From positions 355,247-419,246 of the forward strand of contig CP174359.1 in the NCBI GenBank assembly GCA_045401115.1: 64,000 nucleotides of DNA, written 5' to 3'. The position numbers and the translations under genes are program-made. This document shows, in pieces, positions 1 to 64,000 of the stretch. Within the stretch, counting starts at the first letter, position 1. Each line of letters opens with the position of its first letter. The notes under the pieces are model-generated. The model was not told the DNA's origin, did no database searches, and saw nothing but the letters and a program-made list of their open reading frames with translations. This DNA comes from Candidatus Phycocordibacter aenigmaticus. Lineage in GTDB: Bacteria > Patescibacteriota > Minisyncoccia > Phycocordibacterales > Phycocordibacteraceae.

Positions 1-422
1 AAACAGGTGATGAATTGCATGTCGTAAAACTGAAAGGTAAGACCATACTCCCTGAAGATGATTCTTGCCCTATTGTCTGCATTGCCGGCGGTATTGGTAT
101 AGTGCCGTTTCGTTCAATACTCATGTCACTCCACGAAAAAGGTCAAGCACATCGGGCGAGTTTAGTGCATGTGAGTAGTCACGAATATCTATACGAAGAT
201 GAATTATCGCCTTTGCTTACACAGCAATACCGCATTACTCGTCCCGAGATTGAAACAACCGTGACAGAGGTACTTAAAGATAAACCGAGCGCATTATATT
301 ATGTTGCTGGACCACCAACTTTCATCGATTCTCTTGTTGCTTTACTTACTCAGCACGGTATTAATGAAGAAAATATTTTGTTCAGTCGCTTTACGGGTTA
401 TGAAGATCGGTTTGATTCGTAG
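1..422 (+). CDS. FAD/NAD(P)-binding oxidoreductase, C-terminal fragment (FNR-like NAD-binding domain); 5' end lies outside the window
   Basis: GGIGIVPF NAD-binding motif; ORF open at window start. Confidence 0.5.
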   Translation, partial: TGDELHVVKLKGKTILPEDDSCPIVCIAGGIGIVPFRSILMSLHEKGQAHRASLVHVSSHEYLYEDELSPLLTQQYRITRPEIETTVTEVLKDKPSALYYVAGPPTFIDSLVALLTQHGINEENILFSRFTGYEDRFDS

Positions 423-449
423 GTGTCTTAAATAAAAATCTAGTAGACG

Positions 450-1112
450 CTATGTGATGAGGTGCCAATCATTTTTGATATCAGGATGAACGATTACTTC
501 AGTGTTTGCAGGGAGTAGTGAGGCAATTTCTTCACCAAAATGACCGTCAGCACTATAGAGTGCGGTACTCGTTATACACTGCGTGTTGCCAAGATGTTTT
601 ATATTCTTTGGGTGGAACCTGTTATAAAGAGCTCCTCGTATTGAACGGTCTTGATGAGTAATGTTCGTGCCGAGTCGTATAAAAGGGATATTGTATTTTT
701 CAGCAAGATTACACGCTCGTTTAAATAGGGGAGGGTAGAAATGTATATGTTCATGCGAATTTATACCGTCTGGCGCAGATCCAAAAAGTGCGATGAATTC
801 TTTTATTTGGTTTTCCCATTCACGTTCTACCCAGTCAATACCTGATGTACTCGTTTTTAAGATAAAATACGCCCGTCGACTTATGCTATTAGGTGGATAT
901 TGCTTCTGTCGAATTTTTTGTTCTGTCGCTGTTAAATGTATGTCGCGTGCGGGGATACTCTGTAGCCAGGGGAGTGCGTAACGTATGTCGTAGAGGTGTG
1001 GCAATATCGATACGCGATTTATTTTTTCTTTGTTTGCTGTGGAAATGATCTTTTCATCATAATGTGGCGATAATCCAAAGTCATCAAGTGTCGTAATAAA
1101 ATCATGTTGCAT
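450..1112 (-). CDS. YdjC/ChbG/HpnK-family carbohydrate deacetylase
   Basis: 220 aa; His-rich HEHIH motif typical of YdjC-like deacetylases; sits next to GT2. Confidence 0.5.
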   Translation of the reverse strand: MQHDFITTLDDFGLSPHYDEKIISTANKEKINRVSILPHLYDIRYALPWLQSIPARDIHLTATEQKIRQKQYPPNSISRRAYFILKTSTSGIDWVEREWENQIKEFIALFGSAPDGINSHEHIHFYPPLFKRACNLAEKYNIPFIRLGTNITHQDRSIRGALYNRFHPKNIKHLGNTQCITSTALYSADGHFGEEIASLLPANTEVIVHPDIKNDWHLIT

Positions 1113-1116
1113 ACTA

Positions 1117-1827
1117 TTATTTTTTTTCTAAACCAAAGAGGCGGAGCCTGAGGAGTCCTAGAGGGAGTGTTATCAGTGCACTTAGCTTTGGAAGACTTGG
1201 ACGTGGATCAACATTCTCAGCCGGAACCTCATATATGGTATGTCCATACTTTTCGGCAAGGAGGAGTAAGTGGGTATCAAAGAACCATCCAGTCTCTTCA
1301 ATTAGGTGGGGTGCGAGCGTTTGATACATTGACATCTGGACACCTTTGCAACCAGCTTGCGCGTCGGTAAATTGATGCGGAAATAATATAGAGAGTACTT
1401 TGTTATACGTTCTTGATATGATTTTTCTCAGAAACGGTTGATGTTCTGAAGAGCCGTCGACGAAACGAGACGCTGAAACGATTGGCGCTCCTTCTGCGAG
1501 CGCATTAATCACATGTCCCACAGTATTAAGTCCATATGCAAGATCAGCGTCAGTGAAAAAACATGCGTCAGCTTCGTGTAATTTCCACGCATTTTGTATG
1601 GCGCGCCCTTTACCGCGATAAGGGGTGTATTGGTATTCGACACCTGGAACTGTACGCTTAAGTTTTTCACCTATATGTTTCGTCGCGTCATTCGATCCAT
1701 TATCAGCAATAATTAATGTAAAATGGTGGTGAGGGTACTGTCCGTCAAAAAACTCTCTTAAGTTCCGCACTGTGTTTTCAAGGCAGCTTTCTTCATTGAG
1801 CGCCGGTACGGCACAAATAAATCTCAT
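1117..1827 (-). CDS. Family 2 glycosyltransferase (polyprenol-phosphate sugar transferase-like)
   Basis: N-terminal ICAVPALNEE, NGSNDAT and DADL(AY) GT2 motifs; start taken at the internal Met (MRFICAVPALNEE). Confidence 0.75.
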   Translation of the reverse strand: MRFICAVPALNEESCLENTVRNLREFFDGQYPHHHFTLIIADNGSNDATKHIGEKLKRTVPGVEYQYTPYRGKGRAIQNAWKLHEADACFFTDADLAYGLNTVGHVINALAEGAPIVSASRFVDGSSEHQPFLRKIISRTYNKVLSILFPHQFTDAQAGCKGVQMSMYQTLAPHLIEETGWFFDTHLLLLAEKYGHTIYEVPAENVDPRPSLPKLSALITLPLGLLRLRLFGLEKK

Positions 1828-1855
1828 TAGGTTATTATACAAGACACACACTTCT

Positions 1856-2470
1856 ATGACAGGCGCGAGACAACAACCCTCTTATTCATTATATAAAAAT
1901 GTTTCTCGTCCGGGTTTTGACACATTCCTACTCACCGAGTATTTAGGTACCCTTTCTCCGGGTACGTTATTGGATATGGGGACTGGTACCGGCTATATTG
2001 CCATTATGGCAACCCAGAACAGGTGGCAGTGTACAGCGGTCGACAATAGTCTACAGGCATGTAACGCGGCAAAAGATAATGCTCAAGAGAATGGCGTCTC
2101 TTTTCCGGTTGTATATTCAGATTTGTTTTCAAAAGTGTCTGGTGTGTTTGATTGTATAGCGTTTAACCCCCCATATGGATATTCAAAACAAGGAGGTGCC
2201 TTACAAGGTATTCTGGAAACTATAAAGTCATGGATACCGCGCGATAACCGACTTTTTGCCGAAGCGGCATTTCTTTTAGTGCGTAAACAAAGAAAAGAGT
2301 TGATTACTCGTTTTTTAGACTCCGCATCGGCATATTTAAAAAAAGATGGCGTGGTGTTACTTCTTTTACACCATAGTGAAATTCCGTTTGTATGCGCTCG
2401 GTATCCAGGGAAAGTGGTCGGATCGGCCCGGTGGATGCGACTTATTTCTATCCCTGCTGAATCACTATAG
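1856..2470 (+). CDS. SAM-dependent methyltransferase, HemK/PrmC-like (NPPY motif)
   Basis: DMGTGTGYIA SAM-binding motif and NPPY motif; start moved to the Met at 1856 to avoid overlap with GT2. Confidence 0.65.
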   Translation: MTGARQQPSYSLYKNVSRPGFDTFLLTEYLGTLSPGTLLDMGTGTGYIAIMATQNRWQCTAVDNSLQACNAAKDNAQENGVSFPVVYSDLFSKVSGVFDCIAFNPPYGYSKQGGALQGILETIKSWIPRDNRLFAEAAFLLVRKQRKELITRFLDSASAYLKKDGVVLLLLHHSEIPFVCARYPGKVVGSARWMRLISIPAESL

Positions 2471-2474
2471 TGTT

Positions 2475-4031
2475 ATGTCTGTGAATCGCTATCTCATCGG
2501 TATTATTCTTATTGGGGTTATTATTGCCGCTTTTGTACTGCGTTTTGCAGCTTTTGACCACCCACTTTCTATGCACGCGGCAGAAGGATTTCGTGATTTA
2601 TTCGTTGCAAAACACGCGCTTATATATAATGAGTGGCCACTCAGTGGCCACCACAACGGCCTTTCTACTGTCGATAATAGTCCTCTGTATTATTATTTAA
2701 TTATTGGTTTCGCGCTGTTCACGCAATCTTTTTTTGGCGTGAGTGTGCTTTTTATCATATTTCAAACGGTTTTCGTAGCGCTCGTGTTCTTAATTACTCG
2801 GGCGTTATTCAATTCTATTGCTGGTCTTGTTGCTGCTTTTTTTCTTGCATTTTCACCACATTATATAATAACGGTTACGAGCGATTCCATTTGGCCTCCT
2901 TACTTTGCGGCAACATTTGTTGTTGTTTCGCTGTGGTTGTTATGGCGAGGAGATAAACAGACACATAGAGCACTTATTATAGCGAGTCCAATAGCTATGC
3001 TTATGGCAGTTGCGATACATCAAGCAACGCTGGCGCTTGCTATGCCGTATGCCGCCCTTGGATTATATGTGGCGTATAGAAATAGGTTTTTACTTAAACA
3101 CTACCTTATTGCCGGGGGTATGTTCCTGTTGTGTGCTGGTGTCTTGTTTTTACCTTCACTCCTTACACATCAAGGTGCATTGCAATGGGGGACTCGTATT
3201 TCAGATCACACCGTAATTCCAGTTTTTGATGCATTCCACTTAGCGTTCTCTCAAATACTGTATACGTTCGGATTATCCGGTATTACTTCTACTGCAGCGG
3301 CCGCAGTTATTATTTCTTTTATTACACTCAGTACGTGGTTTATCTATTCTTCTAAAGTACTGAGAAAAGAAAAGGTTTTTTATGGATTAGGAATACTGTT
3401 TCTTGTCACTCAAATATGCATTATTGTATTTTTTGACCCAGAAGGTTTTTTACGGCATATGGAACCGGCGCTTTGGATATTGACTGTGTTGCTCGGCGTT
3501 ATTATTACTGCACCTTTTATCAAACAAAACCATCTGATGATGGGTGTGTCTCTTATTGTTTGTTTGGTGACGCTACATGCCATGGTAACTGATGAGCGAA
3601 TGTTTAGGGTATATCCGAACATTGGAACCTTTGAATATCCTCACTATCAACTTATGGATCGCGCGGTTGATGCGTTAGTTGAAGATATACGTTACATAAA
3701 AGAAGAGCATCAGTATACTGATTATACGTTTTTCAATATCCACGCGCTCAGTAAGACGGGGAGTGTTGTTTCGCCACTCGTATTTTGGTTCCCATTAGAA
3801 GAGCGATTAGACGCTCGGCTTGAAAAATCACCGAATACAGTCACTGGTAATTTTTGGGCGAAACATGTTGATGATTATTTATTCTACGCTTGTTTTAAGC
3901 AAAAAAATAATTATAGTGACGAGCAATGTTTGAGTGATTTTTCAAAGCAACACACTCATCATAATATAGAAAAACAGGTGTTTTACGATGATGTATTGAG
4001 TATCTATCGGTCATCACGGCTGTCTCCGTAG
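2475..4031 (+). CDS. Polytopic GT-C-type membrane glycosyltransferase (ArnT/PMT-like topology) with C-terminal soluble domain
   Basis: About 10 or more TM helices then a ~120 aa hydrophilic tail; context beside GT2 and deacetylase; start at the Met at 2475. Confidence 0.5.
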   Translation: MSVNRYLIGIILIGVIIAAFVLRFAAFDHPLSMHAAEGFRDLFVAKHALIYNEWPLSGHHNGLSTVDNSPLYYYLIIGFALFTQSFFGVSVLFIIFQTVFVALVFLITRALFNSIAGLVAAFFLAFSPHYIITVTSDSIWPPYFAATFVVVSLWLLWRGDKQTHRALIIASPIAMLMAVAIHQATLALAMPYAALGLYVAYRNRFLLKHYLIAGGMFLLCAGVLFLPSLLTHQGALQWGTRISDHTVIPVFDAFHLAFSQILYTFGLSGITSTAAAAVIISFITLSTWFIYSSKVLRKEKVFYGLGILFLVTQICIIVFFDPEGFLRHMEPALWILTVLLGVIITAPFIKQNHLMMGVSLIVCLVTLHAMVTDERMFRVYPNIGTFEYPHYQLMDRAVDALVEDIRYIKEEHQYTDYTFFNIHALSKTGSVVSPLVFWFPLEERLDARLEKSPNTVTGNFWAKHVDDYLFYACFKQKNNYSDEQCLSDFSKQHTHHNIEKQVFYDDVLSIYRSSRLSP

Positions 4032-4094
4032 CGGAGTTGCGGATATGTATTGTACGATTTCCTATAAAGAATATAGTGTATTACCATAGGGGAT

Positions 4095-4415
4095 ATGCAG
4101 AACGTAGCTATACGACTGATTTTTATTGTACTTTTGGTAATCCCGATTGCTTCTAGTGAATTATTGCACGCAGTTATTCCGCATAGTCACTCGAGTAATA
4201 CAGTGATTGCTGAAGAAATGCATACGTTTTTTAGACATGAAGAAGGTGATGCGCTCGCTCTTTTTGATTTCATTCCTTTTTTCTTTTTTGTTCCACTGGT
4301 CGTATTTTTTGTGTCATGGCGATGGCGTGATCTCAGTGCGCGATTGATTAGAAGTGTTCATGCTGAACGTATTGCGCTACGGCGAGGTATCCTCCCTTAT
4401 AGATGTTTTGGTTGA
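4095..4415 (+). CDS. Hypothetical small membrane protein
   Basis: ORF with N-terminal hydrophobic segment; no recognisable domain. Confidence 0.25.
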   Translation: MQNVAIRLIFIVLLVIPIASSELLHAVIPHSHSSNTVIAEEMHTFFRHEEGDALALFDFIPFFFFVPLVVFFVSWRWRDLSARLIRSVHAERIALRRGILPYRCFG

Positions 4416-4462
4416 CCCCCCTTCTTTTATTTATTCGTGACTTATTAATTAACATTATTGTT

Positions 4463-5266
4463 ATGCAGAATATAATTGTAGGAATTGTTCTTTTACTAGT
4501 CGGTTTTTTTGGTGGGTATTTCGTCTCAGGTAATACCCTTTCAGAGGAACATAATATCCATTCTGAAACAGAGGAGCATGGTGATAGTGGGCATGCGATG
4601 GAGCATAGCACTCCAGTTGATGTACCCGCTGGTGCTTCAGCTCCGGCAGTTGCTCTTGAGGTGTTCGAAGACCCAATGAGTGGATGGAATGTAAAAATTA
4701 CCACTGAAAATTTCCGTTTTTCTCCAGAAAACGCGTCTCAAGACCACATACTCGGTGAAGGGCACGCACACGTTTACGTTGATGGAGAAAAAATTAACCG
4801 TGTCTATGGGTCGTGGTATCATCTCGGCGATCTATCAGTTGGTGAGCATGAGATAAAAGTGAACTTAAACGCAAACAATCACAACCCATACTCAGTAAAT
4901 GGTGTGTTGGTTGAAGATTCCGTAACCGTTGTTGTTGAGCCAGAGCCGGAGTTTGATGCGGCGAACGCTAAAATGATGAGTCTCTCACTAACAAATCGTA
5001 CACTTTCTCCGGAAATGGTAACGGTTTCTGAAGGTGATAGTGTGCATCTCATGGTGAACACTGATGAAGCTGGTGAGTTCCATATTGCCGGCTATGAGGT
5101 TGTGCAAGAGATGAGCACTGACGGAGCAACAAGTATTATGTTTGTTGCTGATCAGGCTGGGCGTTACGCGCTTGAATTCCACCCTAATTCAGGTGGGCAT
5201 ATGGATGAGGAAGATCATGGAACCATGGAAGACATTGAGATTGGTTCTCTTCTGGTAAATCCGTAA
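4463..5266 (+). CDS. Secreted or anchored His-rich metal-binding protein with cupredoxin-like C-terminal domain
   Basis: N-terminal TM anchor; His-rich linker (HSETEEHGDSGHAMEH); C-terminal beta-rich domain with H...FVADQAGRYALEFH resembling cupredoxin/EfeO-like Cu sites. Confidence 0.5.
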   Translation: MQNIIVGIVLLLVGFFGGYFVSGNTLSEEHNIHSETEEHGDSGHAMEHSTPVDVPAGASAPAVALEVFEDPMSGWNVKITTENFRFSPENASQDHILGEGHAHVYVDGEKINRVYGSWYHLGDLSVGEHEIKVNLNANNHNPYSVNGVLVEDSVTVVVEPEPEFDAANAKMMSLSLTNRTLSPEMVTVSEGDSVHLMVNTDEAGEFHIAGYEVVQEMSTDGATSIMFVADQAGRYALEFHPNSGGHMDEEDHGTMEDIEIGSLLVNP

Positions 5267-5289
5267 TTAAACAAAAAAACCATACATAA

Positions 5290-5315
5290 AAAACACCCTT
5301 TTTGGGTGTTTTTTA
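5290..5315. terminator. Bidirectional rho-independent terminator between convergent genes
   Basis: AAAACACCC-TTTTT-GGGTGTTTTTT hairpin flanked by A/T runs. Confidence 0.6.
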
Positions 5316-5900
5316 TGTATGTGTGGTTGTGTTTTTCCCAAATGTTAAAAAACGCACAATGTATGCAACTATGATTCCAAACACTAGTGCGCTGATATAC
5401 GTTGCCATAATAGTTCCATATGAGTAAGGAACAGCTCGGAATACACCAAGAATAAACGCGCTTAACCATGAAGTCATGGATACTGCGCCTCCGATATAAA
5501 AAAAGTAACTACGCAGACGGAATTTTGGCACAGTAAGTAAATTTTTCTCTATATGTTTTTTAAGAAGAGGCATATGAAGTGTATGGATCAGGATGCCGTT
5601 CAGTATCAAAACACCGACAATAGTCATCTTTGAGAGAAATTTTGTTGAAGCAAGATATACAGCTTGGTTCATAAAGAAAAGTCCAATACCGCTGAGAACA
5701 ATAATAGTAAGTCCGATAGTTACCAAAAGACCCGCTGTATCTAAAAAGCGTATTTCATCTTTAGTAATGCGTGCGTCATACATTACTTTTGTGAACATAA
5801 CTGCTGAAAAAAGCGCTGTTCCAGCACCAAGCGCAAACCCGAATAGGTGGGCAATTATCAAAAGAGTTTTCGGTTCAATAAAACCAAGTAATGGAAACAT
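5313..5900 (-). CDS. Hypothetical integral membrane protein (5-6 TM)
   Basis: Hydrophobic throughout; no motif recognised. Confidence 0.45.
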   Translation of the reverse strand: MFPLLGFIEPKTLLIIAHLFGFALGAGTALFSAVMFTKVMYDARITKDEIRFLDTAGLLVTIGLTIIVLSGIGLFFMNQAVYLASTKFLSKMTIVGVLILNGILIHTLHMPLLKKHIEKNLLTVPKFRLRSYFFYIGGAVSMTSWLSAFILGVFRAVPYSYGTIMATYISALVFGIIVAYIVRFLTFGKNTTTHT

Positions 5901-5992
5901 GGTACGAAAATAGTAACATTATTTCTATAAAACAGTCTTCTTTTTTATCTTTTTTCTTTAATGATATTATTTGTGTAACAAATAAACAGTTT

Positions 5993-7396
5993 ATGAAATA
6001 TTTACTTATAGCAGTTTTTACCTGGTTTATACCACAGTCACTTTTTGCGCATGGTCTTGGACAGCGTATTGATTTACCGATTCCACTCGATATTTATTTA
6101 GGCGCAGCAGCAGCAGCGCTGATTGCATCTTTCTTCTTAATTGGTTTTTTGGGAAAACGAGAAAAATCGTATGACACATATCCTAAAAAGAATCTTTGTT
6201 CCATAAAACTATTACAGACGGTTTTGCTGAGTCCTATAACAGTGAACATTATTAAACTTATCGCCGTTGGTTTTTTAGGTGTATTGCTATATGCCGGTTT
6301 TTGGGGCGACCAAACACCAACAAACAACATATTACCCATCTTTGTTTGGGTTGGCTTTACAGTAGGGCTCACCTATTTCATTGCCTTCGTTGGTAACGTG
6401 TGGCCACTTATTAATCCATGGAAAGCACTTGGTGAATTTATTGATAAAAAAGAACGTTGGTCGTTTAAACGAGAATGGCCGGTATGGCTTGGTGTATGGC
6501 CGGCGTTTGTTCTATTTTTTATATTCCGCTACTTAGAAAACATTGCACCGAATGCCACTGACCCAAGTAGGCTCGCGTGGTATGTCGTTGGGTTTTCCGT
6601 TATCACATTTACCGGGTTTATAGTCTTTGGTCGCGCACAGTGGCTGCGCTATGGTGACCCGTTCTCTTTGTTTTATCGTTTTCTTTCACACTTCGCGATA
6701 TTTTCTTATGAAGAGAAAGAGGGACAAAAACATGTATATCTGAGACTTCCTGCTGTTGGTCTCTTAAACGCATCACGGGTTTCATTTTCAGAAATGGCAT
6801 TCGTTTTGCTTATGTTGGTATCGGTGTCTTTTGATGGTATTTCAAGCACGCCGTTTGCGGTCGGTATTTTAAATGGACTGAGAGATATTGGTCTTGGAGT
6901 GCTTTCCGTAAAAGTAGCGCTTTTTGTGGGAGTATTTGCTTTCTTTGCACTTGTGTATGCTACGTTTGTGCTGTTGATACGAAATTACGGTTCACTGGAT
7001 AAAGATTTACTGACTATTGCAAAGGAATTCATACTCTCACTACTACCTATTGCTATCGTGTATGAAGTCGTACATTTTATGGTCCTTCTTTTAACAGAAG
7101 GACAACGTCTCTTTATTCTTGCTTCCGATCCATTTGGTTTTGGATGGGATCTTTTTGGTTCCGCCTCGTGGAAACCTAATTATGGTTTTATTGATTTTAA
7201 CTTACTATGGAATATTCAGATTGCGCTCATTTTGTTTGGACATATTGCATCAATATATATCGCGCATATGGTTGCGTTACGAGTATGTCCTGATGCAAAA
7301 AAAGCTGTGCGTAGTCAGATCCCTATGCTTATCCTGATGGTGGGGTATACCGTGATGGGGTTGTGGATACTCGCACAACCACCGGCACTATTTTAA
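5993..7396 (+). CDS. Large polytopic membrane protein with signal peptide, function unknown
   Basis: N-terminal MKYLLIAVFTWFIPQSLFAHG signal-like segment; more than 10 TM helices; start at internal Met 5993. Confidence 0.5.
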   Translation: MKYLLIAVFTWFIPQSLFAHGLGQRIDLPIPLDIYLGAAAAALIASFFLIGFLGKREKSYDTYPKKNLCSIKLLQTVLLSPITVNIIKLIAVGFLGVLLYAGFWGDQTPTNNILPIFVWVGFTVGLTYFIAFVGNVWPLINPWKALGEFIDKKERWSFKREWPVWLGVWPAFVLFFIFRYLENIAPNATDPSRLAWYVVGFSVITFTGFIVFGRAQWLRYGDPFSLFYRFLSHFAIFSYEEKEGQKHVYLRLPAVGLLNASRVSFSEMAFVLLMLVSVSFDGISSTPFAVGILNGLRDIGLGVLSVKVALFVGVFAFFALVYATFVLLIRNYGSLDKDLLTIAKEFILSLLPIAIVYEVVHFMVLLLTEGQRLFILASDPFGFGWDLFGSASWKPNYGFIDFNLLWNIQIALILFGHIASIYIAHMVALRVCPDAKKAVRSQIPMLILMVGYTVMGLWILAQPPALF

Positions 7397-7453
7397 CCAT
7401 CTTATAGAGAAAGTACTTGTGGTACAGTTATGGATATATAATGCAATAACACT

Positions 7454-8197
7454 ATGGAAAACGAAAACAAAAATACATCAAATGAGGCAATGAACCCATT
7501 CTTTATCCCGATTGCTATTGTCATTGCCGGGGCACTTATTGCTGGGGCTATGATTTATAACGGTAGCAATACTACCGCACCACAAGCGCAAAATAACGAC
7601 TCACCTCAAGCTCAAGAAGAGGATACCACCGACCAAGTGCGTCCAGTTGACGCGAGTGATCATGTTCGTGGCAATCCTGACGCACCAGTAGTTATTGTTG
7701 AGTATTCTGATTTTGAATGTCCATTTTGTCAGCGATTTCATAGCACGTTAAATCAGGTTATGGATACGTACGGTGAGTCGGGTGATGTTGCATGGGTGTT
7801 TCGTCAATTTCCCATCGAACAATTACATTCAAAAGCTTTACCAGTAGCACGTGCTTCAGAGTGCGCTGCTGAACTAGGAGGTAATGATGCATTTTGGCAA
7901 TTTGCCGACCGCTATTTTGAAGTGTCACCGTCAAATAACCAGACCGACATTGAAACAGTGCTTCCACAAATTGCTACCGAACTCGGTATTGATGTTGATA
8001 CGTTCAATGAATGTTGGACAGGTGATCGTCATGATGCAGCTATCGCGGCGGACTATAATAATGCAATTGAGACTGGTGGCAGGGGGACGCCATGGAGTAT
8101 TGTTATTGCACCGAATGGAGAAACCTTCCCACTTTCAGGTGCCCAGCCTCATGCAGCGGTAGTGCAACTTATTGAGATTGCGCTCGACGCTCAATAA
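7454..8197 (+). CDS. DsbA-like thiol:disulfide oxidoreductase (thioredoxin fold, CPFC active site), membrane anchored
   Basis: FECPFCQRFH active-site motif; N-terminal TM anchor. Confidence 0.75.
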   Translation: MENENKNTSNEAMNPFFIPIAIVIAGALIAGAMIYNGSNTTAPQAQNNDSPQAQEEDTTDQVRPVDASDHVRGNPDAPVVIVEYSDFECPFCQRFHSTLNQVMDTYGESGDVAWVFRQFPIEQLHSKALPVARASECAAELGGNDAFWQFADRYFEVSPSNNQTDIETVLPQIATELGIDVDTFNECWTGDRHDAAIAADYNNAIETGGRGTPWSIVIAPNGETFPLSGAQPHAAVVQLIEIALDAQ

Positions 8198-8199
8198 TA

Positions 8200-8742
8200 A
8201 TGGGAACTATCACAAAAATACTCACTCGCCCCGCTTATGGTGCTTTGGCACTCGGCATTACCGCGGTGAGTTTTGTATTATCAGTATGGCTTCCTAATAT
8301 AGGAGTTATTACTCAAATTATTGGGAATAGTAGTATCTCATTGACGCAAAAAGTTAATTTTTTAATTAGTTTATTAGCATCAATTTATACCAACTTTACC
8401 TTTATATCGGCGAGTTACACGATTGCGATAGCGATTCTTCTTGGCCTCAATATTGCATTATTAACCTATTATATTCGAAGTCGTCAAAGTAAAGGGACGG
8501 GTGGCAGTGCAGCGCTCAGTATTGGTGGTTTTGTGAGTGGTATTTTCGGTATTGGTTGTGCGGCGTGCGGTACGTTCATACTTACATCGTTGTTAAGTCT
8601 CTTTGGCGTCGCTGGATTACTTGCATTTTTACCACTTGGAGGTGAAGAGTTTGGATTCCTTGCGGTTGGCCTCCTCGCATACTCTGTATATATGCTTACC
8701 AAGAAAATTAATGAACCACTTGTTTGTAAGATAGAACAGTAA
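8200..8742 (+). CDS. 4-TM membrane protein with intramembrane CAAC (CxxC) motif
   Basis: GIGCAACGTF in a predicted TM helix; 3 nt downstream of DsbA. Confidence 0.45.
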   Translation: MGTITKILTRPAYGALALGITAVSFVLSVWLPNIGVITQIIGNSSISLTQKVNFLISLLASIYTNFTFISASYTIAIAILLGLNIALLTYYIRSRQSKGTGGSAALSIGGFVSGIFGIGCAACGTFILTSLLSLFGVAGLLAFLPLGGEEFGFLAVGLLAYSVYMLTKKINEPLVCKIEQ

Positions 8743-8744
8743 CA

Positions 8745-9242
8745 TTACCCAAAAATAAATAGTAAAAGCGTGTGTTGGTAGTGAAATATAATCAGGGGAA
8801 CTGAAACACCAATAATAAGTCCAACCAGTATTTGAGGAATAGTATGTGCTCGTAGAAAAACTCTACTTACCGCGATTGATACTCCAATACCTACCACGAG
8901 CGCGCTTACTAACAGCACAATAATACCGGAGAATTGTTGTGCCATAAGATAACTAATTGAAGTAGCGAAAAAACCTCCTGCAGCGGCATGACCGCTAGGA
9001 AATGAATATCCAACAGTTGCCACCGCAGCATTACGTGGGCGCGGAGTACGGACTGTATTTTTAATAACCGTTACGATGGCAAAAGTGGTGAGAAAAGCAA
9101 TAATAAAAAGTATTGCTGACTCTATCAATCCTTTAAAAAGCAAAATAGATACTATAAGAGCAGCAAATATAACGAAGTGTCGCGGGTGAGCAAGCCCCCA
9201 TATGCTTGAAAAAAAAGGACTATGAAAAAAAGATTTCAACAC
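8745..9242 (-). CDS. PAP2-family phosphatase (undecaprenyl-diphosphatase-like)
   Basis: KxxxxxxRP, PSGH and SRxxxxxH acid-phosphatase motifs. Confidence 0.75.
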   Translation of the reverse strand: MLKSFFHSPFFSSIWGLAHPRHFVIFAALIVSILLFKGLIESAILFIIAFLTTFAIVTVIKNTVRTPRPRNAAVATVGYSFPSGHAAAGGFFATSISYLMAQQFSGIIVLLVSALVVGIGVSIAVSRVFLRAHTIPQILVGLIIGVSVPLIIFHYQHTLLLFIFG

Positions 9243-9328
9243 AGTAATCTATACAGTATCATACTGTATTTGTATACTTAAAAGACATATTGCACTGATA
9301 AAATAGTGAATGAAGTATATAAACTGAT

Positions 9329-9535
9329 ATGAATAAAGATATTGTAATTGTGGTGATAGGTATTGTGCTTTTTGTGATGCTTTGGATTGGTTGGGGGATG
9401 TTCGAAGGGATGCGTGTAAATAATACAGAAGGGTCTGATGTATTTTGTACCGCTGATGTAAAACGTTGTTCAGATGGTTCATATGTAGGCAGAACTCCTC
9501 CACATTGTAATTTTGCACAGTGTCCAGGTAATTAA
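9329..9535 (+). CDS. Hypothetical small Cys-rich anchored protein
   Basis: TM anchor plus 4 Cys; weak call. Confidence 0.3.
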   Translation: MNKDIVIVVIGIVLFVMLWIGWGMFEGMRVNNTEGSDVFCTADVKRCSDGSYVGRTPPHCNFAQCPGN

Positions 9536-9605
9536 GTTTTCACTGTTCCAGTTAACTTAATTATAAGTCTCTGGTAGGTAGTAGTGTTTTTTATATAAAC
9601 GCGCT

Positions 9606-11435
9606 ATGATAGCCAGTAAGCGGCATACGCCGCTTTTTAATGTACTACGTATGCCTATTCGAAATATTGCAATTATTGCCCATGTTGACCATGGAAAAAC
9701 AACGCTCACCGATGCACTGATGCGGCAAACCGGTATGGTTGCCGATGATGTGTCCATGGACTCAGATTCAATTGAAAAAGAGCGGGGTATTACTATTTAT
9801 GCAAAAAATGGTTCTTTGGACTATAAGGGTACAAAAATCAATATTGTTGATACGCCGGGACACGCGGATTTTGGTAGTGAGGTAGAACGAGTATTGCGTT
9901 CAATTGACTCAGTGTTACTTGTGGTTGATGCTCAAGAAGGTCCTATGCCACAGACACGGTTTGTATTGAAAAAATCACTTGAACTTGGTCTGAAACCAAT
10001 TCTTGTTTTAAATAAAATTGATAAACCAGCGGCAGATGTGGACCGCGCTGAAGAGGAAGTGCTTGAGCTATTTCTTGAGCTTGGTGCGTCTGATGAGCAA
10101 TCAAATTTCCCCGTAGTGTACGCTATTGGTCTTGAGGGTGTCGCAAAGAAAAAAATGGAGGATGAGTTAAAAGATATGACGCCATTACTTGACACTATCC
10201 TTGAGGAGGTGTCTCCAGTAGACGCTTCAACTGAAGGTCCGTTTTTGTTCCAGCCATTTAATCTGGCGTATGATAACTTTCTTGGCCGACTTGCTATTGG
10301 GCGTGTATATGGTGGTGTTGCTAAAACAGGAGACGTTGTTTCGGTTATTACTCCCGAGGGTGAGGTGCGTAGTGGAAAGATTACCAAAATATTTAACTTT
10401 AAAGGGCTTGAGCGTGTGGCGGTTGATGAAACCGAAGCGGGTGATATTGCGGTACTTGCGGGCCTCCCGGATATTTTCATTGGCGAAACCATAACAAGTG
10501 ATGCGAGTCATGAACCGCTACCAGCTATCGCAGTTGATGAGCCGACTGTACGAGTAAACTTTTTAGTTAACAATTCGCCGTTCGCAGGACGCGAAGGAAA
10601 ATATGTTACGAGTAGGCAGCTGCGCGACCGTCTTGAGAAAGAACTTGAGGTAAACGTCGGGTTAACTGTTGACTTTACGGCGCCCGATAAGTTTGTATTG
10701 GCAGGACGCGGCGAGTTACACATCGCGGTCCTTTTAGAGAATATGCGGCGTGAGGGGTATGAAATGCAAATTTCACAACCGCAGGTGATTACCACTGAAA
10801 TAGATGGTAGAAAGCATGAGCCGTTTGAAGAAGTGATTATTGATGTGCCAAGTGAATTTCAAGGAACCGTGATTGAACGCTTAGGACGTCGTGGCTTTCA
10901 AATGACGGACATGAAAACTAATGGTGATGCTTTAGTGCGTATCATATTAGAAGGTCCAACACGTGGATTGTTGGGGTATAAAAATATTTTTGTCGTTGAC
11001 ACAAAAGGTGAGGGAATCCTCTCAAGCCGGGTGATAGGGTTTAAGCCGCATGCTGGGGAAATTAGTAAACGAGAAGTGGGTTCTATGACTTCTATGGCAA
11101 CTGGTAAAGCGCTTGGATACGCACTCTTTAATCTCCAAGACCGCGGCACGTTGTATATAGACGCCGGTACTGAGGTTTATGAAGGACAGGTTCTTGGTAA
11201 TACATCTAAAGGTGACGAAATGGTTGCGAATCCTACCAAAGGTAAAAATCTCACCAATGTGCGCGCATCAGGATCAGATGACGCTATTGCACTGGTACCA
11301 CCTTGGAAGCTGACTATTGAGCGTGGTATGGAAGTAATGAGTGATGACGAATATCTTGAGGTTACGCCGCACTCAGTTCGACTTCGTAAAGAACATCTTC
11401 GAGAAACCGACCGCTCCAAGGCAAAAAAGAATTAA
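9606..11435 (+). CDS. typA: Translational GTPase TypA/BipA
   Basis: [18 protein letters not shown]1 motif, DTPGHADF; EF-G-like domain order; alternative start at 9651. Confidence 0.9.
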
Positions 11436-11468
11436 AAAACGTATTTAAGAAGTACAATCCATGTCCTT

Positions 11469-11498
11469 TTAAACGGCTCACTCCAGTGAGCCGTTTAA
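11469..11498. terminator. Bidirectional terminator hairpin (member of the AAACGGCTCAC palindromic family) between convergent typA and corA
   Basis: TTAAACGGCTCAC-TCCA-GTGAGCCGTTTAAA. Confidence 0.65.
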
Positions 11499-11514
11499 AA
11501 TAGAGCAAGTATTT

Positions 11515-12429
11515 TTAAAGCCACTTATTTTTTGAAAGTGTAAATATCAGGGTGGCCATAATTCCAGTGGTGCCAAAGAGGATGAAGTACGCGGCAAGTG
11601 GGTGTTCGCTACCGGGAAGGGCTACATTCATACCGTAAAAGCCGGTAATAACCATGGGGATGGTCAGAAGTACCGTGAGAGCAGTGAGGCGCCGGATAAT
11701 AGTATTAAGATGTTCTGTTGAGATTGCATTATACGCACTCCGAATATTAATCATAGTCCGGAGTGTGGCACGACCTGCTTCAATAAGTTGATTTGTTGAC
11801 AATATAATATCTTCAGCAACATCCTCATCTGCTTCATGGATATTTAATGCTTTCCCAACAAGTATTTTGTTAAGCACTACCTGCTGCGGTATAAGTGCGT
11901 CTAAATAGTCGCTTACTGTGCTTTCATACGAGACGAATTGGACAATATCTTTTGAAGACATCTTATCTGGCCTGGTTTTTAAACGGTTCACGTCACGTCG
12001 AATGGAACTAATTGCGACTGTATAGTTACGATTTATTTCAGAGAGTATAAGGAGTAAAAAACGTGCCTTTTGTGTTGTATAAAAATCAATATGACCTTCA
12101 CGAAATTTTTTCATGATCACGCTGTCTTCTTGTTCGATAGTCAGTACACCTTCTTTGGCAACCACCACTAGAAGGGGGACAGTACTCTCTCCTTGTGGGT
12201 AGCGCATAAAGATGTACACTGCGCCATCTTCCGCTTCAAAGCGCGGCACTTCATATGGGTCAAGAGCATCTCTGAGTGTGTCGAGATCTAAGCTGAGTGT
12301 GTCAGCAGCAGCTTGGAGTTCTTCCTCAGTTGGACGAGTGAGTTGTATCCAAGCACCTTTTTGGAACGCTTCCACAGCTCGTGGTTTTCGATAGGTAATA
12401 CTCCGTTGGTATATAGTTCGCATGAACAC
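11515..12429 (-). CDS. corA: Magnesium/cobalt transporter CorA
   Basis: YGMN signature in the penultimate TM helix, 2 C-terminal TM helices. Confidence 0.85.
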   Translation of the reverse strand: MFMRTIYQRSITYRKPRAVEAFQKGAWIQLTRPTEEELQAAADTLSLDLDTLRDALDPYEVPRFEAEDGAVYIFMRYPQGESTVPLLVVVAKEGVLTIEQEDSVIMKKFREGHIDFYTTQKARFLLLILSEINRNYTVAISSIRRDVNRLKTRPDKMSSKDIVQFVSYESTVSDYLDALIPQQVVLNKILVGKALNIHEADEDVAEDIILSTNQLIEAGRATLRTMINIRSAYNAISTEHLNTIIRRLTALTVLLTIPMVITGFYGMNVALPGSEHPLAAYFILFGTTGIMATLIFTLSKNKWL

Positions 12430-12489
12430 AGTGTATCAGGAACTTATGCAATTACAGGCATTTCTTTGACAAACTGTTGGGGGTATAGG

Positions 12490-13419
12490 ATGCTAAAGGT
12501 ATTATATATGCGGCACACACTCATAAGAATACTTCTAGTAATTATCTTCGGCGCTATTGTTACAGGTGGCGTGCTTCTTTTTAATAATTTTAACGCTATA
12601 GAGGCACACGAACTTCGCTTTGAAAATAGAGTAATTGTGAGTGAGGGGCGAGATCGTGTGTATATGCTGGGAGTTCCTAGCCAGCAGACATATGAACCAG
12701 TGCCACTTTTGGTGGTTCTTCATGGCGGTGGCTCTAGTGCTGAAGATGTACAAGAACGCACTGATTTTGAGACTGCGTATCGAGTCCTTAAAAAACCGGT
12801 CGCCATTGCGTATCCAGAGGGAACACCTGATAGACCGGAGGATGATCACAATGTATGGAATGCAGAGCGTTGCTGCGATATTGCTTTAGAAGAGGATATT
12901 TCTGATGCAGAATTTCTTTCTGCTGTAGTTACGGATATTGCCAATATAATTCCGATTCGTTCAGTGTCGGTCGTTGGATTTTCAAATGGTGCCATGATGG
13001 CAACACATTGGGCGTGTCACCCGGAAAGTCCAGTTGATTTTATGATCTCAGTAGATGGAGGCGTTAAGGTGCTGGAAAATTGTGAACGTCGTGATTGGTC
13101 GGGGATATTTTTTGGCTTTAATAATGAATTGAAACCAATTCCTGAAGGAGGTACGACTATCCATAAAAACCTTTTCACCTCACCAGAGGGGGGAGGATGG
13201 GATACAACACGTTTTCAGTGTCAACAGTCGCAGGGTGGTGAACATAGAACACGTACACAACTTATAGAGGTGTCTGGATATTATGATTGCGCTGGTGGGT
13301 CGTTTAAAGAAATATGGAATCTAAGTGATGAACACGCATGGCCCACATTCTCACTTTGGTCAGAGGTGCGCAATACGTATGAATCTTTTGAGGAATGGGT
13401 ATGGCATAGCGTGCCATAA
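12490..13419 (+). CDS. Secreted alpha/beta-hydrolase, esterase/PHB-depolymerase-like (LpqC-like)
   Basis: VLHGGGSSAED and GFSNGA (GxSxG) motifs; N-terminal TM anchor; start at Met 12490. Confidence 0.6.
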   Translation: MLKVLYMRHTLIRILLVIIFGAIVTGGVLLFNNFNAIEAHELRFENRVIVSEGRDRVYMLGVPSQQTYEPVPLLVVLHGGGSSAEDVQERTDFETAYRVLKKPVAIAYPEGTPDRPEDDHNVWNAERCCDIALEEDISDAEFLSAVVTDIANIIPIRSVSVVGFSNGAMMATHWACHPESPVDFMISVDGGVKVLENCERRDWSGIFFGFNNELKPIPEGGTTIHKNLFTSPEGGGWDTTRFQCQQSQGGEHRTRTQLIEVSGYYDCAGGSFKEIWNLSDEHAWPTFSLWSEVRNTYESFEEWVWHSVP

Positions 13420-13439
13420 TATACGATACAATACAGATT

Positions 13440-13910
13440 ATGCAGAATACCTTACGTAACCTTCGCCGTTTTGCGTTTCCCACACTTCTTATCTTTTCCG
13501 TACTGGGGATTATTAATGCTGGGTATCTAACACTCACTGCGTTTGCGGGGGTCTCACCAACGTGTAATTTTCTCCATGGTTGTGCTGAGGTTGCTTCGAG
13601 TCCGTATTCAAAAGTGTTTGGTATCCCGCTCGCGCTTTTTGGGGTGTTCTTCTACAGTATTGTTGCTGGTTTTTCGTTGTGGGGGATGATTGATAACAAA
13701 GCTCCAGTGTATAATTTTATCCTTGTGCTTACAGTGCTTGGTTTCATCCTCTCGCTGTATTTTCTTTATTTACAGGCATTTATTATTCAAGCATTTTGTG
13801 AGTATTGTCTCTTTTCGCTTTTTGATGCCACAGTGCTTTTACTTACCACTCTGTTTTTTCTCCCTAAAAAATCTTCACCTATTAAACAGAAACTTTCAAA
13901 TAATATATAA
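13440..13910 (+). CDS. Vitamin K epoxide reductase (VKOR) family membrane protein
   Basis: Loop cysteine pair (PTCNFLHGC) and CEYC CxxC active site in a TM helix. Confidence 0.7.
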   Translation: MQNTLRNLRRFAFPTLLIFSVLGIINAGYLTLTAFAGVSPTCNFLHGCAEVASSPYSKVFGIPLALFGVFFYSIVAGFSLWGMIDNKAPVYNFILVLTVLGFILSLYFLYLQAFIIQAFCEYCLFSLFDATVLLLTTLFFLPKKSSPIKQKLSNNI

Positions 13911-13949
13911 AAATACGGTATAATAACCACGTAATCGATTTTTTCTCCC

Positions 13950-14678
13950 ATGAGTATTATTGGACATATTCGCACTATTCCTGACCGTGGAAAATCAGAT
14001 GCGGTGAAAAAGCTAATCAAAGAATCTACTCCAGATTTTGACTTCTTTTTCTTGACCGTGTTGGCGGTGCTCATGGCAACGTTTGGGCTTTTGGAGAATA
14101 ATACTGCGGTGGTCATCGGAAGTATGTTGGTAGCACCAATCCTTTTTCCCATCCTCTCTCTTTCGCTTTCAATTGTAATGAGTGATTACAAGTTAATTGT
14201 TCGGGCATCGGGGACACTCATGAAGACGGTCATATTAGGTGTTTCTATGTCATTTTTTGCAACCCTTTTCCTTGGAGGTGGTGATGTACTAACACCTGAA
14301 ATCATTGCCCGTATTGAACCATCCCTTCTGTCTATTGCGATCGCTATAGTTTCTGGTTTTGCGGTTGCTTACGCGCTTGTACTCCCTGAAATGAACGAGG
14401 CGTTTCCTGGAGTTGCGGTGGCAGTAGCATTAATTCCACCATTAGCTGTTATTGGAATTGGGCTCGCGGCGTTTAATTGGACGGTTATTGCTGGAGCGGC
14501 AATTTATCTTTTGGTTAATGTGATAGGAATTATATTTGCTAGTATGCTCATGTTCTCACTGATGGATTTATATCAAAAACGTACAATCGCATCGAAAACA
14601 GCTGTTTCTGCCGACCGGGAAGCCGAACTTGAAACAAAAAAGATTCAAGAAAAAGAAGACGAAGAACTTAATGCGTAA
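13950..14678 (+). CDS. DUF389-family membrane protein
   Basis: MLVAPILFPILSLSL-type repeated hydrophobic core, C-terminal charged tail. Confidence 0.55.
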   Translation: MSIIGHIRTIPDRGKSDAVKKLIKESTPDFDFFFLTVLAVLMATFGLLENNTAVVIGSMLVAPILFPILSLSLSIVMSDYKLIVRASGTLMKTVILGVSMSFFATLFLGGGDVLTPEIIARIEPSLLSIAIAIVSGFAVAYALVLPEMNEAFPGVAVAVALIPPLAVIGIGLAAFNWTVIAGAAIYLLVNVIGIIFASMLMFSLMDLYQKRTIASKTAVSADREAELETKKIQEKEDEELNA

Positions 14679-14693
14679 TATATTCAATTCAAT

Positions 14694-15167
14694 ATGTCTC
14701 ATACTGCCATAAACACACCTGCCCCTGAATTCACTCTTTCTGATCAAAACGGTAATGTGCACACTCTTTCTCAATATAAAGGACAGTGGGTGTTGCTTTA
14801 TTTCTATCCAAAAGATGACACTCCTGGTTGTACTAAAGAGGCGTGTGCAATTCGTGATACCTTTCCAGAATTTTCTGCTATCAACGCTCAAGTGTTTGGG
14901 GTTTCAAAAGATTCAGTCGCCAGTCATAAAAAATTTGCTGAAAAATATTCACTTCCATTTCCATTACTTTCGGATGAAGACGGCACGGTGGTAGGGCAGT
15001 ATGGTGTATGGCAGGAAAAGCAGTTTATGGGAAAGAAGTATATGGGTATTATGCGCTCCTCGTTTCTTATTGATCCTGACGGTATAATCAAGAAAGTATA
15101 TGAAAAAGTCAGGCCCGAACAACACGCCGAAGAAGTCATCGAAGACCTCAAAAGTCTCAGCGCGTAA
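14694..15167 (+). CDS. bcp: Peroxiredoxin Bcp (thiol peroxidase)
   Basis: FYPKDDTPGCTKEAC peroxidatic Cys motif. Confidence 0.85.
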   Translation: MSHTAINTPAPEFTLSDQNGNVHTLSQYKGQWVLLYFYPKDDTPGCTKEACAIRDTFPEFSAINAQVFGVSKDSVASHKKFAEKYSLPFPLLSDEDGTVVGQYGVWQEKQFMGKKYMGIMRSSFLIDPDGIIKKVYEKVRPEQHAEEVIEDLKSLSA

Positions 15168-15807
15168 AGAACGTGTACAACGTATTGTCGCGTACCTTAA
15201 GAAGGCATATCCAAAACCAAAAACTGAATTACAGTATGACACTCAGTTCCAGCTTGTTGCTGCTGTAATGTTGTCTGCTCAATGCACTGATAAAGCGGTC
15301 AATAAAGTGACGCGACTGCTTTTTAAAAAATATCGTACCGTAAAAGATTTTGCTAAGGCAGACCCGGTAACATTCCAAAAAGAGATTTCCTCTATCCCGT
15401 TCTTTCGCAATAAAGCGAAAGCTATCGTGGGCGCAGCACAAAAGATTGTTGCTGAACATGGCGCGCGTGTGCCACGAACCGAAGAAGCGCTTGTAGAATT
15501 GCCCGGGATAGGATACAAGACCGCGCATGTTATTTTAGGTGAGTTGTTTGGTATTTGGGAAGGAATCGCCACCGATACTCACGTGCGCCGCTTCGCGATT
15601 CGCTTCGATCTAACCGACAACACTGATCTAACAAAGATTTCAAAGGACCTCGAAACACTTGTACCTAAGAAAGATTGGAAATATATTAATAACGGTCTTG
15701 TGCTGTATGGAAGATATATATGCCCCGCCAAAAAACATGACTGTAAAAATCACCCGCTCACCGCAATCTACCCGCCAAGTGAAACTATCTGGCCAAAATC
15801 TAAATAA
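15100..15807 (+). CDS. nth: Endonuclease III (HhH-GPD DNA glycosylase with 4Fe-4S cluster)
   Basis: LPGIGYKTAHVILG HhH motif; C-x6-C-x2-C-x5-C at C-terminus; the ATG start overlaps bcp by 68 nt. Confidence 0.85.
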   Translation: MKKSGPNNTPKKSSKTSKVSARKERVQRIVAYLKKAYPKPKTELQYDTQFQLVAAVMLSAQCTDKAVNKVTRLLFKKYRTVKDFAKADPVTFQKEISSIPFFRNKAKAIVGAAQKIVAEHGARVPRTEEALVELPGIGYKTAHVILGELFGIWEGIATDTHVRRFAIRFDLTDNTDLTKISKDLETLVPKKDWKYINNGLVLYGRYICPAKKHDCKNHPLTAIYPPSETIWPKSK

Positions 15808-16597
15808 ATTTACCCGCACTGTTCTCGACTTTTATCATAAAGAAGGTCGACGACATTTACCGTGGCGCACCACAAAAAATCCATTCCGTATCTTCGTATC
15901 TGAAGTGATGCTTCAGCAAACACAGGTTGATAGAGTTATTCCTTACTATAAAGATTTTTTAAAACGATTTTCTACGCCTAATACATTAGCAGAAGCTTCG
16001 CTGGGCGACGTACTTCGAGTATGGAGTGGACTTGGCTACAATCGGCGTGCAAAAATGATGCACCAAGCGGCCCAAGTGGTGCGTAGGGAATATGCCGGTC
16101 GTATGCCACGTTCGTATGAAGAGTTATTAGCGCTGCCGGGCGTGGGTGATTACACTGCAAAGGCAGTACGTGTGTTTGCATATAATGAGCCGGAGTTCAT
16201 GATCGAGACCAATATTCGCGCTGTGTTTCTACACCACTTTTTCCCAAATGTCGAAGCGGTGGAGGATACTGACATTATGGAATACATGGCACGGGTAGGT
16301 ATACCTGATGAGCCGCGGATATGGTATGCGGCACTTATGGACTACGGTTCGTATCTTAAAAAAAGTCATATAAATCCGTCACGAAAAAGCAAGCGCCACA
16401 TAACACAAAAACCGTTCAAAGGTTCAAGCCGCGAGGTGCGCGGCGCGTTGATACGCGCAGTGAGCGAGCATCCACAAACGCAAAAAGAGCTCCACACACT
16501 TCCTTTTAATAAAGAGAAAATCGACGTTCAGATTGCCGCTCTTTGCGATGAAGGTATGCTCGTCTACTACCGCCGCCGATACGGACTTCCTGAGTAA
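15737..16597 (+). CDS. MutY-like A/G-specific adenine glycosylase (HhH-GPD), lacks the Fe-S cysteine cluster
   Basis: LPWR...PF(Y)RIxVSEVMLQQTQV MutY N-terminal signature, LPGVGDYTAKAV HhH; no Cys-rich loop; overlaps nth 3' end by ~70 nt. Confidence 0.7.
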   Translation: MTVKITRSPQSTRQVKLSGQNLNKFTRTVLDFYHKEGRRHLPWRTTKNPFRIFVSEVMLQQTQVDRVIPYYKDFLKRFSTPNTLAEASLGDVLRVWSGLGYNRRAKMMHQAAQVVRREYAGRMPRSYEELLALPGVGDYTAKAVRVFAYNEPEFMIETNIRAVFLHHFFPNVEAVEDTDIMEYMARVGIPDEPRIWYAALMDYGSYLKKSHINPSRKSKRHITQKPFKGSSREVRGALIRAVSEHPQTQKELHTLPFNKEKIDVQIAALCDEGMLVYYRRRYGLPE

Positions 16598-16620
16598 GAT
16601 TCAAAGGGTTTGTCAGTGCT

Positions 16621-17817
16621 CTAGCGGCTGTCTTGGATGCGTTGTGCAAGTGGTACACCGATCAGTATCGTTGCTCCTATGAAACCAAAGAGCCATTGAA
16701 GGTCGGTGATTGGAAGAAAAACAAGCGCCACCACCGGAGCAGTAATAACGGCAAGCGGAGATATCATGCGGAAAATGCCGATGAGTGCCGAATCTTTCTC
16801 GGTGACCTGTTTGAAAAAGTAGCTCTCCGTAGATATCTCTATAAATGCTGCTCCAACGCGGGTAAAAATAAACGGAAGTATCCAGAGCGTGAGGTACGTT
16901 ACTGGTACAAGAGAAAGTGCGGCGGTACTAAATGAGAGTATAAAGAGGCCGGTGATCATCAGTTCTTTTTCCCCAAGAAATTTATCGGCTATGGTCCCTA
17001 AAGGGTATTCAAGTACGAGGTAGGGAATAAGGGCAATGGCGATAATGATTCCGATAACTTGCCATGAGTAGCCGGCTTGTACAAGGAAAAGAGGGACATA
17101 GATGGTATAAATAATGGTTGTTGCGCGAAATATAAGGTGGATGAACATGGTGTAGCGGACACTAGTTTGGCACGTCCATAGTGCTTTGAAACTCCTAATG
17201 AAGTGCCCGGGTTCTGGAAGGGTGGGGGTAAGTTTTTTAAGGCGTACGACGACAAGCCACAGCAAAGGTGTGAGTGCTATCGCTGAAAATATGTAGGCAG
17301 GGGTATAGTTCGTGCCAAATACAAGTAGTGACGCTATAATAGGACCCAATACTGCTCCTAAACTAAAGCCGGTAATGTAACTGCCGCGGGCGTTTCCGGT
17401 ATGTGATTCGTCTTTCACCTGTGCTTCGACATAGAGGTCGAGCAGAAAAGGGACCATTCGTGCAAAGAGGGTACGGAGCATAAAGAACAGCCCAGCGGCC
17501 ACAGTGGTGGCAGCGAACCCAAAAAATAAGATAAGTATCTGGAGAAGGAGAATTGAGATAATGAGCGTTTTCCAAACCCCGAGTCTCCCTACAATAAAAG
17601 GAGCGGCTATCATAGTTGCTATAGCCAATACTGAAGAAGCAATATAGAGGAGGCTTATTGCCTCAGGTGAGAAGAATTGACCGAGAAACGATGAGTTAAT
17701 AAAAGTGGTGGTAATGAGGCTTATCGAAAAAATAAAATTAACCCCGGCGAGAAGCATGAGGGTGTTGAAGAAGCGACGAGCGCGCGTGAAAACGGCATGA
17801 AGCCGCGACAAATGCAT
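16621..17817 (-). CDS. MFS transporter
   Basis: 12 predicted TM helices, MFS-like loop motifs. Confidence 0.7.
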   Translation of the reverse strand: MHLSRLHAVFTRARRFFNTLMLLAGVNFIFSISLITTTFINSSFLGQFFSPEAISLLYIASSVLAIATMIAAPFIVGRLGVWKTLIISILLLQILILFFGFAATTVAAGLFFMLRTLFARMVPFLLDLYVEAQVKDESHTGNARGSYITGFSLGAVLGPIIASLLVFGTNYTPAYIFSAIALTPLLWLVVVRLKKLTPTLPEPGHFIRSFKALWTCQTSVRYTMFIHLIFRATTIIYTIYVPLFLVQAGYSWQVIGIIIAIALIPYLVLEYPLGTIADKFLGEKELMITGLFILSFSTAALSLVPVTYLTLWILPFIFTRVGAAFIEISTESYFFKQVTEKDSALIGIFRMISPLAVITAPVVALVFLPITDLQWLFGFIGATILIGVPLAQRIQDSR

Positions 17818-17873
17818 ACTGCGGTAAAGTATAGCGTATCCGTGGTATATCTTTTACACACATAGTGGCATTG

Positions 17874-17899
17874 TAAAAAACCGCCTTGAGGGCGGTTTT
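17874..17899 (-). terminator. Rho-independent terminator downstream of rnj
   Basis: AAAAACCGCC-TTGA-GGGCGGTTTTT. Confidence 0.55.
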
Positions 17900-17921
17900 T
17901 AGTTTGGGCGACAGAAATATA

Positions 17922-19895
17922 TTAGACCCCTATCAGCACTGGAATTACCATCGGACGTTTTGACGTTTTCTGTAAGAGGTATCGCTCAACAGTATCAGTC
18001 AAGTTACTCTTTACATATTCAAGGTCAACAGGATTCATGTTATGTGTCATATCCTCAATACTCTTTTTAATAAGGAGTCGTGTCTCGCTTAATAGTCCTT
18101 GTGATTCGCGAAGGTACACGAAACCACGGGAAATGATATCAGGTGATTTTTTCAACTGTCCGGTACGCACATTCACCGTTGCGATAATGACAAACATTCC
18201 ATCTTTAGCAAGTGCTTGGCGGTCACGGATGACTACTTCTTGCATGTCACCGATAGAGAAGCCATCAACCATCATTGGTCCTGAAGGTACTGTCTCTTTG
18301 CGAATAGTCAGATCGGTGCCATTTTTAATCTCAATTACCATGCCATTGTCGGCAATAATGACACCTTCTTTTGGAAAACCACTTTCAACATGAGCTGCCG
18401 CATGGTTACGAAGCATTGAATGGAAGCCATACGCTGGCATCACGAATCGTGGTTTGATTTGTTCACGCATCCATATCAATTCTCCGGTGTATCCGTGTCC
18501 CGTTGAGTGCACATCACTTGAACGGTAGTGCACAATATTAAGTCCATGTCGGTACAGGTTATCTTTCAGACGTTGTACTGATATCTCATTACCTGGAATG
18601 ACAGAAGACGAAAGAACAATAGTATCCCGTGGTGTGAATTTAATCGTTTTATGGCGTCCTGTTGCGATACGCATAAGTGCTGCTTGTTCTTCACCTTGAG
18701 CTCCGGTAGCAATGATGACAATTTTGTCAGGTGCATAGTCATCAATTTGATCAGAAGGAATAATAGTTCCTGGTTTTGGCTTAAAGAATTCGGCACGTTG
18801 CGCGATTTCAATATTAGTTTTCACTGAGCGACCTTCGAGGACTATCTTTTTACCAAGTTTCTCTGCAGTCTCCACAATGTGAATCATGCGGTGAAAATTT
18901 GATGCAAAGAGTCCAATAATAAGTCGTCCATCTGCAGCGGTGATAATTTCTTCAAGCGTCCCATAAATTTTTGTTTCAGGGATAGAGAAGCCACCACGCT
19001 CAGCGTTTGTTGAGTCGGCAATAAATACAATATTGTCGTCTTTACCAAGTTCGCCCCACACTTTCTTCTCCTCTTCAGTTGGTTCACCGTCAACGTGTTC
19101 AAGTTTTAAGTCTCCAGAAAGTACAACATTGCCGTGTTTCGTGTGCACTGAAAGACCCATTGAATCGGGAATGGAGTGCGTAACAGGGAATGTCTTTACC
19201 ACCAGATTGCCGCCGCTTGGTGACTCAATTTGTACACGTCCACCAATCTCGACAACATTCATGTTGAGTTTTGGTAGATGAGGGAACTCTTCATGACGTT
19301 TTTTAATCATGAGGCTGGTCAAATACTGCGTATAAATTGGCGGGTTACCAATACGATCTATGATGTAGGGGATACCACCGATATGGTCAAGGTGGCCGTG
19401 AGTAATAAAGAGTGCCAGAATGCGATCCTTATTCTTTTCAAGCCAACGCGTGTTAGGAAGTACGTAGTCAATTCCCGGTGCCTCAGTGTCACTCATAAAC
19501 TGGAAGCCGGCATCAGATACAATAATACCTTCAGGTGTCTCAATTGCTGTCATATTACGACCTACTTCTTCAACGCCACCAAGTGGAATAATGCGCACCG
19601 CATCCGGGTCAATTGGCGGGAGCTCTACGACTTCACTTTTTTTGAGATTTGCCATACCAGCGTCACGAAGTGGTTTCGGTGCTGGTCGTCTAAAGTTGTC
19701 ACGTCGAGGTCGCTTATTGTTACGGGTACGGTTTTGGGCACCGCTTCGTTTAGGGCGACCCCCACCTTGTTGGGGACGTCCACGTCCTCCTTTAGCGCCG
19801 CCGGCGTTGCGGGGTCGTTGTGTCCCTGTTGTTTTTCTATCGTTTTGAGCGGTCTGTGTTCCGCGGTTTTCTGGTGAATTAGTATCTGATTGCAT
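17922..19895 (-). CDS. rnj: Ribonuclease J (metallo-beta-lactamase/beta-CASP) with ~80 aa Arg/Gly-rich N-terminal extension
   Basis: FITHGHLDHIGGIPY motif, beta-CASP region; canonical start would be MANLKK at 19655. Confidence 0.85.
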   Translation of the reverse strand: MQSDTNSPENRGTQTAQNDRKTTGTQRPRNAGGAKGGRGRPQQGGGRPKRSGAQNRTRNNKRPRRDNFRRPAPKPLRDAGMANLKKSEVVELPPIDPDAVRIIPLGGVEEVGRNMTAIETPEGIIVSDAGFQFMSDTEAPGIDYVLPNTRWLEKNKDRILALFITHGHLDHIGGIPYIIDRIGNPPIYTQYLTSLMIKKRHEEFPHLPKLNMNVVEIGGRVQIESPSGGNLVVKTFPVTHSIPDSMGLSVHTKHGNVVLSGDLKLEHVDGEPTEEEKKVWGELGKDDNIVFIADSTNAERGGFSIPETKIYGTLEEIITAADGRLIIGLFASNFHRMIHIVETAEKLGKKIVLEGRSVKTNIEIAQRAEFFKPKPGTIIPSDQIDDYAPDKIVIIATGAQGEEQAALMRIATGRHKTIKFTPRDTIVLSSSVIPGNEISVQRLKDNLYRHGLNIVHYRSSDVHSTGHGYTGELIWMREQIKPRFVMPAYGFHSMLRNHAAAHVESGFPKEGVIIADNGMVIEIKNGTDLTIRKETVPSGPMMVDGFSIGDMQEVVIRDRQALAKDGMFVIIATVNVRTGQLKKSPDIISRGFVYLRESQGLLSETRLLIKKSIEDMTHNMNPVDLEYVKSNLTDTVERYLLQKTSKRPMVIPVLIGV

Positions 19896-19917
19896 AATAA
19901 TATCTAATGATTAATGG

Positions 19918-21660
19918 TTAATTTCTAAAGAATGGCCACACTGACTCAGTGTGTACGTACCAGTCCTCAATCCCGGCAAAACGGTCGCTTGGTGTCGAAA
20001 TTGCACCGATAGTAACTCCGTTTAAAGTGGGCTCATGGACGTATGTAAAATGTGGCGCGTAGAGGAATATTGCCGCTGTCTCTCGAGCAATTTCTTCAGC
20101 TGCATCTAATGCAATAGTGCGCCTATCTTCAGGGTCAAGTGTACTTCGTGCGCTTTCAAGTAATTTGTCGGCAGTAATATTTGCATATAGTGCAATATTT
20201 AAACCTGGATCATTACGTTGACTTGAATGCCAGAATGCAAATAAATCAGGTTCACGGCCAACAACAAGTCCAAAAAGAAGTGCATCGTATGAACGTGGGC
20301 GTATCACCTCTAAGTTAAGATCGTTATGGTCAAAGAATTCAAGTCGTACCTCAGCGCCCAGCTCCCGCCAGGTTTGGGCAACTGCTTCAGCAGCAGTTTT
20401 TAGTTCAGGTGCGTTGCCGGTGGTGACGGTAAAGGAGAGACGTTTTTTTTCATCGCTACCTTTTTCTAATACACCATCTTCACCTGGCTGCCAACCATAT
20501 TCTGCAAGAAGCTCACGCGCCTGAGCGATACGATCGTTTTCAGATTGTACCATCTCGTTGTCGAGTACTTCTTGAGGAGGGAGGGGGCCAGAAAGAGGTG
20601 TCCCGTAGCCATTGAGTACTGTATCGATAATCAATTGTTTGTCAAGCGCACTGTCAAGCGCAATTCGGACTATCTCATCAGTGAAAAGGTCTTGTTGATT
20701 TTGATTAAAGAATATACCGAAAACGCGCGAGAAAATTGCTTCTTTAACAACATGTTCATTCTTCACTTTCTCGTTCACATTGAAAGAAATCGAATGCGCG
20801 GCGTCTATAGTGCCATTCAATAGAGCGTCGGTGAGTGTTTGTTGGTTTGGATAAAAACGAAAGTTGAGTGTTGTGATATATGGCATGTCTGCGGTGGTAC
20901 CTGCTGCGGTAAGTCGGTACATAGAAGCGACGCCAGATGTGTTCTTTTTTATGGTATCCACACGGTACGGACCTGAGCCAACTGGGTCGGTATTAAGGTC
21001 GCTGAAAGGGAACTCTTCAGGGGTAATGTCTTCCCATAGATGTTTAGGGAGAATTCCTAGTGTGGTATTTTCCAGGAAAAGTCCATATGGTTCGCGAAGC
21101 ATAAATTGAACCGTTTTTTCATCAAGCGCTTGTACGGTGACCCCTTCCCAGTTTGCACGTCGTGGACTTTTAATATCTGGATTTTGAGCATACTGTACGG
21201 TAAATACGACATCTTCAGCATCAATAGGATGTCCATCATGAAATTTAATATCGTCTTTCATGGTGAACGTATATACCAATCCATCAGGAGATATTTCGTA
21301 ATTTGCCGCTAGATAAGGATTAAGGCTTCCATCGGAATGTGCACGCATCAGTCCTCCAAAGACTAATAACGTAATATCTTTATCGGTTTCAGATAATGAA
21401 AGAAGTGGATTAATAAATCGAGGGCTTCCAATAACTCCTTCAGTATGTGTACCGCCACGTACTGGTACTTTTTCAGAAATACCACTACTGGCACCAGCAA
21501 ATAATATACCAGCGCCAAGTATGGTTATAAAAAAGAATATACCAACAATAAACCAATCAGATGGTTTTAAAATGGCAACTATACGTTGTTCGGCACGATG
21601 TATTCCGCCAAGTGTATAGTTTTTATTACAAAAACGTAGTAATTCAGAGAAGAGTTTCAT
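19918..21660 (-). CDS. ABC transporter substrate-binding protein, family 5 (oligopeptide/dipeptide-binding), membrane anchored
   Basis: SBP_bac_5-like core (DGHPIDAEDVVFT), N-terminal TM anchor. Confidence 0.8.
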   Translation of the reverse strand: MKLFSELLRFCNKNYTLGGIHRAEQRIVAILKPSDWFIVGIFFFITILGAGILFAGASSGISEKVPVRGGTHTEGVIGSPRFINPLLSLSETDKDITLLVFGGLMRAHSDGSLNPYLAANYEISPDGLVYTFTMKDDIKFHDGHPIDAEDVVFTVQYAQNPDIKSPRRANWEGVTVQALDEKTVQFMLREPYGLFLENTTLGILPKHLWEDITPEEFPFSDLNTDPVGSGPYRVDTIKKNTSGVASMYRLTAAGTTADMPYITTLNFRFYPNQQTLTDALLNGTIDAAHSISFNVNEKVKNEHVVKEAIFSRVFGIFFNQNQQDLFTDEIVRIALDSALDKQLIIDTVLNGYGTPLSGPLPPQEVLDNEMVQSENDRIAQARELLAEYGWQPGEDGVLEKGSDEKKRLSFTVTTGNAPELKTAAEAVAQTWRELGAEVRLEFFDHNDLNLEVIRPRSYDALLFGLVVGREPDLFAFWHSSQRNDPGLNIALYANITADKLLESARSTLDPEDRRTIALDAAEEIARETAAIFLYAPHFTYVHEPTLNGVTIGAISTPSDRFAGIEDWYVHTESVWPFFRN

Positions 21661-21724
21661 CTGCTTTCTCTCAGTGAGATGGGGCGTAATGTATATAACG
21701 TGTGTGGCCCTTAATAACTAATTA

Positions 21725-21955
21725 TTAAATAACCAATGCAATGATTGCAGTGAGAGCAAATAATACTGCTACGGCAATAGTGCCTTGAAAGAGTAGTTTT
21801 TCTGCGCCACGACGAGTTGCGTATGTTTGGTTTACTTCACCACCACCAAAAGCACCACCAAGACCCGCTCCACGTTGTTGCAGTAAAATACCGCCGATGA
21901 GGAGGAGTGAGAGCACAATTTGTGCGATTGAGAGTAGGGTTTCAAATGAATCCAT
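21725..21955 (-). CDS. secG: Preprotein translocase subunit SecG
   Basis: LLIGGILLQQRGAGLGGAFGG signature, 2 TM; start at internal Met. Confidence 0.7.
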   Translation of the reverse strand: MDSFETLLSIAQIVLSLLLIGGILLQQRGAGLGGAFGGGEVNQTYATRRGAEKLLFQGTIAVAVLFALTAIIALVI

Positions 21956-22196
21956 AGCTGCTTCTCGTCTTACGAGGAAGCATAGCACACTCATATATAC
22001 AACGCTAGTGGGTATACGAAGTACTGTATGACTGATAGTATTCGTGCACAAGCATGAATTCTTGCGCTCTATCATCTTGGTTCGTTATAATGAGCGGCAC
22101 AGGGCACATACTTACGCGGAGATAGGTGGTAAAAAAAACGTGAGCATGTGTTCCACTACGTAACTTAATAAAGAATAATTAACAACACTATTCACT

Positions 22197-22538
22197 ATGG
22201 CAACAAAGAAAAAAGCAACAAAGAAAGATACAGGAAAAGCAGCAGTTCCGCTCAAGCCACTCAGTGATCGAGTGGTAATACGACCACTTTTACCGGAAGA
22301 AATGGGAACACAGACTGCATCGGGGATTATTATTCCTGAGACTGCGCAAGAGAAGGCGACAGAAGGGAAGGTGGTTGCGGTCGGTCCTGGTGCGTATGAT
22401 GACGGAGCATCAGTTCCTATGACCGTTGCTGTCGGTGATCGTGTTCTATTTAGTAAGTATGGAAACGAAGAAGTAAAAGTACAAGGACAAGAATATTTCA
22501 TTGTCTCTGAGTCAAATATTCTTGCAATTATTACGTAG
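22197..22538 (+). CDS. groES: Co-chaperonin GroES (Lys-rich N-terminal extension)
   Basis: PLSDRVVIRPL...GKVVAVGPG...GDRVLFSKYG. Confidence 0.9.
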   Translation: MATKKKATKKDTGKAAVPLKPLSDRVVIRPLLPEEMGTQTASGIIIPETAQEKATEGKVVAVGPGAYDDGASVPMTVAVGDRVLFSKYGNEEVKVQGQEYFIVSESNILAIIT

Positions 22539-22579
22539 TTTATAAAATAATTTACTCACCAAAATAATAAATAATCACT

Positions 22580-24235
22580 ATGGCAAAAGATATTCTTTTT
22601 GACTCTGACGCACGTGCAACAGTAAAAGCGGGCATTGATAAAGCAGCGAATGCAGTAAAAGTAACTCTCGGTCCGCGTGGACGAAACGTAATCATTGATC
22701 GTGGCTATGGCGGCCCACATATGACGAATGATGGCGTAACAATCGCGAAAGAGATTTCGTTCAAGAATAAATTTGAAAACATGGGCGCCGAAATCGTGAA
22801 AGAGGTTGCCAATAAAACAAACGATCTTGCCGGAGATGGCACCACTACGTCGGTTGTGCTTCTCCAAGCACTCGTTGACGAGGGAATGCGTCACACCGCC
22901 ATGGGGCTTTCCGCTATGGGTATTCGCGCGGGGATGGAACAGGCGTCAAAAGATGTAGTGAGTGCACTTAAAGTATCTGCGAAGAAAATTCCTGAGAATT
23001 CAAGTGAAGAGATAAAACAAGTGGCTACTATTTCAGCAGAATCTGAAGCGATTGGTGAAAAGATTGCTGAAGTGATTCAGAAGGTTGGCAAAGATGGCGT
23101 GGTGAGTGTTGACGAATCACAAGGTACTGAAATTGAAACCGAGGTCGTAGAAGGTATGGAATTTGACCGTGGTTACGTATCTGCGTACATGGTAACGAAC
23201 CCTGAGCGACTTGAAGCTGAATATAAAGATGCGGCGATTTTAATTACTGATAAAAAGATTGCGTCTGTGCAAGAGATAGTACCTCTTCTTGAAAAGGTGG
23301 CACAGTCAGGTAAGAAAGAATTAGTTATTATTGCCGACGATATTGAAGGCGAAGCGTTAACTACGTTTGTGGTAAATAAACTTCGTGGTTCATTTTCAGT
23401 GCTTGGGATAAAAGCTCCTGGATATGGTGAACGTAAAAAAGATATGTTGGCGGATATCGCAGCAACCACAGGAGGTACGGTGGTAAGTGATGATGTCGGC
23501 ATGACTCTTGATAAAGTTGAAACAAATATGCTCGGTCGTGCGCAGAAAGTAGTTGCAACAAAAGACACCACTACTATCGTAGGAGGAAAAGGAAAGAAAG
23601 CGGATCTTGAAGAGCGGGTAGCATCATTGCGTGCACAGCACAAAGCGAGCGATTCTAAGTTTGATAAAGAAAAACTGGAAGAACGTATTGCAAAACTTGC
23701 CGGTGGTGTTGCGGTGATTCGTGTGGGTGCGGCAACCGAGACTGAAATGAAATACCTTAAAGACAAAATTGATGACGCGGTTGCGGCAACTAAAGCAGCA
23801 ATTATGGAAGGTATTGTTCCTGGTGGTGGCGCAGCGCTTGTGAAAGCTGCATCAAAGGTAGCTGAAAAAATGAAGTGGGACAGTATGGATCAAGCTGAAG
23901 CGACTGGGTATCGTATTGTCCTTGAAGCGCTGAAGCAACCACTTAAGCAGATTGCGTTAAATGCAGGTAAAGAGGGTGCAGTAATTGTTGGCGACGTAAT
24001 GCGCGGTAAGGCGAACAGTGGCTATGACGCTCTTAAAGATGAGCTCGTACCTGATATGATTGCAGCAGGAATTATTGATCCGGTCCGAGTGGCTCGAGGT
24101 AGTGTTGAGCACGCTGTTTCAGCGGCAGCAATTCTTCTCACCACTGAGGCGGCAATTGCCGAAGATCCGGACGATGAGAAAGAAAGCAGCGCCGGTGCTG
24201 GCGGCGGCATGCCGGGAATGGGTATGGGAATGTAA
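22580..24235 (+). CDS. groEL: Chaperonin GroEL
   Basis: Full-length Cpn60, C-terminal GGGMPGMGMGM tail. Confidence 0.95.
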   Translation: MAKDILFDSDARATVKAGIDKAANAVKVTLGPRGRNVIIDRGYGGPHMTNDGVTIAKEISFKNKFENMGAEIVKEVANKTNDLAGDGTTTSVVLLQALVDEGMRHTAMGLSAMGIRAGMEQASKDVVSALKVSAKKIPENSSEEIKQVATISAESEAIGEKIAEVIQKVGKDGVVSVDESQGTEIETEVVEGMEFDRGYVSAYMVTNPERLEAEYKDAAILITDKKIASVQEIVPLLEKVAQSGKKELVIIADDIEGEALTTFVVNKLRGSFSVLGIKAPGYGERKKDMLADIAATTGGTVVSDDVGMTLDKVETNMLGRAQKVVATKDTTTIVGGKGKKADLEERVASLRAQHKASDSKFDKEKLEERIAKLAGGVAVIRVGAATETEMKYLKDKIDDAVAATKAAIMEGIVPGGGAALVKAASKVAEKMKWDSMDQAEATGYRIVLEALKQPLKQIALNAGKEGAVIVGDVMRGKANSGYDALKDELVPDMIAAGIIDPVRVARGSVEHAVSAAAILLTTEAAIAEDPDDEKESSAGAGGGMPGMGMGM

Positions 24236-24264
24236 TCCGTGATTATATTGCCCGTTATCTTTTT

Positions 24265-24296
24265 AATAAACGGCTCACCATAGTGAGCCGTTTATT
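24265..24296. terminator. Terminator hairpin after groEL (AAACGGCTCAC palindromic family)
   Basis: AATAAACGGCTCAC-CATA-GTGAGCCGTTTATT followed by T-run. Confidence 0.65.
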
Positions 24297-24336
24297 TTTA
24301 TTCATTTTTTTAATAGATGTTTGATATACTACAGAC

Positions 24337-24900
24337 ATGACACCTATATATATTATTCTTGCTGTTGTAGCAGTGGCACTCGGTTGGTTCATTGCTACGT
24401 ATAACGGTTTTATTCGTCTTATCAATCGAACTAAAGAGGCATGGGCTGACATTGATGTTCAGTTGAAGCGCCGGTATGACCTGATTCCAAATCTTGTGGA
24501 TACAGTAAAAGGCTATGCAACTCATGAAAAAGAAACTTTGCAAAAAGTAACTGAAGCGCGCACCAGCGCGATGAATGCAACTGGTACTGCTGAAAAGGCA
24601 CAGGCTGAAAACATGCTTTCAGACACATTAAAGAGCTTATTTGCTGTTGCAGAAAGTTATCCTGATTTAAAAGCAAATGAAAACTTTTTAGAGCTACAGC
24701 GAGAACTCTCAGATACTGAGAATAAAATTCAAGCAGCACGTCGGTTTTATAACACCAATGTGCGTGACCTTAACATTATGGTAGAGCAGTTTCCTGCAAA
24801 CATAGTTGCAGGTATCTTCAAGTTTACGCAAAATGACTTCTTTGAATTAGCTGAGGGTGAACAAGAAGCTCGAGACCCTGTTAAGGTTTCCTTTGACTAG
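24337..24900 (+). CDS. lemA: LemA family protein
   Basis: N-terminal TM, RRYDLIPNLV and NVRDLN LemA motifs. Confidence 0.85.
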   Translation: MTPIYIILAVVAVALGWFIATYNGFIRLINRTKEAWADIDVQLKRRYDLIPNLVDTVKGYATHEKETLQKVTEARTSAMNATGTAEKAQAENMLSDTLKSLFAVAESYPDLKANENFLELQRELSDTENKIQAARRFYNTNVRDLNIMVEQFPANIVAGIFKFTQNDFFELAEGEQEARDPVKVSFD

Positions 24901-24911
24901 TTACAAGTCCT

Positions 24912-25286
24912 ATGGGCCGCGTATACTACAATAAGTTAGTACGTGACAAAATAGAAGAGAAAATTCACAGCAAAGGTGAATCGTGTGAGGTGCGCAGCAT
25001 TGAAAATATTGCGGAATTTGAGCAAGAACTTCTCAAAAAAATAACTGAAGAGGCAACAGCACTATCCCGCGTGCGTTCTCGGAGCGAATTCCTCAATGAG
25101 TATGCTGACCTGATGGTAGTACTTGATACCCTTACCAGAGAGCTTGAGTTTTCTGAGGCAGATATAAAAACAGCGATTTCTGAAAACATTAAAGAAAAAG
25201 GAGGATTTTCAAAAAAACATTTTCTTATATGGTCTGAAGATGCTAATTATATGAGTAATGAGACTCCGCAAGGTATAAAAAAATAA
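24912..25286 (+). CDS. MazG-like nucleotide pyrophosphohydrolase (small all-alpha NTP-PPase)
   Basis: YNKLVRDKIEE N-terminus, EYADLMVVLDTL, C-terminal EKGGFSKKHFL. Confidence 0.5.
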   Translation: MGRVYYNKLVRDKIEEKIHSKGESCEVRSIENIAEFEQELLKKITEEATALSRVRSRSEFLNEYADLMVVLDTLTRELEFSEADIKTAISENIKEKGGFSKKHFLIWSEDANYMSNETPQGIKK

Positions 25287-25288
25287 CT

Positions 25289-26188
25289 ATGGCTTCACTC
25301 TATACAGATGCAGACAAAAATATACGTAAGACGTGGTTCTTAATGCTCACGTTCTTCTTTGTTGTGGTCGGCTTAGGTTGGGCTTTTTCATATATCTTCG
25401 AGAGTCCGCTTATTTTAATTGTTGCCGTAGTATTTTCTGTGGTGATGAACATTGGTAGTTTTTGGTATTCAGATAAACTAGCACTCGCTACCAGTGGTGC
25501 AAAGTCAGCAGATGAAAAAGAATTTCTTGAGGTGCATCGCATCCTTGAAAATTTATCTATCGCCACCGGTATTCCAAAGCCGCGTTTGTATATCATCAAT
25601 GATCCGGCACCGAACGCGTTTGCCACTGGTCGCGATTATAAACACGCAGCAATTGCTGTGACCACCGGATTGCTTTCTATGATGGAGCGCAGTGAACTCG
25701 AAGGGGTGATTGCGCATGAGCTTTCGCATATTAAAAACCGTGACACGTTGGTGATGACCGTGGTGGTAGTGCTTCTCGGTTTTGTGACACTCCTCTCTGA
25801 TTTCTTCCTCCGTAGTATGTTGTGGGGCGGTATGAGTGGAAATGGCGGGGGAGAGCGTGACGGCAGAATGCAAATGATTATGATTGTCGCTGGTTTTGTG
25901 CTCGCCATTTTCGCACCGATTGTGGCGCAGCTCATTCAATTTGCTATTTCACGTAAGCGCGAATTCTTGGCAGATGCATCTGGTGCATTGATGACGCGTT
26001 ACCCTGAGGGGCTTGCTAGTGCACTTGAAAAAATCGGTGCGTATAAAGCGCCTATGAAGCGTGCCAATCATGCCACCGCCCACCTCTTTATTGGGAATCC
26101 ATTCGGCGCAAAAGCAATGAAGGGAATGAATCGCCTGTTTTCAACGCACCCACCAGTAGAAGAACGTATCGCCGCGCTACTTAAATAA
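25289..26188 (+). CDS. htpX: Zinc metalloprotease HtpX
   Basis: HELSHIKNRD HExxH in a 4-TM M48 peptidase. Confidence 0.9.
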   Translation: MASLYTDADKNIRKTWFLMLTFFFVVVGLGWAFSYIFESPLILIVAVVFSVVMNIGSFWYSDKLALATSGAKSADEKEFLEVHRILENLSIATGIPKPRLYIINDPAPNAFATGRDYKHAAIAVTTGLLSMMERSELEGVIAHELSHIKNRDTLVMTVVVVLLGFVTLLSDFFLRSMLWGGMSGNGGGERDGRMQMIMIVAGFVLAIFAPIVAQLIQFAISRKREFLADASGALMTRYPEGLASALEKIGAYKAPMKRANHATAHLFIGNPFGAKAMKGMNRLFSTHPPVEERIAALLK

Positions 26189-26463
26189 ACACACCATCAT
26201 ACAATACAGCGGTGTTTTTTGGTTTATATATCGTTCTTAATGGTTCCTTTAAATGCCTCAGCAGCCGCCACAAAAGCGCCTTGTTGCATAAGGGCTAATT
26301 GTTTATGTGTTTTGGCTTGTTCATAATGAGCAACCGCCTGAGGATCTCGTTCTCGTGATGCCATATCTTTTGTATAAGAGAGGGTTACCTCCTCTTATAG
26401 GAAGAACCTGGTTGTGAGCAGTGAGGTTACTAATACATTTTAATTTTGTTATAAAGAGTGTCA

Positions 26464-26550
26464 CGGAGGAGTGGCTGAGTGGTCGAAGGCGCTCGCTTGG
26501 AAAGCGAGTGTGGGTTTACACCCACCGCAGGTTCGAATCCTGTCTCCTCC
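26464..26550 (+). tRNA. tRNA-Ser (anticodon GGA), class II with long variable arm
   Basis: GGAGGAG acceptor stem, anticodon loop TTGGAAA, T-arm GCAGG-TTCGAAT-CCTGT; CCA not encoded. Confidence 0.85.
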
Positions 26551-26736
26551 GCAGATGTCTAAGAAAATGCGAAAGCGTTTGATTAGAAAAAGCTGCGCAA
26601 GGAGAGAGAATTCGAACGGGAAGGGGGTCGGGGAAACGGGAGTTTCCCCGTGGCGGAATGAGGCGAAGCCGGACATAAAACCGAGGGGTTTTATGAGCGC
26701 AGCGAAGCGAGCAGTGAGATTCCTGTCTCCTCCGCA
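26551..26736 (+). mobile_element. tRNA-flanking structured element A, ending in a direct repeat of the tRNA-Ser 3' end (att-like)
   Basis: 18/19-nt copy of the tRNA 3' end at 26716-26736; GNRA hairpin 26563-26578; hairpins 26629-26650 and 26674-26695. Confidence 0.5.
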
Positions 26737-26963
26737 CTAAACAAAAGGATTGGCTTTGTGCTAGTGCTTTTGTTTTATATAAGGAGCGGCAGGATGAGAA
26801 GCAAGATGCTGGGAGCGTAAATTTTCTTGAGTGAGACGAGGTGGACAACTCTTGCTTGTGAACTCCTTTCTGACGGTGTATTTTAAAGACGGCTTGAACG
26901 GATTTCTAACCTTGTGCTACTCCTCGTGGATCGGTGTTGGTGGAGCAATAAAGCCGCTTTATT

Positions 26964-27584
26964 ATGAAAAAACGTTCAAAAAATCTCCGACACTATTTCT
27001 TAAAGGACATTAATCCTGTTATTCGTTTCTTGATAATCTCTGATACAGCGCTTGTTGGAGCAGCTGGATTACTTGCACCAATTTTTGCGCTTTTCGTCGA
27101 AGATTTCATTGTCGGCGGAAATGCTGCGGTAGCTGGTATAGCCGCGGGTGTGTATCTTTTTTCGAGAAGTATACTCCAAATCCCTATTGCACATCTTATG
27201 GATAAAATTTGCGGAGAAAGGGATGATTTTTGGTTCCTATTCTCTTTTTCAATCCTCTTTAGTGTTGTGCCACTTTTTTATCTTGTGATTCAAACTCCGC
27301 TTCAGCTGTATGGTGTCCAGTTTATTCTTGGTTTATTCACTGCGTTTACCTACCCTGCATTTATGGCAATTTTTACGCGCCATATTGACAAAGGAAGAGA
27401 AGGTACGGAGTGGGGTGTTTATTTCACTCTTACAGATGTTACAAGTGCTGCGCTCGCGGTTATCGGTGGTTATGTAGCGATATCGGCAGGATTTCCTGTT
27501 CTCATAACTATAGTCGTATCAATGTCTCTCCTTGGCGCTCTACTCTTACTCCCAATCCGACCATATATCAAACTAAAAGACTGA
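26964..27584 (+). CDS. 6-TM MFS-like membrane protein (half-size; possible truncated transporter)
   Basis: Resembles the C-terminal 6-TM half of MFS permeases; only 206 aa. Confidence 0.4.
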   Translation: MKKRSKNLRHYFLKDINPVIRFLIISDTALVGAAGLLAPIFALFVEDFIVGGNAAVAGIAAGVYLFSRSILQIPIAHLMDKICGERDDFWFLFSFSILFSVVPLFYLVIQTPLQLYGVQFILGLFTAFTYPAFMAIFTRHIDKGREGTEWGVYFTLTDVTSAALAVIGGYVAISAGFPVLITIVVSMSLLGALLLLPIRPYIKLKD

Positions 27585-27724
27585 TTACATTTTTGAATAA
27601 AAGTGCGAATATCATTCATATTGCACTGGATATTAGTTGCGTTTATTTTAAAACACGGTATTGTGTGGGCAGCTCGCTAGTTCCTCCATTATTTAGTTGG
27701 GAAAGAGATAGAGCAAGAAAGTTC

Positions 27725-28012
27725 ATGGGTAAGAAATTATTTGTCGGCAATGTGCCGTACCAGATTACTGAAGACGAACTTCGTCAGGCTTTTTCAGAAG
27801 CCGGAAACGTTGAATCAGTAGCAATTATCACCGATAAAATGACCGGTCGTCCTCGTGGCTTCGTGTTTGTTGAAATGTCAACAGACGAAGAAGCACAGAA
27901 AGCGATCGAGCTTTTGGACGGTAAAGATATGGGTGGGCGCACATTGAACGTCAACATTGCTAAGCCTCGTGAGGATAAACCTCAAGGTGATGGCTACAAC
28001 AGAGGATACTAA
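27725..28012 (+). CDS. RRM-type RNA-binding protein
   Basis: KLFVGNVPY (RNP2) and RGFVFVEM (RNP1) motifs. Confidence 0.85.
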   Translation: MGKKLFVGNVPYQITEDELRQAFSEAGNVESVAIITDKMTGRPRGFVFVEMSTDEEAQKAIELLDGKDMGGRTLNVNIAKPREDKPQGDGYNRGY

Positions 28013-28029
28013 CTTGTAATTCTCTTCAA

Positions 28030-28056
28030 AAAACCCCCGCCAAGCGGGGGTTTTTT
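28030..28056 (+). terminator. Rho-independent terminator
   Basis: AAAACCCCCGC-CAAG-CGGGGGTTTTTTG. Confidence 0.7.
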
Positions 28057-28082
28057 GTTTCCTCATGATATCGTGGTATAAT
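28055..28082 (+). promoter_or_regulatory. Sigma70-like promoter for RNase P RNA
   Basis: TTGTTT-16 nt-TATAAT. Confidence 0.4.
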
Positions 28083-28089
28083 AATTTTT

Positions 28090-28540
28090 AGCTATCTAAG
28101 AAATTAGGTAGCTTTTAAGCACCAGGTAATGGCGCCTGCGCTTGTAAAAAAGCCGGGTGAGGAAAGTCCGAACATGTATTTCAGTGTACGCTGATCTAAA
28201 AAGGTAGCGGGTAACTCCCGCACACTCCTCAAGTGAATAGGCTTCATATTATGTGAGGTATAGGAGTGAGCGTTGCGAGCAGAGACGCCGGCGGAGAAAT
28301 CCAAAGGCTCCAGCCCTCGTTTTATATTTATATAAAACGAGGGCTGGATGACACTCCTAGCAATAGGAGATTGAAACGGCTAAATACGTACTTACATGCA
28401 AGGCCGTGTCTAGTATGGGAAACCATATTTGGAAGTGCCGCATGAGGTGTTTGGCAACAAACATCCTAGATAAATCATTATCACACTATGCCAAGCATAG
28501 TGATACAGAATTCGGCTTATCGGTGCGAACTATTCACAGT
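28090..28540 (+). ncRNA. rnpB: RNase P RNA (bacterial type) with variant P4 helix
   Basis: GAGGAAAGTCCGAAC (5' P4 strand) and ACAGAATTCGGCTTATCGG (3' P4 strand) with compensatory CCGAA/TTCGG; GGTAAC motif; ORF-free 550-nt gap. Confidence 0.7.
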
Positions 28541-28622
28541 CACATGAAAACACCTCGTTTTGTAACGGGGTGTTTTCTTTTATAATGGTACAATAAAACA
28601 GTATTATCATATTTTATTTTTT

Positions 28623-30971
28623 ATGAATCATCATATTATGTCCACTGAGCAATCTGATACAGCCCAAGCGGCACCAAAACGAGATATTGCGTTTTATGCA
28701 ACACTTGGCATGATATTTGTTACTCCACTTTTCCTTATTCCATCAACTCTTGCACCGGTACAGTTTTCAAAAACTATGCTCGTGCTGCTCCTCCTTGCTG
28801 TCGCACTTACCGCACTTACATATCAGATATTTCGTAAAGGGGTATTTCACCATGTATGGTCTTGGCTCCACCTAACAGTATGGATACTTCCTGTAGCGTA
28901 TTTCATTTCAGCCCTATTCTCAGCACAACCTTCACGTTCTTTCTTGGGGTACAGCCTTGAAGTAGATACATTTGGGTTCATATTACTTGCCGCAGCATTA
29001 GTGCATCTTGCGTCTTTAACTCTTATCACTAAAGGAAGAATGATTGCAGCTTTTTTTGCTCTATTAGCAGCATCTTGGGTTGTCTTTGTTTTCCAATTAA
29101 TCCAAATTGCCTTTGGCGCTCCGTTTCCATTTTTCCCTAATCCAACCGCCAATATGGTGGGAAGCTGGAATGATCTAGGAATCTTTGCAGGACTTGTTGC
29201 TTCGCTGACACTTCTTGCAGTCGAATCGTTACCTTTCTCAAGATTGCACCACCTATTGCTGGTGGCAACTTTTGTTGTTGCGCTTTTCTTTATCATGCTT
29301 GTTGGGTTTACTCCGGCATGGATCGCGTTTGGTCTCGTAGCGTTTGTGGCGCTTGTACTCCGTGTTTCTCGCGGTATATTCACAGAGAATAAAGAGTCAA
29401 ATATTCGTTGGCCCGGAGTATTGCCTGTCGTTGGTTTTGTAGCAGCAGTATTTTTTGCCACTATTGGGGGTGGTGTAACTAGCACCATTCAAAATGCATT
29501 TGGCGTGGATAACTTCGATGTGCGTCCAACGACTCAATCAACCATCAATATATTAAATTCTGTATATGCGGAAGATCCTGTTTTTGGTTCTGGACCGAAT
29601 ACATTCAGTTCACAATGGCTTCTGTATCGCTCTGCTGAAGTAGCGCAATCACCATTTTGGAATTTATCATTCAATGCTGGTGCAAGCCGAGTACTTTCTA
29701 GTGCCGCTACAGGCGGGCTTGTGGTGGCACTTGCATGGCTTGCGTTCTTAGTGTTGCTTCTCTATACACTTGGTCGCGCATTTTTCTCTGGTATTACTGA
29801 TAAACGCTCGTATACCATTGTCTCGTTCTCGGCGCTCACTGTTCTATATTTACTGGTTATGCATGTGTTCTATGCACCAAGTCAATCATTATCGATTCTC
29901 TTGTTCTTGTTTATAGGTGTCTTTCTTGCTTCACTGCGTGGCACGTCGCTTACACAAAATACAACACTACAGTTGAAAAAATCACCAAGAATAGGGATTG
30001 CTTTTGTGTTTGGCGGCATCGTAATGACTCTCTTTGTATTTGGGTCAGTGTATGGAGTAGGGCAAAAGTATGTAAGTGCGTATTATCATAATCATGCCAT
30101 TGTTATTGCCAACCAAGGTGAACTAGCAGCTGGATTAGAAAAATTAGAGTCTGCAATCGGCCTCTCTGCACAAGACCGGTACTACCGTACCGCGGCATTA
30201 ATTCATTTAGCTCAACTGGAAAGAATTGTACAATCAGATGATTCAGGAGCGGAAGCGCAGAGTGCATTTCAAACAGCGCTTGCTGGTGCAGTACAAAATG
30301 CCGGACTTGCGCTACAACAAAATCCACGAAGTTTTGAAAACATCATGCTCCGTGGTCGGGTCTTTGAAAGCGCGGTGCCGCTTGAAATTGACGGCGCTTT
30401 AGAAAATGCGCTTAGTGTGTACGAAAATGCTCGCGTGCTTAACCCACTAAGTCCTGAAATTGATTGGCGCCTTGCAACACTACATGCTTCAGAAGGTGAT
30501 ATTGAAAAGGCTCGTGAACTTATTTCGACTGCACTTTCAAAGAAGGCTGATTATACACAAGCTATACTGCTTCTCGCTCAAATTGAACTCAATGCTGGTA
30601 ACCTAACCGAAGCAATTAACTCGGTACGTGCAGCGGTATATTTTGAGCCGCAAAACACTCTACTGCTTTACCAACTAGGTATCCTATTCTTACAAGACAA
30701 TGATTATGAAAATGCTGCAGCAGCGCTCGAAGAGTCATTGCGGCTTAATCCGGAATTTGCCAATGCTGCGTTTTTCCTCGCGCAGGCATATGCGTATCTT
30801 GATGAATTTGAAGCAGCTTCAGATATCATTGAACGTCTCATAACAGTGAATCCTGACAATGAATCACTTGAACCAATTCATGAGGCACTTACGAATAATG
30901 TGAATCCGTTTGCGCAAGCGCCAGTAGCTCCGAATGATGGAGAAGATGAAGAAGGGGTAGAAATTGAATAG
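28623..30971 (+). CDS. Polytopic membrane protein (Wzy/O-antigen-ligase-like topology) with C-terminal TPR repeat domain
   Basis: About 12 TM helices then ~300 aa TPR-like helical repeats. Confidence 0.45.
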   Translation: MNHHIMSTEQSDTAQAAPKRDIAFYATLGMIFVTPLFLIPSTLAPVQFSKTMLVLLLLAVALTALTYQIFRKGVFHHVWSWLHLTVWILPVAYFISALFSAQPSRSFLGYSLEVDTFGFILLAAALVHLASLTLITKGRMIAAFFALLAASWVVFVFQLIQIAFGAPFPFFPNPTANMVGSWNDLGIFAGLVASLTLLAVESLPFSRLHHLLLVATFVVALFFIMLVGFTPAWIAFGLVAFVALVLRVSRGIFTENKESNIRWPGVLPVVGFVAAVFFATIGGGVTSTIQNAFGVDNFDVRPTTQSTINILNSVYAEDPVFGSGPNTFSSQWLLYRSAEVAQSPFWNLSFNAGASRVLSSAATGGLVVALAWLAFLVLLLYTLGRAFFSGITDKRSYTIVSFSALTVLYLLVMHVFYAPSQSLSILLFLFIGVFLASLRGTSLTQNTTLQLKKSPRIGIAFVFGGIVMTLFVFGSVYGVGQKYVSAYYHNHAIVIANQGELAAGLEKLESAIGLSAQDRYYRTAALIHLAQLERIVQSDDSGAEAQSAFQTALAGAVQNAGLALQQNPRSFENIMLRGRVFESAVPLEIDGALENALSVYENARVLNPLSPEIDWRLATLHASEGDIEKARELISTALSKKADYTQAILLLAQIELNAGNLTEAINSVRAAVYFEPQNTLLLYQLGILFLQDNDYENAAAALEESLRLNPEFANAAFFLAQAYAYLDEFEAASDIIERLITVNPDNESLEPIHEALTNNVNPFAQAPVAPNDGEDEEGVEIE

Positions 30972-30980
30972 TAAGCGATT

Positions 30981-32654
30981 ATGGTGGGGAAATTACTCGC
31001 TGCTATGAATACGCAAATACGCGGTCTCCATGAGACCGCGTATTTGCTTGCTATATTTACTTTTCTTTCGCAGATTTTAGCATTAGTTCGTGATCGCACT
31101 TTTGCTCATTTTTTCGGTGCCGATGCAGTGCTAGATGCGTATTTTGCAGCGTTCCGTATTCCTGATGTAGTATTTGCATTCCTTACATTATTTGTTTCTT
31201 CGTTTGCGCTCATCCCTTTGTTTGCGCGCCGCGGAGGTTCATACAGTGAGTCTTCTCGACGTCTTACTGGTGCGGTGCTCACTGTATTTGCTGGTATTAG
31301 CATTGTTGTGTCGGTTCTTCTTTTTATTGCAGCTCCATATATTGTTCCTATTCTTTTTCCTGGGTTTGATGCATCACTGACTGAAGTGGTGATACAACTT
31401 ACACGTATCATGTTGCTCCAGCCAATCTTGCTTGGATTTTCTTCGGTGGCGGCGAGTGTAATGCAGTCTGCTCGAAAATTCTTTCTTTATGCGTTGGCAC
31501 CAATTTTCTATAATGTTGGTATTATTTTCGGTGCAATGTTTTTGTACCCAGCACTCGGTATAACAGGTCTTGCGTGGGGTGTAGTGTTCGGTGCAGTATT
31601 GCATTTACTCGTACAAGCAATGCCGGTGCTTATGTACGATAAAGCATTAACTCCTCGTTTTCCTCACACCTTATGGAGGGATGTCTCTCAAGTGGTCCTT
31701 CTTTCACTCCCACGCGCGTTGGCGCTTTCTTCACAACAAGCGTTATTGCTTGTCTTTACTGGAATTGCTTCGATTGCTGCTGTGGGTAGTGTGTCCACAT
31801 TGTCATTCGGTTTTAATCTTCAGTCAGTACCTTTGGCAGTCATTGGCGTAAGTTATGCGGCGGCACTGTTTCCGTCACTCTCTACGCTTTTTACTAATAA
31901 AGATTACCAAACCTTTACTAAAGAAGTATGGGCGGCAGTACGACATACTATTTTTTGGATTACACCGGCGGTGTTGTTAATGGTTGTGTTGCGTGCACAA
32001 ATTGTACGGGTTGTGCTTGGTTCTGGTGAATTTACCTGGGCAGACACTCGTCTTACAGCAGCAATTCTTGCAGGTTTTGTTATTTCTCTTATTGCGCAAT
32101 CATCCATTCTTATTTTTTCTCGCGCATACTATGCTGCCGGTCGTTCACTTGAACCTATTGTCATTAATGTTTCTGCAGCGCTCGCTGCGAGTGTTGCAGC
32201 TTGGTATGGTGTTATATGGTTCCAAAATGCGACTGTCTGGCGGTATTTTTTAGAAGACCTTTTTCGTATTACTGATACACCGGGTTCAGAGGTATTAATG
32301 ATTGCGTTGGCGTATTCAGGGGTGATGTTTATTGCTGCGCTACTCTTTGCAATAATTTTTGCACGGCGTTTTGGATTTGAAAATCGAACAGCAGGTTCAC
32401 TTTTGTTCTCTTTTGCTGCTTCAGTTATCGGTGCCAGTGCCGCATATATTATTCTGCAGGTATTAGGACCACTTTTGCCAACTGACACATTCTTAGGTAT
32501 CTTTACGCAAGGAGCGGTAGCTGGTGTTGTAGGACTTGGGGTTTGGGTAGGGACACTAATATTCCTCGGTAGCCGTGATTTCTTGGAAGTAAGCACTGTT
32601 TTTTATCGTCTTATAAGACAGCGTATTCACCAAGACTCCTCAAATAAATCATAA
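30981..32654 (+). CDS. murJ: Lipid II flippase MurJ/MviN
   Basis: 14-TM MOP-family topology, YFAAFRIPDVVF N-terminal motif. Confidence 0.8.
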   Translation: MVGKLLAAMNTQIRGLHETAYLLAIFTFLSQILALVRDRTFAHFFGADAVLDAYFAAFRIPDVVFAFLTLFVSSFALIPLFARRGGSYSESSRRLTGAVLTVFAGISIVVSVLLFIAAPYIVPILFPGFDASLTEVVIQLTRIMLLQPILLGFSSVAASVMQSARKFFLYALAPIFYNVGIIFGAMFLYPALGITGLAWGVVFGAVLHLLVQAMPVLMYDKALTPRFPHTLWRDVSQVVLLSLPRALALSSQQALLLVFTGIASIAAVGSVSTLSFGFNLQSVPLAVIGVSYAAALFPSLSTLFTNKDYQTFTKEVWAAVRHTIFWITPAVLLMVVLRAQIVRVVLGSGEFTWADTRLTAAILAGFVISLIAQSSILIFSRAYYAAGRSLEPIVINVSAALAASVAAWYGVIWFQNATVWRYFLEDLFRITDTPGSEVLMIALAYSGVMFIAALLFAIIFARRFGFENRTAGSLLFSFAASVIGASAAYIILQVLGPLLPTDTFLGIFTQGAVAGVVGLGVWVGTLIFLGSRDFLEVSTVFYRLIRQRIHQDSSNKS

Positions 32655-32656
32655 TT

Positions 32657-34456
32657 ATGAAGACTGATCATATAAGAAATTTTTCTATTATCGCGCATAT
32701 TGATCATGGTAAAAGTACGTTAGCCGATCGTATGCTCGAGATTACTAAATCTGTTGAAATGCGTAAAATGCGTGAGCAGATGCTTGATGCGATGGATCTT
32801 GAACGTGAGCGTGGTATTACGATTAAAATGCAGCCAGCGCGCATGCACTTTAGTGTTGGGGGAGAAGAGTATGTACTTAACCTTATTGATACCCCGGGTC
32901 ACATAGATTTTGCATACGAGGTGTCACGCGCACTTACTGCCGTTGAGGGTGTGTTACTGCTTGTTGATGCAACTCAGGGCGTACAAGCTCAAACACTGGC
33001 CACGCTTGCTATGGCGAAGGAGGCAGGATGTGTGATTATTCCAGTGATTTCCAAAACCGATATGCCGAACGCGCGAATTGCCGAAACGCAACTTGAGATT
33101 ATTGAGTTATTAAATTGTGATGAATCAGATATTTATCTTGTTTCAGGTAAAACCGGCAGTGGTGTTGAGGAGTTGCTGGACGGTATTGTAAAGACCGTGC
33201 CACCACCTACTCCTTCAGTTCAGGAACATGGCGGCCGGGCGCTTATTTTTGATTTTTCTTATTCCGAACACCGGGGAGTTGTTATGTTTATTCGGGTGAC
33301 TGATGGCACGATCACTACTAAAGATACTTTGTCGCTTGCAATCAATAACCATCAGTTCCAAGCGGGAGAGGTGGGGTGGTTCCTTCCCGAGCCGGCGGTA
33401 AGTGGACAGCTTACAACCGGTGAGATTGGCTACGTGGTCAGTGGTTTGAAAGAGCCGGGTATTGCGGTCGTGGGAGACACACTCACTAGCGCAGGTACTA
33501 AACTGCCAGCACTGCCGGGATACAAACAGCCAAAGCCAGTGGTATGGGCCTCACTGTTCCCTGAAAGCCAAGATGAGTTTGTCTATTTAAAACAGGCTCT
33601 GGCACGCCTCCAGCTTTCTGACAGTGCACTCTCTTTTGAAGAAGACGGGTCAAGTGTATTAGGGAAAGGATTTCGTTGCGGTTTCTTGGGTATGCTCCAT
33701 CTGGAGATTGTGACTGAACGTTTGCGCCGTGAGTTTAAACTAACTCCCATTCTTACGACACCGTCCATTATGTATGATGTGGTGTATAAAGACGGCACTG
33801 AAGAAGTTATTTTCAGTCCGTCACAGTTTCCTGATCATGGCTCTTTAGAAAAAGTGTTTGAACAATGGACTCGACTCACCATTATCGCTCCCCCTGAGTA
33901 CCTTTCAGGTATTACACAACTTATCTATGAGCATGAAGGTCAGGTCGCTACATCTGAGCTTTTTTCAGATGGGCGAATGTCAGTTACTGCTGATATGCCA
34001 CTTCGGGAGCTTATGCGAGGCTTTTTTGACCGGTTAAAAAGTGTTTCAAGTGGTTTTGCATCCCTCTCTTATGAATTTACTGATAAACGGCCCGCAGATG
34101 TCACGCGCCTAGATGTGTTGGTTGCTGAGGAGGCAGTTCCTGCGTTTTCACGGGTAGTTTCGCGCTCTCGCGCTGAGGAAGATGCACGAAGCGCTGTTGA
34201 AAAACTCAACAAGACACTCCCGAAGCAATTATTTGTGGTGAAGATTCAAGCAAAAGCTGACGGACGCATTATCGCCTCAAAATCACTTTCAGCGATGCGA
34301 AAAGATGTAACCGGTCACTTGTATGGCGGTGATGTGAGTCGCAAGAAAAAGCTTTTGGAAAAACAAAAGAAAGGAAAAGAGCGCCGCGGGAGTCACGGTA
34401 AAGTATCTATTCCGCCGGATGTGTTTCTTAAAATGGTGAACCTCTCTGACGAGTAG
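32657..34456 (+). CDS. lepA: Elongation factor 4 (LepA)
   Basis: IRNFSIIAHIDHGKSTLADR G1 motif, DTPGHIDF, LepA C-terminal domain. Confidence 0.95.
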   Translation: MKTDHIRNFSIIAHIDHGKSTLADRMLEITKSVEMRKMREQMLDAMDLERERGITIKMQPARMHFSVGGEEYVLNLIDTPGHIDFAYEVSRALTAVEGVLLLVDATQGVQAQTLATLAMAKEAGCVIIPVISKTDMPNARIAETQLEIIELLNCDESDIYLVSGKTGSGVEELLDGIVKTVPPPTPSVQEHGGRALIFDFSYSEHRGVVMFIRVTDGTITTKDTLSLAINNHQFQAGEVGWFLPEPAVSGQLTTGEIGYVVSGLKEPGIAVVGDTLTSAGTKLPALPGYKQPKPVVWASLFPESQDEFVYLKQALARLQLSDSALSFEEDGSSVLGKGFRCGFLGMLHLEIVTERLRREFKLTPILTTPSIMYDVVYKDGTEEVIFSPSQFPDHGSLEKVFEQWTRLTIIAPPEYLSGITQLIYEHEGQVATSELFSDGRMSVTADMPLRELMRGFFDRLKSVSSGFASLSYEFTDKRPADVTRLDVLVAEEAVPAFSRVVSRSRAEEDARSAVEKLNKTLPKQLFVVKIQAKADGRIIASKSLSAMRKDVTGHLYGGDVSRKKKLLEKQKKGKERRGSHGKVSIPPDVFLKMVNLSDE

Positions 34457-34700
34457 GGAACCGAGTATTTTAGAAGAAGTAAATGATTGGGGTGTAGAGG
34501 ATTATCATGCTTACAATGATAAGAAACACAAGCACGCCCCATACCCACTTCATAGCCCCTTTCGTTTTCTTGGAAAATAGCATATTGAGGACAGTATACC
34601 CATATCCGAAGCACCTGACTAGTGGAGGGTTATAGTACATATTAAATGAGATACATTACCTTCATAGGAGCTGTGTGTATCCGTAAGGTAGAATACAGGT

Positions 34701-35078
34701 ATGTTGAAAGGGCGAATTGAGCGACTTATTGTAAAAATATTACTGTGGGTGTTTATTGCCTTTCTTGTTGTCGTGACTGTTTTTTTGCTTGGCGCAACGT
34801 GGGAAGCGTATCAAAAAGAGCGGCTTGCGTGGCGTGAACACGCGAACGCTAAAGAGCGGTATGACGAAGTGTATAAACGTCATGAGACTCTTGTTAAAGA
34901 AATTGAGACGCTTTCTAATGAGCGAGGGCGTGAAGCAGAGTTCCGCACCCGTTTCCCCGTAGCTCGAGAAGGGGAGGAGGTCATTGTGCTTGTAGACGCG
35001 CCTGAGGTGCCTCAGGAGGGACAGGAAGATGAACGTCGGAGTATATGGAGTTCCGTTCGTGACTGGTTCGGATTTTAG
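34701..35078 (+). CDS. Septum-formation-initiator-like protein (FtsB/DivIC-like): TM plus coiled coil
   Basis: N-terminal TM, heptad coiled coil, C-terminal REGEEVIVLVD. Confidence 0.4.
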   Translation: MLKGRIERLIVKILLWVFIAFLVVVTVFLLGATWEAYQKERLAWREHANAKERYDEVYKRHETLVKEIETLSNERGREAEFRTRFPVAREGEEVIVLVDAPEVPQEGQEDERRSIWSSVRDWFGF

Positions 35079-35169
35079 TGGGCGAATATTATACCTACAG
35101 CGTTGTATTTAAGATGCTCTAAGGTTACACTGATGGGGTAACAACAGCATAAATAAAAAAAGATAGTAT

Positions 35170-35418
35170 ATGGATGCACAGAAAACAGTAACGATTTACT
35201 CAACACCAACATGTCATTTTTGTCAGATGGCAAAAGAGTTTTTCAAGGCAAATGACGTGGAATTTACTGACCACAACGTGGCAGAAGAACTTGAAAAGCG
35301 TCAAGAAATGATTGATATGACCGGTCAAATGGGTGTACCGGTAATTAAGATAGGAGACGATGTAGTTATTGGATTTGATGAAGGTAAGATTAAATCTTTA
35401 CTTGAAATCGAAGGATAA
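35170..35418 (+). CDS. Glutaredoxin-like protein (NrdH/Grx family, CHFC active site)
   Basis: VTIYSTPTCHFCQMAK motif, 82 aa. Confidence 0.8.
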   Translation: MDAQKTVTIYSTPTCHFCQMAKEFFKANDVEFTDHNVAEELEKRQEMIDMTGQMGVPVIKIGDDVVIGFDEGKIKSLLEIEG

Positions 35419-35437
35419 GTATCATTTCGCTCCTTTT

Positions 35438-35466
35438 AAAGCCTGCTACTGCAGGCTTTTTTATAT
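35438..35466 (+). terminator. Rho-independent terminator
   Basis: AAAGCCTGC-TACT-GCAGGCTTTTTTAT. Confidence 0.7.
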
Positions 35467-35514
35467 AGTCTAAAACTTGACAACTATATATAATATGTTA
35501 CGATATATCGCATT

Positions 35515-35832
35515 ATGCAACATATAGAACAACTACAAGCAATCGAACACGCACCGGCACGTTTGTGTAACTTAGGTATTTATGGGGAACTTAAGGTGCA
35601 TGATGTAGAAAAAGCGGTAGAAGCTGGTGAAATAAGCTTCCATGAAGGGGTTGAGTTAATTGAAAAATTTGGTGATCTTTCTAGAGTAGAGGCTTCACGC
35701 GTTCTTGAAGATGCTCTTGAGTCTCCGAATGATGCTATAGCTGAACTTCTTTCTGAAAGCGCACCACCTCTAAATGACGGCACTAATGTGTTTTACAGTG
35801 CCTGTGAAGCAATCTTCCAGTCTGGAATGTAG
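35515..35832 (+). CDS. Hypothetical acidic protein
   Basis: ORF with downstream terminator; no recognised domain. Confidence 0.4.
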   Translation: MQHIEQLQAIEHAPARLCNLGIYGELKVHDVEKAVEAGEISFHEGVELIEKFGDLSRVEASRVLEDALESPNDAIAELLSESAPPLNDGTNVFYSACEAIFQSGM

Positions 35833-35850
35833 TTGTCTATACTCTCTTCC

Positions 35851-35883
35851 AAACAACCCGCTTACATGGCGGGTTGTTTTTAT
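35851..35883 (+). terminator. Rho-independent terminator
   Basis: AAACAACCCGC-TTACATG-GCGGGTTGTTTTT. Confidence 0.7.
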
Positions 35884-35884
35884 T

Positions 35885-36151
35885 GATGTCCGCGCTAGAA
35901 CGCTTCGCTATCTCACTGCTCCCCAGCACCAGTTTGAGACAAAATGAAAATGGTTCGAAAATCTTTGTATGGAAATGAAACGTATCATACCTACTCACGT
36001 CCGTTCTCAAACTGGAGCTGGGTGTGCTCATAGAACCCTCGGTTCTATGTCGGCCAAAGGCCTAACTCCTCCACGGGAAAACAACGTGTTTTCCCGACCC
36101 TTTTCCAGTTCGATTCCTAGCAAGGGCACGGAATATGCTTCGCATTTTTAT
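35885..36151 (-). mobile_element. tRNA-Arg-flanking structured element E (related to element A), with an inverted copy of the tRNA 3' end
   Basis: 21-bp inverted repeat 36108-36129 / 36154-36175 involving the tRNA 3' end; hairpins 36029-36049 and 36074-36096 homologous to those of element A. Confidence 0.45.
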
Positions 36152-36227
36152 TGGTGCCCTTGCTAGGAATCGAACCTAGATCTAGAACTTAGGAGGTTCT
36201 TGTTCTATCCATTGAACTACAAGGGCA
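36152..36227 (-). tRNA. tRNA-Arg (anticodon CCT), CCA encoded
   Basis: Reverse complement gives TGCCCTT acceptor, anticodon loop CTCCTAA, GGTTCGATTCC T-arm, ...GGGCACCA. Confidence 0.85.
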
Positions 36228-36325
36228 TAGTGCTTCACGATAATGCGCGTCTTTTGCAAGCAAGAAGTGAATAGAAGTCTTGCTTATATTCACGCCGACG
36301 CGCCGCAAAAGTGGAAGCGCATTAT

Positions 36326-36598
36326 CTTACCACGCGCCCGCGTATGAAAAGACACGCAGTGCTTTCATACAAGAGCCAAAGGTTTGTGGTATTCCCACTG
36401 GCTCATGAAATACACGCAGTGATTTCATACAAGGGTGAGTAAAGGAGCTCGCTTACATTTTTGTTGAGGCGATGGAAAAAGTAAAGCGTGTTGCCTTACC
36501 ACGCGCCCGCGTATGAAAAGACACGCAGTGCTTTCATACAAGAGCCAAAGGTTTGTGGTATTCCCACTGGCTCATGAAATACACGCAGTGATTTCATA
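36326..36598. repeat. Two ~104-bp perfect direct repeats (36326-36429 and 36495-36598, period 169 bp), each holding two palindromes with a conserved ACACGCAGTG centre
   Basis: Direct comparison; TATGAAA...TTTCATA and CATGAAAT...ATTTCATA sub-palindromes. Confidence 0.8.
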
Positions 36599-36673
36599 TA
36601 AGGCATCGGACGTATCAAGCCGCACGGGGGTAAATACCCCCTAAACGGCTCTCTATGTTGTACACTGTTTTAT

Positions 36674-37012
36674 ATGAATCAGCAAAAGCAAAAAAAAGAA
36701 CCAGGACCTTCTTTAGATGAAGTATATAAGCTTGCTAAGGAAAATAATCGCATGCTCAAAGCCATGCGTCGGGATGCTTTCATTGGTGCTATCTTAAAAT
36801 TTGTGTTCTGGATTGCGATACTTTTTGTTATTCCTTATATTTTATATACGGTGTATCTGCAACCTCATTTAGTCAATCTTCAAAATACATATAATCAGTT
36901 TAATCAAAAAGTAGAAGCAATTGACGGCGCCTCACAAGAACTTCAGCAAGTGCGTGAAAGCCTCCCTGAAGGCTTTAACTCCTTTCTTGAGCAGTTTGGT
37001 ATTGGTGGCTAG
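36674..37012 (+). CDS. Hypothetical membrane protein
   Basis: Single TM, coiled-coil C-terminus. Confidence 0.4.
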   Translation: MNQQKQKKEPGPSLDEVYKLAKENNRMLKAMRRDAFIGAILKFVFWIAILFVIPYILYTVYLQPHLVNLQNTYNQFNQKVEAIDGASQELQQVRESLPEGFNSFLEQFGIGG

Positions 37013-37188
37013 AAAGATGGATTTTTGAGTGGGTTTTGATAGAATGGGGGACATTGCTAAGATTGAATGGTCTTGGTGATTGCCCTGCCGAGGGAAGATG
37101 TACTTCGTGTTATCTTGCCTCGGATGCAGTAAAGTTCCTCTCGAGGTAAAGCTTCTTACGGTCGCTTTGCCTCGGCGTCGAGCTGAGA

Positions 37189-37284
37189 GAATACGCTTCC
37201 TTTTTTCCGGCACGTCAACAAAAATGTAAGCGAGCTTCCATTTTTGTCTTGCTTGGAAAAATCGCGTATTCTCGTTAACCTCTT
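37189..37284 (+). promoter_or_regulatory. Conserved upstream stem-loop/promoter region of tRNA-Phe (homologous region lies upstream of tRNA-Arg)
   Basis: 10-bp inverted repeat GAGAATACGC...GCGTATTCTC; shared CTTGCTTG-AAAA-CGCG-ATT-TCGT block with 36229-36330 (tRNA-Arg). Confidence 0.45.
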
Positions 37285-37358
37285 GCCGAGGTAGCTCAGG
37301 TGGTTAGAGCACTGGTCTGAAGAACCAGGTGTCGGCGGTTCGAGTCCGCCCCTCGGCA
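37285..37358 (+). tRNA. tRNA-Phe (anticodon GAA)
   Basis: GCCGAGGTAGCTCAGGTGGTTAGAGC..., anticodon loop CTGAAGA, GGTTCGAGTCCGCC T-arm. Confidence 0.9.
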
Positions 37359-37561
37359 CAAAAACAATGAAGCCCGATACGAGAGTATCGGGCGATTTGT
37401 TTTGTAGCTACGAGGGCGGACTCGAAAGACGGAGCCGTGGGTCCCCATTGTGCTGAGTTTCAGGCACAATGGGGCGGCGAGTCCGGGCAGGAGGTTGTTA
37501 TGAGTTTTTCTATCGAGAGATAGGTAAAAACGAATTACGAACCTGACGCCGAGTCCGCCCC
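37359..37561 (+). mobile_element. tRNA-Phe-flanking structured element B, ending in a 12-nt repeat of the tRNA T-loop/T-stem (CGAGTCCGCCCC)
   Basis: GNRA hairpin 37373-37392; hairpin 37443-37476; shared 16-mer CGAGTCCGGGCAGGAG 37478-37493; junction GACGCCGAGTCC 37545-37556. Confidence 0.45.
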
Positions 37562-37589
37562 ATAACTTAGACTGGTTTATACTATACAT

Positions 37590-38096
37590 ATGGAGAAAAA
37601 AGTTTCCGTGAGTTTGGTAGACCAGCCAAACTATTCCTATACGCTTACTGAGCCGGTAGGGAAGAATTTTGACCCTGAATTTACGCCACACCTTACCCCC
37701 AAAGAGATGCTTGAGTTGGGCGTATTTTGTGGTCAATATATGCGCGACGGTGCCAAGGAATTTCCTGACTCATGGTTTACAAAAGCAAAGTTTACTAAAG
37801 GAGACAAAGCGGATTGCTCACTCAACTATTTTAAGGTGAATGCAAGCCAACCGCTTAGCGCATGGCAGGAAAAAGGATGGATACATCCAGACGATCCACG
37901 TGGGTGGTTTCAGTGGTACTGTCGGTATTACATGGGAAGGCGTCATGAGGATGATGAACGACAAATAAAGCGATGGAAGGCGTTTAGACGCCATGCAGCA
38001 CAAGTGCGAAACAACTGCGAGAGAGGAGATATGGGTTGTCGGTCCAAACAGCGCCAGGCCCTTCTGCACTGGGCATATGATAGTCGAAAATTATAA
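37590..38096 (+). CDS. Conserved hypothetical protein (Trp/Cys-rich; GWFQWYCRYYMGRR motif)
   Basis: 168-aa ORF with terminator; family not identified with confidence. Confidence 0.45.
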   Translation: MEKKVSVSLVDQPNYSYTLTEPVGKNFDPEFTPHLTPKEMLELGVFCGQYMRDGAKEFPDSWFTKAKFTKGDKADCSLNYFKVNASQPLSAWQEKGWIHPDDPRGWFQWYCRYYMGRRHEDDERQIKRWKAFRRHAAQVRNNCERGDMGCRSKQRQALLHWAYDSRKL

Positions 38097-38121
38097 AAAC
38101 CCGGTTTCGCCGGGTTTTTAT
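38096..38121. terminator. Bidirectional terminator between convergent genes
   Basis: AAAAACCCGG-TTTCG-CCGGGTTTTTA. Confidence 0.7.
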
Positions 38122-38122
38122 A

Positions 38123-38593
38123 TTAACTACCTTTCACTTTCACTTTCGTTTGCCTGTCTTTATTTAACTTCGGTAGTTTTATAGTGAGTAGGCCATGTTT
38201 TTCATTTGCTTCGGCACCATCAACATCAATTTCCGCCGGTAGGACGATGGTTCGTGAGAATCCACCCCAGAAAAGCTCACGGTACACATAGTCATCCTCA
38301 TCAATCTCTTTTTGTTCAACACGTTTTCCGCTAATAGTAACCATGTCGCGCGTAATCGATATATCAAGGTCGTCAGGACGTACGCCAGCTACCAATGCGC
38401 GAATAATGATATCACTGTCGTTTTGGTATACGTCGACAGTCAATTGTGCTTCTCCTGGTTCCTCTACTGGTTCAGGGTGAGTTTCGTCTTGTTGTTGATG
38501 TTGTATCGAAGGCTCAGCGGTTTCCTCAAAATCAAAGCTGTCGTCGTATTGCGTCCCAGTGAGTCTATCGAAGAATGAAGGTTTTTTAGGCAT
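38123..38593 (-). CDS. Small heat-shock protein (Hsp20/alpha-crystallin family)
   Basis: Alpha-crystallin domain ...GGFSRTIVLP...HGLLTIKLPK. Confidence 0.85.
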   Translation of the reverse strand: MPKKPSFFDRLTGTQYDDSFDFEETAEPSIQHQQQDETHPEPVEEPGEAQLTVDVYQNDSDIIIRALVAGVRPDDLDISITRDMVTISGKRVEQKEIDEDDYVYRELFWGGFSRTIVLPAEIDVDGAEANEKHGLLTIKLPKLNKDRQTKVKVKGS

Positions 38594-38615
38594 ACTAATT
38601 TTATTATGTAATAAT

Positions 38616-39341
38616 TTATTTTCTTAAGAATATTTTTTTCCACCAAGCAGGTCGGCTAATTGACTTTACTCTCTCAAGTATGAGTAACAGAAATACAATA
38701 CCTACCCATACCGCTGCAAAAATGGTCAAGAGCAAGTCTGCGCGTGTATTAATTATAGAGAAATTAAAAACAGCGTGCAACAGAATGGCGAGGATAACTC
38801 CCACAGTACCATACAGTATTTGTATACTTTTTCGTTTATAGAACGCAAAGGCAAGTGCGCCGGCAATTACTGCACTTGAAAGTACATGAATGAGTGTTGC
38901 GCCTAAGAATCGAAGATTGCCCGTTATTAATCCGTGCTCAAATTGACCTTGTGCAAGCGGAGTAAGAAGAAAGAGCATATTTTCAAGTGCCGCAAAACCA
39001 AGCGCAACGGTAATAAAATAAATAGGAACATCAATTGGTTCATCAACTGCACGATTACGCAGCGCCACGAGCCACGCTGCACCGAATTTAAGTAGTTCTT
39101 CCGCTGCGGCCCAGATAAGAAGGAGCGGAAACCCAAGTGCAAAATACGTCGCAGCAAATTTTTGTATGGGGAGTACCAAAAGAACACACAACATACCGGC
39201 TCCAAACGTTTTTAATAGAAGTAGTCGTGGTTCAGGTCGCTTAAGATCCTGTAAAAGCCAGAACCCAAGCCAGATAAGCGCAGGGATAAAGCCAATTAAA
39301 AAGGCGTACCCAAATGATTGGACCCAAGAAAAATCAAACAT
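38616..39341 (-). CDS. PrsW-family intramembrane protease (putative)
   Basis: Multi-TM with AAEELLKF (EExxK) and HAVFN motifs. Confidence 0.5.
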   Translation of the reverse strand: MFDFSWVQSFGYAFLIGFIPALIWLGFWLLQDLKRPEPRLLLLKTFGAGMLCVLLVLPIQKFAATYFALGFPLLLIWAAAEELLKFGAAWLVALRNRAVDEPIDVPIYFITVALGFAALENMLFLLTPLAQGQFEHGLITGNLRFLGATLIHVLSSAVIAGALAFAFYKRKSIQILYGTVGVILAILLHAVFNFSIINTRADLLLTIFAAVWVGIVFLLLILERVKSISRPAWWKKIFLRK

Positions 39342-39368
39342 GAGTATATTGTAGCAGTCTTGTTGAGA

Positions 39369-41513
39369 CTATTCTGTGTCTTTTACAGGCCAAGTTGAGA
39401 CCATAAGTATATCGGAATTTTTTTTCGGCAAGCTTTGCCAAATCTCCTCCGTGATAAACGGCATAAACGGGTGAAGCACTTTCAACGAAGTGGTGAGTAT
39501 TTCGTAGAGCGCGTGCTGACGTGATAGTTTCGCCGTTTGATCCTCTCCTTGGAGAATTGGTTTTGATTCTTCAAGTATCGTGTCGGCAATTTCATGCCAG
39601 ATATGGTGATATATTTTTTCAGATGCAAGGTGGAAACGGAATGCCTCTAAATCATGAGTAATATCGGTAAGAGTGTCATAGTGTTCACCAAGACGTTCTT
39701 TATCTTTTTCAGTGTGAACAATTTCTTTTTCAAAATTAATTTCTTCGGTTTCAGTTAAGATAAAACGGGTAATATTCCACAGTTTGTTTGCAAACTTTTT
39801 ATATGCATTCACTTTATTTGGATCAAGGTTAAAATCGGTTCCAGGAGTATTACCAACCACAAGACCCATGCGTAATGCATCAGTTCCGTATGTATCGGTG
39901 ATTTCAAGCGGGCTCACAACATTTCCTTTAGACTTAGACATTTTCTGACCTTTTGAGTCGCGTACAAGTCCATGAAGATACACATACTGAAATGGTGATT
40001 TTCCAGTCATGTATATACCGAGCATCATCATACGGGCTACCCAGAACTGTAAAATATCAGCACCGGTTTCCATGACTGTAGTAGGATAATATGTCTCGAA
40101 ATCTTCACTTGTAGGGAAGTTGAGTGTTGCAAGCGGCCATTGACCTGAAGAGAACCATGTGTCAAACGTATCGGTATCTGCAACCATTTCTCCGTTACAT
40201 TTCTCGCATACGGTAACCGTGTCTTCAATATCTACTACTGCATGATCGCAACTGGTGCAGATTTTTGCAGGGATAGGGATTCCCCAAACAATTTGTCTAG
40301 AAATATTCCAGTCACGAATATTTGAAAGCCAATGGCGTAGTGTTTTTTCGTGCTGTTCAGTGAGCACTACTGTTTCTTTTGTATCAAGGGCTTCAAGCGC
40401 TTTTTTTGCAAGTGGCTCCATCTTAATGAACCATTGGTCTCGCACCTGCGGTTCAATTTCACGGTTGCATTTATAGCACACAGGTACGGTATGTGTGTAT
40501 GCCTCATCAATTTTTACTAAAAGACCTTTTTCTTTTAGTTTCTCTACAATTTTTTCTCTTGCAGTGGTAATAGGCATTCCAGAAAATTCTTCGGCAATAG
40601 GGAGAAGTTTTCCTTGCCAGTCAATAATTTGCTCCATATCGAGGTCATGGCGCTGTGCAATTTCAAAGTCAATTTCTGAATGCCAAGGAGTGATAGTCAT
40701 CGCGCCAGTCCCCATTTCAGGGTCGCCAGCTTCGTCTTTAATAACGGTCGCAGTAATTGGGCCGTTAATCCACTCAAGATCTATAGTTTGTCCGTGTTCA
40801 TATTCTGCGTAACGTTCATCATCAGGATGTACTACTACATATTTATCACCAAACTTTGTCTCTGGTCGAGCGGTACCAATAACAAATGGTCCGTATTGGA
40901 AGTAGTAAAAAGTATCAACACGTTCTTCATGACTAGTTTCAAGGTTTGAAAGTGATGTTTGATGTTTTGGGCACCAGTTTACCGTTCGTTTTCCACGGTA
41001 GAGTAATTCATCATCGCTGAGTTTTTTAAATGTGTTGTACACCAGACGTACCACCCGTTCATCAAGAGTAAATAGATTGCGTGACCAGTCACATGAGGCG
41101 CCAAGTTGTCGTACCTGGTTCTCCATAAACGATTTATTAAAAAGTGTAAAATCTAGGATTTCTTTATAGAGATCTTCACGATCCATACCAAAGCGTGTAC
41201 GCCCTTCTTTTTGGAGTTTTTTCTCGTATACGACTTGTGTTTCAAAACCTGCATGGTCGGCTCCAGGTAACCATAATGCTTGTTTACCTTGCATGCGCGC
41301 AAGGCGAATCATGATGTCTTGGAGTGTAACGAAAAGCGCATGACCTGCGTGTAGACTCCCATTTGCGTTTGGTGGAGGCATGACAATGGTATACGGCTCA
41401 GACCGCTCTCCGGGGAGATTATCGGGGTTAAAGTAACCGCTCTCTTCCCAAAGTTTGTAGATTGCCTCCTCGGTATTTTGTGGGTCGTATGGTTTTAAAA
41501 ACTTATCGTGCAT
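39369..41513 (-). CDS. valS: Valyl-tRNA synthetase (compact, lacks C-terminal coiled coil)
   Basis: PPPNANGSLHAGHA (HIGH region), KMSKSKGNV (KMSKS); 714 aa. Confidence 0.85.
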   Translation of the reverse strand: MHDKFLKPYDPQNTEEAIYKLWEESGYFNPDNLPGERSEPYTIVMPPPNANGSLHAGHALFVTLQDIMIRLARMQGKQALWLPGADHAGFETQVVYEKKLQKEGRTRFGMDREDLYKEILDFTLFNKSFMENQVRQLGASCDWSRNLFTLDERVVRLVYNTFKKLSDDELLYRGKRTVNWCPKHQTSLSNLETSHEERVDTFYYFQYGPFVIGTARPETKFGDKYVVVHPDDERYAEYEHGQTIDLEWINGPITATVIKDEAGDPEMGTGAMTITPWHSEIDFEIAQRHDLDMEQIIDWQGKLLPIAEEFSGMPITTAREKIVEKLKEKGLLVKIDEAYTHTVPVCYKCNREIEPQVRDQWFIKMEPLAKKALEALDTKETVVLTEQHEKTLRHWLSNIRDWNISRQIVWGIPIPAKICTSCDHAVVDIEDTVTVCEKCNGEMVADTDTFDTWFSSGQWPLATLNFPTSEDFETYYPTTVMETGADILQFWVARMMMLGIYMTGKSPFQYVYLHGLVRDSKGQKMSKSKGNVVSPLEITDTYGTDALRMGLVVGNTPGTDFNLDPNKVNAYKKFANKLWNITRFILTETEEINFEKEIVHTEKDKERLGEHYDTLTDITHDLEAFRFHLASEKIYHHIWHEIADTILEESKPILQGEDQTAKLSRQHALYEILTTSLKVLHPFMPFITEEIWQSLPKKNSDILMVSTWPVKDTE

Positions 41514-41595
41514 ATCGCGTAATTATAAAATTCATAATACCACTTTTGCCTTTATTTGCACCGTTATACAGAGGTGGAATGCTTTACAATCAATA

Positions 41596-41629
41596 ATATA
41601 AACGGCTCACCCAGGTGAGCCGTTTATAT
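41596..41629. repeat. AAACGGCTCAC palindromic hairpin (family copy 3) in a divergent intergenic region
   Basis: ATATAAACGGCTCAC-CCAG-GTGAGCCGTTTATAT. Confidence 0.7.
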
Positions 41630-41738
41630 CTATGGCATGTCCGTCCTTTAATGAGGGAAGCGACGAATAAAGTTCTATCACTGCCTAAGCTATTGCAATT
41701 ATAGCTATTATGTTGCATAATAAATATAGATAAAATAT

Positions 41739-42812
41739 ATGCTTTTTTCGCTTAAAGATTGGTTTGTTCCATGTCAACGGAACAACTATCAACCTCATTT
41801 ATTTCACACAATTACCGTTGTGGCGCTTTTTGCAACCATTATATTTTTCTTCGTAGCGGCTCAATTTCTTTCTTACGCATTGACTGATAATCAAGGGTTT
41901 TTAGCAGCGATAGTCTCTTCGGTACTTGTTGACCTGACAAACGCTGATCGTATTGACGAGGGACTTCACGGTCTTTCGGTAAATGAAAAATTGACCCATG
42001 CCGCAGCATTGAAGGCACAGCATATGGCGCAGAATGGATATTTTGCCCATGAGTCTCCCGAAGGATTTTCAGCATGGCATTGGTTAAATGAAGCGGCATA
42101 TGATTTTTCATATGCCGGTGAAAATCTCGCGGTATTTTATGGCAATTCCGAAGATGTGGCACGTGCGTGGATGAACTCTCCACAACATCGCGCAAATATT
42201 TTAAATACACAATTTACTGAAATTGGTATTGCTACTGCAGAAGGAGTATATCAAGGTCGTCCAACGACATTCGTAGTGCAGATGTTCGGTACTCCGCAGG
42301 CTGAACCTGTTGTGCCGGCAACAGTGGCGCAAGAACCTGTGCCAACAGTTTCAGAGCCTGTCGCTGTTGTTGCTGAGGTTGAAAAGGACTCAGTGGTTGA
42401 TAATGAGGCGTTTGCAATGGTGCGCGCAGAAAATAGTGTGCCGACGCCTGAAGAGGTACTTGAAAACGTAGCAGTGCTTCACCAAGAAGATAATTTTATT
42501 GCGCTTAAAAATGTAACTCCTGTAGCACCCACACAAACTAACGTAGAGCCTCAGACAAACTTCATAGAGCGGGTGGTTGCGTCACCAAAAACAACACTCG
42601 CGTACATCTATACAGTGCTCGCAGCACTCCTTAGTAGCGCGTTGGTACTTTCTGTTTTTATTGGTGCCAGTGTCCAAAGCCCGAAGAACGTGGTATCAGC
42701 ACTTGTCCTTTTGGCGATGCTTGGCGCGTTGCTCCATGTATCGCAGGTGAACACTGTGGTTGCCGACGCAGAGGAAACCAGGCGACAACATCTCCAAGAG
42801 GCGAGCTCGTAG
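41739..42812 (+). CDS. CAP/SCP/PR1-like domain protein with N- and C-terminal TM anchors
   Basis: GENLA...ARAWMNSPQHRANIL CAP signature. Confidence 0.7.
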   Translation: MLFSLKDWFVPCQRNNYQPHLFHTITVVALFATIIFFFVAAQFLSYALTDNQGFLAAIVSSVLVDLTNADRIDEGLHGLSVNEKLTHAAALKAQHMAQNGYFAHESPEGFSAWHWLNEAAYDFSYAGENLAVFYGNSEDVARAWMNSPQHRANILNTQFTEIGIATAEGVYQGRPTTFVVQMFGTPQAEPVVPATVAQEPVPTVSEPVAVVAEVEKDSVVDNEAFAMVRAENSVPTPEEVLENVAVLHQEDNFIALKNVTPVAPTQTNVEPQTNFIERVVASPKTTLAYIYTVLAALLSSALVLSVFIGASVQSPKNVVSALVLLAMLGALLHVSQVNTVVADAEETRRQHLQEASS

Positions 42813-42830
42813 GTGCGCGTAGCGCACTGT

Positions 42831-44003
42831 TTATTCAGCGAGTGATTGCGAACCTCGCGCGTTCAGTTCTTTTTCAGTATCTGCTTTGCCGGCGCTGTGG
42901 CGCAAGTATGCGGCGATACCTATCATAATTGCATTATCTCCGGTTAGTCCGCTTTCAGGATAATGAAGCGTTATGTTTGGATGGTGAGAAACCAGTTCCT
43001 CTAATCCTTCACGGATATGTGTATTTGCCGCTACGCCGCCTCCGACCACGAGTGTTTTGGGATGTTGTATTTCAATGGCGCGTTTTGTTTTGTGCACCAA
43101 CACATCACGCGCCGCGTCTTCAAATTCGCGAGCAATATTTTCTTTATCTTCTTGTGAAAGTTCTCCCATGTCACGCACTAAGTAGAGTACAGCCGTTTTC
43201 AGACCTGAAAACGATACATCGCAACTTTCTTCGTGTAACATCGGGCGGGGAAGTGTAATAGGGTTTTCACCACCGCGCTCGCGTGCTTTTGTAGCATATG
43301 CAGATATTTCCGGCCCACCAGGATACTCAAGACCTAAGAGGCGCGCCACTTTATCAAACGCTTCACCTACGGCGTCATCGCGCGTTTGACCCACTAAATT
43401 ATATGCAAACCACTCTTTCATGGTAATAAGTTCAGTGTGTCCACCGGAAATAAGTAGTGCCAGTAATGGCAGTGCAGTGTCAGTAATATGATAGGTGTTT
43501 GGGGTGCGGAGGTCTTTTTTGAGTAGAGCAGAGGTAATGTGTCCTTCCATATGGTCAATGCCGGTCAGGGGAATATCCCAGGCAGCGCTGAGTGCTTGCG
43601 CAAAGGTAACACCGGTCCACAGTGCGGGTTCCAACCCAGGTCCGTTGGTTACAGCAATAAGGTCAATATCAGGTTTCTCGGTCGTTTCAAGGAAATCATT
43701 CACCGCTTTTTTAAATGATTCGTCACGGAGTGGTTCAAGCACATCGTCCGTTATTGTGTTGCAAGAGTCTTGTTTAAGTAGGCCTGCCTGGCGCAATGTT
43801 TCTGTGGTTAGGGGCACCAAATTTTGTTGGTGTTCACGTTTCGCAAGGGAAGGGTACACGCCGCCATACTCAGAGTGCTTAGATGCCTGAGAGTACAAGG
43901 AATCACCCAGAAGGGTATATTGGGATGATTCAATATTACCTGTCGCCTCAAGTACGGTTATTGCGGTCTCGTCACAACTGGTTTCAATGGCTAAAATTTT
44001 CAT
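42831..44003 (-). CDS. tsaD: tRNA N6-adenosine threonylcarbamoyltransferase TsaD (Kae1/Qri7 family)
   Basis: MKILAIETSCDETAI N-terminus, HMEGH metal-binding motif. Confidence 0.9.
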   Translation of the reverse strand: MKILAIETSCDETAITVLEATGNIESSQYTLLGDSLYSQASKHSEYGGVYPSLAKREHQQNLVPLTTETLRQAGLLKQDSCNTITDDVLEPLRDESFKKAVNDFLETTEKPDIDLIAVTNGPGLEPALWTGVTFAQALSAAWDIPLTGIDHMEGHITSALLKKDLRTPNTYHITDTALPLLALLISGGHTELITMKEWFAYNLVGQTRDDAVGEAFDKVARLLGLEYPGGPEISAYATKARERGGENPITLPRPMLHEESCDVSFSGLKTAVLYLVRDMGELSQEDKENIAREFEDAARDVLVHKTKRAIEIQHPKTLVVGGGVAANTHIREGLEELVSHHPNITLHYPESGLTGDNAIMIGIAAYLRHSAGKADTEKELNARGSQSLAE

Positions 44004-44010
44004 ATACAGA

Positions 44011-44213
44011 TGTTGTGGGCGATACAGGACTCGGCGTCAGGTTCCTAAGCTCATTCATCGCTCCGCTCTTCATTCACTAAGGACCTCCTGCCCGGCCTCG
44101 CCGACAAGCACTCGCTCTCGCTCGTCTTGTATACCGGCTCCGGCTTTCTCGTCCTGTGTCGCTGCTACAAACCTAAGTTGCATCATGCATGCGCATACTG
44201 CTCTAAGGTTTTG
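44011..44213 (-). mobile_element. tRNA-Val-flanking structured element D, ending (44011-44030) in a 20/21-nt direct repeat of the tRNA 3' end
   Basis: TGTGGGCGATACAGGACTCG present at 44011-44030 and 44212-44231; GACGCCGAGTCC junction and CCGGGCAGGAG motif on the minus strand. Confidence 0.5.
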
Positions 44214-44287
44214 TGGGCGATACAGGACTCGAACCTGTGACCTCGTCAACGTCAATGACGCGCTCTAGCCAACTGAGCTAATCGCCC
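44214..44287 (-). tRNA. tRNA-Val (anticodon GAC)
   Basis: Reverse complement gives GGGCGATTAGCTCAGTTGGCTAGAGC, anticodon loop TTGACGT, GGTTCGAGTCCTGT T-arm. Confidence 0.9.
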
Positions 44288-44327
44288 TTATTATGGGTGG
44301 GTCCAGTGTAGCTATTTTTAAATCTAT

Positions 44328-44927
44328 ATGCAATTTGGCCCCACCACTATTGTGCTCTATCCCACCGATACGCTTTATGGGCTGGGTGTGGACGCTACGA
44401 GTCCTGAAGCAATAACACGCCTGCAGCATTTAAAAGGGAGAGATGATAAAAAACCCATCTCAATTGTCGTATCCGATATAGCAATGATGAATCAGTATGT
44501 TGAGGTAACTCCGCTTGCACGAAAACTTGCTGAAAAATTTTTACCCGGAAAAATTACGTTGGTGTTAAAAGCAAAGACGCGTCCAGAGAATAGAGATGAT
44601 ACACCACTTGCCTCTGGAGTGGTAAGTCAGGAGGGGACTGTGGGGATACGTATCCCGGATCGTCCAGAAGCGCTTGAACTAGTACGAGATTTGGGGCGGC
44701 CGCTCACCGCAACGAGCGCGAATGTATCAGGTAAAGCAACCGCGCGGACGCCGGAAAAGATTCTCCTCCAGTTTAACGAAAAAGCGTCCATGATCACTGA
44801 TGTAGTGAGTATCGGAAAACTTCCAATAAGTGAACCTTCCACTGTTATTGATGCGCGTGGAGAGAAACCAATAATTCTTCGTGAGGGCGCTATTCTTACC
44901 GCGACTATTAACGCAGCGGTTTTATAG
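44328..44927 (+). CDS. tsaC: L-threonylcarbamoyladenylate synthase TsaC/YrdC
   Basis: YPTDTLYGLG signature, SANVSG. Confidence 0.85.
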   Translation: MQFGPTTIVLYPTDTLYGLGVDATSPEAITRLQHLKGRDDKKPISIVVSDIAMMNQYVEVTPLARKLAEKFLPGKITLVLKAKTRPENRDDTPLASGVVSQEGTVGIRIPDRPEALELVRDLGRPLTATSANVSGKATARTPEKILLQFNEKASMITDVVSIGKLPISEPSTVIDARGEKPIILREGAILTATINAAVL

Positions 44928-45067
44928 AGAAAAATCAAGAATTGTGGATAAGGGTTGCAATTTTTAAATATATGGTGTAATTTAAGACCTGTTGCAGCCT
45001 TTAATCCAAGGCGCAGCCGATGTATAAAAATACGCGTGGGGGGATACCCCCATAAAAAGAAATCGCA

Positions 45068-45090
45068 AGCCCGTGAGGGCTTTTTTATGT
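45068..45090 (+). terminator. Hairpin plus T-run upstream of the ABC exporter (possible tsaC terminator)
   Basis: AAGCCC-GTGA-GGGCTTTTTT. Confidence 0.45.
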
Positions 45091-45114
45091 GTCGGAAAAA
45101 AGAACAATAGATAT

Positions 45115-46893
45115 ATGGATAAAAAAACAGAACATATCCCACAGCACCCACTATTATTTGTGTGGTTTGCGACAAAACCACATAAGTGGTGGTTTTTCGG
45201 TGCCTTGCTTGCCGTCACTATTGCTAATGGTATTGGTTCAAGTATCCCGTATGTATTTGGGCGTATTGTTGATGTGGCGACACAAACCTCAAGTATGGAA
45301 ACACTTAACCTCACTGGTGTGTGGTACTGGGGCGTCATGTATATAGGCGCATTGGCTGTTATGTATGTTGCATACCGCACAAGTGGTTTTTTAGGTATGC
45401 AGTTTATAACGAGAATGCAGGCTACGGGGTATCACTCACTTTTTGCATACCTCACTAAACATAGCCATACATTCTTTTCAAATCGTTTTGCAGGAGCGTT
45501 AACCAATAAAGTGGCTAACGCTGCTTTTGGTGCAGGTAACTTTGCAGAATCATTTCTTTGGAACTACTACACTACCGTCATTACGTTCCTGGTAACCGGG
45601 GCACTTATTTTCTCAGCAAGTGTTACCGTCGGATTCGTGTTCCTCGCGCTTCTTGTAGTGCTTTTTAGTATGAACTACGTGTTAGTACAGCGTCGTCGTC
45701 CGTTAGTGGTCGCGCACGCAAAAGAAAATTCAGTGCTTCGTGGTATCGCGGTTGATATTGCAAGTAATATTAACGCAGTGCAACAATTTGCACGGCGGAA
45801 ACACGAGTTGGATTTCCTCGGAGTACAAGTTACCAAAGAGCGACTAGCTGATGTAAAGCAGTGGCGGATGAGTGAGTGGGTGTTGACGCTCAACAACGTC
45901 TTAATTGTTATTGCCGCTGCCGTCATGTTGTTTGTATTGGTACGACTTCTTGCTGCGCAAAGTATTACACTCGGGCAGTTTGTGATGGTTCTTACCTTAA
46001 TGTTTGAAGTAGTTGGTGTCCTTACTTTTATAGGGAGTCTTATGAACGGCTTTATTCGGCGTTATGGTGAAATTGAGGAAGGACTCGATGAGGTGCTCAA
46101 ACCACATGGCATCACCAATTATCCCAAAGCCGGGGATCTTGCAGTAGGCGATGGTGTGCTTTCGTTTAACGATGTCGGTTTTTCCTACGGCACACACGAT
46201 GTCTTTAAAAACTTGAATCTTACGATTAAAAGTGGAGAACGCGTTGGTGTGGTAGGTGCCTCTGGTGCTGGTAAAACAACATTGGTTTCGCTTGTACTAC
46301 GCCAGCATGACGTACATGAAGGAATGGTGGAAATTGATGGTCAGAATATTCGCAAAGTGACTCTCGACTCGCTCCGCTCTGCTATTGCCGTGGTGCCACA
46401 AGAACCAGCTCTCTTCCATAGGACTCTTAAAGAGAATATTGCCTACGGCAATCCAAACGCGACCGACGAGGAGATCGTTGAAGCCGCAAAACAGGCACAG
46501 GCGCATGCGTTTATTCAAGAACTTCCTGAAGGATATGACACTTTAGTGGGTGAGCGTGGTATTAAACTTTCTGGTGGACAACGGCAACGTATCGCTATTG
46601 CGCGTGCACTGCTTAAGAATGCGCCATTTTTGGTACTTGATGAGGCAACAAGCGCGCTTGATAGCGAAAGCGAAGTTGAGATTCAAAAAGCATTCCACAC
46701 ACTCATGGAGGGGAAGACAGTGATTGCTATTGCGCATCGCCTCTCAACACTGCGCGAGATGGACCGCATTATTGTGTTTGAAGAAGGGAAGATTGTCCAA
46801 GACGGCACCCATGAGGAACTTCTCAAAGAAGAGGGAGGAGTCTATGCACGTTTATGGAATCATCAAGCAGGTGGTTTCCTCCAGGACGATTGA
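45115..46893 (+). CDS. ABC exporter, fused permease/ATPase (MsbA/lipid-exporter-like)
   Basis: 6-TM domain then Walker A GASGAGKTT, LSGGQRQRIAIARAL, Walker B LVLDEATSALD. Confidence 0.85.
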   Translation: MDKKTEHIPQHPLLFVWFATKPHKWWFFGALLAVTIANGIGSSIPYVFGRIVDVATQTSSMETLNLTGVWYWGVMYIGALAVMYVAYRTSGFLGMQFITRMQATGYHSLFAYLTKHSHTFFSNRFAGALTNKVANAAFGAGNFAESFLWNYYTTVITFLVTGALIFSASVTVGFVFLALLVVLFSMNYVLVQRRRPLVVAHAKENSVLRGIAVDIASNINAVQQFARRKHELDFLGVQVTKERLADVKQWRMSEWVLTLNNVLIVIAAAVMLFVLVRLLAAQSITLGQFVMVLTLMFEVVGVLTFIGSLMNGFIRRYGEIEEGLDEVLKPHGITNYPKAGDLAVGDGVLSFNDVGFSYGTHDVFKNLNLTIKSGERVGVVGASGAGKTTLVSLVLRQHDVHEGMVEIDGQNIRKVTLDSLRSAIAVVPQEPALFHRTLKENIAYGNPNATDEEIVEAAKQAQAHAFIQELPEGYDTLVGERGIKLSGGQRQRIAIARALLKNAPFLVLDEATSALDSESEVEIQKAFHTLMEGKTVIAIAHRLSTLREMDRIIVFEEGKIVQDGTHEELLKEEGGVYARLWNHQAGGFLQDD

Positions 46894-46969
46894 ACCCTTC
46901 TCGTTTAATTCATTTAAAAACACTACGATTATCCGTAGTGTTTTTAAATGAGTGGCGCTCCGCTCTTAA

Positions 46970-47779
46970 TTACTCTAATATATTTTCTTTTTTAATATAT
47001 AAACGTTCTATATATTCTTTATCTAAATATGTACGTAATGCCATTTTCCACCAGTCGTATACTTCATTGCCGGTATTTTTGTACAAAGTTTCAGCAGTGT
47101 GCAGCTTGCCGCCTCTCACTAATTCAGTGGCAGGAGGTAACATATACTTTTCAAGGAAAGGTGCTGTCTCGGAAACGAGTACCTGTAAGAGAGGATAGTG
47201 AGTATGTCTTTTATTGAAGTGCTTTATATAGTAATCATGCGGTATATCAATTTTCCCTAATACAGCATCAGATACATTAATAGTGAAAGCAGAGTTGCCA
47301 GCATAGAGTTCGTGTAAAGATTCGCATAATGCATCAAAACGGTCGAAAAATTTCACAACCTGACTTTCCAGTGTGTTTTTATGCATCACTTCCATAAGGA
47401 GAGAGCGATAGTTGTAGTTATGTATTTCTTGTGGAAATTGTGAGGCTAGTTCATTAATTGCATCTACCTCGTCTAAATCTACCTGTTGCAGCACCGCACG
47501 TCCCATTTTTGCTTTGTGTCCAGCTTGCACATCTCCTGTAATAATCTCAGCATCATCATGCACTAAAGCCATGGTAATAGCCTTTGTGGTATCGAAACTT
47601 TTATCAAAAAACTGTTCAATCAATGGCGCGGCTTTAGTTATCAAACATGCAACTTTAAGAGAGTGAAAATAAACCGTCGGACGGTAAAACATTGGGGAAT
47701 AAATATGAAATCGGCCAATCTGCTCTAGTGCTGCCTTCCTTCCTTGGAATGCGTCTAATTCTGTAATAGTAGAATTCAT
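46970..47779 (-). CDS. HD-domain phosphohydrolase (YfbR-like 5'-nucleotidase family)
   Basis: H...HDDAE...D metal-binding motifs. Confidence 0.65.
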   Translation of the reverse strand: MNSTITELDAFQGRKAALEQIGRFHIYSPMFYRPTVYFHSLKVACLITKAAPLIEQFFDKSFDTTKAITMALVHDDAEIITGDVQAGHKAKMGRAVLQQVDLDEVDAINELASQFPQEIHNYNYRSLLMEVMHKNTLESQVVKFFDRFDALCESLHELYAGNSAFTINVSDAVLGKIDIPHDYYIKHFNKRHTHYPLLQVLVSETAPFLEKYMLPPATELVRGGKLHTAETLYKNTGNEVYDWWKMALRTYLDKEYIERLYIKKENILE

Positions 47780-47930
47780 GTGACGGTTTCAGTATAGCAG
47801 CTTACCAATTATGAATGATTTGTATCTGATATTAAAAAATCCTATTGTCAGTGCAGTAGATCTTTATGTGTTTTCAAGGTGGGCATAACTAATTGCTTTT
47901 CATTTCTCAGCATCTAGAATAGGAATAGAT

Positions 47931-48917
47931 ATGTTTGGCCTAGAAATGACTATTATCTGGATGATTCTAGGTTTTCTCTTCGCTGCCTATTCTGTTATTG
48001 GCAATGACAGCATTCAGACGTTGGGGACATTCATTGCCTCCAACCAAAAAACCAAATGGTATTACCTCTGGGCCTTCTCGGCCCTTATTTTAATTGTGAC
48101 GCTTTCCATAAGTTTCTTCGCCAATAATGGTGACATTGCGTCGGGTAGGCTTGCAAAAATTCCATTCGTTGAGATTCAGTGGTATCACGCTCTGGCACCG
48201 CTCGGGTTAGTTCTTTTGACACGTTTCGGTATTCCGGCTTCAACCTCGCTCTTGGTATTGAGCGCCTTCGCTTCTTCGATGGTCTTCAGTAGCATCTTGC
48301 TGAAGTCGGCGTTAGGGTATGCTATTGCCGCAGTAGTCGCGTATGTGCTCTGGATTATTATCTACCGTTGGGATAATAAAAAGAATCCCATCGCAAAGAA
48401 TAAAGAAAAATTGTGGCGAGTCTTTCAGTGGATGGCGACAGGATTCCTTTGGTATACCTGGCTTTCGCACGACATTGCCAACATCGCTGTATTCTTGCCG
48501 CGCGAATTGAATCTCTGGCAGTTCGGCGCTGTGTTGGCGGTGTTTGTGGTTGGTCTTGCCTACATTATGTATAACCGTGGTGGCAAGATACAGAACATTG
48601 TTCTTGAGAAGAGTAATACCAACTACCTGCGCAGTGCCACACTCATTGATCTTACGTTCGGTATTATCCTGCTTGTGTTCAAAGAGATGAACAATATACC
48701 CATGTCTACGACCTGGGTATTTATTGGTCTCCTCAGTGGTCGGGAGCTGGCGATGTATTCGCGCATCGTGGAATATAAACTCAAGCATGTATTCCCGATC
48801 GTGGGGAAAGACTTACTCCGACTCTTATTCGGTTTAGCCATTTCCATTCTTATTGCTTTTGCTATACAGCATGCAACCGCTATTGGTGCGTTTGTAAATC
48901 TTGTTTTTGCCGGGTAG
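47931..48917 (+). CDS. PiT-family inorganic phosphate/anion permease (putative)
   Basis: GNDSIQTLGT and GIPASTS / PMSTTWVF repeats matching PiT GANDVAN and GxPxSTTH motifs. Confidence 0.55.
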   Translation: MFGLEMTIIWMILGFLFAAYSVIGNDSIQTLGTFIASNQKTKWYYLWAFSALILIVTLSISFFANNGDIASGRLAKIPFVEIQWYHALAPLGLVLLTRFGIPASTSLLVLSAFASSMVFSSILLKSALGYAIAAVVAYVLWIIIYRWDNKKNPIAKNKEKLWRVFQWMATGFLWYTWLSHDIANIAVFLPRELNLWQFGAVLAVFVVGLAYIMYNRGGKIQNIVLEKSNTNYLRSATLIDLTFGIILLVFKEMNNIPMSTTWVFIGLLSGRELAMYSRIVEYKLKHVFPIVGKDLLRLLFGLAISILIAFAIQHATAIGAFVNLVFAG

Positions 48918-49014
48918 TAACACTCCCGTCGAGGAAATTTCTGGATATGGTCCACTGAACCAACTTTCTGAACTTTATACAGACCGTAGCGGTGTTGCTA
49001 TGAGTATCCAAAGG

Positions 49015-49578
49015 TTAGAGATTTTTCAATCGATTAAAGATGTTAAGAAATAGTTCGTCTCCGAAACTAGTATCAGTGTGATTTTCAGGATGGAATTGAA
49101 GTGCATAGATTGGTCGCGTTTTGTGTCGTATTACTTCTGGTCCATGATCGGACTCGGCAAGCACCTCAAACTCAGCTGGTAGCTCGCCTGTACCCCAACG
49201 ATGGTTTTCAAATGCTTGGAATGTTGGTGTTCTGTAAAATAACTCGAGATCTTTTAAAACATGTATTTGAACAGTTCCAATTTCGTGTTCATCAAGTTTT
49301 TTTAGAACCCCTCCTAAAGCATGAATAATAAGTTCATAACCAAAACAGATACCAATGATAGGTTTTGTAGTGTTTTGTATAAATTCAATTTCGGCTTTGT
49401 ATTTCTCCTCGTTACCGTAGAGTGGTCCCAAACTACTTCCTGAAAGCACAACTACATCAGCATCTTCCGTATTTTTTTCAGAAAATGCATCAAAGCAAAG
49501 TACCGATTCTTCACCAGGGATAAGTTGCTTTAACTTTTCTTGAAGTGTCGTGCCGTTATCTACTAGAAGGACATTCAT
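49015..49578 (-). CDS. Class I glutamine amidotransferase (stand-alone GATase1)
   Basis: GICFGYEL nucleophile elbow, LQFHPE motif. Confidence 0.75.
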   Translation of the reverse strand: MNVLLVDNGTTLQEKLKQLIPGEESVLCFDAFSEKNTEDADVVVLSGSSLGPLYGNEEKYKAEIEFIQNTTKPIIGICFGYELIIHALGGVLKKLDEHEIGTVQIHVLKDLELFYRTPTFQAFENHRWGTGELPAEFEVLAESDHGPEVIRHKTRPIYALQFHPENHTDTSFGDELFLNIFNRLKNL

Positions 49579-49654
49579 TTTTCTATTTTCTCATGGTTCG
49601 GAAACCTTTCTTTCTCTAAAATTGAAAAAGGCCGGCTAAACCATGAAAAATTTG

Positions 49655-49726
49655 TGACCCCACGGGGAATCGAACCCCGATTTTAAGCTTGAAAAGCTCA
49701 CGTCCTAACCGTTAGACGATGGGGCC
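49655..49726 (-). tRNA. tRNA-Glu (anticodon TTC)
   Basis: Reverse complement gives GGCCCCATCGTCTAACGGTTAGGACG, anticodon loop TTTTCAA, GGTTCGATTCCCCG T-arm. Confidence 0.85.
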
Positions 49727-49803
49727 AAAAGTGACCAAAAGGACCTTTAAAATATAGCATTTTGAGCAGAAAATGCTAGGATTTCCTGAGTGAGTTTCTC
49801 ATT

Positions 49804-49887
49804 GGAGGAGTGCCCGGAATTGGTAACGGACCGCTCTCGAAAAGCGGCGCGGGAAACCGCTTGTGGGTTCGAGTCCCATCTCCTCCG
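49804..49887 (+). tRNA. tRNA-Ser (anticodon CGA), class II
   Basis: GGAGGAG acceptor, 3-bp D stem, anticodon loop CTCGAAA, variable arm, GTGGG-TTCGAGT-CCCAT T-arm. Confidence 0.8.
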
Positions 49888-50083
49888 CAAATGTCTAAGA
49901 AGACGCGAGAGCGTCTGATTAGCAACAATTGCGAGAAGGAGATGAGGCGAGAAAGACGGAGGCCGCGAAGCCGTGACGATAGTACACGTGGCCGAGTCCG
50001 GGCAGGAGCCACTTAGTATTTTGTGAGCAAAGCGAGACAAAATAGTTAGTGAGTTGACGCCGAGTCCCATCTCCTCCGCAAAT
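49888..50083 (+). mobile_element. tRNA-Ser(CGA)-flanking structured element C, ending in a 23-nt direct repeat of the tRNA 3' end
   Basis: CGAGTCCCATCTCCTCCGCAAAT at 49871-49893 and 50061-50083; GNRA hairpin 49901-49916; 16-mer CGAGTCCGGGCAGGAG 49993-50008. Confidence 0.5.
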
Positions 50084-50395
50084 TGTTATACTGAAAAAAT
50101 GAAATCGTTAGTGAAATATAGTCCTGGAATAATTTTGAGTATTTGGCCCTTTTTTGTCATAAACGAACTAGGGATTGGAGTCGTTGCTCTGGTTCTTATA
50201 AATTTTTGGATAGGAATTGGTGTTGGGGAATATATTGCTTCACATGAGTGAAGTAGAAAAAATGAAACCTAGATTTAATTACAACTCCACCAACTACAGT
50301 TTGCTGTAAAAGTGAGTGAAAGGGGACATCTCCATAAAACCAAAATTTACTAACACACCTCCACATAGAAAGTGTAAATGTCGAAAGCGGTAGTA

Positions 50396-50632
50396 TTATC
50401 GCTTTAATAACGCACCAGCAGATGCTGTTGCACCAAGTATAAATAGAAACGAGAATAGGTCGTCAATGTCATTATAAATTCCTGCCTCATGAAGTGCCTC
50501 AAAGATACCTAACTTACCGCCGGTTGAACTATCAATTGCGCCAAGAGAAAAAGCGCCAAAAGTTCCTGTAAGTAAAACATTACCAATAGATCTTCTTACA
50601 TGAGAGCCTTCGTTGTTGTTTACGTGTTCCAT
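50396..50632 (-). CDS. Hypothetical small protein
   Basis: 78-aa ORF, Gly/Ala-rich hydrophobic stretches. Confidence 0.35.
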   Translation of the reverse strand: MEHVNNNEGSHVRRSIGNVLLTGTFGAFSLGAIDSSTGGKLGIFEALHEAGIYNDIDDLFSFLFILGATASAGALLKR

Positions 50633-50710
50633 GTTTTTCTTGGTTATCTACTATAATTTCATAGTACCATTCTCGTTGATATTGTGTAGCGTCACACCTA
50701 TAAACGGCTC

Positions 50711-50740
50711 AATGCATTGAGCCGTTTATTACACACCCTT
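50711..50740. repeat. AAACGGCTCA palindromic hairpin (family copy 4) in a divergent intergenic region
   Basis: ATAAACGGCTCA-ATGCAT-TGAGCCGTTTAT. Confidence 0.7.
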
Positions 50741-50759
50741 TTCACGTATACTGGAGTGT

Positions 50760-51389
50760 ATGAAAGAAGGGGACATTAAAAAGGCGCTTAAACACCTTAA
50801 AAAAGATACGCATTTAGCACCGCTTGTTACTAAGTATGGCGCACCGGATTTGCATTGGGGGCAGAAACGTCGATCAGCATTCCAGGCGTTGATAAAAGCG
50901 ATTATTTTTCAACAACTTTCAGGAAAGGCGGCACATACCATATTGAAACGGTTCCTCGCGCTCTATAATGGGCGTTTTCCAAGCCCTAAACGTCTCTCTG
51001 AGACGAGTATAGAGGATTTACGGTCTGTGGGTGTCTCAGGGCAAAAAGCTAGTTATCTGCACGATTTAGCGGCGAAGTTTATAAATGGCACAGTGAACCC
51101 ACGCAGATTCCGTGTCATGTCAGATGAAGAGGTGTTTGAGCATGTGGTGGCAGTAAAAGGGGTGGGGCCGTGGACGACCGATATGTTTCTTATGTTCACG
51201 CTTGGCAGGCCCGATATATTGCCAACAGGGGATTTAGGTATTCAAAACGGTTTTAAAAAACTTTTCAAACTGAAAGAGCGTCCAACACCAGAGAAGATGC
51301 AAGAACGTGCTAAACAGTGGCGCCCGTATCGCACCATTGCGTGCTGGTACCTATGGCGATTGGCGGATGAGAATAACTCAAGTCGTTAA
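50760..51389 (+). CDS. DNA-3-methyladenine glycosylase II-like (AlkA family, HhH-GPD)
   Basis: HhH-GPD motif VKGVGPWTTDMFLMF...D. Confidence 0.75.
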   Translation: MKEGDIKKALKHLKKDTHLAPLVTKYGAPDLHWGQKRRSAFQALIKAIIFQQLSGKAAHTILKRFLALYNGRFPSPKRLSETSIEDLRSVGVSGQKASYLHDLAAKFINGTVNPRRFRVMSDEEVFEHVVAVKGVGPWTTDMFLMFTLGRPDILPTGDLGIQNGFKKLFKLKERPTPEKMQERAKQWRPYRTIACWYLWRLADENNSSR

Positions 51390-51390
51390 G

Positions 51391-52314
51391 CTAATGAGCT
51401 TTTAAAAACAGATAGATATCTTCGAGTGCTTTTACCGCATCGCCGGCGGCAATATTGTTTTGGTGGTAAAGACCGTTAGTACAATCACCGGCTGCCCAGA
51501 CACCTGCGACAGAGGCACGCTGCGTTTTACAATCAACAACAATACGTTTAACTTCATCACGCTCCACGACTCCTTCAAACATATCGGTATTTGGTACAAA
51601 ACCAATTTCAACAAAGATACCGCTCACGTTCAACGTGTGCTCTTCACCAGTGTTTGTGTCTTTGTATTTCAGACCAGTTACGAATTTTTCTCCCATAACT
51701 TCGGTCGTCTCAGCATTCGTGATTCCGGTCATATTCTCGTGAGCGAGAACATTCTTAACAGTTATCGGGTCAGCAACATATTCATCCCGTCGTTGAAGGA
51801 GTGTGACTGATTTAGCGTAGGCGAGCAGTTGTGCTGCTGTTTCAAAACCGGCGTTCCCGCCACCGATAACCGCAACGTCTTGCCCAGAGAAAAGCGGACC
51901 GTCACATGATGCACAGTAGGTGAGGCCTTTATTATCAAATTCTTTAGCACCTGGCACATCGAGTTTACGACGTGAACCACCAGCGGTCATGAGCACTGTT
52001 TTCCCAACGACTGTTTTTTCATCACGAGTGCATACCGCAAAATGCCCATCTTGTTTTGTTACTTTTGTTACGCGGTCACCAACAGTGATATCAACCATAT
52101 CCTTCGCATATTCGCGCACATGTTCTTCAAGCTTCTTTGCAAGGTCAACGCCTGAAATGTGTTTTTCACCAATCCAGTTTTCAATGTCTTCAGACACGAT
52201 ACTTTGTCCGCCAAATTCTTCGGTAATGAGTGCGGTTTTAAGTTGCTTGCGGGCGGCATATACCGCAGCAGCGCTGCCTGCCGGACCGCCACCAATAATA
52301 ATTAAATCGTACAT
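51391..52314 (-). CDS. trxB: Thioredoxin reductase
   Basis: IIGGGPAGSAAA FAD motif, CASCDG redox CxxC, VIGGGNAG NADPH motif; upstream in-frame extension to 52431 probably not translated. Confidence 0.9.
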   Translation of the reverse strand: MYDLIIIGGGPAGSAAAVYAARKQLKTALITEEFGGQSIVSEDIENWIGEKHISGVDLAKKLEEHVREYAKDMVDITVGDRVTKVTKQDGHFAVCTRDEKTVVGKTVLMTAGGSRRKLDVPGAKEFDNKGLTYCASCDGPLFSGQDVAVIGGGNAGFETAAQLLAYAKSVTLLQRRDEYVADPITVKNVLAHENMTGITNAETTEVMGEKFVTGLKYKDTNTGEEHTLNVSGIFVEIGFVPNTDMFEGVVERDEVKRIVVDCKTQRASVAGVWAAGDCTNGLYHQNNIAAGDAVKALEDIYLFLKAH

Positions 52315-52486
52315 AGTGTTATCGGCATCTGTGTTGTTTGTAGGCATAGGTTGAGTGGTAAGAGTGTCTTTAATATCATGCATTACTGGTGTGTGTGGTT
52401 TTTTCTTCTCTAACACATGAGCGCTATGCATAAATAAACGAAAGTGGTGAATAATTCTTAAATTTTAACAGAGAAACAGTAAAACA

Positions 52487-52514
52487 AAAAACACCGCGCG
52501 GGCGGTGCTTTTTT
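52487..52514 (-). terminator. Rho-independent terminator downstream of ftsZ
   Basis: AAAAACACCGC-GCGG-GCGGTGCTTTTTTG. Confidence 0.65.
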
Positions 52515-52533
52515 GAATAAAAACTAAGAGATG

Positions 52534-53748
52534 TTAACTTTTGCGATTACGTCGCAAAAATGCAGGCACAGCACCCCAATCATCGTCATCTTCGTCTGTT
52601 ACTGGCTTTGGTCGGGTACCTTTCTTTTCATCAGCGCTTGATGTTTTCTCAGCGTTCTCTTCAGCATCTACTTCAGGAAGAGCGGTGTTATAAATACGCC
52701 CTGTCTCTTCTTTCACTTCTTCACTTTTTTCCTCTTTCTTGGGTGTCCCTCCCATTTGGAAGAGTGGAGTACCGCTCTGTCGGTTCATTGATTCTTCAGG
52801 AAAACCGGTTGCGATTACCGTTACCCGAATTTCACCGCGTTTCAGTTGCTCATCTTTAGAAGTACCAAAGATAACTTTTGCATTTTTATCAATACTATCG
52901 GTAACAATTTGTGCGGCTGCTTGTACCTCAAGAAGTCCCAAATCTTCACCGCCGGCAATAGAAAGCAAGACTCCTTTAGCTCCGGTAATTGAAATATCAA
53001 GTAGTGGTGAGTTAATGGCTGCTCGTGCTGCCTCTTCTGCACGCTTTTCACCACTGGCGATACCAACACCCATAAGAGCGCTACCGGCATCTTCCATAAT
53101 TGCTTTAATGTCAGCAAAGTCGAGGTTGATATTACCTGGTGTGGTGATGAGGTCAGACACACCTTCTACGGCTTGGCGGAGTACTTCGTCACACATAGCG
53201 AAAGCACTCTTTACTGTAGTGTTTTGATCAACCACTGCAAGAAGGCGATCATTAGGGATAATAATCAGCGCATCAACTTCTTTACGAAGTTCTTCGAGAC
53301 CACTTTCAGCAAGACGTTGACGTTGCTGTCCTTCAAAAGAGAATGGGCGAGTGACCACTGCTACGGTCAATGCTCCGGTTTCTTTTGCCATTCGTGCGAC
53401 AACAGGAGCTGCGCCGGTACCAGTGCCACCACCCATACCTCCGGCGATGAATACCATATCAGAGCCGCGGAGAGAGTCTTGGATTTCTGCTTGTGTTTCT
53501 TCGGCAGCACGTTTACCGATTTCCGGATTCATTCCGGCACCGAGTCCACGTGTTAAATTTTTACCAATATGAATTTTTGTTTTCGCAAGTGATTTTTGTA
53601 AGTCTTGCGCATCCGTATTGATAACTAAAAAGTCCACCCCTTTTACTTTTGAGGTGACCATATGGTTTACCGCATTCGCTCCTGAACCACCAACACCGAC
53701 AACGCGGATACGTGCTGCTGATTCCAATTCTTGATGTACCTGAGGCAT
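52534..53748 (-). CDS. ftsZ: Cell division GTPase FtsZ
   Basis: GGGTGTGAAPVVA tubulin signature, acidic C-terminal tail. Confidence 0.95.
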   Translation of the reverse strand: MPQVHQELESAARIRVVGVGGSGANAVNHMVTSKVKGVDFLVINTDAQDLQKSLAKTKIHIGKNLTRGLGAGMNPEIGKRAAEETQAEIQDSLRGSDMVFIAGGMGGGTGTGAAPVVARMAKETGALTVAVVTRPFSFEGQQRQRLAESGLEELRKEVDALIIIPNDRLLAVVDQNTTVKSAFAMCDEVLRQAVEGVSDLITTPGNINLDFADIKAIMEDAGSALMGVGIASGEKRAEEAARAAINSPLLDISITGAKGVLLSIAGGEDLGLLEVQAAAQIVTDSIDKNAKVIFGTSKDEQLKRGEIRVTVIATGFPEESMNRQSGTPLFQMGGTPKKEEKSEEVKEETGRIYNTALPEVDAEENAEKTSSADEKKGTRPKPVTDEDDDDWGAVPAFLRRNRKS

Positions 53749-53916
53749 GGCTAAATATATCTAAATTATCGATTAATATCGTCTGGCATTCATCATACTT
53801 GCTATGACCGGTAAAGTAAAATGCTTGACTTTTATTTTATATATTGTGTGTTTTATCTCACATTATTATGCGGGAATGTATAGAAACGTACTACATCGTA
53901 AACTTGCAGGAGTGAT

Positions 53917-54114
53917 ATGATAAAACGTATGGATTATTACACAGCTGCTGAATCGGCTCATGAATCAGGAGACACAATTCGAATGCTAGAGGAATTTTTT
54001 CAAGAATTTCGTGACGGCTTAGATGAATTAAATCTCGAACATGTTCCACTGATTATTTCGCTTGTTGCCGCTTTCTCTGTTCTTTTATGGATCACAGAAA
54101 AATCAGATAAATAA
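53917..54114 (+). CDS. Hypothetical small membrane protein
   Basis: 65-aa ORF with C-terminal TM; weak. Confidence 0.25.
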   Translation: MIKRMDYYTAAESAHESGDTIRMLEEFFQEFRDGLDELNLEHVPLIISLVAAFSVLLWITEKSDK

Positions 54115-54128
54115 CAACGAGTTGTATT

Positions 54129-55298
54129 TTAAGGAAGAAATTGTTTAAAGAATGAACTAATAGTGTCACCAAGTTTTTCAAACGTATTACGTAATGCTGA
54201 GCGCTCAGCTGATTCTCCTGTAAGACCCCAAATAGTAAGACCGTAGGCAACGGCCCAAGTAGAGTCTTTTATTTTTCCACCCTGCGCATTATTGAGTAGT
54301 GCAGTTTTTGAAGGAAGTTTCAGTGCCGCTTCAGCAATATCTTTTACTGGTCCAATGCCGCTGCCGCCGCCAGAGAGAATAATACCGGCAGGTAAGAGGC
54401 GATCTTTCTCTAACTTTTTCAGGTGTGCATCGATGAGCTCAAAAATATCTGTAAGACGTGCCGAAAGGATGTCATCAAATCTTTTCTTAGGAAATGAACT
54501 ACTGATTACGGCACCCAATTTTAATTGTTCTGCTTCTTCAAGAGAAATACGTAAACCAAGTGCAATATCTTTCGTAATATCCATTGAACCAATTTTAAAC
54601 ACTTTTACGGATATCGGTGCACTGTTTTCAAAAATAACAATTGAAACCGTTTCAGCGCCAATGTTAGCCAGTACACACCCCGCACGTTTTTCGGCATTAG
54701 TGACTGTAACAATTGACCCGGCAAGTGGAGACGCCATAGTGTCACCAACTGAAATATCAGCATTCTCGACCGCCTCTATCAGGTCATTCATATGTTGTTC
54801 AAGGCAGGTAACAAAAAGTGTTTCAACTGAGAGTTTAGACCCTTTCATCCCTTGTGGTCGTCCCAACACCTCACCGCCATCAATGGTGTACCCCATAGGG
54901 ATAGTGTGGAGTATGTGGCGATTCATTAGACGGCCATTAATTGATTCTTGTGCGTTATTGACCGCACGTTCTACGTCAAGATCAGTCACTTCACCATCAG
55001 CACGCGCAATGACGGTTTCTCCACGTGAACGTACCTCGTCAAGTCCAATGCCGCCAATAGATAAAAATGCGCTGCGAATTTTTACGCCAGCCGCTTCTTC
55101 TGCTTGTTGCGCAGCGCTGCGTATAGCACGAGTCACATCGCCAATATTCATAATATAGCCATGCCGTAAACCTTTACTTTCCGTAAAGCCGGTGCCGATT
55201 ACCTTTGGGGCACCACCACGCCCATCACCTTCGCGAGATACGACTACACGAACTTGAGAGGTGCCAACGTCAATTCCTACTGCGATTCTGTTTTTCAT
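54129..55298 (-). CDS. ftsA: Cell division protein FtsA (actin-like ATPase)
   Basis: GIDVGTSQVRVVV phosphate-1 motif, actin fold. Confidence 0.85.
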   Translation of the reverse strand: MKNRIAVGIDVGTSQVRVVVSREGDGRGGAPKVIGTGFTESKGLRHGYIMNIGDVTRAIRSAAQQAEEAAGVKIRSAFLSIGGIGLDEVRSRGETVIARADGEVTDLDVERAVNNAQESINGRLMNRHILHTIPMGYTIDGGEVLGRPQGMKGSKLSVETLFVTCLEQHMNDLIEAVENADISVGDTMASPLAGSIVTVTNAEKRAGCVLANIGAETVSIVIFENSAPISVKVFKIGSMDITKDIALGLRISLEEAEQLKLGAVISSSFPKKRFDDILSARLTDIFELIDAHLKKLEKDRLLPAGIILSGGGSGIGPVKDIAEAALKLPSKTALLNNAQGGKIKDSTWAVAYGLTIWGLTGESAERSALRNTFEKLGDTISSFFKQFLP

Positions 55299-55321
55299 AG
55301 TATAGATAAGTTGGGTGATGT

Positions 55322-55849
55322 TTAGAGAACGGTGGTAGAAGTTACCCCCTCAGTATACGTTGGGTGTGGTATAGAAAATACTTGACACCACCGCTCTTCT
55401 AATTTCTCCATTGTACGCCCATGATCGTAGCCCTTCAAATGTAATAAACCGTGGATAAACACGTACTGTGTATAGTCACGCAGTGTCATGTTAAATTTTT
55501 TTGCTTTACTACGCAGTGTGTGTGGGTTGAGAAAAATTTCTCCTTCTTTTTTATTGAGTGGAAATGCCAGAATGTCGGTTGGCATATCTTTCCCGCGATA
55601 TTTTTTATTAAAAGAGCGCATACGCGTAGTACCAATAAGTACTACTGAGAGTGTGTAACGAGGGCCAAGTATGCGTATCGCAAAATCTTGCAGGGGTAGT
55701 TTGTTTATGAAGCTGCTGGTGCGTCGCGCAACAGTACTCTGCAATGAGTACTGTTCGTTCTTAAAGGTTGGTGTGCGTGTTGGTGACATATCCTGCTTCT
55801 CTCTATAGTAGCAAGCAAAAACAGTATCGTATTGTTTTTTGGCGCTCAA
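55322..55849 (-). CDS. ybeY: rRNA maturation endoribonuclease YbeY
   Basis: HGLLHLKGYDH zinc-binding motif, YRGKDMPTDILAFP. Confidence 0.8.
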   Translation of the reverse strand: MSAKKQYDTVFACYYREKQDMSPTRTPTFKNEQYSLQSTVARRTSSFINKLPLQDFAIRILGPRYTLSVVLIGTTRMRSFNKKYRGKDMPTDILAFPLNKKEGEIFLNPHTLRSKAKKFNMTLRDYTQYVFIHGLLHLKGYDHGRTMEKLEERWCQVFSIPHPTYTEGVTSTTVL

Positions 55850-55871
55850 ACTGTGGGCGCTTTTAATATTA

Positions 55872-55900
55872 AAAAAACACCCACGTCATGTGGGTGTTTC
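55872..55900 (-). terminator. Rho-independent terminator downstream of rpsU
   Basis: AAAAAACACCCA-CGTCATG-TGGGTGTTT. Confidence 0.6.
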
Positions 55901-55913
55901 AAGAGGAGACACT

Positions 55914-56162
55914 TTATCGTCGACGTCCTCCGCGAGTACGCGGTTGGATAAGTCCCATAAGTTCCATTTCTTGACGTTTCTCTTGCTTTGCTAAACGGCG
56001 TAGAGCTGAATCACGACGTTTATTCTTTGAAACAGCTCGCTGGTGGAAGCGGATACCTTTTGCGCGACGCACCACACCAGACCCCTGTACACGCTTACTG
56101 AAGCGGCGGATAAGAGACATGGTGTTCTCCGAACTGTTTTTCTTTACTGATGCACTAATCAT
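55914..56162 (-). CDS. rpsU: 30S ribosomal protein S21 (putative)
   Basis: VKKNSSENTMSLIRRFSKR...GVVRRAK...NKRR resembles the S21 VKVR...ALRRFKR...GVL pattern; adjacent to ybeY. Confidence 0.55.
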   Translation of the reverse strand: MISASVKKNSSENTMSLIRRFSKRVQGSGVVRRAKGIRFHQRAVSKNKRRDSALRRLAKQEKRQEMELMGLIQPRTRGGRRR

Positions 56163-56261
56163 GTAGGCAATTAAAACATGAAGGGTAATAGTTTGCAAGA
56201 CAGCGCTGTAGTTTACGCCTATATTGAGTTCTTAAATATTTTATGGCATAGTCTCCATACT

Positions 56262-56555
56262 ATGAAAAAAGAGAATACGTCTGATGAAATTATTAAGGAC
56301 GCAAATCATGCCTTAAACTGGTGGCATAAAAAAGGTGGATCTGGAGGTGCGCTTGTGGGCGGAATTCTCGGTTTAGGAGCTGGACACGTTAATTTTGAAC
56401 AAATGGTTGGTCTTGATGATGTTTCTCCTCTTGCAGTTATAGCCTTTGGAGTATTTGCTGGTTTCTTTATTGGAAGAACAGTGGGGCCAGAAATTGGTGA
56501 TATTCGCTACGATTTTATTATAGAACCTGTCGAAGACCGACGGTTTAACGATTAA
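56262..56555 (+). CDS. Hypothetical small protein with glycine-zipper TM
   Basis: ORF from an internal Met, GGxxGxxGxG segment. Confidence 0.35.
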   Translation: MKKENTSDEIIKDANHALNWWHKKGGSGGALVGGILGLGAGHVNFEQMVGLDDVSPLAVIAFGVFAGFFIGRTVGPEIGDIRYDFIIEPVEDRRFND

Positions 56556-56560
56556 CGTAC

Positions 56561-56585
56561 ACACCCATGTTTTATGGGTGTGTTA
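56561..56585. terminator. Bidirectional terminator between convergent genes
   Basis: ACACCCAT-GTTTTAT-GGGTGTGTT. Confidence 0.55.
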
Positions 56586-57194
56586 TGTCACACTCTTTAT
56601 ATCCGCAATAACCTCTGGAAAGTTTTCGCCAATGAAATGATGTCGGTCGTCAAAGGTGCGTACCGTTGCTTTGGGGAGTCTTTCTACATATCGCGTGAGA
56701 TGTTCATAAGGGACGACCGGATCATCAGTGCTGTGGTAGAGGAATAGACTATCTACCTGTGTGGCTATGTTATCGAGGTTATCAGGGAGAACAAATTCGC
56801 TGTCTTTATAGCGTGGGTGTTCCTTATCAATATGCGGGGCAGCCACTGAAAAGAAACCGCGTATTTTTTTAGGAATAGTTTCTTCAGCCAGATATTTCAT
56901 TAAAAACAACCCACCAAGAGAATGACCAAGGAGTATTACCCCATCATCAATAAGAGGAATAATATTTTCGAATACCGCTTTCCATTCAATATACCGCGGA
57001 GCATCTTTAAACGGCATGCGCGGTGAGAGCACGTCGTACTCATGTCCGAGTGTTTTTTGTAGGTTACCGCGCCAACTTTGTTTTGACCGTAAGCGGTCAA
57101 GAGTTATTTCTTTATTTTTAATTTCTTTAAGAAACGCATCGCGAGAATAGCCAATAAATTCACCTCCACCATGTATGGACAGAACTTGTTGCAT
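56583..57194 (-). CDS. Alpha/beta-hydrolase (YdeN/RBBP9-like serine hydrolase)
   Basis: VILLGHSLGG nucleophile elbow. Confidence 0.65.
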   Translation of the reverse strand: MQQVLSIHGGGEFIGYSRDAFLKEIKNKEITLDRLRSKQSWRGNLQKTLGHEYDVLSPRMPFKDAPRYIEWKAVFENIIPLIDDGVILLGHSLGGLFLMKYLAEETIPKKIRGFFSVAAPHIDKEHPRYKDSEFVLPDNLDNIATQVDSLFLYHSTDDPVVPYEHLTRYVERLPKATVRTFDDRHHFIGENFPEVIADIKSVT

Positions 57195-57197
57195 AGA

Positions 57198-58307
57198 TTA
57201 TGCACGTACTCGGTTCATGCGAGAAAGAAAAGCATCGGCCGGAATGGTTTCTTGTACTTGGGTCTCTGTATTTTTTAGAATTACCGTGCCATCGAGTGCT
57301 TCGCGTTGTCCGATAATTACGATGTATTTTGTTTGCGCTGCTTTTGCACGTTCCATCTGGTCTTGAATGGTATCAGCAAGCAGTGCCTGTTCAAGCGCAA
57401 TTTGTGTGCGCCAAAGTGCATCAAGGAGTGTAAAGGCACGCATTTTTGCAATTTCTCCAACATGAACCACAAAACATGATGGTGTGTAATCGTGGTGCGA
57501 TGCACGCATATTTAATTGGTCACTCAACGCGACACTAATACCGATAATATCTGTGCGCTCTTTCTTTTTACCGCGTTTATTTTCATGGAATCTACCACCG
57601 CTTGCAACACGAACAACGGTCCCTTTTTTATCTTCAGCTTCAATAGCAAACACAAGTTCACGTTGTGTATTAGGGGAATAGGGAAGTCGTGCGTCAAGTT
57701 CATATTCAATCTCGAGTGTTTCAAATAGTGAGATTGTCTCTAGCATTATTTTTCGTGATGATTCTGAAAGATAGTCTATGGTGCGTGGCAGATGTTCAGC
57801 AAGAGGGTTTTCTTCTTCAATAAGTGTGCGTGCCGCACCATCAGGGTCCTTTGCTGACATTTCCACTACATCTTCAGGGAGATCTTTTAAGTATTTTTTA
57901 AAGAAATTACCAAGCTCTCGTACATAACGTTTTCGTGAATCTTCGTCACCGACTGAAGAAATAAGAACGATTGGGTTATTAAAACCTGCTGCTTCAACAG
58001 TCGACAAAGCCGCTTTCACCACAAATGCTTGTGCGATTGAAAGTTTAGGGCTTGCGGCGGCAAATACTACATTAGTGCCACCACCTTTTTTTGCAGTGGC
58101 CCATGTTTGTGTTGTTTGTTCAACATGACCCAAGCGGCTCGCAAGTGTTGCAACCAATGCGGTATCTCGATCTGTATCTTCAGGTATATCTTGCAAATCG
58201 TTTCTCGTGATTGTGGAGGGTGTTGCACCAAAGCCGTAGGTTTGCGCAATTGATGATACAGCGGCGTCAAGTGATTCGTAACGTGGTCCTCGTTCAAAAG
58301 TTTTCAT
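57198..58307 (-). CDS. Histidyl-tRNA synthetase-like protein (HisRS/HisZ-like class II core plus HGPT anticodon-binding domain), divergent
   Basis: GGRF...GISVAL (motif-3-like), C-terminal KYIVIIGQREALDGTVILKNTET anticodon-binding-domain pattern; N-terminus atypical. Confidence 0.5.
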   Translation of the reverse strand: MKTFERGPRYESLDAAVSSIAQTYGFGATPSTITRNDLQDIPEDTDRDTALVATLASRLGHVEQTTQTWATAKKGGGTNVVFAAASPKLSIAQAFVVKAALSTVEAAGFNNPIVLISSVGDEDSRKRYVRELGNFFKKYLKDLPEDVVEMSAKDPDGAARTLIEEENPLAEHLPRTIDYLSESSRKIMLETISLFETLEIEYELDARLPYSPNTQRELVFAIEAEDKKGTVVRVASGGRFHENKRGKKKERTDIIGISVALSDQLNMRASHHDYTPSCFVVHVGEIAKMRAFTLLDALWRTQIALEQALLADTIQDQMERAKAAQTKYIVIIGQREALDGTVILKNTETQVQETIPADAFLSRMNRVRA

Positions 58308-58318
58308 AAGTAAAATGG

Positions 58319-58891
58319 TTATGGTGATAGTTGGTAATCATGTGCCCCGGGGAGTATTTCAAGGCGGCTTGGTGGTAAAAGTCGCATATACGCACGACCG
58401 ACGATTTCGTCGCGCTTTAATACTCCCCATGTACGAGAATCTGAACTTTTTTGACGATTATCTCCTAATACAAAGTATTCATCTTCACTAAGAGTGTATG
58501 CGCCATATTCATCTTGAAGCTGGTCTAATTCCAGGTAATGTTCATCAAGTACACGTGGAGGGGTTTCAATCCCTTCACGATGAATACGGATACGGTTTCC
58601 TACTATTTCAACAGTTTCTCCAGGGAGTCCAATAACTCGTTTTATAAAAAATACCGAATTATCTTTCGGATAACGCAAAATAATGACGTCACCACGCGCT
58701 GGCTCATTAAAACGATATGAAACTTGATCAACAATGAGGTATTCACCGCTCGAGAATGTCGGTTCCATTGACGCACCACGGACAATAAACGGTTGGGCGA
58801 TAAAAAAACGAATCGGAATAACAACGAGAAGCGCAATCAGTGCAAACTTTACTAAGTCATCAACAACACCATCACGTTTAGTTGTCTTCAT
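58319..58891 (-). CDS. lepB: Signal peptidase I
   Basis: RGASMEPTF (Ser nucleophile), GDNRQKSSDSR box. Confidence 0.85.
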   Translation of the reverse strand: MKTTKRDGVVDDLVKFALIALLVVIPIRFFIAQPFIVRGASMEPTFSSGEYLIVDQVSYRFNEPARGDVIILRYPKDNSVFFIKRVIGLPGETVEIVGNRIRIHREGIETPPRVLDEHYLELDQLQDEYGAYTLSEDEYFVLGDNRQKSSDSRTWGVLKRDEIVGRAYMRLLPPSRLEILPGAHDYQLSP

Positions 58892-59040
58892 TACCGAACA
58901 TTGTACCTACGTGAACACTGAAGTCAATGTATTTGGACTATACGCACTGGCGCCTCACGTTTTAAAAGGTAGAATAGAGTGTACGGTCGGTAATTTTTTA
59001 GTATTACTGACTACATACTGCAAAATATTTTCTATTTTTT

Positions 59041-59655
59041 ATGTTTACTATTGTTGGATTAGGAAATCCGGGAAGCGAATATACTTACACGCGGCATAAT
59101 GCGGGACGCAGTGCAGTGCAAGAGCTTGCTGAGGCGCATGATATTGCGCTTAAAGAGCATAAAAAACCAAACTTGTTGGTTGGTACCGGTGATATATATG
59201 GTGAGCGTACTCGTTTAATTGTGCCGGACACTTTTATGAATAAGTCTGGTGCAGCAGTATCTAAATATGTAAAAAGCGTAAACGCGGCAAAGAAACTGAT
59301 TGTTGTACATGATGAGATAGACCTACCATTAGGTATTGTGCGTGTTTCATTCGGTTCTCGATCGGCAGGACATAATGGTGTAAAAAGTATTGAGCGTGCT
59401 ATTAAAACAAAAGAATTCATTAAAATTCGTATCGGTGTTGCAAAGCCGGGAAAAAAGAAGGGGAGCATAATTGCCAAAAAACCCACAGGGGACCAAGACA
59501 CGGTCGATTACCTTCTTGGAAAATTTACAAAAACAGAACGAGAAAAACTTGGAGGACCTATTCAAGACCGAGTATTGCTTTCTATACAAACTATTCTTGA
59601 AACTCGTGACCCCATACAAGGTATGAATGCTGTAAATGGTTTACCCCCACTGTAG
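59041..59655 (+). CDS. pth: Peptidyl-tRNA hydrolase
   Basis: VGLGNPGSEYTYTRHNAG N-terminal signature. Confidence 0.9.
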   Translation: MFTIVGLGNPGSEYTYTRHNAGRSAVQELAEAHDIALKEHKKPNLLVGTGDIYGERTRLIVPDTFMNKSGAAVSKYVKSVNAAKKLIVVHDEIDLPLGIVRVSFGSRSAGHNGVKSIERAIKTKEFIKIRIGVAKPGKKKGSIIAKKPTGDQDTVDYLLGKFTKTEREKLGGPIQDRVLLSIQTILETRDPIQGMNAVNGLPPL

Positions 59656-59684
59656 AGGTATTGTTTATATATACGCATTTAATT

Positions 59685-59718
59685 AAAAAATAATCCTGCA
59701 AAACAGGATTATTTTTAT
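59685..59718. terminator. Bidirectional terminator between pth and rpsA
   Basis: AAAAAATAATCCTG-CAAAA-CAGGATTATTTTTAT. Confidence 0.7.
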
Positions 59719-59741
59719 GTGTGTGTGAAGAGAAAACAATC

Positions 59742-60833
59742 TTATTCTCCAATTTGAGTATAAGAGAGCGTCATTTTATGCTCTTCTGGCTCAAAGAGGG
59801 TAATCTTGAATTGGTATACCTTACCAAGTCCAAGAGTTTCTTTAAGTTGTTCTTCACTTTCAAACTCTGAAACATGCACCAAGCCGGCTACACCTTCTTC
59901 GATTGAAGCGAGGGCACCATACTTGTTGTACTTGATAACTGCCGCCTCCACGAGGTCGCCCTTTGTGTACTGTTTCGCAGCAGATTGCCATGGATCTTCA
60001 CGTAGTTGCTTGATTGAGAGTGAGATTTTTCCATCTTTCACTTCAATTACCTTCACTTTTGTTTTATCACCAACTTTAGCAAAGGTGCGAGGGTCTTCCA
60101 CAAGGCCCCAGTCAATTTCAGAGATGTGTACTAATCCTTCAAGGCCGCCTTCAACTTTAACAAAGATGCCAAAGTCAACGATGCCAGTCACTTCTCCTTC
60201 GAGTACATCACCAACTTCGTATTTTTCTACTGCAGCTGCTTGTGATGTTTCTTCGGTCGTGTCACGTTCTGAGAAAATAAGTTTTCCTTCGCGTGGGTCA
60301 GCGGTAATGATACGTACGGTGAACTGCTCACCAATAAGCTTTTTCAATTCATCAAGAATCAGCATTTTTTCACCACCTTCAACACGTGGATAGTGTTCAG
60401 GTTTGAGCTGACTTGCTGGTAGAAATCCATTGATACCTTGCCAACCAATAATCAAACCACCTTTGTTAGCGTCTTTTACAGGGAGCTCAAATACGGTGCC
60501 TTCAGCAATTGCTTCTGCGGCATCAGACCAAATCATGGCCTGACGAGCTTCTTTAAGTGAAAGCTCAATATAACCGTCTTTATTTTCAGTATTTACAATT
60601 TTTGCAGAGACAGTGTCTCCGTGCGCAATCTTTTTAAGAATGTCACGAGCTGCAAGGTATTCGCGTCCATAGATAATACCGGTTCCAAATGGAGGAAGGT
60701 CGATATATACACGGCCACTTTGAATAGCCACTACAGGACCTTCAATAGTCTCACCTTCACTCGGCGGTGCCGGCGTCTCTTCAATAAAGGTGTTCATAGC
60801 ACCTGTGTCTTTTTCTTGTTCTTGTGTAGTCAT
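59742..60833 (-). CDS. rpsA: 30S ribosomal protein S1 (reduced, ~4 S1 domains)
   Basis: Tandem S1 (OB) domains, GxV...G..G..H.S motifs. Confidence 0.85.
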   Translation of the reverse strand: MTTQEQEKDTGAMNTFIEETPAPPSEGETIEGPVVAIQSGRVYIDLPPFGTGIIYGREYLAARDILKKIAHGDTVSAKIVNTENKDGYIELSLKEARQAMIWSDAAEAIAEGTVFELPVKDANKGGLIIGWQGINGFLPASQLKPEHYPRVEGGEKMLILDELKKLIGEQFTVRIITADPREGKLIFSERDTTEETSQAAAVEKYEVGDVLEGEVTGIVDFGIFVKVEGGLEGLVHISEIDWGLVEDPRTFAKVGDKTKVKVIEVKDGKISLSIKQLREDPWQSAAKQYTKGDLVEAAVIKYNKYGALASIEEGVAGLVHVSEFESEEQLKETLGLGKVYQFKITLFEPEEHKMTLSYTQIGE

Positions 60834-60980
60834 AGTCAGTGATCAATCTGGCTTTCATTACCTTACGATAATGAGGGTTACTCCAGATCGAAGTGGAACT
60901 AAAAAATCGCTTTAGCGCGATTGCCGTACTATAGCGCTTGTACCTGGAAATGGCAACCGTTTACGTAATGCAATACATCG

Positions 60981-61022
60981 CACACCCCCTGGTCAACACC
61001 CGGGTGTTGACCAGGGGGTGTG
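60981..61022. repeat. 42-bp perfect palindrome in the divergent intergenic region
   Basis: CACACCCCCTGGTCAACACCC|GGGTGTTGACCAGGGGGTGTG. Confidence 0.85.
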
Positions 61023-61080
61023 AACATCAATACACACTATTTTATAGTGTTGCGATACGGAGTAAGGTATACTTTCGCAT

Positions 61081-61707
61081 ATGGTTATTACATATCTTGG
61101 AGGAAATTGTTTCAAACTCACTTCTGGTGATACTACTATTGCCGTAAACCCACCAGCAGCTGGAAGTAAACATAAAGTATCAAAATTTGGTTCTGATATC
61201 GTTATTATCCCTGTCGAACACGAAGACTGGAATGGTGTGGAGACTGCAACCCATGCTTCAAAAGAACCTTTTGTCGTTCGCGGTCCTGGTGCGTATGAAA
61301 TTGGTGATGTTGTGATTACCGGTTATGCGGCCCCAGGCGCGGTTGTCGGGGAGAACAGTGATTATGGTAATACCGTCTACGCCGTGCAATTTGACGGTAT
61401 GAAGCTGCTTTTGCTCGGCGCATTAGCGTCAGAGAGTTTACCGCAAGAGGCACGCGCTGAGGTAAGTGGTGTTGATATTGTTTTTGTGCCACTTGGAGCG
61501 AATGTGCTTGATGGGAAGAGTGCACATAATCTTACGGTGGCATTGGAGGCAAATGTACTGATTCCGCACGCGACAAATGGTGACGAAGACTTGAAAGCGT
61601 TTATTAAACTTGCTGGTGCGGAAGGAGTAAAAGCGCAAGATAAACTAACACTTAAACCAAAAGATCTTACTGACCTAAGTGGTGAAGTGGTACTGCTTAA
61701 AAAATAG
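61081..61707 (+). CDS. MBL-fold metal-dependent hydrolase (UPF0173-like)
   Basis: Beta-lactamase-fold His/Asp motifs (VEHED, HATNGD). Confidence 0.65.
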   Translation: MVITYLGGNCFKLTSGDTTIAVNPPAAGSKHKVSKFGSDIVIIPVEHEDWNGVETATHASKEPFVVRGPGAYEIGDVVITGYAAPGAVVGENSDYGNTVYAVQFDGMKLLLLGALASESLPQEARAEVSGVDIVFVPLGANVLDGKSAHNLTVALEANVLIPHATNGDEDLKAFIKLAGAEGVKAQDKLTLKPKDLTDLSGEVVLLKK

Positions 61708-61770
61708 TGAGTGCCATATGGTGGATTGTGTAGCTTGAATACTATTATTTAGCGGTACAATTCAAAAGCA

Positions 61771-61986
61771 ATGCTTTTAGACTATATTGAACGCTTAAGG
61801 AAGCAACCGCTTGTCCAACGGAGACGTATTGCTACCAGTGTGACAATTGTCATTGTTATTTTTTTAGCACTTATCTGGTTTGGGAGTAAACTCATACCGT
61901 ATTTCACTAGTTCATCAAAAATTAAAGAAACCACCCCGTCAACGTATCAAAAAGATTCAGGAATTCGTGCTCCATATGAAGAGTAA
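61771..61986 (+). CDS. Hypothetical small membrane protein
   Basis: 71-aa ORF, single TM. Confidence 0.3.
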   Translation: MLLDYIERLRKQPLVQRRRIATSVTIVIVIFLALIWFGSKLIPYFTSSSKIKETTPSTYQKDSGIRAPYEE

Positions 61987-62022
61987 TGGTCTGTATTCTC
62001 TCCTGAATAATTGTTATACTAA

Positions 62023-64000
62023 TATAAAATATGGCCCGTAAAAAAAATAACGAGACTCCTGAAGAAATTCCACAGCATACTGGAGTGATTGAGCACTCTA
62101 TTGTTGAGGAAATGCGTTCAAGCTATTTGGATTATGCCATGAGCGTTATTACGTCTCGTGCGATTCCTGATGTGCGTGATGGTTTAAAGCCGGTACATCG
62201 TCGCATTCTCTTTACAATGCATGAGTTGAATCTTAATCCCGGGGGGAAGACGCGTAAGAGTGCAAAAATTACTGGTGATGTGACCGGTAACTATCACCCG
62301 CATGGAGATGCGGCAGTATATGATTCACTTGCGAAAATGGCGCAAGATTTTACATTCCGCTACCCATTGGTTATTGGACAAGGTAACTTTGGTTCAATAG
62401 ATGGCGATGCTCCGGCTGCGCCACGTTATACCGAGGCAAAAATGAGCCGTGTTGCAGTGGAGATGCTTCAAGACATTGAAAAGGAAACAGTTGCGTGGCG
62501 ACCTAACTATGAAGGAACTCGAAAGGAGCCTATTGTATTACCTTCAGTGCTACCGAATCTTCTTTTGAATGGAACTCTCGGAATTGCAGTTGGTATGGCA
62601 ACTAATATTCCGCCACATAACTTAGGTGAACTTATTGATGCAACTGTACATCTTGCTGATAATCCAAAGGCGTCTATCGATGACTTGATGGAATTCATTA
62701 AAGGACCTGATTTTCCAATGGGAGGAATTGCCTACAATATAAAAGACATTGCTCAGGCGTACGCAACAGGACGAGGATCAGTAGTAGTACGCGGAGAAAC
62801 TGATATTACGGAAGACAATAAAGGAAATCCGCAAATTGTTATTTCATCTATTCCGTATCGTGTTAACAAGGCTGATTTGATTGTAAAAATTGCTGACCTG
62901 GTCCGTGACAAGAAACTTGATGGTATTAAAGACTTACGCGATGAATCAACCAAAGACATTCGTGTAGTTATCGATTTGAAATCATCAGCACAGCCACAGG
63001 CGGTATTGAATTATTTGTATAAACATACACAACTTGAAGACTCATTCCACTTCAATATGGTGACGCTTGTCGATGGTGTACCGCAAACGCTTTCACTCGA
63101 TGGCATTCTTTCTAATTTCATTGAGCACCGCAAAGAAGTAGTGAAGCGTCGCACTGAGTTTGATCTACGTAAAGCACAAGACCGTGAACATATTTTACTT
63201 GGTCTTAAGAAGGCACTCGATCATATTGATGAGATCATTGCGCTTATTAAGAAAGCAAAAGACGTACCAACAGCGCACGCTGAGTTGATGAAGAAATTTA
63301 AATTCTCTGATCGTCAAACCACCGCTATCCTTGAAATGCGTCTTTCAAAACTTGCCGGTCTTGAGCGTAAGAAAATTGAAGAAGAATTAAAGGAAGTGCA
63401 AAGTTTAATTAAAGAACTCGAGAGCATTTTAAAGTCACCAGCAAAAATGCTGACAGTAATTAAAAATGAATTAAAAGCAGTTGGTGAAAAACATGGCGAT
63501 GAGCGTCGTACAAAAATTGTAAAAGGTGGGGTGAAGAGTATGTCTATGGAAGACCTTATTCCAGATGAGCCGGCAATGATGACATTGACGAATAATGGAT
63601 ATATTAAACGCACGAACCCATCTGAGTATAAGAAACAAAAACGCGGAGGCGTAGGAGTGGTTGATCTGTCAACTAAAGATGAAGATTTTGTCACTCGGTT
63701 TGTTGAAGGTTCAACACATGATGCAGTATTGCTCTTCACTGATAAAGGCAAGGTATACCGTACTCGTATGTACGATATACCTGAAGGACGTCGGGCAACG
63801 AAAGGTAAGTCGGTGATGAATGTGCTACCTCTCTCGCAAGAAGAACACGTGACGAGTGTGGTTATTGTGCCAAACGGTAAGAAAAAAGATGATAGTCATG
63901 CTGATTCGTTTATGTTGGTCACACAACATGGGGTCGTTAAGAAGGTGGGAGCTGACCACTTCGAGGATGTTCGCAAAAGTGGCATTATTGCTATAAAACT
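62023..64000 (+). CDS. gyrA: DNA gyrase subunit A, N-terminal ~660 aa (continues beyond window)
   Basis: Translation gives AIPDVRDGLKPVHRRIL, active-site YHPHGD...; no stop before window end, so absent from the ORF track. Confidence 0.95.

Follow-up and report, generated by a model that had tools for sequence, protein, structure and literature searches.

Element E behind tRNA-Arg(CCT) of Candidatus Phycocordibacter aenigmaticus: a gene-free insertion of 275 bp with relatives at other tRNA 3' ends

The window, i.e. the whole stretch of 64,000 nt that was analysed, carries on its minus strand an intact tRNA-Arg(CCT) gene, behind which lies element E, a non-coding segment of 275 bp spanning positions 35877-36151. 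Read in the direction of the tRNA, the locus consists of the following parts.

36152-36226, minus strand: tRNA-Arg(CCT), intact, CCA encoded (ARAGORN; Rfam tRNA 71.8 bits)
36154-36175, minus strand: proximal arm of E, the final 22 nt of tRNA-Arg(CCT), comprising the 3' part of the T-loop, the 3' strands of T-stem and acceptor, the discriminator and the first C of CCA; 100% complementary to 36108-36129
36130-36153, minus strand: loop of 24 nt with mini-hairpin ATGCGAAGCAT (GCGAAGC at 36137-36143)
36108-36129, minus strand: inverted ('anti') copy of the tRNA 3' end, a built-in complement of the target
36097-36107, minus strand: G-rich linker TGGAAAAGGGT, of which family 1 keeps GGGAAGGGGGT according to the alignments
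36074-36096, minus strand: hairpin H1, CGGGAAAACA-CGT-TGTTTTCCCG
36052-36073, minus strand: conserved junction TGGAGGAGTTA and mini-hairpin H2
36029-36049, minus strand: hairpin H3, CATAGAACC-GAG-GGTTCTATG, homologous to 26674-26695 of element A
35922-36022, minus strand: variable hairpin H4
35910-35921, minus strand: family-1 right-end motif GAGCAGTGAGAT
35901-35909, minus strand: additional GCGAAGC mini-hairpin between right-end motif and distal copy, present only in E
35877-35900, minus strand: distal degenerate direct copy of the tRNA 3' end and flank, TTCTAGCGCGGACATCAATAAAAA versus TCCTAGCAAGGGCACCAATAAAAA
35851-35879, bidirectional: original terminator, common to the upstream ORF 35515-35832

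A repeat search returned the two arms of the inverted repeat (36108-36129 and 36154-36175) as 22 nt of 100% complementarity, 24 nt apart, starting in the T-loop and ending with the first C of the encoded CCA. The original prediction had described an exact reverse complement of the last 21 nt of the tRNA behind a 24-nt loop; repeat and loop were right, and the length has to be corrected to 22 nt. We calculate that chance alone would produce about 4e-7 perfect inverted repeats of 22 nt within 120 nt in a sequence of 64 kb. The fold of tRNA-Arg together with E reaches -138.9 kcal/mol (z = -8.8 against shuffles), and in its minimum-energy form the tRNA loses its acceptor and T arms to the 22-bp stem. 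The stem is followed by TGGAAAAGGG, which holds no T run, and the terminator scan listed neither a minus-strand terminator at 36100-36180 nor a T-run terminator in the 24-nt loop. It is physically plausible that the tRNA 3' end would be sequestered in read-through transcripts as a side effect, E adding a 22-bp competitor helix to the tRNA-Arg precursor.

Further downstream, both hairpins that had been quoted as homologous to element A are present, namely H1, with eight pairs and compensatory changes in four of them among the five elements compared, and H3, with nine pairs and compensatory changes in three, whose counterpart in element A is CATAAAACCGAGGGGTTTTATG at 26674-26695. H2 reads GGCC-TTT-GGCC in E and GGC-GAA-GCC in relatives. 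The homology of E and A extends over the cores, which are 76% identical over 92 nt, and AAAATGCGAA is common to the loops of both. The right-end motif GAGCAGTGAGAT is invariant in E, A and two related genomes (L001 and L003), and a third (L006) has GTGAGAT. H4 is variable: in E it consists of 101 inserted nt with an 18-bp stem (17/18 paired), where other family-1 members have a hairpin of 10-25 nt, and no second copy of this insertion was found in all DNA searched.

Elements A and E had been contrasted as a direct versus an inverted duplication of the tRNA 3' end, a distinction that dissolves, since both elements carry both copies. Missed earlier were the degenerate direct copy of E at 35877-35900, which is 24 nt long and includes the AATAAAAA flank, and the degenerate inverted copy of A at 26594-26617. 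Together with three further elements of the window, A and E follow one common plan: behind an intact tRNA comes a loop, usually with a terminator, then the 3' end of this tRNA in inverted form, a core that is structured and non-coding and, finally, part of the tRNA once more in direct orientation, beginning at the T-loop. Such elements stand behind five of the six tRNA genes of the window, and tRNA-Glu is without one. The other four are as follows.

26553-26736, plus strand: element A (family 1), after tRNA-Ser(GGA) 26465-26552; loop, anti copy 26594-26617, core, GAGCAGTGAGAT 26709-26720, perfect 16-nt direct copy 26721-26736
37360-37561, plus strand: family-2 element, after tRNA-Phe 37285-37359; terminator in loop 37372-37393, anti copy 37414-37426, direct copy 37550-37561
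44013-44212, minus strand: family-2 element, after tRNA-Val 44213-44287; 21-nt direct copy 44013-44033
49889-50083, plus strand: family-2 element, after tRNA-Ser(CGA) 49804-49888; 23-nt direct copy 50061-50083

The elements measure 65-280 bp, are gene-free and have a cargo of 100-190 nt of hairpins. The loops of the tRNA-Ser(CGA) element and of element A are 81% identical. When 28 tRNAs were compared, the inverted copy matched its cognate tRNA best in all five window elements. The direct repeats have a left edge that is fixed in the T-loop and a right edge that varies, with lengths of 12-27 nt (15-27 nt for perfect repeats), and the junctions read GAGAT|TCC in family 1 and GACGC|CGAGTCC in family 2. 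The fixed and the variable edge together fit an att identity block and not a fixed-length target duplication; the variable length rules out such a duplication by a transposase or casposase and, together with the fixed edge and the placement of all copies beside tRNAs, also sets the elements apart from MITEs.

Relatives were sampled as LepA neighbourhoods, complemented by exact-pattern genome scans, which gave two database matches; the match in an Enterobacterales genome (L002) has no tRNA nearby and was regarded as due to chance. The five-part plan is seen in all cases with a recognisable direct copy, namely the five window elements and those of L001, L003, L004, L006, L008, L011, L012 and L014, and the core shared by A and E, whose lack of conservation in other genomes had been named as a refutation, is kept in L001, L003 and L006. 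Related cores stand behind tRNA-Tyr, tRNA-Ile, tRNA-Phe, tRNA-Gly and tRNA-Ser in related genomes, and in all DNA searched cores were found beside tRNAs only. For example, the core behind tRNA-Val in the window is 78% identical to the one behind tRNA-Phe in L004, and the loop of the tRNA-Phe element in the window matches the tRNA-Gly loop of L011, with identical flanks and a compensated stem.

The comparison of tRNA-Arg(CCT) loci revealed nine relatives in which this site is unoccupied (L004, L006, L008-L012, L014 and L015). In L011 the gene order is as in the window and tRNA-Arg(CCT) lies directly against the terminator; the spot where its 3' end abuts the terminator corresponds to the position of the distal copy in E. 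Other tRNAs vary in the same way: tRNA-Phe is occupied in the window and in L004 (perfect 27-bp repeat) and empty in L006 and L012, the occupied allele of L004 being identical to the empty one of L012. At tRNA-Ser(GGA), a family-1 element is found in the window and in L006, one of family 3 in L012, and in L004 a remnant of 45 nt. At tRNA-Gly, tandem units occur, of which L004 and L014 have the same distal and a different tRNA-adjacent one. Hence, E is an insertion and not a conserved tRNA-processing device, because the same cores stand behind other tRNAs, nine tRNA-Arg(CCT) sites are empty and one and the same tRNA-Ser site is occupied by a different core family depending on the relative. The intact tRNA, the direct repeat of its 3' end at the far end and the empty sites in relatives are what is seen in site-specific tRNA-integrative elements.

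These findings bear on the assumption that E is a functional trailer, whose co-transcribed 22-bp stem sequesters the 3' end of tRNA-Arg and controls pre-tRNA maturation, stability or termination. The minimum-energy fold described above, the lack of a terminator between tRNA and inverted copy in E and the identity of the folded strand with the sense strand (see below) would all suit such a role, and perfect arms despite a decayed distal copy are expected under selected pairing. We nevertheless regard it as quite improbable, because nine relatives mature their tRNA-Arg(CCT) without the stem, tRNA-Glu in the window as well as tRNA-Trp and tRNA-Leu in L001 have no element at all, and unrelated tRNAs are targets of the same cores, which jump between them. 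A function as processing or terminator structure, considered in the original prediction, finds no support for a further reason, since in most sister elements a terminator is found already in the loop, before an inverted copy that pairs poorly, and in E no T run stands behind the stem. Of the three readings offered there, the inverted att remnant came closest, as the inserted elements always include the inverted copy and also leave a direct att-like repeat.

The inverted copy is always present in the elements of three core families and absent at empty sites, from which we conclude that the copy belongs to the element. A replication accident, i.e. an inverted repeat that arose in E by template switching at a hairpin beside the tRNA and has no connection to the rest of the element, is therefore very improbable, although the genome is full of long perfect palindromes, the T-loop motif TTCGAA is self-complementary and could mediate strand switching, and no other element has perfect arms or a loop as short as that of E. 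Template switching can explain the perfection of the arms of E, but not their existence, with an inverted copy at the same place in every element. Most elements with perfect direct repeats have an inverted copy that pairs only imperfectly with the tRNA end, and in L003 it hardly pairs. The short loop of E would favour homogenisation of the arms by template switching or gene conversion, with the tRNA arm held fixed by selection, which is likely the reason why the arms are perfect though the distal copy has decayed. The window sequence originates from a metagenome-assembled genome, in which a fold-back chimera could produce an inverted repeat; however, the loop of E is unique and homologous to that of element A, and the same architecture appears in at least eight independent assemblies from different studies, which leaves an assembly artefact a next to negligible probability.

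The pairing in the cores is conserved on one particular strand. In the family-1 core, 133 of 133 cells are paired and nine pairs show double changes, which was reached by none of 500 shuffles; four cells are G-U and none is A-C, so the tRNA-sense strand is the folded strand. GCGAAGC, an unusually stable DNA mini-hairpin, is concentrated in the elements: of its 11 sites in the window, 5 fall into the ~1 kb that the elements make up, and these five all lie on the sense strand. When the junction of right end, tRNA 3' copy, loop and anti copy was reconstructed, one long imperfect DNA hairpin resulted in 7 of 10 elements (z -3.3 to -7.1), with mismatches in its T-loop part. Sense-strand pairing, mini-hairpins and junction folding are indirect hints at a putative single-stranded DNA circle as substrate. 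The G-U pairs and the co-transcription of E with its tRNA, there being no loop terminator in E, fit an RNA form equally well.

Such an RNA form could itself be the active one, i.e. E might represent an RNA-based mobile or guide element that is transcribed from the strong tRNA promoter, pairs with the tRNA gene or the tRNA via its antisense segment, in the manner of group II EBS-IBS contacts or of a guide RNA for a transposase or recombinase, and is inserted by reverse transcription or RNA-guided recombination. The sense-strand structure kept with G-U pairs agrees with this, as do the antisense segment matched to the target tRNA and the position right after a tRNA, which provides expression and processing for free. 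On the other hand, no reverse transcriptase, TnpB/IscB or IS110-type gene was found in the window or the sampled loci, most loop terminators would end the transcript before the antisense segment is reached, and no Rfam match was obtained with E-values up to 10. Group II introns are reported to be lacking in Patescibacteria (PMC13011429). We rate this explanation as improbable, and marginally less probable still than the functional trailer.

E contains no ORF of significance, only short ones without Pfam match; among the approximately 50 window ORFs scanned there was no recombinase, transposase or reverse transcriptase, no Y1 transposase and no integron integrase, and neither an autonomous relative nor a candidate recombinase was found in the window and the sampled loci of relatives. 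Rfam 15 returned only the tRNAs at gathering score and noise at E-values up to 10, such as YrlA with 18 bits against a cut-off of 69. A likeness to RNase P RNA, noticed for the family-2 motif GAGTCCGGGCAGG versus AGUCCGGGC, was dropped, as the RNase P models gave no match. For the hammerhead and further small ribozymes, the models found nothing either, and the core motifs do not fit. A group I intron in the T-loop was likewise rejected: the tRNA is complete without splicing, no intron model matched, and the tRNA introns that PMC13011429 describes for Patescibacteria lie in the anticodon loop. For families 1 and 2, viral contigs were scanned for exact patterns with 0 matches, and BLAST of the elements against phages and plasmids gave none. 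We also searched for a displaced 5' half of tRNA-Arg, for distant direct copies of tRNA 3' ends in the window, which would be a sign of large islands, and for a match of the core to the opposite strand of a tRNA, as expected if the core were a reverse-complemented tRNA; none was found.

Since E harbours no integrase, it can only be a non-autonomous relative of site-specific integrative elements. The conventional version would be a double-stranded integrative element or its deletion derivative, comparable to a CIME-like mini-island, in which the tRNA 3' end is part of an ordinary attP and recombination is due to a tyrosine integrase whose gene lies elsewhere. The inverted copy would then serve as a structural accessory, e.g. 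as part of a long bidirectional terminator or insulator or as a protein-binding arm, and not as the attachment site. Direct repeats of variable length that begin in the T-loop, the classic integrase crossover region, are in line with this model, and so are the empty sites and tandem arrays. Moreover, the loop has a working-looking terminator and forms a long palindrome with the A/T tracts and the tRNA-derived arms. But the model does not predict a tRNA-type-specific inverted copy that is present in every element and at no empty site, no integrase lies in or near any element, and independent deletions would not yield the same core of 110-190 nt with compensated hairpins. We therefore consider it unlikely, if less so than the alternatives discussed above.

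The evidence leans, by a small degree, to the explanation that E is a non-coding, non-autonomous mobile element that was integrated site-specifically into the 3' end of tRNA-Arg(CCT) by means of a hairpin attachment site, and that it is one member of related tRNA-targeting element families in Paceibacteria-type Patescibacteria. According to this mechanism, the element would bring along its own version of the tRNA 3' end, which starts in the T-loop and replaces the original one, then a loop, with a terminator in most relatives, the antisense copy of that 3' end, the core with its many hairpins and, last, a short right-end motif. In a single-stranded form, the tRNA 3'-end copy and the antisense copy may fold into a hairpin that imitates the double-stranded target and would serve as attachment site. 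A recombinase acting in trans would exchange strands in the T-loop, similar to XerCD in case of the CTX phage and dif or IntI at the integron attC, and the displaced original tRNA 3' end would persist as partial direct repeat beside the original terminator. For E, the predicted circle junction is GAGCAGTGAGAT(AGCGAAGCG) joined to TCCTAGCAAGGGCACCAATAAAAATGCG. Integration of such a hairpin would yield the order that is observed, namely restored target, loop, inverted copy, cargo and partial direct copy. A simple exchange of 3' ends fails to explain one observation: in E, the tRNA-Ser element of L006 and the tRNA-Gly element of L010, the distal copy resembles another allele of the same tRNA, and the tRNA now present differs from that allele on both acceptor strands. 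This mismatch would need later co-evolution of the tRNA or a secondary recombination. The explanation is also weakened by the imperfect pairing of most inverted copies with the tRNA end and by the mismatched T-loop part of the reconstructed hairpin, and the analysis revealed no circular or excised form of an element.

The closest known parallel is the attachment site of CTX phage and other IMEX, which forms in single-stranded DNA when two target-like sequences in inverted orientation pair to an imperfect ('forked') hairpin (PMC3089051). CTX phage and IMEX likewise have no recombinase of their own and show the same sequence of functional restored target, loop, inverted non-functional copy, cargo and direct non-functional copy, as well as tandem arrays with the newest copy beside the functional site. 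They differ from the E-type elements in target, which here is the T-loop/3' end of a tRNA instead of dif, with no dif-like 11-6-11 site involved at the insertion and each element matched to a different tRNA, and in cargo, which here encodes no phage and comprises nothing but hairpins over 100-190 nt. They also differ in host, here a Patescibacterium, in which a role of Xer and of single-stranded DNA would be no more than putative. Integron cassettes (attC x attI) also are small promoter-less units, with a site active as folded single strand, imperfect inverted repeats, a strand-specific structure that is kept more than the sequence and the newest unit beside the primary site. The E-type elements have no RYYYAAC or GTTRRRY core sites at their junctions, no integrase or attI nearby and no ORF cargo, and their tRNA target is regenerated. 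With tRNA-integrating islands, prophages and CIMEs they share the 3' tRNA integration, the crossover in the T-loop region, the replacement 3' end, flanking direct repeats of variable length and tandem accretion; they deviate by their small, gene-free format, the conserved structured core and the obligatory antisense copy of the target, which is lacking in ordinary attP sites.

Two further groups are more distant. Among casposons there are some that are directed to tRNA 3' ends and whose flanking duplications include this end. Casposons have terminal inverted repeats, a fixed duplication of 14-15 bp and genes for Cas1 and polymerase, whereas the E-type elements have repeats of 12-27 nt, no such terminal inverted repeats and no genes. 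REP/REPIN sequences and the IS200/IS605-derived PATEs are also short, non-autonomous, hairpin-based and strand-specific extragenic elements, which are mobilised in trans via single-stranded DNA, as we infer for the E-type elements, and often lie after genes and double as terminators. Unlike the E-type elements, they have no target direct repeats, recognise targets of 4-5 nt, are not tRNA-specific and are scattered in intergenic DNA.

In the literature searched, the coverage of which was incomplete, no prior description of such elements was found, and the family of tiny tRNA-targeting elements is apparently undescribed. It is tempting to go further and to see in these sequences a new class of mobile elements that have no genes, reach their tRNA targets by an antisense 3'-end copy, which in a single-stranded state folds with the element's tRNA 3' copy and so imitates the target duplex, and are integrated by a host recombinase. 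They would be abundant in the reduced genomes of Patescibacteria and could be re-targeted from tRNA to tRNA by the change of two short segments, as a tRNA-directed counterpart of Xer-exploiting phages and integron cassettes. We put this forward as a tentative possibility that we ourselves rather doubt. If true, some Patescibacteria, whose genomes of ~0.7 Mb are thought to be poor in mobile DNA, would carry a swarm of very small tRNA-gene parasites of modular design, composed of target copy, terminator, antisense target copy and structured core. Integration at hairpin attachment sites, so far known for dif and integrons, would extend to tRNA genes and provide a natural case of an integration site re-programmed by base complementarity. 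For annotation it matters that the elements generate false ORFs over tRNA loci, and they mark recombination hot spots; the block of tRNA-Arg and tRNA-Phe is inverted between relatives.

The inverted duplication that the original prediction had seen behind tRNA-Arg(CCT) is real: after a 24-nt loop, the 3'-terminal 22 nt of the tRNA return as their exact reverse complement. By our own arithmetic, about 4e-7 perfect 22-mer inverted repeats at most 120 nt apart are expected per 64 kb. Both hairpins quoted further downstream were found as well, and the second has a homolog in element A, which follows tRNA-Ser(GGA). The claimed distinction between a direct duplication in A and an inverted one in E has to be given up, as A also has an inverted copy and E also a direct one. 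The parts of E are the following.

36152-36226, minus strand: tRNA-Arg(CCT), called by ARAGORN and Rfam, CCA encoded
36130-36153, minus strand: loop of E, 24 nt, directly downstream of the tRNA
36108-36129 and 36154-36175, minus strand: inverted-repeat arms, 100% complementary, equal to the last 22 nt of tRNA-Arg
36074-36096 and 36029-36049, minus strand: the two quoted hairpins, the second homologous to 26674-26695 in A
35922-36022: 101-nt hairpin inserted at the variable position of E
35877-35900, minus strand: degenerate direct (distal) copy of the tRNA-Arg 3' end with AATAAAAA flank, adjoining the original terminator
35851-35879: original terminator beside the distal copy

Such elements stand behind five of the six tRNA genes of the window, namely A and E (family 1) and three members of family 2, which are built alike around another core; tRNA-Glu alone is free.

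26465-26552: tRNA-Ser(GGA), upstream of A
26594-26617: inverted copy in A, TGCGCAAGGAGAGAGAATTCGAAC
26721-26736: perfect 16-nt direct copy in A
37360-37561: family-2 element after tRNA-Phe
44013-44212: family-2 element after tRNA-Val
49889-50083: family-2 element after tRNA-Ser(CGA)

The common order is intact tRNA, loop (in most cases an intrinsic terminator that has A and T tracts), inverted copy of the tRNA's own 3' end, hairpin-rich core, short right-end motif (family 1, GAGCAGTGAGAT; family 2, CTGACGC; family 3, GGTGAC) and a direct copy, which starts at the T-loop and runs 0-10 nt beyond the tRNA. What sets E apart is its loop, the shortest of all and devoid of a terminator, together with the 101-nt hairpin insert, a distal copy in decay and arms that are perfect in no other element.

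Some further observations concern these loci. The family-2 core pattern behind tRNA-Phe, tRNA-Val and tRNA-Ser(CGA) is …GAAAGNCGGAGCC…GAGKCCGGGCAGGAG…CTGACGC, and an internal family-2 motif, CGAGTCCGGGCAGGAGCCA, resembles a fossil tRNA 3' end. ORFs of 93-146 aa cross tRNA genes and elements (26516-26848, 37296-37736 and 49747-50070, minus strand; 43987-44268, plus strand); they have no Pfam matches and are likely false gene calls produced by the elements. Upstream of tRNA-Ser(GGA), the family-1 right-end motif (GAGCAGTGAGGT) occurs at 26416-26427 together with a hairpin. The spacer there (26189-26464) measures 275 nt compared to 30 nt in the related locus L004, and may be the leftover of another element.

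We consider it quite probable that E is a mobile insertion. The window's LepA protein shows 100% identity to the one encoded on a 721-kb contig of 'Patescibacteria group bacterium UBA2163'. At syntenic LepA loci sampled from nine relatives with 63-79% LepA identity (L004, L006, L008-L012, L014, L015), tRNA-Arg(CCT) is present without the element. L011 shares the gene order of the window (glutaredoxin, terminator, minus-strand tRNA-Arg), and its tRNA abuts the terminator, whereas in the window the terminator-side position is filled by the degenerate distal copy and the intact tRNA-Arg lies 275 bp farther off. L004 has an element at tRNA-Phe, flanked by a perfect 27-bp repeat that spans the final 17 nt of the tRNA and 10 nt of flanking sequence; L012 has the same tRNA allele without an element, and in L006 this site is likewise unoccupied. 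At tRNA-Ser(GGA), where the window has the full family-1 element, L006 has a short variant of family 1, L012 an element of family 3 and L004 a remnant of 45 nt.

Moreover, a module found behind one tRNA may stand behind another tRNA in another genome. The core behind tRNA-Val in the window has 78% identity with the core behind tRNA-Phe in L004, and the tRNA-Phe element of the window agrees in loop and terminator with the element at tRNA-Gly in L011, the flanks being identical and the stem compensated. The core that A and E had been said to share is indeed conserved elsewhere: public scans, restricted to exact patterns, returned two true loci, one behind tRNA-Tyr in a Candidatus Paceibacteria MAG (L001) and one behind tRNA-Ile in a JGI metagenome contig (L003), each with its own inverted and direct tRNA copies. 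In all DNA examined, cores were found beside tRNAs only. Two relatives carry tandem units at tRNA-Gly(CCC).

L004, 13050-13180: tandem units
L014, 13125-13400: tandem units

They have in common a minimal distal unit of approximately 65 nt (hairpin, inverted copy, CTATG, CTTATCCCGCAC) and differ in the tRNA-proximal unit, which is the outcome predicted by repeated integration at a regenerated site.

In L008 (1924-2418 and 2779-3648), an HNH endonuclease gene stops 6 nt ahead of tRNA-Ser(TGA), which bears a family-2 element, and a Hint-domain gene follows that element; these genes may be linked to the mobility of the elements. The order and orientation of tRNA-Arg(CCT) and tRNA-Phe relative to a small membrane ORF and glutaredoxin vary (window 36152-37359 compared with L004, L006 and L008-L012); the two are swapped or inverted among relatives, tRNA-Arg alone is flipped in some genomes, and the tRNA genes at this locus look like inversion hot spots.

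On the left, the direct repeats stop at a fixed point of the T-loop (between TT and CGA in families 2 and 3, before TCC in family 1); on the right their extent varies, perfect repeats being 15, 16, 17, 19, 20, 21, 23 and 27 nt long. This fits a block of identity that a site on the element shares with the tRNA gene, as site-specific recombination would use, and does not fit the constant stagger with which a transposase or casposase cuts. The inverted copy is found in every element and in no empty site, hence it belongs to the element. Among 28 tRNAs, the inverted copies of all five window elements match their cognate tRNA best, those of L006 and L011 match other alleles of the same tRNA type, and that of L003 has no remaining match. 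In elements whose direct repeats are perfect, pairing between inverted copy and tRNA end is incomplete.

Four hairpins are retained in the family-1 core. The model-fitted alignment, built from five elements, has 133 of 133 cells paired and 9 pairs changed on both sides; such values were reached by 0 of 500 shuffles, and slid controls collapse. The four non-Watson-Crick cells are all G-U, so that the folding strand is the tRNA-sense strand. An RNA form would fit the G-U pairs and co-transcription equally well. The heptamer GCGAAGC, a DNA mini-hairpin of unusual stability, has 11 occurrences in the window, 5 of them inside elements and all 5 on the sense strand. Junctions were rebuilt by joining the right end to the tRNA 3' copy, the loop and the inverted copy; in 7 of 10 elements they folded as one long, imperfect hairpin of DNA (z -3.3 to -7.1; exceptions A, L003 and L012), with the terminator as tip and the T-loop region as mismatched zone.

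We propose a folded single-strand mechanism, though we regard it as less likely than not. A circle of single-stranded element DNA would carry a target copy, the loop and an inverted target copy, and pairing of the two copies would make a hairpin that serves as attachment site. A single strand exchange with the chromosome and subsequent replication would give the order chromosome-left/right part of target copy, loop, inverted copy, cargo, left part of element site/chromosome-right, and the predicted order is the one observed. The recombinase would have to work in trans. No enzyme for integration was identified, and the window ORFs scanned, all housekeeping genes, include no recombinase, transposase or reverse transcriptase. 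Neither an excised form nor an autonomous relative was found, and there were no matches in viral contigs or among the records of phages and plasmids. Furthermore, the distal copies of E, L006-Ser and L010-Gly represent another allele, from which the present tRNA differs on both acceptor strands; to account for this, the tRNA must have co-evolved, or tandem or allelic copies must have recombined secondarily.

Compared with the tRNA-Arg end, the distal copy of E has 6 changed positions out of 19 and one indel, and its acceptor strand CGCGGAC is closer to the L011 allele (CGAGGAC) than to the present one (CAAGGGC); acceptor stems of tRNA-Arg(CCT) are different in all relatives compared. In our reading, E would be old enough that the displaced copy retains an ancestral tRNA-Arg allele. 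Its inverted copy might be held identical to the functional arm by template switching or gene conversion between the closely spaced inverted repeats, selection fixing the tRNA arm during this homogenisation; alternatively, selection on pairing itself could keep the arms perfect. tRNA-Arg together with E is predicted to fold much better than shuffles (z = -8.8), and in the minimum-energy fold the 22-bp helix takes the place of the acceptor and T arms. Since the loop has no terminator, transcripts probably continue into the inverted copy, and the helix could compete with tRNA folding. The original prediction had offered an inverted att remnant or a processing or terminator structure, with a 21-bp stem that would sequester the tRNA 3' end; because the nine relatives manage without E, we rather regard such competition as a side effect of the insertion.

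E is probably a site-specific integrative element, a kind of element already known. Integron attC sites act by the same principle as the folded CTX attachment site. The working arrangement of integron cassettes is like that of our elements, which however have neither a GTTRRRY core nor an integron platform. In CTX phage, two inverted dif-like sites of the plus strand make a forked hairpin, XerC exchanges one strand pair, and the integration product has the order proposed here (PMC3089051). The elements are alike in working arrangement to these CTX-type IMEX, but have no dif or Xer site. They resemble tRNA-integrating islands in their target, in the crossover at the T-loop and in bringing a replacement for the 3' end, but they have no integrase and an extra, obligatory antisense target copy. 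They are neither MITEs, casposons, REP or IS200-type elements nor introns, and belong to no Rfam family. The combined statement, a mobile insertion by a folded single-strand mechanism, seems to us slightly better than evenly balanced. Apparently, these gene-free elements of Patescibacteria, which target tRNA genes, form a set not described before; no published description was found in the literature searched.

Other repeats occur in the window. Upstream of tRNA-Arg lies a tandem duplicate of 156 nt (36279-36434 and 36448-36603, 87-95% identical), each copy with two hairpins of the type GTATGAAA..CACGCAGTG..TTTCATAC; the relatives' loci contain no copy. The genes of tRNA-Arg and tRNA-Phe are divergent, and the promoter regions upstream of them are mutual inverted repeats, 73-78% complementary.

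36229-36277 and 37235-37283: first upstream pair
36446-36503 and 37179-37236: second upstream pair

The 1.3 kb at 61987-63313 hold no ORF above 70 aa and no Rfam match. A loopless perfect palindrome of 42 bp, CACACCCCCTGGTCAACACCC joined to GGGTGTTGACCAGGGGGTGTG, lies at 60981-61022. The palindrome AAACGGCTCAC-NNN-GTGAGCCGTTT recurs in intergenic DNA, with 11 half-site matches compared to 1.1 expected.

11471-11496, 24268-24293, 41600-41625 and 50702-50727: copies in the window
L001, about 4855-4880: copy in the Paceibacteria MAG

Outside the window it stands behind tRNA-Leu, and it may be a common terminator or REP-like hairpin.

Follow-up and report, generated by a model that had tools for sequence, protein, structure and literature searches.

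Two perfect repeats of 104 nt lie between a tRNA gene and a small membrane-protein gene in Candidatus Phycocordibacter aenigmaticus, and the question they raise is what kind of element stands there twice, letter for letter. Our best guess, from the 64,000-nt stretch analysed here (the window; contig CP174359.1, positions 355247 to 419246), is that the block is non-coding, specific to this lineage and amplified locally, a module set in the back-to-back promoter region of tRNA-Arg and the membrane-protein gene. The two units within it may be small structured RNA genes on the + strand, divergent from tRNA-Arg, a tentative reading to which we give a probability of about 0.3, and for which we infer function, transcription, strand and RNA ends from the DNA sequence.

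The repeat itself is exact. Its copies, called cores here, occupy 36326-36429 and 36495-36598, agree at 104 of 104 nt and follow each other with a start-to-start period of 169 nt, just as an earlier interpretation made without database searches (the sequence-only reading) had described. The bases flanking the perfect repeat differ (T/C at 36325/36494, C/T at 36430/36599), and similarity extends beyond it at lower identity, from 36279-36434 to 36448-36603 (87% over 156 nt). Apart from one 42-bp palindrome (60981-61022), the cores hold the only repeated 31-mers of the window, which excludes a chance origin, and no further core copies were found elsewhere in the 64 kb. Tandem Repeats Finder made no call at 36326-36598, which reflects the threshold of the tool (two copies, diverged spacers) and does not contradict the repeat. 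Nor is the duplication an assembly artefact: a Logan unitig from an independent short-read build (SRR31281916) matches window positions 36569-37486 exactly and starts 30 nt before the first base that tells copy 2 from copy 1, the point at which a k=31 graph breaks if the reads contain both junctions. The sequence at either repeat junction is unique.

Outside the cores, the two units part quickly. In repeat register, the 47-nt leaders agree at 28 of 47 positions (60%) and the 16-nt trailers at 6 of 16. The sequence-only reading had proposed either recent duplication or strong constraint; leaders that are just 60% identical exclude a simple recent 169-bp duplication, and homogenisation or selection is possible. 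Leaders at 60% beside cores at 100% imply that the cores were gene-converted, were selected, or were placed behind two pre-existing arms.

Each core is predicted to form four hairpins. Two of them, H1 and H3, are the palindromes with a common centre noticed in each copy from the sequence alone, and both are indeed capped by the 10-mer ACACGCAGTG, which comprises a bulged A, a 3-bp CAC/GTG stem and a GCA triloop. H1, TATGAAAAG-ACACGCAGTG-CTTTCATA (36343-36369 and 36512-36538), has 27 nt and one bulged base; H3, CATGAAAT-ACACGCAGTG-ATTTCATA (36404-36429 and 36573-36598), has 26 nt, and its outermost C.A is unpaired on the + strand and a U.G pair on the - strand. The sequence-only reading did not include the other two, namely H2 (GAGCCA..GTGG-tattc-CCAC-TGGCTC; 36373-36404 and 36542-36573), between H1 and H3, and H0 (ACGC-gccc-GCGT; 36332-36343 and 36501-36512), a small hairpin at the 5' side of the core. 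In all, the H1 and H3 copies give the block four ATGAAA-N12/13-TTTCAT palindromes, with a half-site spacing of 13 nt in H1 and 12 nt in H3.

Every one of these hairpins folds better than shuffled sequence (z -2.1 to -3.6, as RNA or DNA and on either strand). H1 and H3 are paralogues, 83% identical with 5-6 positions different, and their stems differ by a compensatory G-C versus T-A exchange and one bulge, from which hairpin formation in H1 and H3 appears to be maintained; this single compensatory event, within one paralogue pair, is the covariation available for the core. Operator-type inverted repeats or small hairpin RNAs had been suggested for the palindromes: the H1/H3 change suggests hairpin folding, neither option is proven, and a folded single strand fits the change somewhat better than a rigid double-stranded operator. 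For the whole core, the best fold is one long imperfect hairpin of ~100 nt, with H1 paired to H3 and H2 at its tip (copy 1: -40.5 kcal/mol on the + strand, -42.4 on the - strand with its extra U.G pairs). An alternative with three local hairpins and a closing helix is ~9 kcal/mol less stable (-31.6 on + and -34.2 on -). Assigning a strand from folding energies, for the cores or for the promoter palindromes described below, was rejected since the differences are too small. An outer helix can extend core 1, pairing GCCCGCG (36336-36342) with CAAGGGT (36430-36436), the latter just beyond the perfect repeat; it is degenerate in copy 2. Rfam returned just tRNAs, both for the whole window at gathering scores and for 35500-37600 at E<=10, and within 36227-36673 nothing matched at E<=10 bar one chance match of 13.5 bits.

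The setting of the block is conserved and the block is not. It fills the 447-nt gap between the divergent tRNA-Arg(CCU) gene (36152-36226, - strand; CCA encoded; found by ARAGORN and, at 71.8 bits, by the Rfam tRNA model) and a conserved 112-aa membrane-protein gene (36674-37012, + strand), so that the repeats do lie upstream of tRNA-Arg, and the ~450 nt described earlier as free of ORFs hold just ORFs of <=43 aa without homologues. Further on stands tRNA-Phe(GAA) (37285-37359, + strand; ARAGORN and Rfam). The comparison covered seven syntenic loci of relatives (L122, L124 and L126-L130), where the small protein is 46-61% identical and its gene lies between tRNA-Arg and tRNA-Phe in all relatives examined. 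Relatives keep the order MurJ, LepA, glutaredoxin, tRNA-Arg, small ORF, tRNA-Phe, Hsp20, PrsW and class-I aminoacyl-tRNA synthetase (a label taken from Pfam tRNA-synt_1 in the relatives' orthologue); these protein genes, with small ORFs, are also the neighbours within ~8 kb here. Where the arrangement is divergent as in the window, the gap between tRNA-Arg and the ORF measures 37-100 nt, and in none of the seven loci does it contain ACACGCAGTG, core-like or leader-like sequence. By blastn, the sole part of the intergenic block kept in relatives is TGTTGTACACTG (36656-36667, + strand), just before the ATG of the small ORF and probably its promoter.

Wider searches extended this picture. A strict hairpin pattern run against JGI metagenomes returned four unrelated single hairpins and nothing more, three patterns run against IMG/VR returned nothing related, and BLAST of the core against phages and plasmids gave no match; nothing relevant was found in the published literature on the motif, on this bacterium (UBA2163) or on small RNAs of the CPR. 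Within the collections searched (relatives, metagenomes, viral, phage and plasmid sequences, and Rfam), the core is a lineage-specific orphan. As an orphan hairpin module, it is mildly informative about how streamlined Patescibacteria gain or keep non-coding DNA beside tRNA genes.

What links the cores to their neighbours is the sequence in front of them. Each core is preceded by an arm of ~48 nt homologous to those upstream of tRNA-Arg and tRNA-Phe, and five such arms (A, B1, B2, B3 and C) occur within 1.1 kb. The sequence-only reading had included neither the arms before the cores nor the long fold of the core nor its absence from relatives. Arm A lies directly upstream of tRNA-Arg and arm C directly upstream of tRNA-Phe, and B3 faces away from tRNA-Phe. 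From the inverted repeat and the five-arm alignment, A and B1 make up an 88-bp palindrome (36239-36326) of two back-to-back promoter-like arms; its 88-bp homologue upstream of tRNA-Phe (37187-37273) joins B3 (- strand) to C (+ strand), and B2 (36446-36494, + strand) is a solo promoter-like arm before core 2 with no palindrome partner. Every arm has a -10-like hexamer at its outer end. In A it is CATTAT, 13 nt from the mature 5' end of tRNA-Arg; in B1 (36277-36325, directed toward core 1), CATTAT, 10 nt before GCCCGCG; in C, TATTCT, 12 nt before tRNA-Phe; in B3, TATTCT, 11 nt before a GCCGAGG that lies beyond the tRNA-Phe palindrome; and in B2 a degenerate TGTTGC at the -10 position, 10 nt before GCCCGCG of core 2. 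From about the last base of this hexamer, the cores are identical up to the final base of the H3 stem.

The arms have their own history. When the A/B1 and B3/C palindromes are aligned, 8 of 32 pairs are compensatory (both sides changed) and none is broken, which indicates that the two arms within each palindrome evolve in concert. Both strands of the promoter palindromes fold equally well, and the palindromes may reflect a hairpin or simply the concerted evolution of inverted promoter copies. B2 is 80% identical to B3, with a perfect match of 22 nt, and 60% identical to B1; since B2 is nearer B3 than B1, the history was not one recent 169-bp duplication. By these alignments, the cores have evidently been homogenised or constrained while the arms swapped sequence with other local copies. 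The layout recalls bidirectional promoter palindromes, given the 88-bp A/B1 and C/B3 pairs with -10-like hexamers at both outer ends and concerted arms; here the outward-facing B arms are putative promoters, and B2 stands alone.

A second link is a likeness between the cores and tRNA ends. In core 1, the outer helix (GCCCGCG/CAAGGGT) is similar to the tRNA-Arg acceptor (GCCCTTG/CAAGGGC): 5 of the 7 acceptor pairs can form there, and copy 2 has fewer. On the - strand, core 1 shows at its right boundary the sequence ACCCTTGTA, which agrees in direct orientation with nt 1-9 of tRNA-Arg, GCCCTTGTA, at 8 of 9 positions. The 5' and 3' ends of the core match the ends of tRNA-Arg at 7/9 and 11/16, which is chance level window-wide (~3 chance pairs per 64 kb), and the local alignment of core and tRNA-Arg is no better than shuffles; derivation of the core from tRNA-Arg by alignment was rejected as not significant. 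The likeness nevertheless gains some weight from its fixed position, from a hairpin in the closest relative that tracks that genome's own acceptor, and from counterparts beside tRNA-Phe. At the same position and in the same orientation, the closest relative, L129, carries TATATT-N10-ACCCTTCA-13 nt-TGAGGGC, a short hairpin that copies its own, different tRNA-Arg acceptor (GCCCTCA/TGAGGGC). On the tRNA-Phe side of the window, the positional counterpart of the cores is a pair of hairpins (37086-37176; 37088-37123 and 37142-37174) whose stems are the tRNA-Phe acceptor GCCGAGG/CCTCGGC. Such tRNA-Phe acceptor-copy hairpins, which include positions 8-9 (9/9), occur twice in the window and once each in L128 and L129. 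The cores may thus be an expanded, duplicated acceptor-copy hairpin, a lead rather than a result.

Under the favoured reading, each unit would consist of a diverged, promoter-bearing arm of ~48 nt and a ~100-nt hairpin cluster, H0-H1-H2-H3, whose outer helix would copy acceptor-stem sequence of tRNA-Arg. Transcription would start a few bases past the -10-like hexamer, with the RNA beginning near GCCCGCG, and the RNA would take one of two shapes, a four-way junction or a long imperfect hairpin with H2 at its tip. While the promoter arms drift, the cores would stay identical through gene conversion or purifying selection. The probable forerunner of the unit is a short acceptor-mimic hairpin such as L129 still has at this position. 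A conceivable function, for example, would be that of a tRNA-end mimic interacting with tRNA-processing enzymes.

This reading is favoured because arms with -10-like hexamers precede the cores (at 10 nt) much as they precede the tRNAs (at 12-13 nt), and because the limits of identity, at the -10 hexamer and at the end of H3, between diverged arms and trailers, are those expected of duplicated RNA genes with diverging promoters. It also draws on a terminator-like hairpin with a T-run directly 3' of core 1 (36433-36464, + strand, from the consensus scan), which overlaps the start of B2 and is weak (8 pairs, 3 of them G-C), on the compensatory H1/H3 difference and the performance of the hairpins against shuffles, and on the acceptor-copy hairpin at the same place in L129 together with the tRNA-Phe theme in the window, L128 and L129. 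Confidence is held down by the 19-nt spacing between -35 and -10 in the B arms, the poor -10 of B2, a consensus scan that found no sigma-70 promoter on the + strand at B1 or B2, and the lack of a terminator past core 2; folding slightly favours the - strand, and no relative supplies covariation.

Tandem duplicated small-RNA genes with promoters of their own are known, for example PrrF1/PrrF2, OmrA/OmrB and AbcR1/AbcR2. The block resembles these pairs in having adjacent, near-identical, hairpin-rich units of ~100 nt, each with its own promoter-like arm and with diverged flanks. It differs from them in that copy 2 has no clear Rho-independent terminator and no seed-like single-stranded region was identified, and in that the core is without conservation in relatives or an Rfam family.

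Almost as likely as the small-RNA reading is that the block is neutral or selfish DNA: a REP-, ERIC- or MITE-like palindrome, or duplication debris, that expanded in a tRNA-flanking hotspot, has no RNA or regulatory role and owes the identity of its copies to recent gene conversion. The absence of the block from all relatives, with their gap of 37-100 nt, fits such an origin, as do the tendency of tRNA flanks in this clade to gather small inserts and tRNA fragments and the 22-nt perfect B2/B3 match, which shows ongoing exchange among local repeats. The minimum-energy fold of the core, an imperfect hairpin of ~100 nt, is like those of ERIC, Correia and RPE elements, and more broadly the block shares with REP/BIME, ERIC, Correia, Rickettsia palindromic elements and MITEs its intergenic, lineage-specific character and its ~26-nt palindromes that form a ~100-nt hairpin. 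H1 (27 nt) and H3 (26 nt) are imperfect palindromes in the 20-40 nt size range of REP/BIME units. Against this stand the copy number and arrangement (just two copies, adjoining, with none dispersed elsewhere in the 64-kb window), the lack of a target-site duplication, and limits of identity that match structural limits rather than the random ends of conversion tracts. Moreover, a streamlined genome of 0.72 Mb would be expected to purge useless DNA, and the hairpin-preserving H1/H3 substitution suggests constraint. H1 and H3 also start with (C/G)(G/T)(T/C)ATGAAA and have no GTAG or GTGG head, unlike the Pasteurellaceae hairpins with the same cap, which have GTAG; and each core unit, unlike REP, ERIC, Correia or MITE elements, includes a promoter-like arm common to tRNA genes. 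The marks of a MITE in particular are lacking: the outer sequences (CATTAT..CAAGG versus TGTTGC..TAAGG) show no target-site duplication, the copies are tandem rather than dispersed, and the apparent terminal inverted repeats pair just because each arm is itself a palindrome.

The cap speaks to the same alternative, as CAC-GCA-GTG recurs in REP-like families of many phyla, with an identical cap sequence in Comamonadaceae, in Pasteurellaceae (among them GTAG-headed inverted pairs) and in others. A GTDB scan with one genome per species for two ACACGCAGTG 40-60 nt apart found more than 119 loci (a lower bound), with no Patescibacteria among the matches listed. Most of the matches listed are REP-like hairpins with variable stems around the same cap, and coding tandem repeats also occur; the listed families, which are unrelated to one another, include two Comamonadaceae types and GTAG-headed inverted pairs in Rodentibacter and Glaesserella, with tandem units in Lachnospiraceae, Treponema, Syntrophomonadaceae and others. 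Same-cap hairpins of other phyla sit intergenically, as REP elements do, and Rfam returned nothing on 18 of the ACACGCAGTG-pair loci. A G-N-A triloop closed by C-G forms an unusually stable DNA mini-hairpin; the ViennaRNA parameter sets give no special bonus to the GCA triloop. That unrelated phyla have this cap in common is probably convergence on a stable G-N-A triloop and not homology.

Less probable is a role at the level of DNA, in which the repeats would be regulator sites, or cruciform supercoil sinks, that tune the promoters of tRNA-Arg and the small ORF. The block does sit exactly between these two divergent promoters, and the identical 10-bp centres are themselves palindromic (CAC..GTG), with a stable triloop that would favour extrusion. 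On the - strand, a -35-like TTCATA/TTTTCA in the H1 arm lies 16-18 nt from a GATAAT hexamer, and binding there could control an upstream tRNA-Arg promoter. Yet the half-site spacing differs by 1 bp between H1 and H3 and the change between them is compensatory, not symmetric; no other gene in the window has the motif upstream of it, and relatives regulate the same genes without the block. Pfam, PHROGs and NCBIfam recognised no DNA-binding domain in the neighbouring ORFs and hence no candidate regulator among them.

It is similarly unlikely that the cores act on the - strand as a structured 5' leader, or as an upstream promoter region, of pre-tRNA-Arg. That strand gives slightly stabler folds and has two positions as U.G rather than C.A, the energy difference between strands being small. 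A promoter-like TTCATA-16-GATAAT at 36348-36321 would suit this orientation, as would the 8/9 direct copy of GCCCTTGTA in ACCCTTGTA, which has parallels at tRNA-Phe (9/9) and at tRNA-Arg of L129. However, core 2 has no convincing - strand promoter upstream of it, the tRNA is already served by a good proximal promoter at 13 nt, and relatives need no such leader.

More doubtful still is the idea that the cores are expressed, tRNA-shaped 'shadow' RNAs of tRNA-Arg that belong to a clade-wide tRNA-flanking system. Such a system would combine acceptor-copy hairpins upstream of tRNA genes with 'type 1' elements downstream (see below), the closing helices of both copying the tRNA's own ends. Like tRNA minihelices and tRNA-like structures, the core has an acceptor-like outer helix, three internal hairpins in a cloverleaf-like arrangement and a promoter geometry of the tRNA type. 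In contrast to them, it is undetected by tRNA models (ARAGORN and Rfam RF00005 find just six genuine tRNAs in the window), its cloverleaf is ~9 kcal/mol below the extended hairpin in stability, and no T-loop, D-loop motif or CCA was found in it. If the 'shadow' idea held, the mimics could titrate or guide enzymes that process or target tRNAs; alternatively, they might be recombination sites, in folded form, for miniature elements whose integration targets are tRNA genes. Should the cores be part of a tRNA-end-copying system at all, they would fall into a so far undescribed class in the candidate phyla radiation, either of tRNA-linked RNAs or of miniature integrative elements.

An assembly artefact, a CRISPR mini-array or a small protein gene is very improbable: mis-assembly can yield perfect repeats, the block offers four similar units of ~30 nt and a 43-aa ORF spans each core, but the junctions are unique and the break of the independent unitig falls exactly at the k-1 boundary, each 'spacer' has an identical partner and the units are not alike, and a search of 5.8 billion proteins gave no homologue for the translated 43-aa ORF, which is a called gene nowhere. 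The sequence-only reading had likewise set CRISPR aside, for want of more than two units; it stays aside with four hairpin units, since H1 and H3 differ, spacings alternate between 61 and 108 nt, the intervening sequences are identical in pairs, and no cas genes occur among the neighbours within ~8 kb. Two further candidates were rejected: type III antitoxin-like repeats, as the downstream ORF has no toxin-like domain (Pfam, PHROGs and NCBIfam), and a riboswitch or leader for that ORF, which keeps its own conserved promoter motif before the ATG in all relatives.

The repeat block is also a pointer to its surroundings, as the 1.5-kb neighbourhood and other tRNA genes carry structured copies of adjacent tRNA ends. 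Structured elements of ~150-200 nt come after five of the window's six tRNA genes. One kind, 'type 1', is present in three copies, after tRNA-Phe, tRNA-Val and tRNA-Ser-CGA, and was not found in Rfam or IMG/VR. These tRNA-flanking elements are likelier than the 104-bp repeats to repay further work. Aligned, the three type 1 copies are predicted to form a three-way junction of 60 pairs, of which 29 are compensatory; in the closing helix, the 3' strand directly copies the 3' end of the preceding tRNA. The corresponding three-copy covariance model matches downstream of tRNA-Phe in L128 (104 bits) and, in L126 and L127, downstream of tRNA-Gly (56 bits), and in these genomes, too, the element ends in a copy of the 3' end of that tRNA.

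Type 1 elements lie 3' of tRNA-Phe (37400-37562, plus strand), tRNA-Val (44015-44172, minus strand) and tRNA-Ser(CGA) (49927-50079, plus strand) in the window, and each is predicted to fold into a three-way junction with the conserved joiners GAAAG(A/C)CGGAG, CGAG(T/G)CCGGGCAGGAG and TGACGCCGAG. Among these three copies, 29 of the 60 predicted pairs show compensatory changes. In the closing helix, the 3' strand repeats the 3' end of the preceding tRNA in direct orientation, and an internal segment is antisense to this sequence. A covariance model built from the three copies (R1) matched further elements in related genomes, following tRNA-Phe at 3494-3629 of locus L128 and tRNA-Gly at 1279-1386 of L126/L127; the element is absent from Rfam, and a search of IMG/VR did not recover it. 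A tRNA-linked RNA is one possible identity; another is a miniature integrative element whose folded att site this would be. In two relatives, the intact tRNA-Gly gene is followed by incomplete duplicates of its own 3' end: L128 has two fragments (3941-4184, minus strand), and L130 has a more extensive copy, a 3' half (2415-2610), which is closer to the relatives' version than is the resident gene of L130. Such a pattern is the classic footprint of repeated integration at tRNA genes.

A second element, type 2, occurs 3' of tRNA-Ser(GGA) (26553-26750, plus strand) and 3' of tRNA-Arg (35945-36151, minus strand), with the layout GGAAGGGGGTCGGGGAAA-hairpin-CCCGTGG..ACATAAAACCGAGGGGTTTTATGAGC and compensatory changes at 6 of 29 predicted pairs; it had no match in the relatives' loci, which are short. 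At tRNA-Ser(GGA), the element closes with a repeat of that tRNA's 3' end. At tRNA-Arg, it opens with 22 nt perfectly antisense to the 3' end of tRNA-Arg (36108-36129), a stretch that could pair with tRNA-Arg itself. The tRNA-Arg(CCU) gene (36152-36226) is the only one of the six tRNA genes in the window to encode its 3' CCA, which is missing from those for tRNA-Phe, tRNA-Val, tRNA-Glu and both tRNA-Ser.

Immediately upstream of tRNA-Arg and tRNA-Phe lie homologous 88-bp palindromes (36239-36326 and 37187-37273, respectively), each carrying a -10-like hexamer at both outer ends. Of their 32 pairs, eight are altered on both sides and none is broken, and the palindromes represent either a conserved long hairpin or concertedly evolving copies of back-to-back promoters. 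Other hairpins have stems that reproduce the neighbouring tRNA's acceptor stem together with its positions 8-9. Such acceptor copies of tRNA-Phe occur in three genomes (37088-37123 and 37142-37174 in the window, about 3305-3331 in L128 and about 829-855 in L129, the closest relative), and a tRNA-Arg version occurs in L129 (315-343). One U.G pair is kept in the tRNA-sense orientation, which hints at a role at the RNA level.

Elsewhere in the window, four hairpins of the form TAAACGGCTCA(C)-loop-(G)TGAGCCGTTTA (11469-11504, 24266-24301, 41598-41633 and 50700-50735), with a half copy at 36644, share conserved 11-12-bp stems around variable loops of 4-6 nt. All four lie between genes, bordered by A and T runs, and probably form one family of bidirectional terminators; their repeated use of a single stem sequence recalls uptake-sequence pairs. 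A perfect 42-bp palindrome, CACACCCCCTGGTCAACACCC|GGGTGTTGACCAGGGGGTGTG (60981-61022), lies between divergent ORFs and is a candidate operator or bidirectional -35 pair.

The cap ACACGCAGTG, a CAC/GTG stem with a GCA triloop, recurs beyond this lineage. Among the matches listed from a one-genome-per-species scan for paired caps, the capped hairpins belong to unrelated intergenic repeat families in many phyla (for example L031 2580-2675, L053 1665-1812, L017 1620-1698 and L023 3192-3269), often in tandem sets of 2-4 units spaced 60-80 nt apart. Near-identical capped units are common to one Treponema MAG and one Syntrophomonadaceae MAG.

Follow-up and report, generated by a model that had tools for sequence, protein, structure and literature searches.

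Two tRNA genes of Candidatus Phycocordibacter aenigmaticus that are transcribed away from each other have similar and highly structured DNA directly in front of them, and the locus raises the question of whether this DNA serves the expression of the tRNAs or has been inserted there. An initial annotation, made from the sequence, had left the choice between a conserved tRNA promoter or leader module and att-type debris. The stretch of DNA analysed here, called the window, has 64,000 nucleotides (contig CP174359.1, positions 355,247 to 419,246); it is bacterial chromosomal DNA of about 43% G+C and contains six tRNA genes.

By tRNA and Rfam searches, tRNA-Arg(CCT) was located at 36152-36226 on the minus strand and tRNA-Phe(GAA) at 37285-37359 on the plus strand, and these divergent genes have a small membrane ORF (36674-37012) in between. 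The gene neighbourhood includes MurJ, LepA, glutaredoxin, the small membrane ORF, HSP20, PrsW and a class I aminoacyl-tRNA synthetase. The small ORF is identical to an NCBI protein of "Patescibacteria group bacterium UBA2163", and its homologues (46-61% ORF identity) were used for gathering syntenic loci from relatives, which are designated below by L-numbers. Two observations on the tRNA genes in general may be recorded here: inserts with duplicated tRNA 3' ends are present behind five of the six window tRNAs, and whole tRNA cassettes are inverted in place in related genomes.

Two homologous palindromes upstream of tRNA genes

The sequence upstream of tRNA-Phe (37166-37283, plus strand) is homologous to that upstream of tRNA-Arg (36229-36345, minus strand) over about 117 nt without large gaps, and 83 of 121 aligned columns (69%) are identical. 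A shared region had been proposed in the initial annotation over about 40 nt; it is borne out and is much longer. An nhmmer search of the window on both strands, with the Phe copy as the sole query sequence, recovered the Arg copy (E=6.6e-11) as well as a second, partial Arg copy at about 36412-36503 (E=5.3e-8), and all other matches, beyond both Arg copies and the query's own reverse strand, had E>3. The L011 copy used as a query recovers both window copies (E=3.2e-12 and 5.3e-6). The degenerate 28-mer CTTGCTTGNAAAANNCGCGNATTNTCGT is confined to the two upstream regions in the window, and the 20-mer CAACAAAAATGTAAGCGAGC occurs at 37216-37235 (plus strand) and 36447-36466 (minus strand), with 0 occurrences expected from shuffled sequences in either case. 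This 20-mer had been recognised earlier with coordinates off by 1 and 4 nt. Upstream of tRNA-Arg there is a 169-nt tandem duplication (36279-36447 / 36448-36616, 87% identical) whose copy 2 contains the second site of the 20-mer, and the same duplication includes the partial second module copy (36436-36514, minus strand), which retains the ancestral core 20-mer.

Repeat search and folding delimited a module palindrome with outer, middle and inner stems before tRNA-Phe at 37187-37273 on the plus strand. Its outer arm GAGAATACGC (37187-37196) pairs with GCGTATTCTC (37264-37273), its middle stem is composed of TTTTTTCC and GGAAAAA (37201-08 / 37255-61), and its inner stem of ACAAAAATGTAAGC and GCTTCCATTTTTGT (37218-31 / 37234-47). 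In the module copy before tRNA-Arg (36229-36345, minus strand), the outer arms 36239-36248 and 36317-36326 form 10 bp and the inner hairpin is at 36267-36293. The arm pairs of the two copies are distinguished by two compensatory double changes. An earlier description of these arms as compensatory variants was correct for 10 bp, but the eleventh pair claimed for the Arg copy is a mismatch and the stem is far more extensive than had been described. Over the whole of that annotation, coordinates were off by 1-4 nt.

The fold of the Phe module, including the small hairpin that precedes it, has a minimum free energy (MFE) of -54.2 kcal/mol (z=-6.7 versus mononucleotide shuffles), and the module aligns with its own reverse strand (E=2.3e-5), the whole unit being self-complementary. 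Within it lies the conserved core hairpin CAACAAAAATGTAAGCGAGCTTCCATTTTTGT (37216-37247, plus strand), which is found also before tRNAs in metagenomes and in one genome of Berkelbacteria. For eight long copies, RNAalifold gave a 12-bp central stem with compensatory changes in 7 of its 12 pairs. The outer stems vary between copies yet stay paired, and the Phe copy of L048, the Arg copy of L050 and both copies of L053 retain the same flanking motifs around internal hairpins that differ and are unrelated in sequence. Conservation of the module is one of structure rather than of sequence. In 13 of 16 copies the antisense strand has the more stable fold, which is suggestive, without being decisive, as to the relevant strand; the folded form that matters may be DNA or RNA.

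No known family accounts for the module in Rfam, where the window yields only tRNAs at the gathering score. With E up to 10, the Phe module (37187-37273) gave only mir-787 noise (16.7 bits versus a gathering score of 57) and the region of the partial second Arg copy only IS009 noise (13.5 bits versus 117). The core was considered as an intrinsic terminator and this was rejected, its stem being A/T-rich with a conserved T.C mismatch and 37216-37247 not being called by the terminator scan. A T7/T3-like promoter reading of CCTCACTT, followed directly by G, was also discarded (the register is wrong and there is no sign of such a polymerase), as was a PBS-like role for inverted 3' copies, which do not include CCA. 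Sites of the dif/Xer, LexA, parS and CIRCE kinds were likewise set aside, no match to their consensus sequences being known.

Empty sites and displaced tRNA 5' ends

The orthologous loci of relatives provide sites that are free of the module. In the window, an ancestral tRNA-Phe promoter TTTTGATAGAAT of the TGnTAnAAT type is present at 37034-37045 (plus strand), about 240 nt from the tRNA as it now stands, and TTTG.TA.AAT is invariant across the window, L006, L009, L008 and L011. The tRNA-Phe gene starts 12 nt after the ancestral hexamer in L006 and 9 nt after it in L009, and MAFFT alignment of the orthologous loci gives a window insert of about 235 nt at tRNA-Phe that is absent in both. At tRNA-Arg, the ancestral promoter region CAGTGTACAACAT (36655-36667, minus strand), which this gene has in common with the divergent small ORF, shows no change between the window, L006 and L008. 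From this region to the tRNA start there are 9-27 nt in L006 and L008, and in the window about 420 nt have been inserted, according to MAFFT, between this region and 36227. The tRNA-Phe and tRNA-Arg orthologues in L006, L009, L003 and L049 have no module and stand directly behind an ordinary -10 box. Both window modules are insertions between a conserved ancestral promoter and the tRNA.

In the direction of the tRNA, the layout, which is the same for every copy, is ancestral promoter, X1, short loop, X', left motif, hairpin, right motif and intact tRNA. X1 is a copy of nt 1 to about 9-13 of the local tRNA, usually ending at the near-universal GTA, and X' is its inverted complement; the X1-loop-X' hairpin was predicted in all copies folded. 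The left motif is (T/G)GCGTTCGG and the right motif is CCTCAYTT, which is diverged in this window, and the hairpin between them is imperfect and variable in sequence and length. Modules are about 45-120 nt long and have no ORF, while the inserts overall are 45-420 nt long. The distance from X' to the tRNA is uniform (about 45 nt) at many independent tRNAs, and the core ends 11-12 nt before the tRNA in the short type and 40-52 nt before it in the long types. Units may be nested or in tandem, and 0 to 3 copies are found at one gene.

Each window module is preceded by a copy of tRNA nt 1-9/13 and then by the inverted complement of this copy. The oldest, decayed tRNA-Phe 5' copy, GCTAAGATTGAATGG versus GCCGAGGTAGCTCAG, is at 37056-37070 (plus strand), which in the alignment is the position of the tRNA start in L006 and L009. 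It matches at 9 of 15 positions, and the neighbouring ancestral promoter is perfectly kept. An older hairpin at 37087-37123 (plus strand), as read from the sequence, is made of a tRNA-Phe 5' copy GCCGAGGGAAGAT, a loop and the inverted complement ATCTTGCCTCGG. The X1-loop-X' hairpin at 37140-37175 (plus strand), with the tRNA-Phe 5' copy CTCGAGGTAAAGC and the inverted complement GCTTTGCCTCGG, has a 12-bp stem in the MFE fold, and homologous hairpins GCCGAGGTAAGC-n5-TTGCCTCGGC are present in L011, L008, L048 and L053. On the minus strand, sequence and fold gave a tRNA-Arg 5' copy GCTCTTGTATGAAAG, a loop and the inverted complement TTTTCATACGCGGGCGCG at 36333-36376 and a second tRNA-Arg 5'-copy hairpin at 36402-36434, and both recur in the duplicated unit at 36502-36545 and 36571-36603.

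Such displaced ends are associated with the modules in general. Of 19 tRNAs with a module, 9 have a copy of tRNA nt 1-10 (at least 9 of 10 matching) within 250 nt upstream, as compared with 1 of 33 tRNAs in which no module was detected, and the sole exception among the 33 is a short L008 module that was missed by the profile. The inserts sit in the first 10 nt or so of tRNA genes, leaving the tRNA intact and the old 5' end displaced.

The left-end motif of the Phe module, GGCGTCGAG..., is at 37174-37186 (plus strand) and is a diverged form of the family (T/G)GCGTTCGGA, which stands directly behind X' in L016, L028, L036, L038, L045, L023, L034, L048, L050 and L053. It is part of a sequence that had been taken for the 3'-element junction in inverted form. 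This sequence, GCCTCGGCGTCGAG, was located at 37169-37182 instead of 37165-37180, and GACGCCGAGG is contained in its reverse complement, but the sequence is not a copy of the 3' junction. In the window there are three real junctions of 3' elements, and these have the sequence GACGCCGAGT, which the reverse complement of the motif matches at 9 of 10 positions, and the minus strand upstream of tRNA-Phe gave no alignment beyond a 9-mer with the three type-A 3' elements. The CCTCGGC in GCCTCGGCGTCGAG is X', the complement of the tRNA-Phe 5' acceptor strand, and is followed by the module motif GCGT(T)CG; X' together with the left motif is found again in L011, as TTGCCTCGGCGGCG and TTGTCTCGGCGGCA, and in L008, L048 and L053, as TTGCCTCGGC. 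The likeness of GCCTCGGCGTCGAG to the 3'-element junction is largely coincidental. The suggestion of att-type debris holds in spirit, a duplicated tRNA 5' end being found with each module, but not in the form of a 3'-element junction.

Distribution among tRNA genes and relation to promoters

The core hairpin, searched as AAANGTAAGCNAGCTTCCNTTTT, was found at 33 loci (about 25 distinct) in JGI metagenomes. It is 11-90 nt upstream of a tRNA on the same strand in 13 of the 25 distinct matches, versus a chance expectation of about 0.3% of positions, which is our own estimate from about 45 tRNAs per 0.8 Mb. These tRNAs are Val, Arg-TCT, Arg-GCG, Thr, Lys, Phe, Asp, Ile, Trp and an intron-containing Thr. 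One further match lies within 3'-element arrays after tRNA-Glu, and 11 of the 25 are not near tRNAs; at 18 loci with a core away from a tRNA, no other stable RNA was found downstream. Lack of enrichment before other tRNAs had been named in the initial annotation as the result that would speak against its proposal, and the proposal has withstood this check.

A core profile made from 17 cores covers 12 tRNA species (Phe, Arg-cct, Arg-tct, Arg-gcg, Val, Thr, Lys, Asp, Ile, Trp, Met and Gly), the profile search having added diverged copies before tRNA-Met (two tandem units) and tRNA-Gly. An exact-pattern scan of 185,579 species genomes gave one match only, in Berkelbacteria, and none in the source species; there the core lies 11 nt before tRNA-Arg(TCT) and is itself preceded by two copies of the 5' end of this tRNA. 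Near-identical cores are shared by at least five tRNAs of one Hain contig, namely Phe, Gly, Asp, Thr and Met, the last of these with two units. The tRNA-Gly of L023 and the tRNA-Ile of L044, which is on another contig of the same metagenome, have the 5' end GCGAGCGTAG in common and carry nearly the same variant.

Among the relatives, tRNA-Phe of L011 is preceded by two units in tandem, the insert of L008 is a version of 75 nt, and a short version is also present at Arg in L048. Modules are found at both Arg and Phe in L048 and L053 and at Arg in L050 and L051. The Logan contig L001 has the same Phe module as the window, which is independent assembly support. A window-wide profile search found no module at the other four window tRNAs, and the core profiles gave no match to the 3' elements on either strand. 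The inserts can stack in tandem and are scattered over many tRNAs, and closely related genomes differ in whether they have them. A search of the open-access full-text literature gave no description of such elements, and an earlier description is possible.

With regard to transcription, the proximal arm before tRNA-Phe has a -10-like TATTCT at 37267-37272 (plus strand), 12 nt before +1. At the same position, 11-13 nt from +1, the Arg copy (36240-36245), the two L011 copies and L008 have CATTAT, CATTAT, TATTAT and TATTAT, respectively, and the insert-free L006 and L009 have TAGAAT or TAAAAT 9-12 nt before +1. With a threshold of at least 9 of 12 matches, the promoter scan left the proximal arm site uncalled in both window copies; its calls were the ancestral promoter (37036-37063) and, on the minus strand, the distal Arg arm GATAAT with a -35 (36321-36350). 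The proximal hexamers of both window copies have no convincing -35 and no TGn extension, and the short and long metagenome subtypes have no -10-like hexamer at a usable distance. Judged from these motifs, the proximal arm of the window subtype may act as a second promoter. The module is not the organism's general tRNA promoter, because the four other window tRNAs do not have it. The initial proposal of a conserved tRNA promoter or leader module is correct in that the module is conserved and tied to tRNA 5' flanks, but not as a general promoter, in view of these four tRNAs and the empty orthologues.

It is conceivable, though we think it unlikely, that the modules are functional cis-elements, that is, a conserved promoter and/or 5' leader kept by selection and spread by duplication or gene conversion. 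The role of such an element might be to bind a protein specific to the lineage, to determine processing or to shield the tRNA from transcription nearby. Selection for a function is consistent with the spacing to the tRNA +1, which is fixed within the short and within the long types, and with the covariation that backs the hairpin, but the same gene may have 0 to 3 copies. The -10-like hexamer stands 11-13 nt from +1 in all five window-type copies, as in the promoters of the empty sites, and the distal Arg arm was called by the promoter scan together with its -35; against this, the short and long types have no usable -10, the old promoter is still present upstream, and the duplicated tRNA 5' end with its inverted copy has no obvious promoter role. 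While most tRNAs on one contig have the module, it is missing from four of the six window tRNAs, and the orthologous Phe and Arg genes of L006, L009, L003 and L049 have plain promoters and no module.

Origin and significance of the inserts

The explanation that we favour, with a confidence somewhat above even, is that the window modules belong to an undescribed family of ORF-less palindromic insertion elements of Patescibacteria, which target tRNA 5' ends and regenerate the 5' end. The modules would accordingly be non-autonomous selfish elements. Features of MITE-like elements are present: terminal inverted repeats (the 10-bp outer arms plus further pairing), a direct target duplication (tRNA nt 1 to about 9-13 upstream of the module), dispersed copies (two sites in the window and at least five on the Hain contig) and empty sites in relatives. 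An autonomous partner with the same ends and a transposase was found neither beside any copy nor in viral contigs. Pfam searches detected no mobility gene (recombinase, transposase or reverse transcriptase) in the neighbouring ORFs or the ORFs of the L011 island, and the ORFs around core matches away from tRNAs include no mobility candidate. The window neighbours (Grx, the small membrane ORF, an unknown 168-aa ORF, HSP20 and PrsW) were screened for an integrase and none was found. Neither an excised form nor a recent transposition was observed.

As a possible course of events, a unit would enter the tRNA gene at about position 9-10, bringing or regenerating the tRNA 5' end, and the displaced old end would decay. 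Transcription of the tRNA would still begin at the ancestral promoter, which has been retained, and run across the insert, and the structured leader would be trimmed off by RNase P. Transcription from the old promoter and removal of the leader by RNase P are suggested because the ancestral promoter has been kept while the adjacent 5' copy has decayed (9/15). Modules are probably carried in the tRNA 5' leader, and since RNase P would remove the leader, the insert would be harmless.

With regard to the insertion itself, the order A, spacer, A', core, A could be the product of one crossover, located at the 3' edge of A, between the chromosome and a small self-complementary element. This element would probably be folded and single-stranded and have the palindrome A-spacer-A' as its attachment site, and the recombinase would act in trans; snap-back synthesis and gene conversion are possible contributors. 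X and X' match the local tRNA at no fewer than 10 tRNA species. A simple cut-and-paste or fixed-att element falls short of explaining this match unless it is retargeted or templated by the target, and either many specialised lineages or templating from the target would be needed to fit X and X' to each local tRNA. Non-allelic gene conversion or local duplication could also have spread copies without true transposition.

A wider proposal, which we regard as tentative and rather doubtful, is that the 5' modules and the 3' inserts, both having the order A, spacer, A', core, A, form a new class of gene-less hairpin mobile elements that home to tRNA ends by means of a built-in copy of the target and its complement. 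Homing would be guided by nucleic-acid pairing or by a folded single-stranded site and would depend on an enzyme provided in trans, and such elements may also drive the inversion of tRNA cassettes.

The inserts could instead be deletion remnants, namely the attL and attR arms left by larger elements (prophages or integrative plasmids, for instance) that had tRNA genes as attachment sites and were then lost by genome streamlining, but we consider this quite unlikely. Direct repeats of tRNA ends flank the inserts, which is a hallmark of integrase insertion, and a crossover-type segment of the tRNA is duplicated as in att remnants; this segment is, however, the 5' end and not the usual anticodon, T-loop or 3' end. 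In the classification by Williams of 2002, tRNA-targeting integrases reportedly use the 5' end rarely. The inserts with duplicated 3' ends behind five of the six window tRNAs, as well as about 2.3 kb with ORFs behind a type-A left end in L011, agree with an origin from larger elements, yet there is no integrase in or near any copy, and both the core pattern and the type-A pattern had zero matches in 2.9 million viral contigs. Moreover, the halves of the module are complementary over its whole length, which is unexpected for two unrelated arms, and the unit size from X' to the tRNA is the same at many independent tRNAs. A local accident, meaning a one-off inverted duplication between neighbouring divergent tRNAs or a chance AT-rich promoter similarity, would agree with inverted copies about 950 nt apart around one small ORF but is extremely improbable and effectively excluded by the cross-genome matches, since the same module is found in other genera and at other tRNAs, the L011 copy matches both window copies at the E-values given above and the patterns are expected 0 times in shuffles.

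Comparison with known systems gives partial likenesses to the insertion elements proposed here. The nearest analogues of the proposed crossover, the integron attC site and the folded single-stranded attP of CTX phage, are, like the modules, imperfect palindromes in which structure and short motifs are conserved and the centre is variable, and the order A, spacer, A', core, A is the expected leftover of recombination with a folded hairpin site. This likeness is by anatomy only; the target here is the tRNA 5' end and not attI or dif, and no integron integrase IntI, attI or cassette array was seen in the window.

MITE-like repeats (ERIC/IRU, Correia, RPE, REP/BIME and the PATE of IS200/IS605) are also small, ORF-less, palindromic and multicopy with a short direct duplication, and co-transcription with neighbouring genes is counted as a further feature shared with the modules. 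In contrast to the modules, they use short generic targets (e.g., TA) and have no inverted copy of a 9-13 nt target. We know of no MITE-like repeat that is dedicated to tRNA 5' ends, and no parent IS with the same ends as the modules was found.

Integrase islands and prophages in tRNA genes resemble the modules in the duplication of a tRNA segment at the insert ends, in the restoration of the tRNA by element-borne sequence and in tandem accretion. They duplicate the 3' part of the tRNA, whereas the modules, 45-420 nt in length, have no integrase, are found at the 5' end, are fully self-complementary and have an inverted target copy beside the direct copy. Dictyostelium TRE5-A and yeast Ty3 likewise are selfish and find a safe haven immediately in front of tRNA genes, but they are eukaryotic protein-coding retroelements whose insertion, targeted through Pol III factors, takes place tens of bp before the gene and involves no duplication of the tRNA 5' end. 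An ordinary sigma-70-type tRNA promoter may be matched by the window subtype in a TAnnnT-like hexamer 12-13 nt before +1, as in the unoccupied relatives; unlike in such a promoter, this hexamer is without a convincing -35, was not called by the scan and is missing in other subtypes, and the true ancestral promoter is upstream. In sum, the modules are akin both to small non-autonomous insertion elements and to tRNA-targeted integration, and their unusual feature is the target-matched inverted copy.

Patescibacteria have very small and streamlined genomes, yet the tRNA genes described here have layered, gene-less and structured inserts at both ends. The inserts explain why short-read assemblies break at tRNA genes in these genomes, and with them as markers, strain-level evolution and the turnover of tRNA promoters can be followed. 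Direct and inverted copies that match the target are a hint of a mode of targeting that is possibly reprogrammable. If the elements are mobile, they would represent a new way for selfish DNA to persist, inside a transcription unit trimmed by RNase P and by rebuilding the piece of the gene that it displaces.

Inserts downstream of the tRNA genes

Downstream of five of the six tRNA genes in the window lies an insert of 180-275 nt that contains no ORF, and two sequence types have been distinguished: type A follows tRNA-Phe (37360-37561, plus strand), tRNA-Val (44016-44212, minus strand) and tRNA-Ser-CGA (49889-50083, plus strand), and type B follows tRNA-Ser-GGA (26553-26736, plus strand) and tRNA-Arg (35877-36151, minus strand). 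At its far end each insert repeats the last 12-22 nt of the tRNA in direct orientation, and it also carries an inverted copy of this 3' end on the tRNA-proximal side. The layout A, spacer, A', core, A, where A is a copy of the tRNA end and A' its inverted complement, is common to these inserts and the 5' modules, the palindromic hairpin inserts upstream of tRNA genes. Type A has the sequence GAAAGMCGGAG ... CCGGGCAGGAG ... TGACGCCGAG and was also found in loci from other genomes or metagenomes (L008, L040, where it is in tandem, L042 and L053). Type B is represented by GGTCGGGRAAAC..., CCGAGGGTTYTATGAG and GAGCAGTGAGA, and the differences between its tRNA-Ser-GGA and tRNA-Arg hairpins are compensatory.

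Within the type A elements of tRNA-Phe (at 37486-37520) and tRNA-Val (at 44060-44092, minus strand), AGGAGG is followed 6-7 nt on by a start codon and a mini-ORF of 7-8 codons (MSFSIER and VNEERSDE, respectively); the tRNA-Ser-CGA element has no counterpart of these.

Repeats around tRNA-Arg and assembly breaks

The 3' part of tRNA-Arg (36154-36175) has a perfect 22-nt inverted copy at 36108-36129, 24 nt past the gene, which could pair with the gene's own T arm and acceptor strand in a read-through transcript. Upstream of the gene lies a tandem duplication of 169 nt (36279-36447 and 36448-36616, 87% identical), each unit of which comprises half a module and two hairpins formed by a tRNA-Arg 5' copy with its inverted complement.

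Two Logan contigs assembled independently from short reads of this organism, L001 (about 36569-37486 of the window) and L002 (about 37527-44126), end inside these tRNA-flanking repeats, which therefore fragment assemblies. The sequence of the tRNA-Phe module is confirmed by L001.

The core motif and an interrupted tRNA-Thr-like gene in other contigs

The core motif AAAAGTAAGCAAGCTTCCTTTTT of the 5' module was also found at non-tRNA sites. In L021, L025, L032 and L037, contigs of 50-60% G+C that are probably non-Patescibacterial, it is flanked by CTCGCTCGA/GCTCGCTTACTCG, while further sites adjoin an L10 leader (L033, 363-400) and lie at a gene end (L022, 6961-7001), respectively.

A 5' module is also present upstream of a tRNA-Thr-like gene (L026, about 2990-3420, and L035, about 1000-1160, both minus strand) that was not called by ARAGORN. 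About 280 nt, which may be a group I-type intron, interrupt this gene after the anticodon loop; beyond them it continues with T arm and acceptor end as normal (this 3' part was checked in L026 only).

A putative promoter and tRNA orientation around the small ORF

The sequence TTGTACACT is conserved 7-8 nt upstream of the ATG of the small ORF between tRNA-Arg and tRNA-Phe (window 36650-36676; L006 9985-10003; L008 9905-9932), and the palindromic TGTACA within this region would yield -10-like hexamers on both strands. A leaderless mRNA for the small ORF and, in relatives, a bidirectional promoter common to it and tRNA-Arg are thereby suggested.

Among relatives (L003 9504-10410; L009 9658-10462; L011 9904-10708; L048 194-777; L053 2520-3286), tRNA-Arg and tRNA-Phe occupy the same position in either orientation relative to the conserved small ORF. 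Entire tRNA cassettes thus appear to flip in place.

Follow-up and report, generated by a model that had tools for sequence, protein, structure and literature searches.

The 202 nt that directly follow the 3′ end of the tRNA-Phe(gaa) gene (element B, 37360-37561) in the window, by which the whole 64-kb stretch of DNA analyzed is meant, are a bona fide member (92.9 bits with a covariance model) of an apparently undescribed family of structured, tRNA-linked elements. An element is composed, in this order, of a variable palindrome (P1), an arm antisense to its own tRNA, a core of twin hairpins in a three-way junction that ends in CTGACGCC, and a copy of the tRNA end. Five of the six tRNA genes of the window carry such an element, the sole exception being tRNA-Glu. 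The parts of element B, all on the plus strand, are as follows:

37285-37359, plus: tRNA-Phe(gaa), host gene of element B (ARAGORN; Rfam tRNA, 69.6 bits)
37341-37352, plus: left repeat copy inside tRNA-Phe, C56 to position 67, comprising the T-loop and the 3′ strand of the T-stem (12 of 12 nt identical to 37550-37561)
37361-37403, plus: P1, variable nested palindrome with GAGA loop and inner stem 37372-37393 (fold, repeat search)
37411-37426, plus: antisense arm CGAGGGCGGACTCGAA, reverse complement of tRNA-Phe 54-66, extending to about position 70 with one bulge
37424-37550, plus: conserved core, ending CTGACGCC (covariance-model match 37414-37562, 92.9 bits)
37428-37483, plus: hairpin P3, variable tip 37443-37474
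37478-37493, plus: 16-mer CGAGTCCGGGCAGGAG, in the conserved core
37486-37550, plus: hairpin P4 with a bulged A, tip 37510-37523 with GAGA loop
37550-37561, plus: right repeat copy CGAGTCCGCCCC, exact 12-nt direct repeat without the acceptor 3′ strand

The stretch folds with −99.1 kcal/mol (z = −8.6 versus shuffles). P1, a nested GAGA hairpin already described in a sequence-only reading of this DNA, lies exactly where it had been placed: outer arms AAAACAA...TTGTTTT (37361-37403) enclose GCCCGATAC-GAGA-GTATCGGGC (37372-37393). It is terminator-like on both strands, scores as a bidirectional terminator and precedes the core. The same reading had reported a long stem-loop, which is present as an 11-bp stem-loop in P3 (CCCCATTGTGC/GCACAATGGGG at 37443-37453 and 37464-37474) but ends at 37474 rather than at 37476. 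The antisense arm (37411-37426), the second GAGA-capped hairpin (37510-37523) and the junction had escaped it. Within the arm, GGGCGGACTCGAA pairs with tRNA-Phe positions 54-66; in the fold the arm pairs with the right repeat (11 of 11 nt with 37550-37560), forming the helix P2 that closes the core. The core begins with a GAAAG junction, and the terminus of the element reads GACGCCGAGTCCGCCCC (37545-37561). ARAGORN found six tRNAs and nothing else in the window, with neither a cloverleaf nor a tmRNA in element B.

The 16-mer CGAGTCCGGGCAGGAG, which had been noticed as common to elements B and C, proved to be a genuine family signal. It is found in the 64-kb window at 37478-37493, again exactly at 49993-50008 and with one mismatch at 44085-44100 on the minus strand, i.e., three times within one mismatch versus 0.12 times expected, a number reached in none of 100 shuffles. 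All three copies lie in elements, and two further elements of the window have the same layout:

44013-44212, minus: sister element of the same core type at tRNA-Val(gac) 44213-44287 (101.1 bits; 20-nt repeat)
49889-50083, plus: sister element, element C of the sequence-only reading, at tRNA-Ser(cga) 49804-49888 (96.3 bits; 22-nt repeat)
26553-26736, plus: divergent element with a second core type and the same layout at tRNA-Ser(gga) 26465-26552 (18 of 19 nt repeat)
35901-36151, minus: element of the second type at tRNA-Arg(cct) 36152-36226 (perfect 22-nt antisense arm)

The tRNA-Arg(cct) element has an insertion in the distal hairpin and a decayed right repeat. The genes around the elements of the window are ordinary housekeeping genes (those for LepA, ValRS, TsaD, HSP20 and PrsW) and some unknowns. 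Elements are present in both orientations within the one replichore that the window covers, and a replication-strand bias was therefore dropped from consideration.

From the aligned cores the consensus GAAAG-N-CGGAg(hairpin)cGAG-N′-CCGGGCAGGAG(hairpin with bulged A)CTGACGCC was derived. On its first side a 3-bp helix GNC:GN′C, in which N:N′ is G:C in 33, C:G in 26 and A:U in 25 cases, is followed by the internal loop GGA/GA and then by the P3 stem; on its second side a 3-bp helix GGC:GCC is followed by the 3 × 3 loop AGG/GAC and the P4 stem. Over 89 distinct sequences 97.5% of the cells are paired, with double changes at 15 of the 16 pairs; none of 500 shuffles was as good, and slid controls gave 25-40%. 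RNAalifold returned the same core helices, and a scan for mutual information added the pairs between arm and right copy (P2) and no pseudoknot. The nucleotides of the junction and of the internal loops are conserved. P3 and P4, as we read them, are alike, each with a G-C foot, a purine-rich loop and a stem, a shape that would suit a dimeric binder. P1, on the other hand, is completely different between family members, and the left ends of the copies are unrelated; there are also several divergent core types, with different junction sequences under one common layout.

Two other interpretations of the core were given up. The pairing CGGA:UCCG of the minimum free energy fold was replaced by the covarying 3-bp helix GNC:GN′C. 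Ribozyme readings (hammerhead, hairpin ribozyme, twister, group II domain V/VI) of the strings GAAAG, CUGAC and GAGCCG, which were weighed by reasoning rather than by software, were rejected because the covarying helices misplace these strings, the supposed catalytic nucleotides vary and Rfam is silent.

Outside the window the family was sought with a gapped pattern of 21 bases in 185,579 species genomes. About 100 matches in GC-rich genomes were due to chance (loci of the L047 type; most of L006-L121), which means that a uniform base composition badly underestimates the number of matches to be expected in such genomes. The true members were all from Patescibacteria (Saccharibacteria, Paceibacteria, Parcubacteria, Spechtbacterales and others). 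A stricter scan of metagenomes yielded 82 loci, and a covariance model built from 15 cores gave 99 matches, 89 of them distinct, from 71 low-GC sources and only in loci of the CPR type. Viral contigs returned chance matches only. With Rfam 15 only tRNAs and no element family were found in the window and only far-sub-threshold matches at E ≤ 10 in 37200-37650; the matches in ten related loci were to tRNAs, to one RNase P RNA and to one group I intron, and all of them lay outside the elements. The full-text literature, as searched, held no description of such elements. The group I intron (L138:4401-4639, minus strand; Rfam 80.8 bits) is found immediately upstream of an element and probably interrupts a tRNA that ARAGORN left uncalled there.

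The elements are closely tied to the tRNAs that they follow. A copy begins 20-80 nt after the end of 58 distinct tRNAs of about 18 amino-acid specificities, the elements being co-oriented with the tRNA in every case and directly abutting its 3′ end. The right repeat, which follows CTGACGCC, reproduces its tRNA from G57 through to the end and mostly measures 18-20 nt. Of 43 copies that could be parsed cleanly, 35 agree with tRNA positions 57-73 at all 17 nt behind CTGACGCC. Usually the repeat ends one to three bases beyond the discriminator. Its length ranges from 5 to 60 nt across copies, and the long ones (28-60 nt) take in the downstream hairpin. The antisense arm, 10-22 nt long, adjoins the core and can pair with two partners, the right-hand copy and the tail of its own tRNA. 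In about 35 of 62 copies it pairs from T54 to positions 62-72; in other copies a small conserved hairpin, GCAAACTGCTTTGC, separates an anti-acceptor from an anti-T-stem part (L138, L059, L122). Even beside a decayed right copy, the arm has kept its match to the tRNA (4 versus 1 in L037, 5 versus 2 in L163).

In the window and 69 related loci, the discriminator of a tRNA gene is mostly followed by C-A-(A), not by CCA or by random sequence. The arm matches this gene-encoded trailer (CAA) or stops earlier; a TGG to pair with CCA is absent from it even in L196, where the gene does encode CCA. The CA after the discriminator was considered as a mark of insertion and rejected, since it is found with or without an element. 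The idea that CPR tRNA genes generally have a native terminator plus anti-acceptor was also rejected, since, of the 69 tRNAs in these loci that lack a type-A core, 58 are not followed by an antisense match of more than 7 nt. The 10 antisense-bearing exceptions examined have further structured sequence downstream, several with a copy of the tRNA tail, and are read as other core types.

In element B the terminal repeat is indeed, as had been claimed, a copy of the T-loop and T-stem part of tRNA-Phe, 37550-37561 being identical to 37341-37352, and it is indeed short, 11-12 nt versus a family mode of 18-20 nt. The missing acceptor portion, which was to be sought in relatives, is present there: the tRNA-Phe elements of L193, L191 and L189 have repeats of 20, 31 and 60 nt. 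Since the arm of element B still reaches the acceptor strand and tRNA-Phe elements elsewhere carry 20-60 nt, the repeat was probably truncated after insertion. To conclude from a shorter repeat that the copy is older is unsafe, however: the genome with cores that are 94-95% identical to each other has the worst repeats (7, 5 and 16/20 nt). The retained 11-12 nt close the junction, and element B therefore need not be dead. The designation "att-like" is not supported as far as it implies an integrase site, no integrase having been found in or near any copy.

We propose, at a confidence somewhat short of an even chance, that the elements are non-autonomous, protein-less insertion elements which recognize tRNA ends by base pairing beside protein-binding hairpins. 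An element would be present or former mobile DNA, handled by an enzyme that is encoded elsewhere in the genome and whose existence we infer. The twin hairpins, each built from a G-C foot of 3 bp, an internal loop rich in purines and a stem, would be the binding platform for this trans-acting enzyme, and the adjacent antisense arm would select the tRNA tail by base pairing, in keeping with the guide logic of IS200/IS605 but over 10-22 nt in place of 4. The right-hand copy would be a second paired site or a target duplication; since it re-creates the target, tandem arrays would be explained. In element B this copy would have been shortened to 11-12 nt while still closing the junction. The specificity of the arm for each tRNA might have arisen, as one possibility, by template switching in the quasi-palindrome formed by tRNA, P1 and arm.

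For mobility speak, besides a family of about 90 copies with a covarying structure, a tRNA-tail repeat and an antisense arm, several findings at individual loci. Rarely, elements are found behind protein genes instead, where the sequence is T-arm-like: one with a clean 36-nt repeat lies at the 3′ end of such a gene (L037:5784-5898), and L123 is a second site of this kind. Tandem arrays of elements are found in L175, L189, L034 and L183, and there are versions of 2-3 kb, bounded by the tRNA on one side and by core plus repeat on the other, with HicAB, an HNH endonuclease or a methyltransferase as cargo. In one genome the cores at tRNA-Ser, tRNA-Leu and tRNA-Phe are 94-95% identical, whereas among four genomes the cores at the orthologous tRNA-Phe gene share no more than 60-77% identity. 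This pattern could also be due to gene conversion of old copies, because it is the near-identical cores that have the poorest right repeats.

Against mobility stands that no integrase, transposase or reverse transcriptase was found beside the copies or in the cargo versions, and that none is recurrent in the 69 loci. Neither a Y1 HUH transposase nor TnpB was seen in the 64-kb window and in the loci of 1-15 kb. Near element B, which has no room for an integrase, none was found either, its neighbors being HSP20, PrsW, ValRS, LepA and unknowns. A pair of filled and empty alleles of one site was also not found. At tsaD, tRNA-Val plus element (44004-44327 of the window) lie between divergent genes for a HAD hydrolase and TsaD. 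A relative with a 90% identical TsaD has only a 30-nt spacer at this position, with neither tRNA-Val nor element (L205:2187-2218 and L206:2972-3001 were compared); a relative with 64% identity also lacks both at this position, and its tRNA-Val is accompanied by a terminator and a short stretch of antisense sequence, without a core. The alleles thus differ by the whole tRNA-Val plus element, and it is the position of the tRNA-Val gene itself that is polymorphic. A search for an empty site via the protein encoded downstream of element B ended with a sole other contig that stops 63 nt before the gene. Furthermore, IS200/IS605 elements have no repeats of 18-20 nt and have targets of 4-5 nt, the retargeting of both arm and repeat to a new tRNA is left unexplained, and an occupancy of five out of six tRNA genes suggests something that is tolerated or used by the cell.

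On the question whether the core folds as RNA or as a DNA strand the evidence is mixed. The sense strand folds better than the antisense strand in 83 of the 89 copies, and a strict terminator precedes the core in only 19 of 62; together with the co-orientation with the tRNA these findings fit a role as RNA equally well. A plain count of terminators behind the right repeat proved unreliable. G·U pairs make up about 1.3% of the core pairs, barely more than A·C; a strand test based on these counts (31 versus 17) was too weak to decide. Of the apical triloops 43 of 85 are C(GNA)G, only 4 of 65 tetraloops are GNRA, and GCGAAGC occurs 21 times on the sense strand versus twice on the antisense strand. 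Scarce G·U pairs, C(GNA)G triloops and rare GNRA loops typically go with stable DNA mini-hairpins and not with structured RNAs, and this DNA-hairpin flavor is in favor of an insertion element.

The elements could instead be cis-encoded structured RNAs that are co-transcribed with the tRNA, an explanation which we regard as possible and hold only tentatively. The arm would pair either with the 3′ third of the tRNA, which would be misfolded or masked, or with the downstream copy, by which the junction would be closed; the junction would then be a protein- or ligand-binding switch acting on tRNA maturation. Alternatively, arm and copy would form a minihelix resembling acceptor and T-stem, by which the tRNA-processing enzymes could excise a stable RNA. 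That the elements are always on the strand of the tRNA and directly abut it, that five of the six tRNAs in the window carry one, that the sense strand is the more stable and that strict terminators before the core are few would all be as expected, and the junction and internal-loop nucleotides are conserved as they are in aptamers. The split arm of many copies gives a minihelix-like shape, and the arm keeps its match to the tRNA where the right copy has decayed. The scarcity of G·U and GNRA and the frequency of GNA triloops are, however, unusual for functional RNAs, and the divergent core types and junction sequences under one layout argue against a single aptamer. Copies at the 3′ ends of protein genes, tandem arrays and cargo genes, the bidirectional terminator-like P1 before the core of element B and the silence of Rfam likewise speak against such an RNA.

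We consider it improbable that the elements are miniature remnants or cis-mobilizable derivatives of integrase-driven islands that use the tRNA T-loop, with the repeats as attL and attR. The left copy would have arrived with the element, and the right copy would be the displaced original tRNA end. The repeat does span the T-loop to just past the tRNA end, reportedly the classic block of identity for elements that integrate in the T-loop (Williams 2002, Nucleic Acids Res 30:866); decay of the right copies is what one would expect of a displaced fragment without use, and cargo-bearing versions of 2-3 kb exist. Yet an integrase was found neither near the elements of the window nor in the cargo versions nor in the 69 loci, and what marks the right junction is the invariant CTGACGCC and not a symmetric core site specific for the tRNA. 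One core serves about 18 specificities, and a tRNA end borne by the element would wreck the new target tRNA; we know of no integrase family that occupies tRNAs of about 18 specificities with one core. The antisense arm and the covarying junction are left unexplained. That unrelated tRNA trailers resemble each other by chance or through low complexity, for which only the shared T-loop heptamer CGAGTCC speaks and which the sequence-only reading had wanted checked with shuffled controls, is practically excluded by these controls, by the covariation and by about 90 distinct homologues.

The proposed protein-less insertion element has its nearest counterparts among the Y1 HUH systems IS200/IS605, the protein-less PATEs derived from it and REP/REPIN. 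Like the elements these are small, without terminal inverted repeats conserved among copies, with conserved imperfect hairpins that contain bulges and internal loops, and with strand-specific folding; their non-autonomous copies use an enzyme in trans, as is proposed for the elements. In IS608 a guide at the foot of a hairpin recognizes the site by base pairing (PMC5027513), and in IS200/IS605 a segment at the 5′ foot pairs with the flanking target or cleavage site (PMC5027513), a part which the antisense arm beside the core may play in the elements. The two conserved hairpins of the elements may likewise, as in these systems, be recognized as single strands. The elements differ from IS200/IS605 in that pairing extends over 10-22 nt (not 4-5) and is directed to a tRNA tail, in that they are flanked by a direct target repeat of 18-20 nt, which IS200/IS605 lack, and in that the hairpins adjoin at one three-way junction rather than lying at opposite ends. 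From classical MITEs they are distinguished by the absence of terminal inverted repeats conserved among copies and of a fixed short target duplication; their arm and repeat do pair with each other but are tRNA-specific.

T-loop islands and prophages with P4-type integrases, and CIMEs, share with the elements the repeat from T-loop to 3′ end, the intact tRNA, the distal decay and the cargo, whereas the elements are only 130-200 nt long, have no integrase, serve many tRNAs per family and contain, besides a conserved structure with covariation, an antisense copy of the target in their interior. Integron attC and CTX-phi attP sites would resemble them in that the function would lie in a folded strand, with imperfect pairing and extrahelical bases, and in that units accumulate as arrays at one site; in the elements, by contrast, the core is strongly conserved, the stem is target-specific and a site of the IntI or Xer type is not recognizable.

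A conserved scaffold beside a variable, target-matching segment is also found in the IS110 bridge RNA, in the EBS/IBS pairing of group II introns and in the omega RNA of TnpB/IscB, where the flanking DNA serves as guide, and the position of the TnpB guide corresponds to the right flank of the elements (tRNA 57-76, 17-20 nt) after the conserved end. Unlike these systems the elements have no recombinase or nuclease gene and no Rfam match, and their would-be guide is paired to an internal antisense arm. The primer-binding site of retroviruses and LTR elements (about 18 nt) is, like the arm, antisense to a tRNA 3′ end through the T-loop, whereas the arm lacks the TGG for CCA and a reverse transcriptase was not found.

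Patescibacteria have tiny genomes with single-copy tRNA genes, and a structured appendage of 130-250 nt on five of the six tRNA genes of the window has been missed by standard annotation. If mobile, the elements would be a protein-less family with the choice of target written in a base-pairing arm beside a conserved scaffold; the guide-plus-hairpin logic of IS200/IS605 would then also apply to matches that are long and programmable, and small gene islets as well as assembly breaks at tRNA genes would have an explanation. As RNAs, the elements would be the first case of structured elements that each serve their own tRNA in cis. A generalization that covers both cases, and about which we are doubtful, is that a new class of nucleic acid-guided device resides on most tRNA genes of Patescibacteria, with the arm programming recognition of the 3′ third of its own tRNA: either (a) as a guide-bearing element that homes to tRNA tails without an enzyme of its own or (b) as a switch, governed by the junction, with the arm either masking the nascent tRNA or bound to the decoy copy. 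Were the switch version true, tRNA maturation would be controlled directly and gene by gene. The covariance model is a practical handle for annotation and for a search for the partner enzyme by phylogenetic profiling.

Several repeats were observed in the vicinity of the elements. Between tRNA-Arg and an ORF of 112 aa there is a 156-nt direct repeat (36279-36434 and 36448-36603, 87% identical), and a 58-nt inverted repeat (78% complementary; arms 36446-36503 and 37179-37236) brackets this ORF upstream of tRNA-Phe. The region 37080-37180, also upstream of tRNA-Phe, contains extra copies of the acceptor strands of this tRNA, namely TGCCGAGGG, which is antisense to the 3′ end, and TTGCCTCGG twice, as well as CTCGGCGTC, the reverse complement of the element end GACGCCGAG; it may be the wreck of an inverted element. 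The 168-aa ORF just 3′ of element B has no Pfam match, and its first 28 nt (37590-37617) are 79% identical to 4782-4809, inside the ORF 4403-5266. An intergenic palindrome, ATAAACGGCTCAC-NNNN-GTGAGCCGTTTAT, is present in four copies (11469-11504, 24266-24301, 41598-41633 and 50700-50735), suggestive of a bidirectional terminator used in common or of a small family of repeats.
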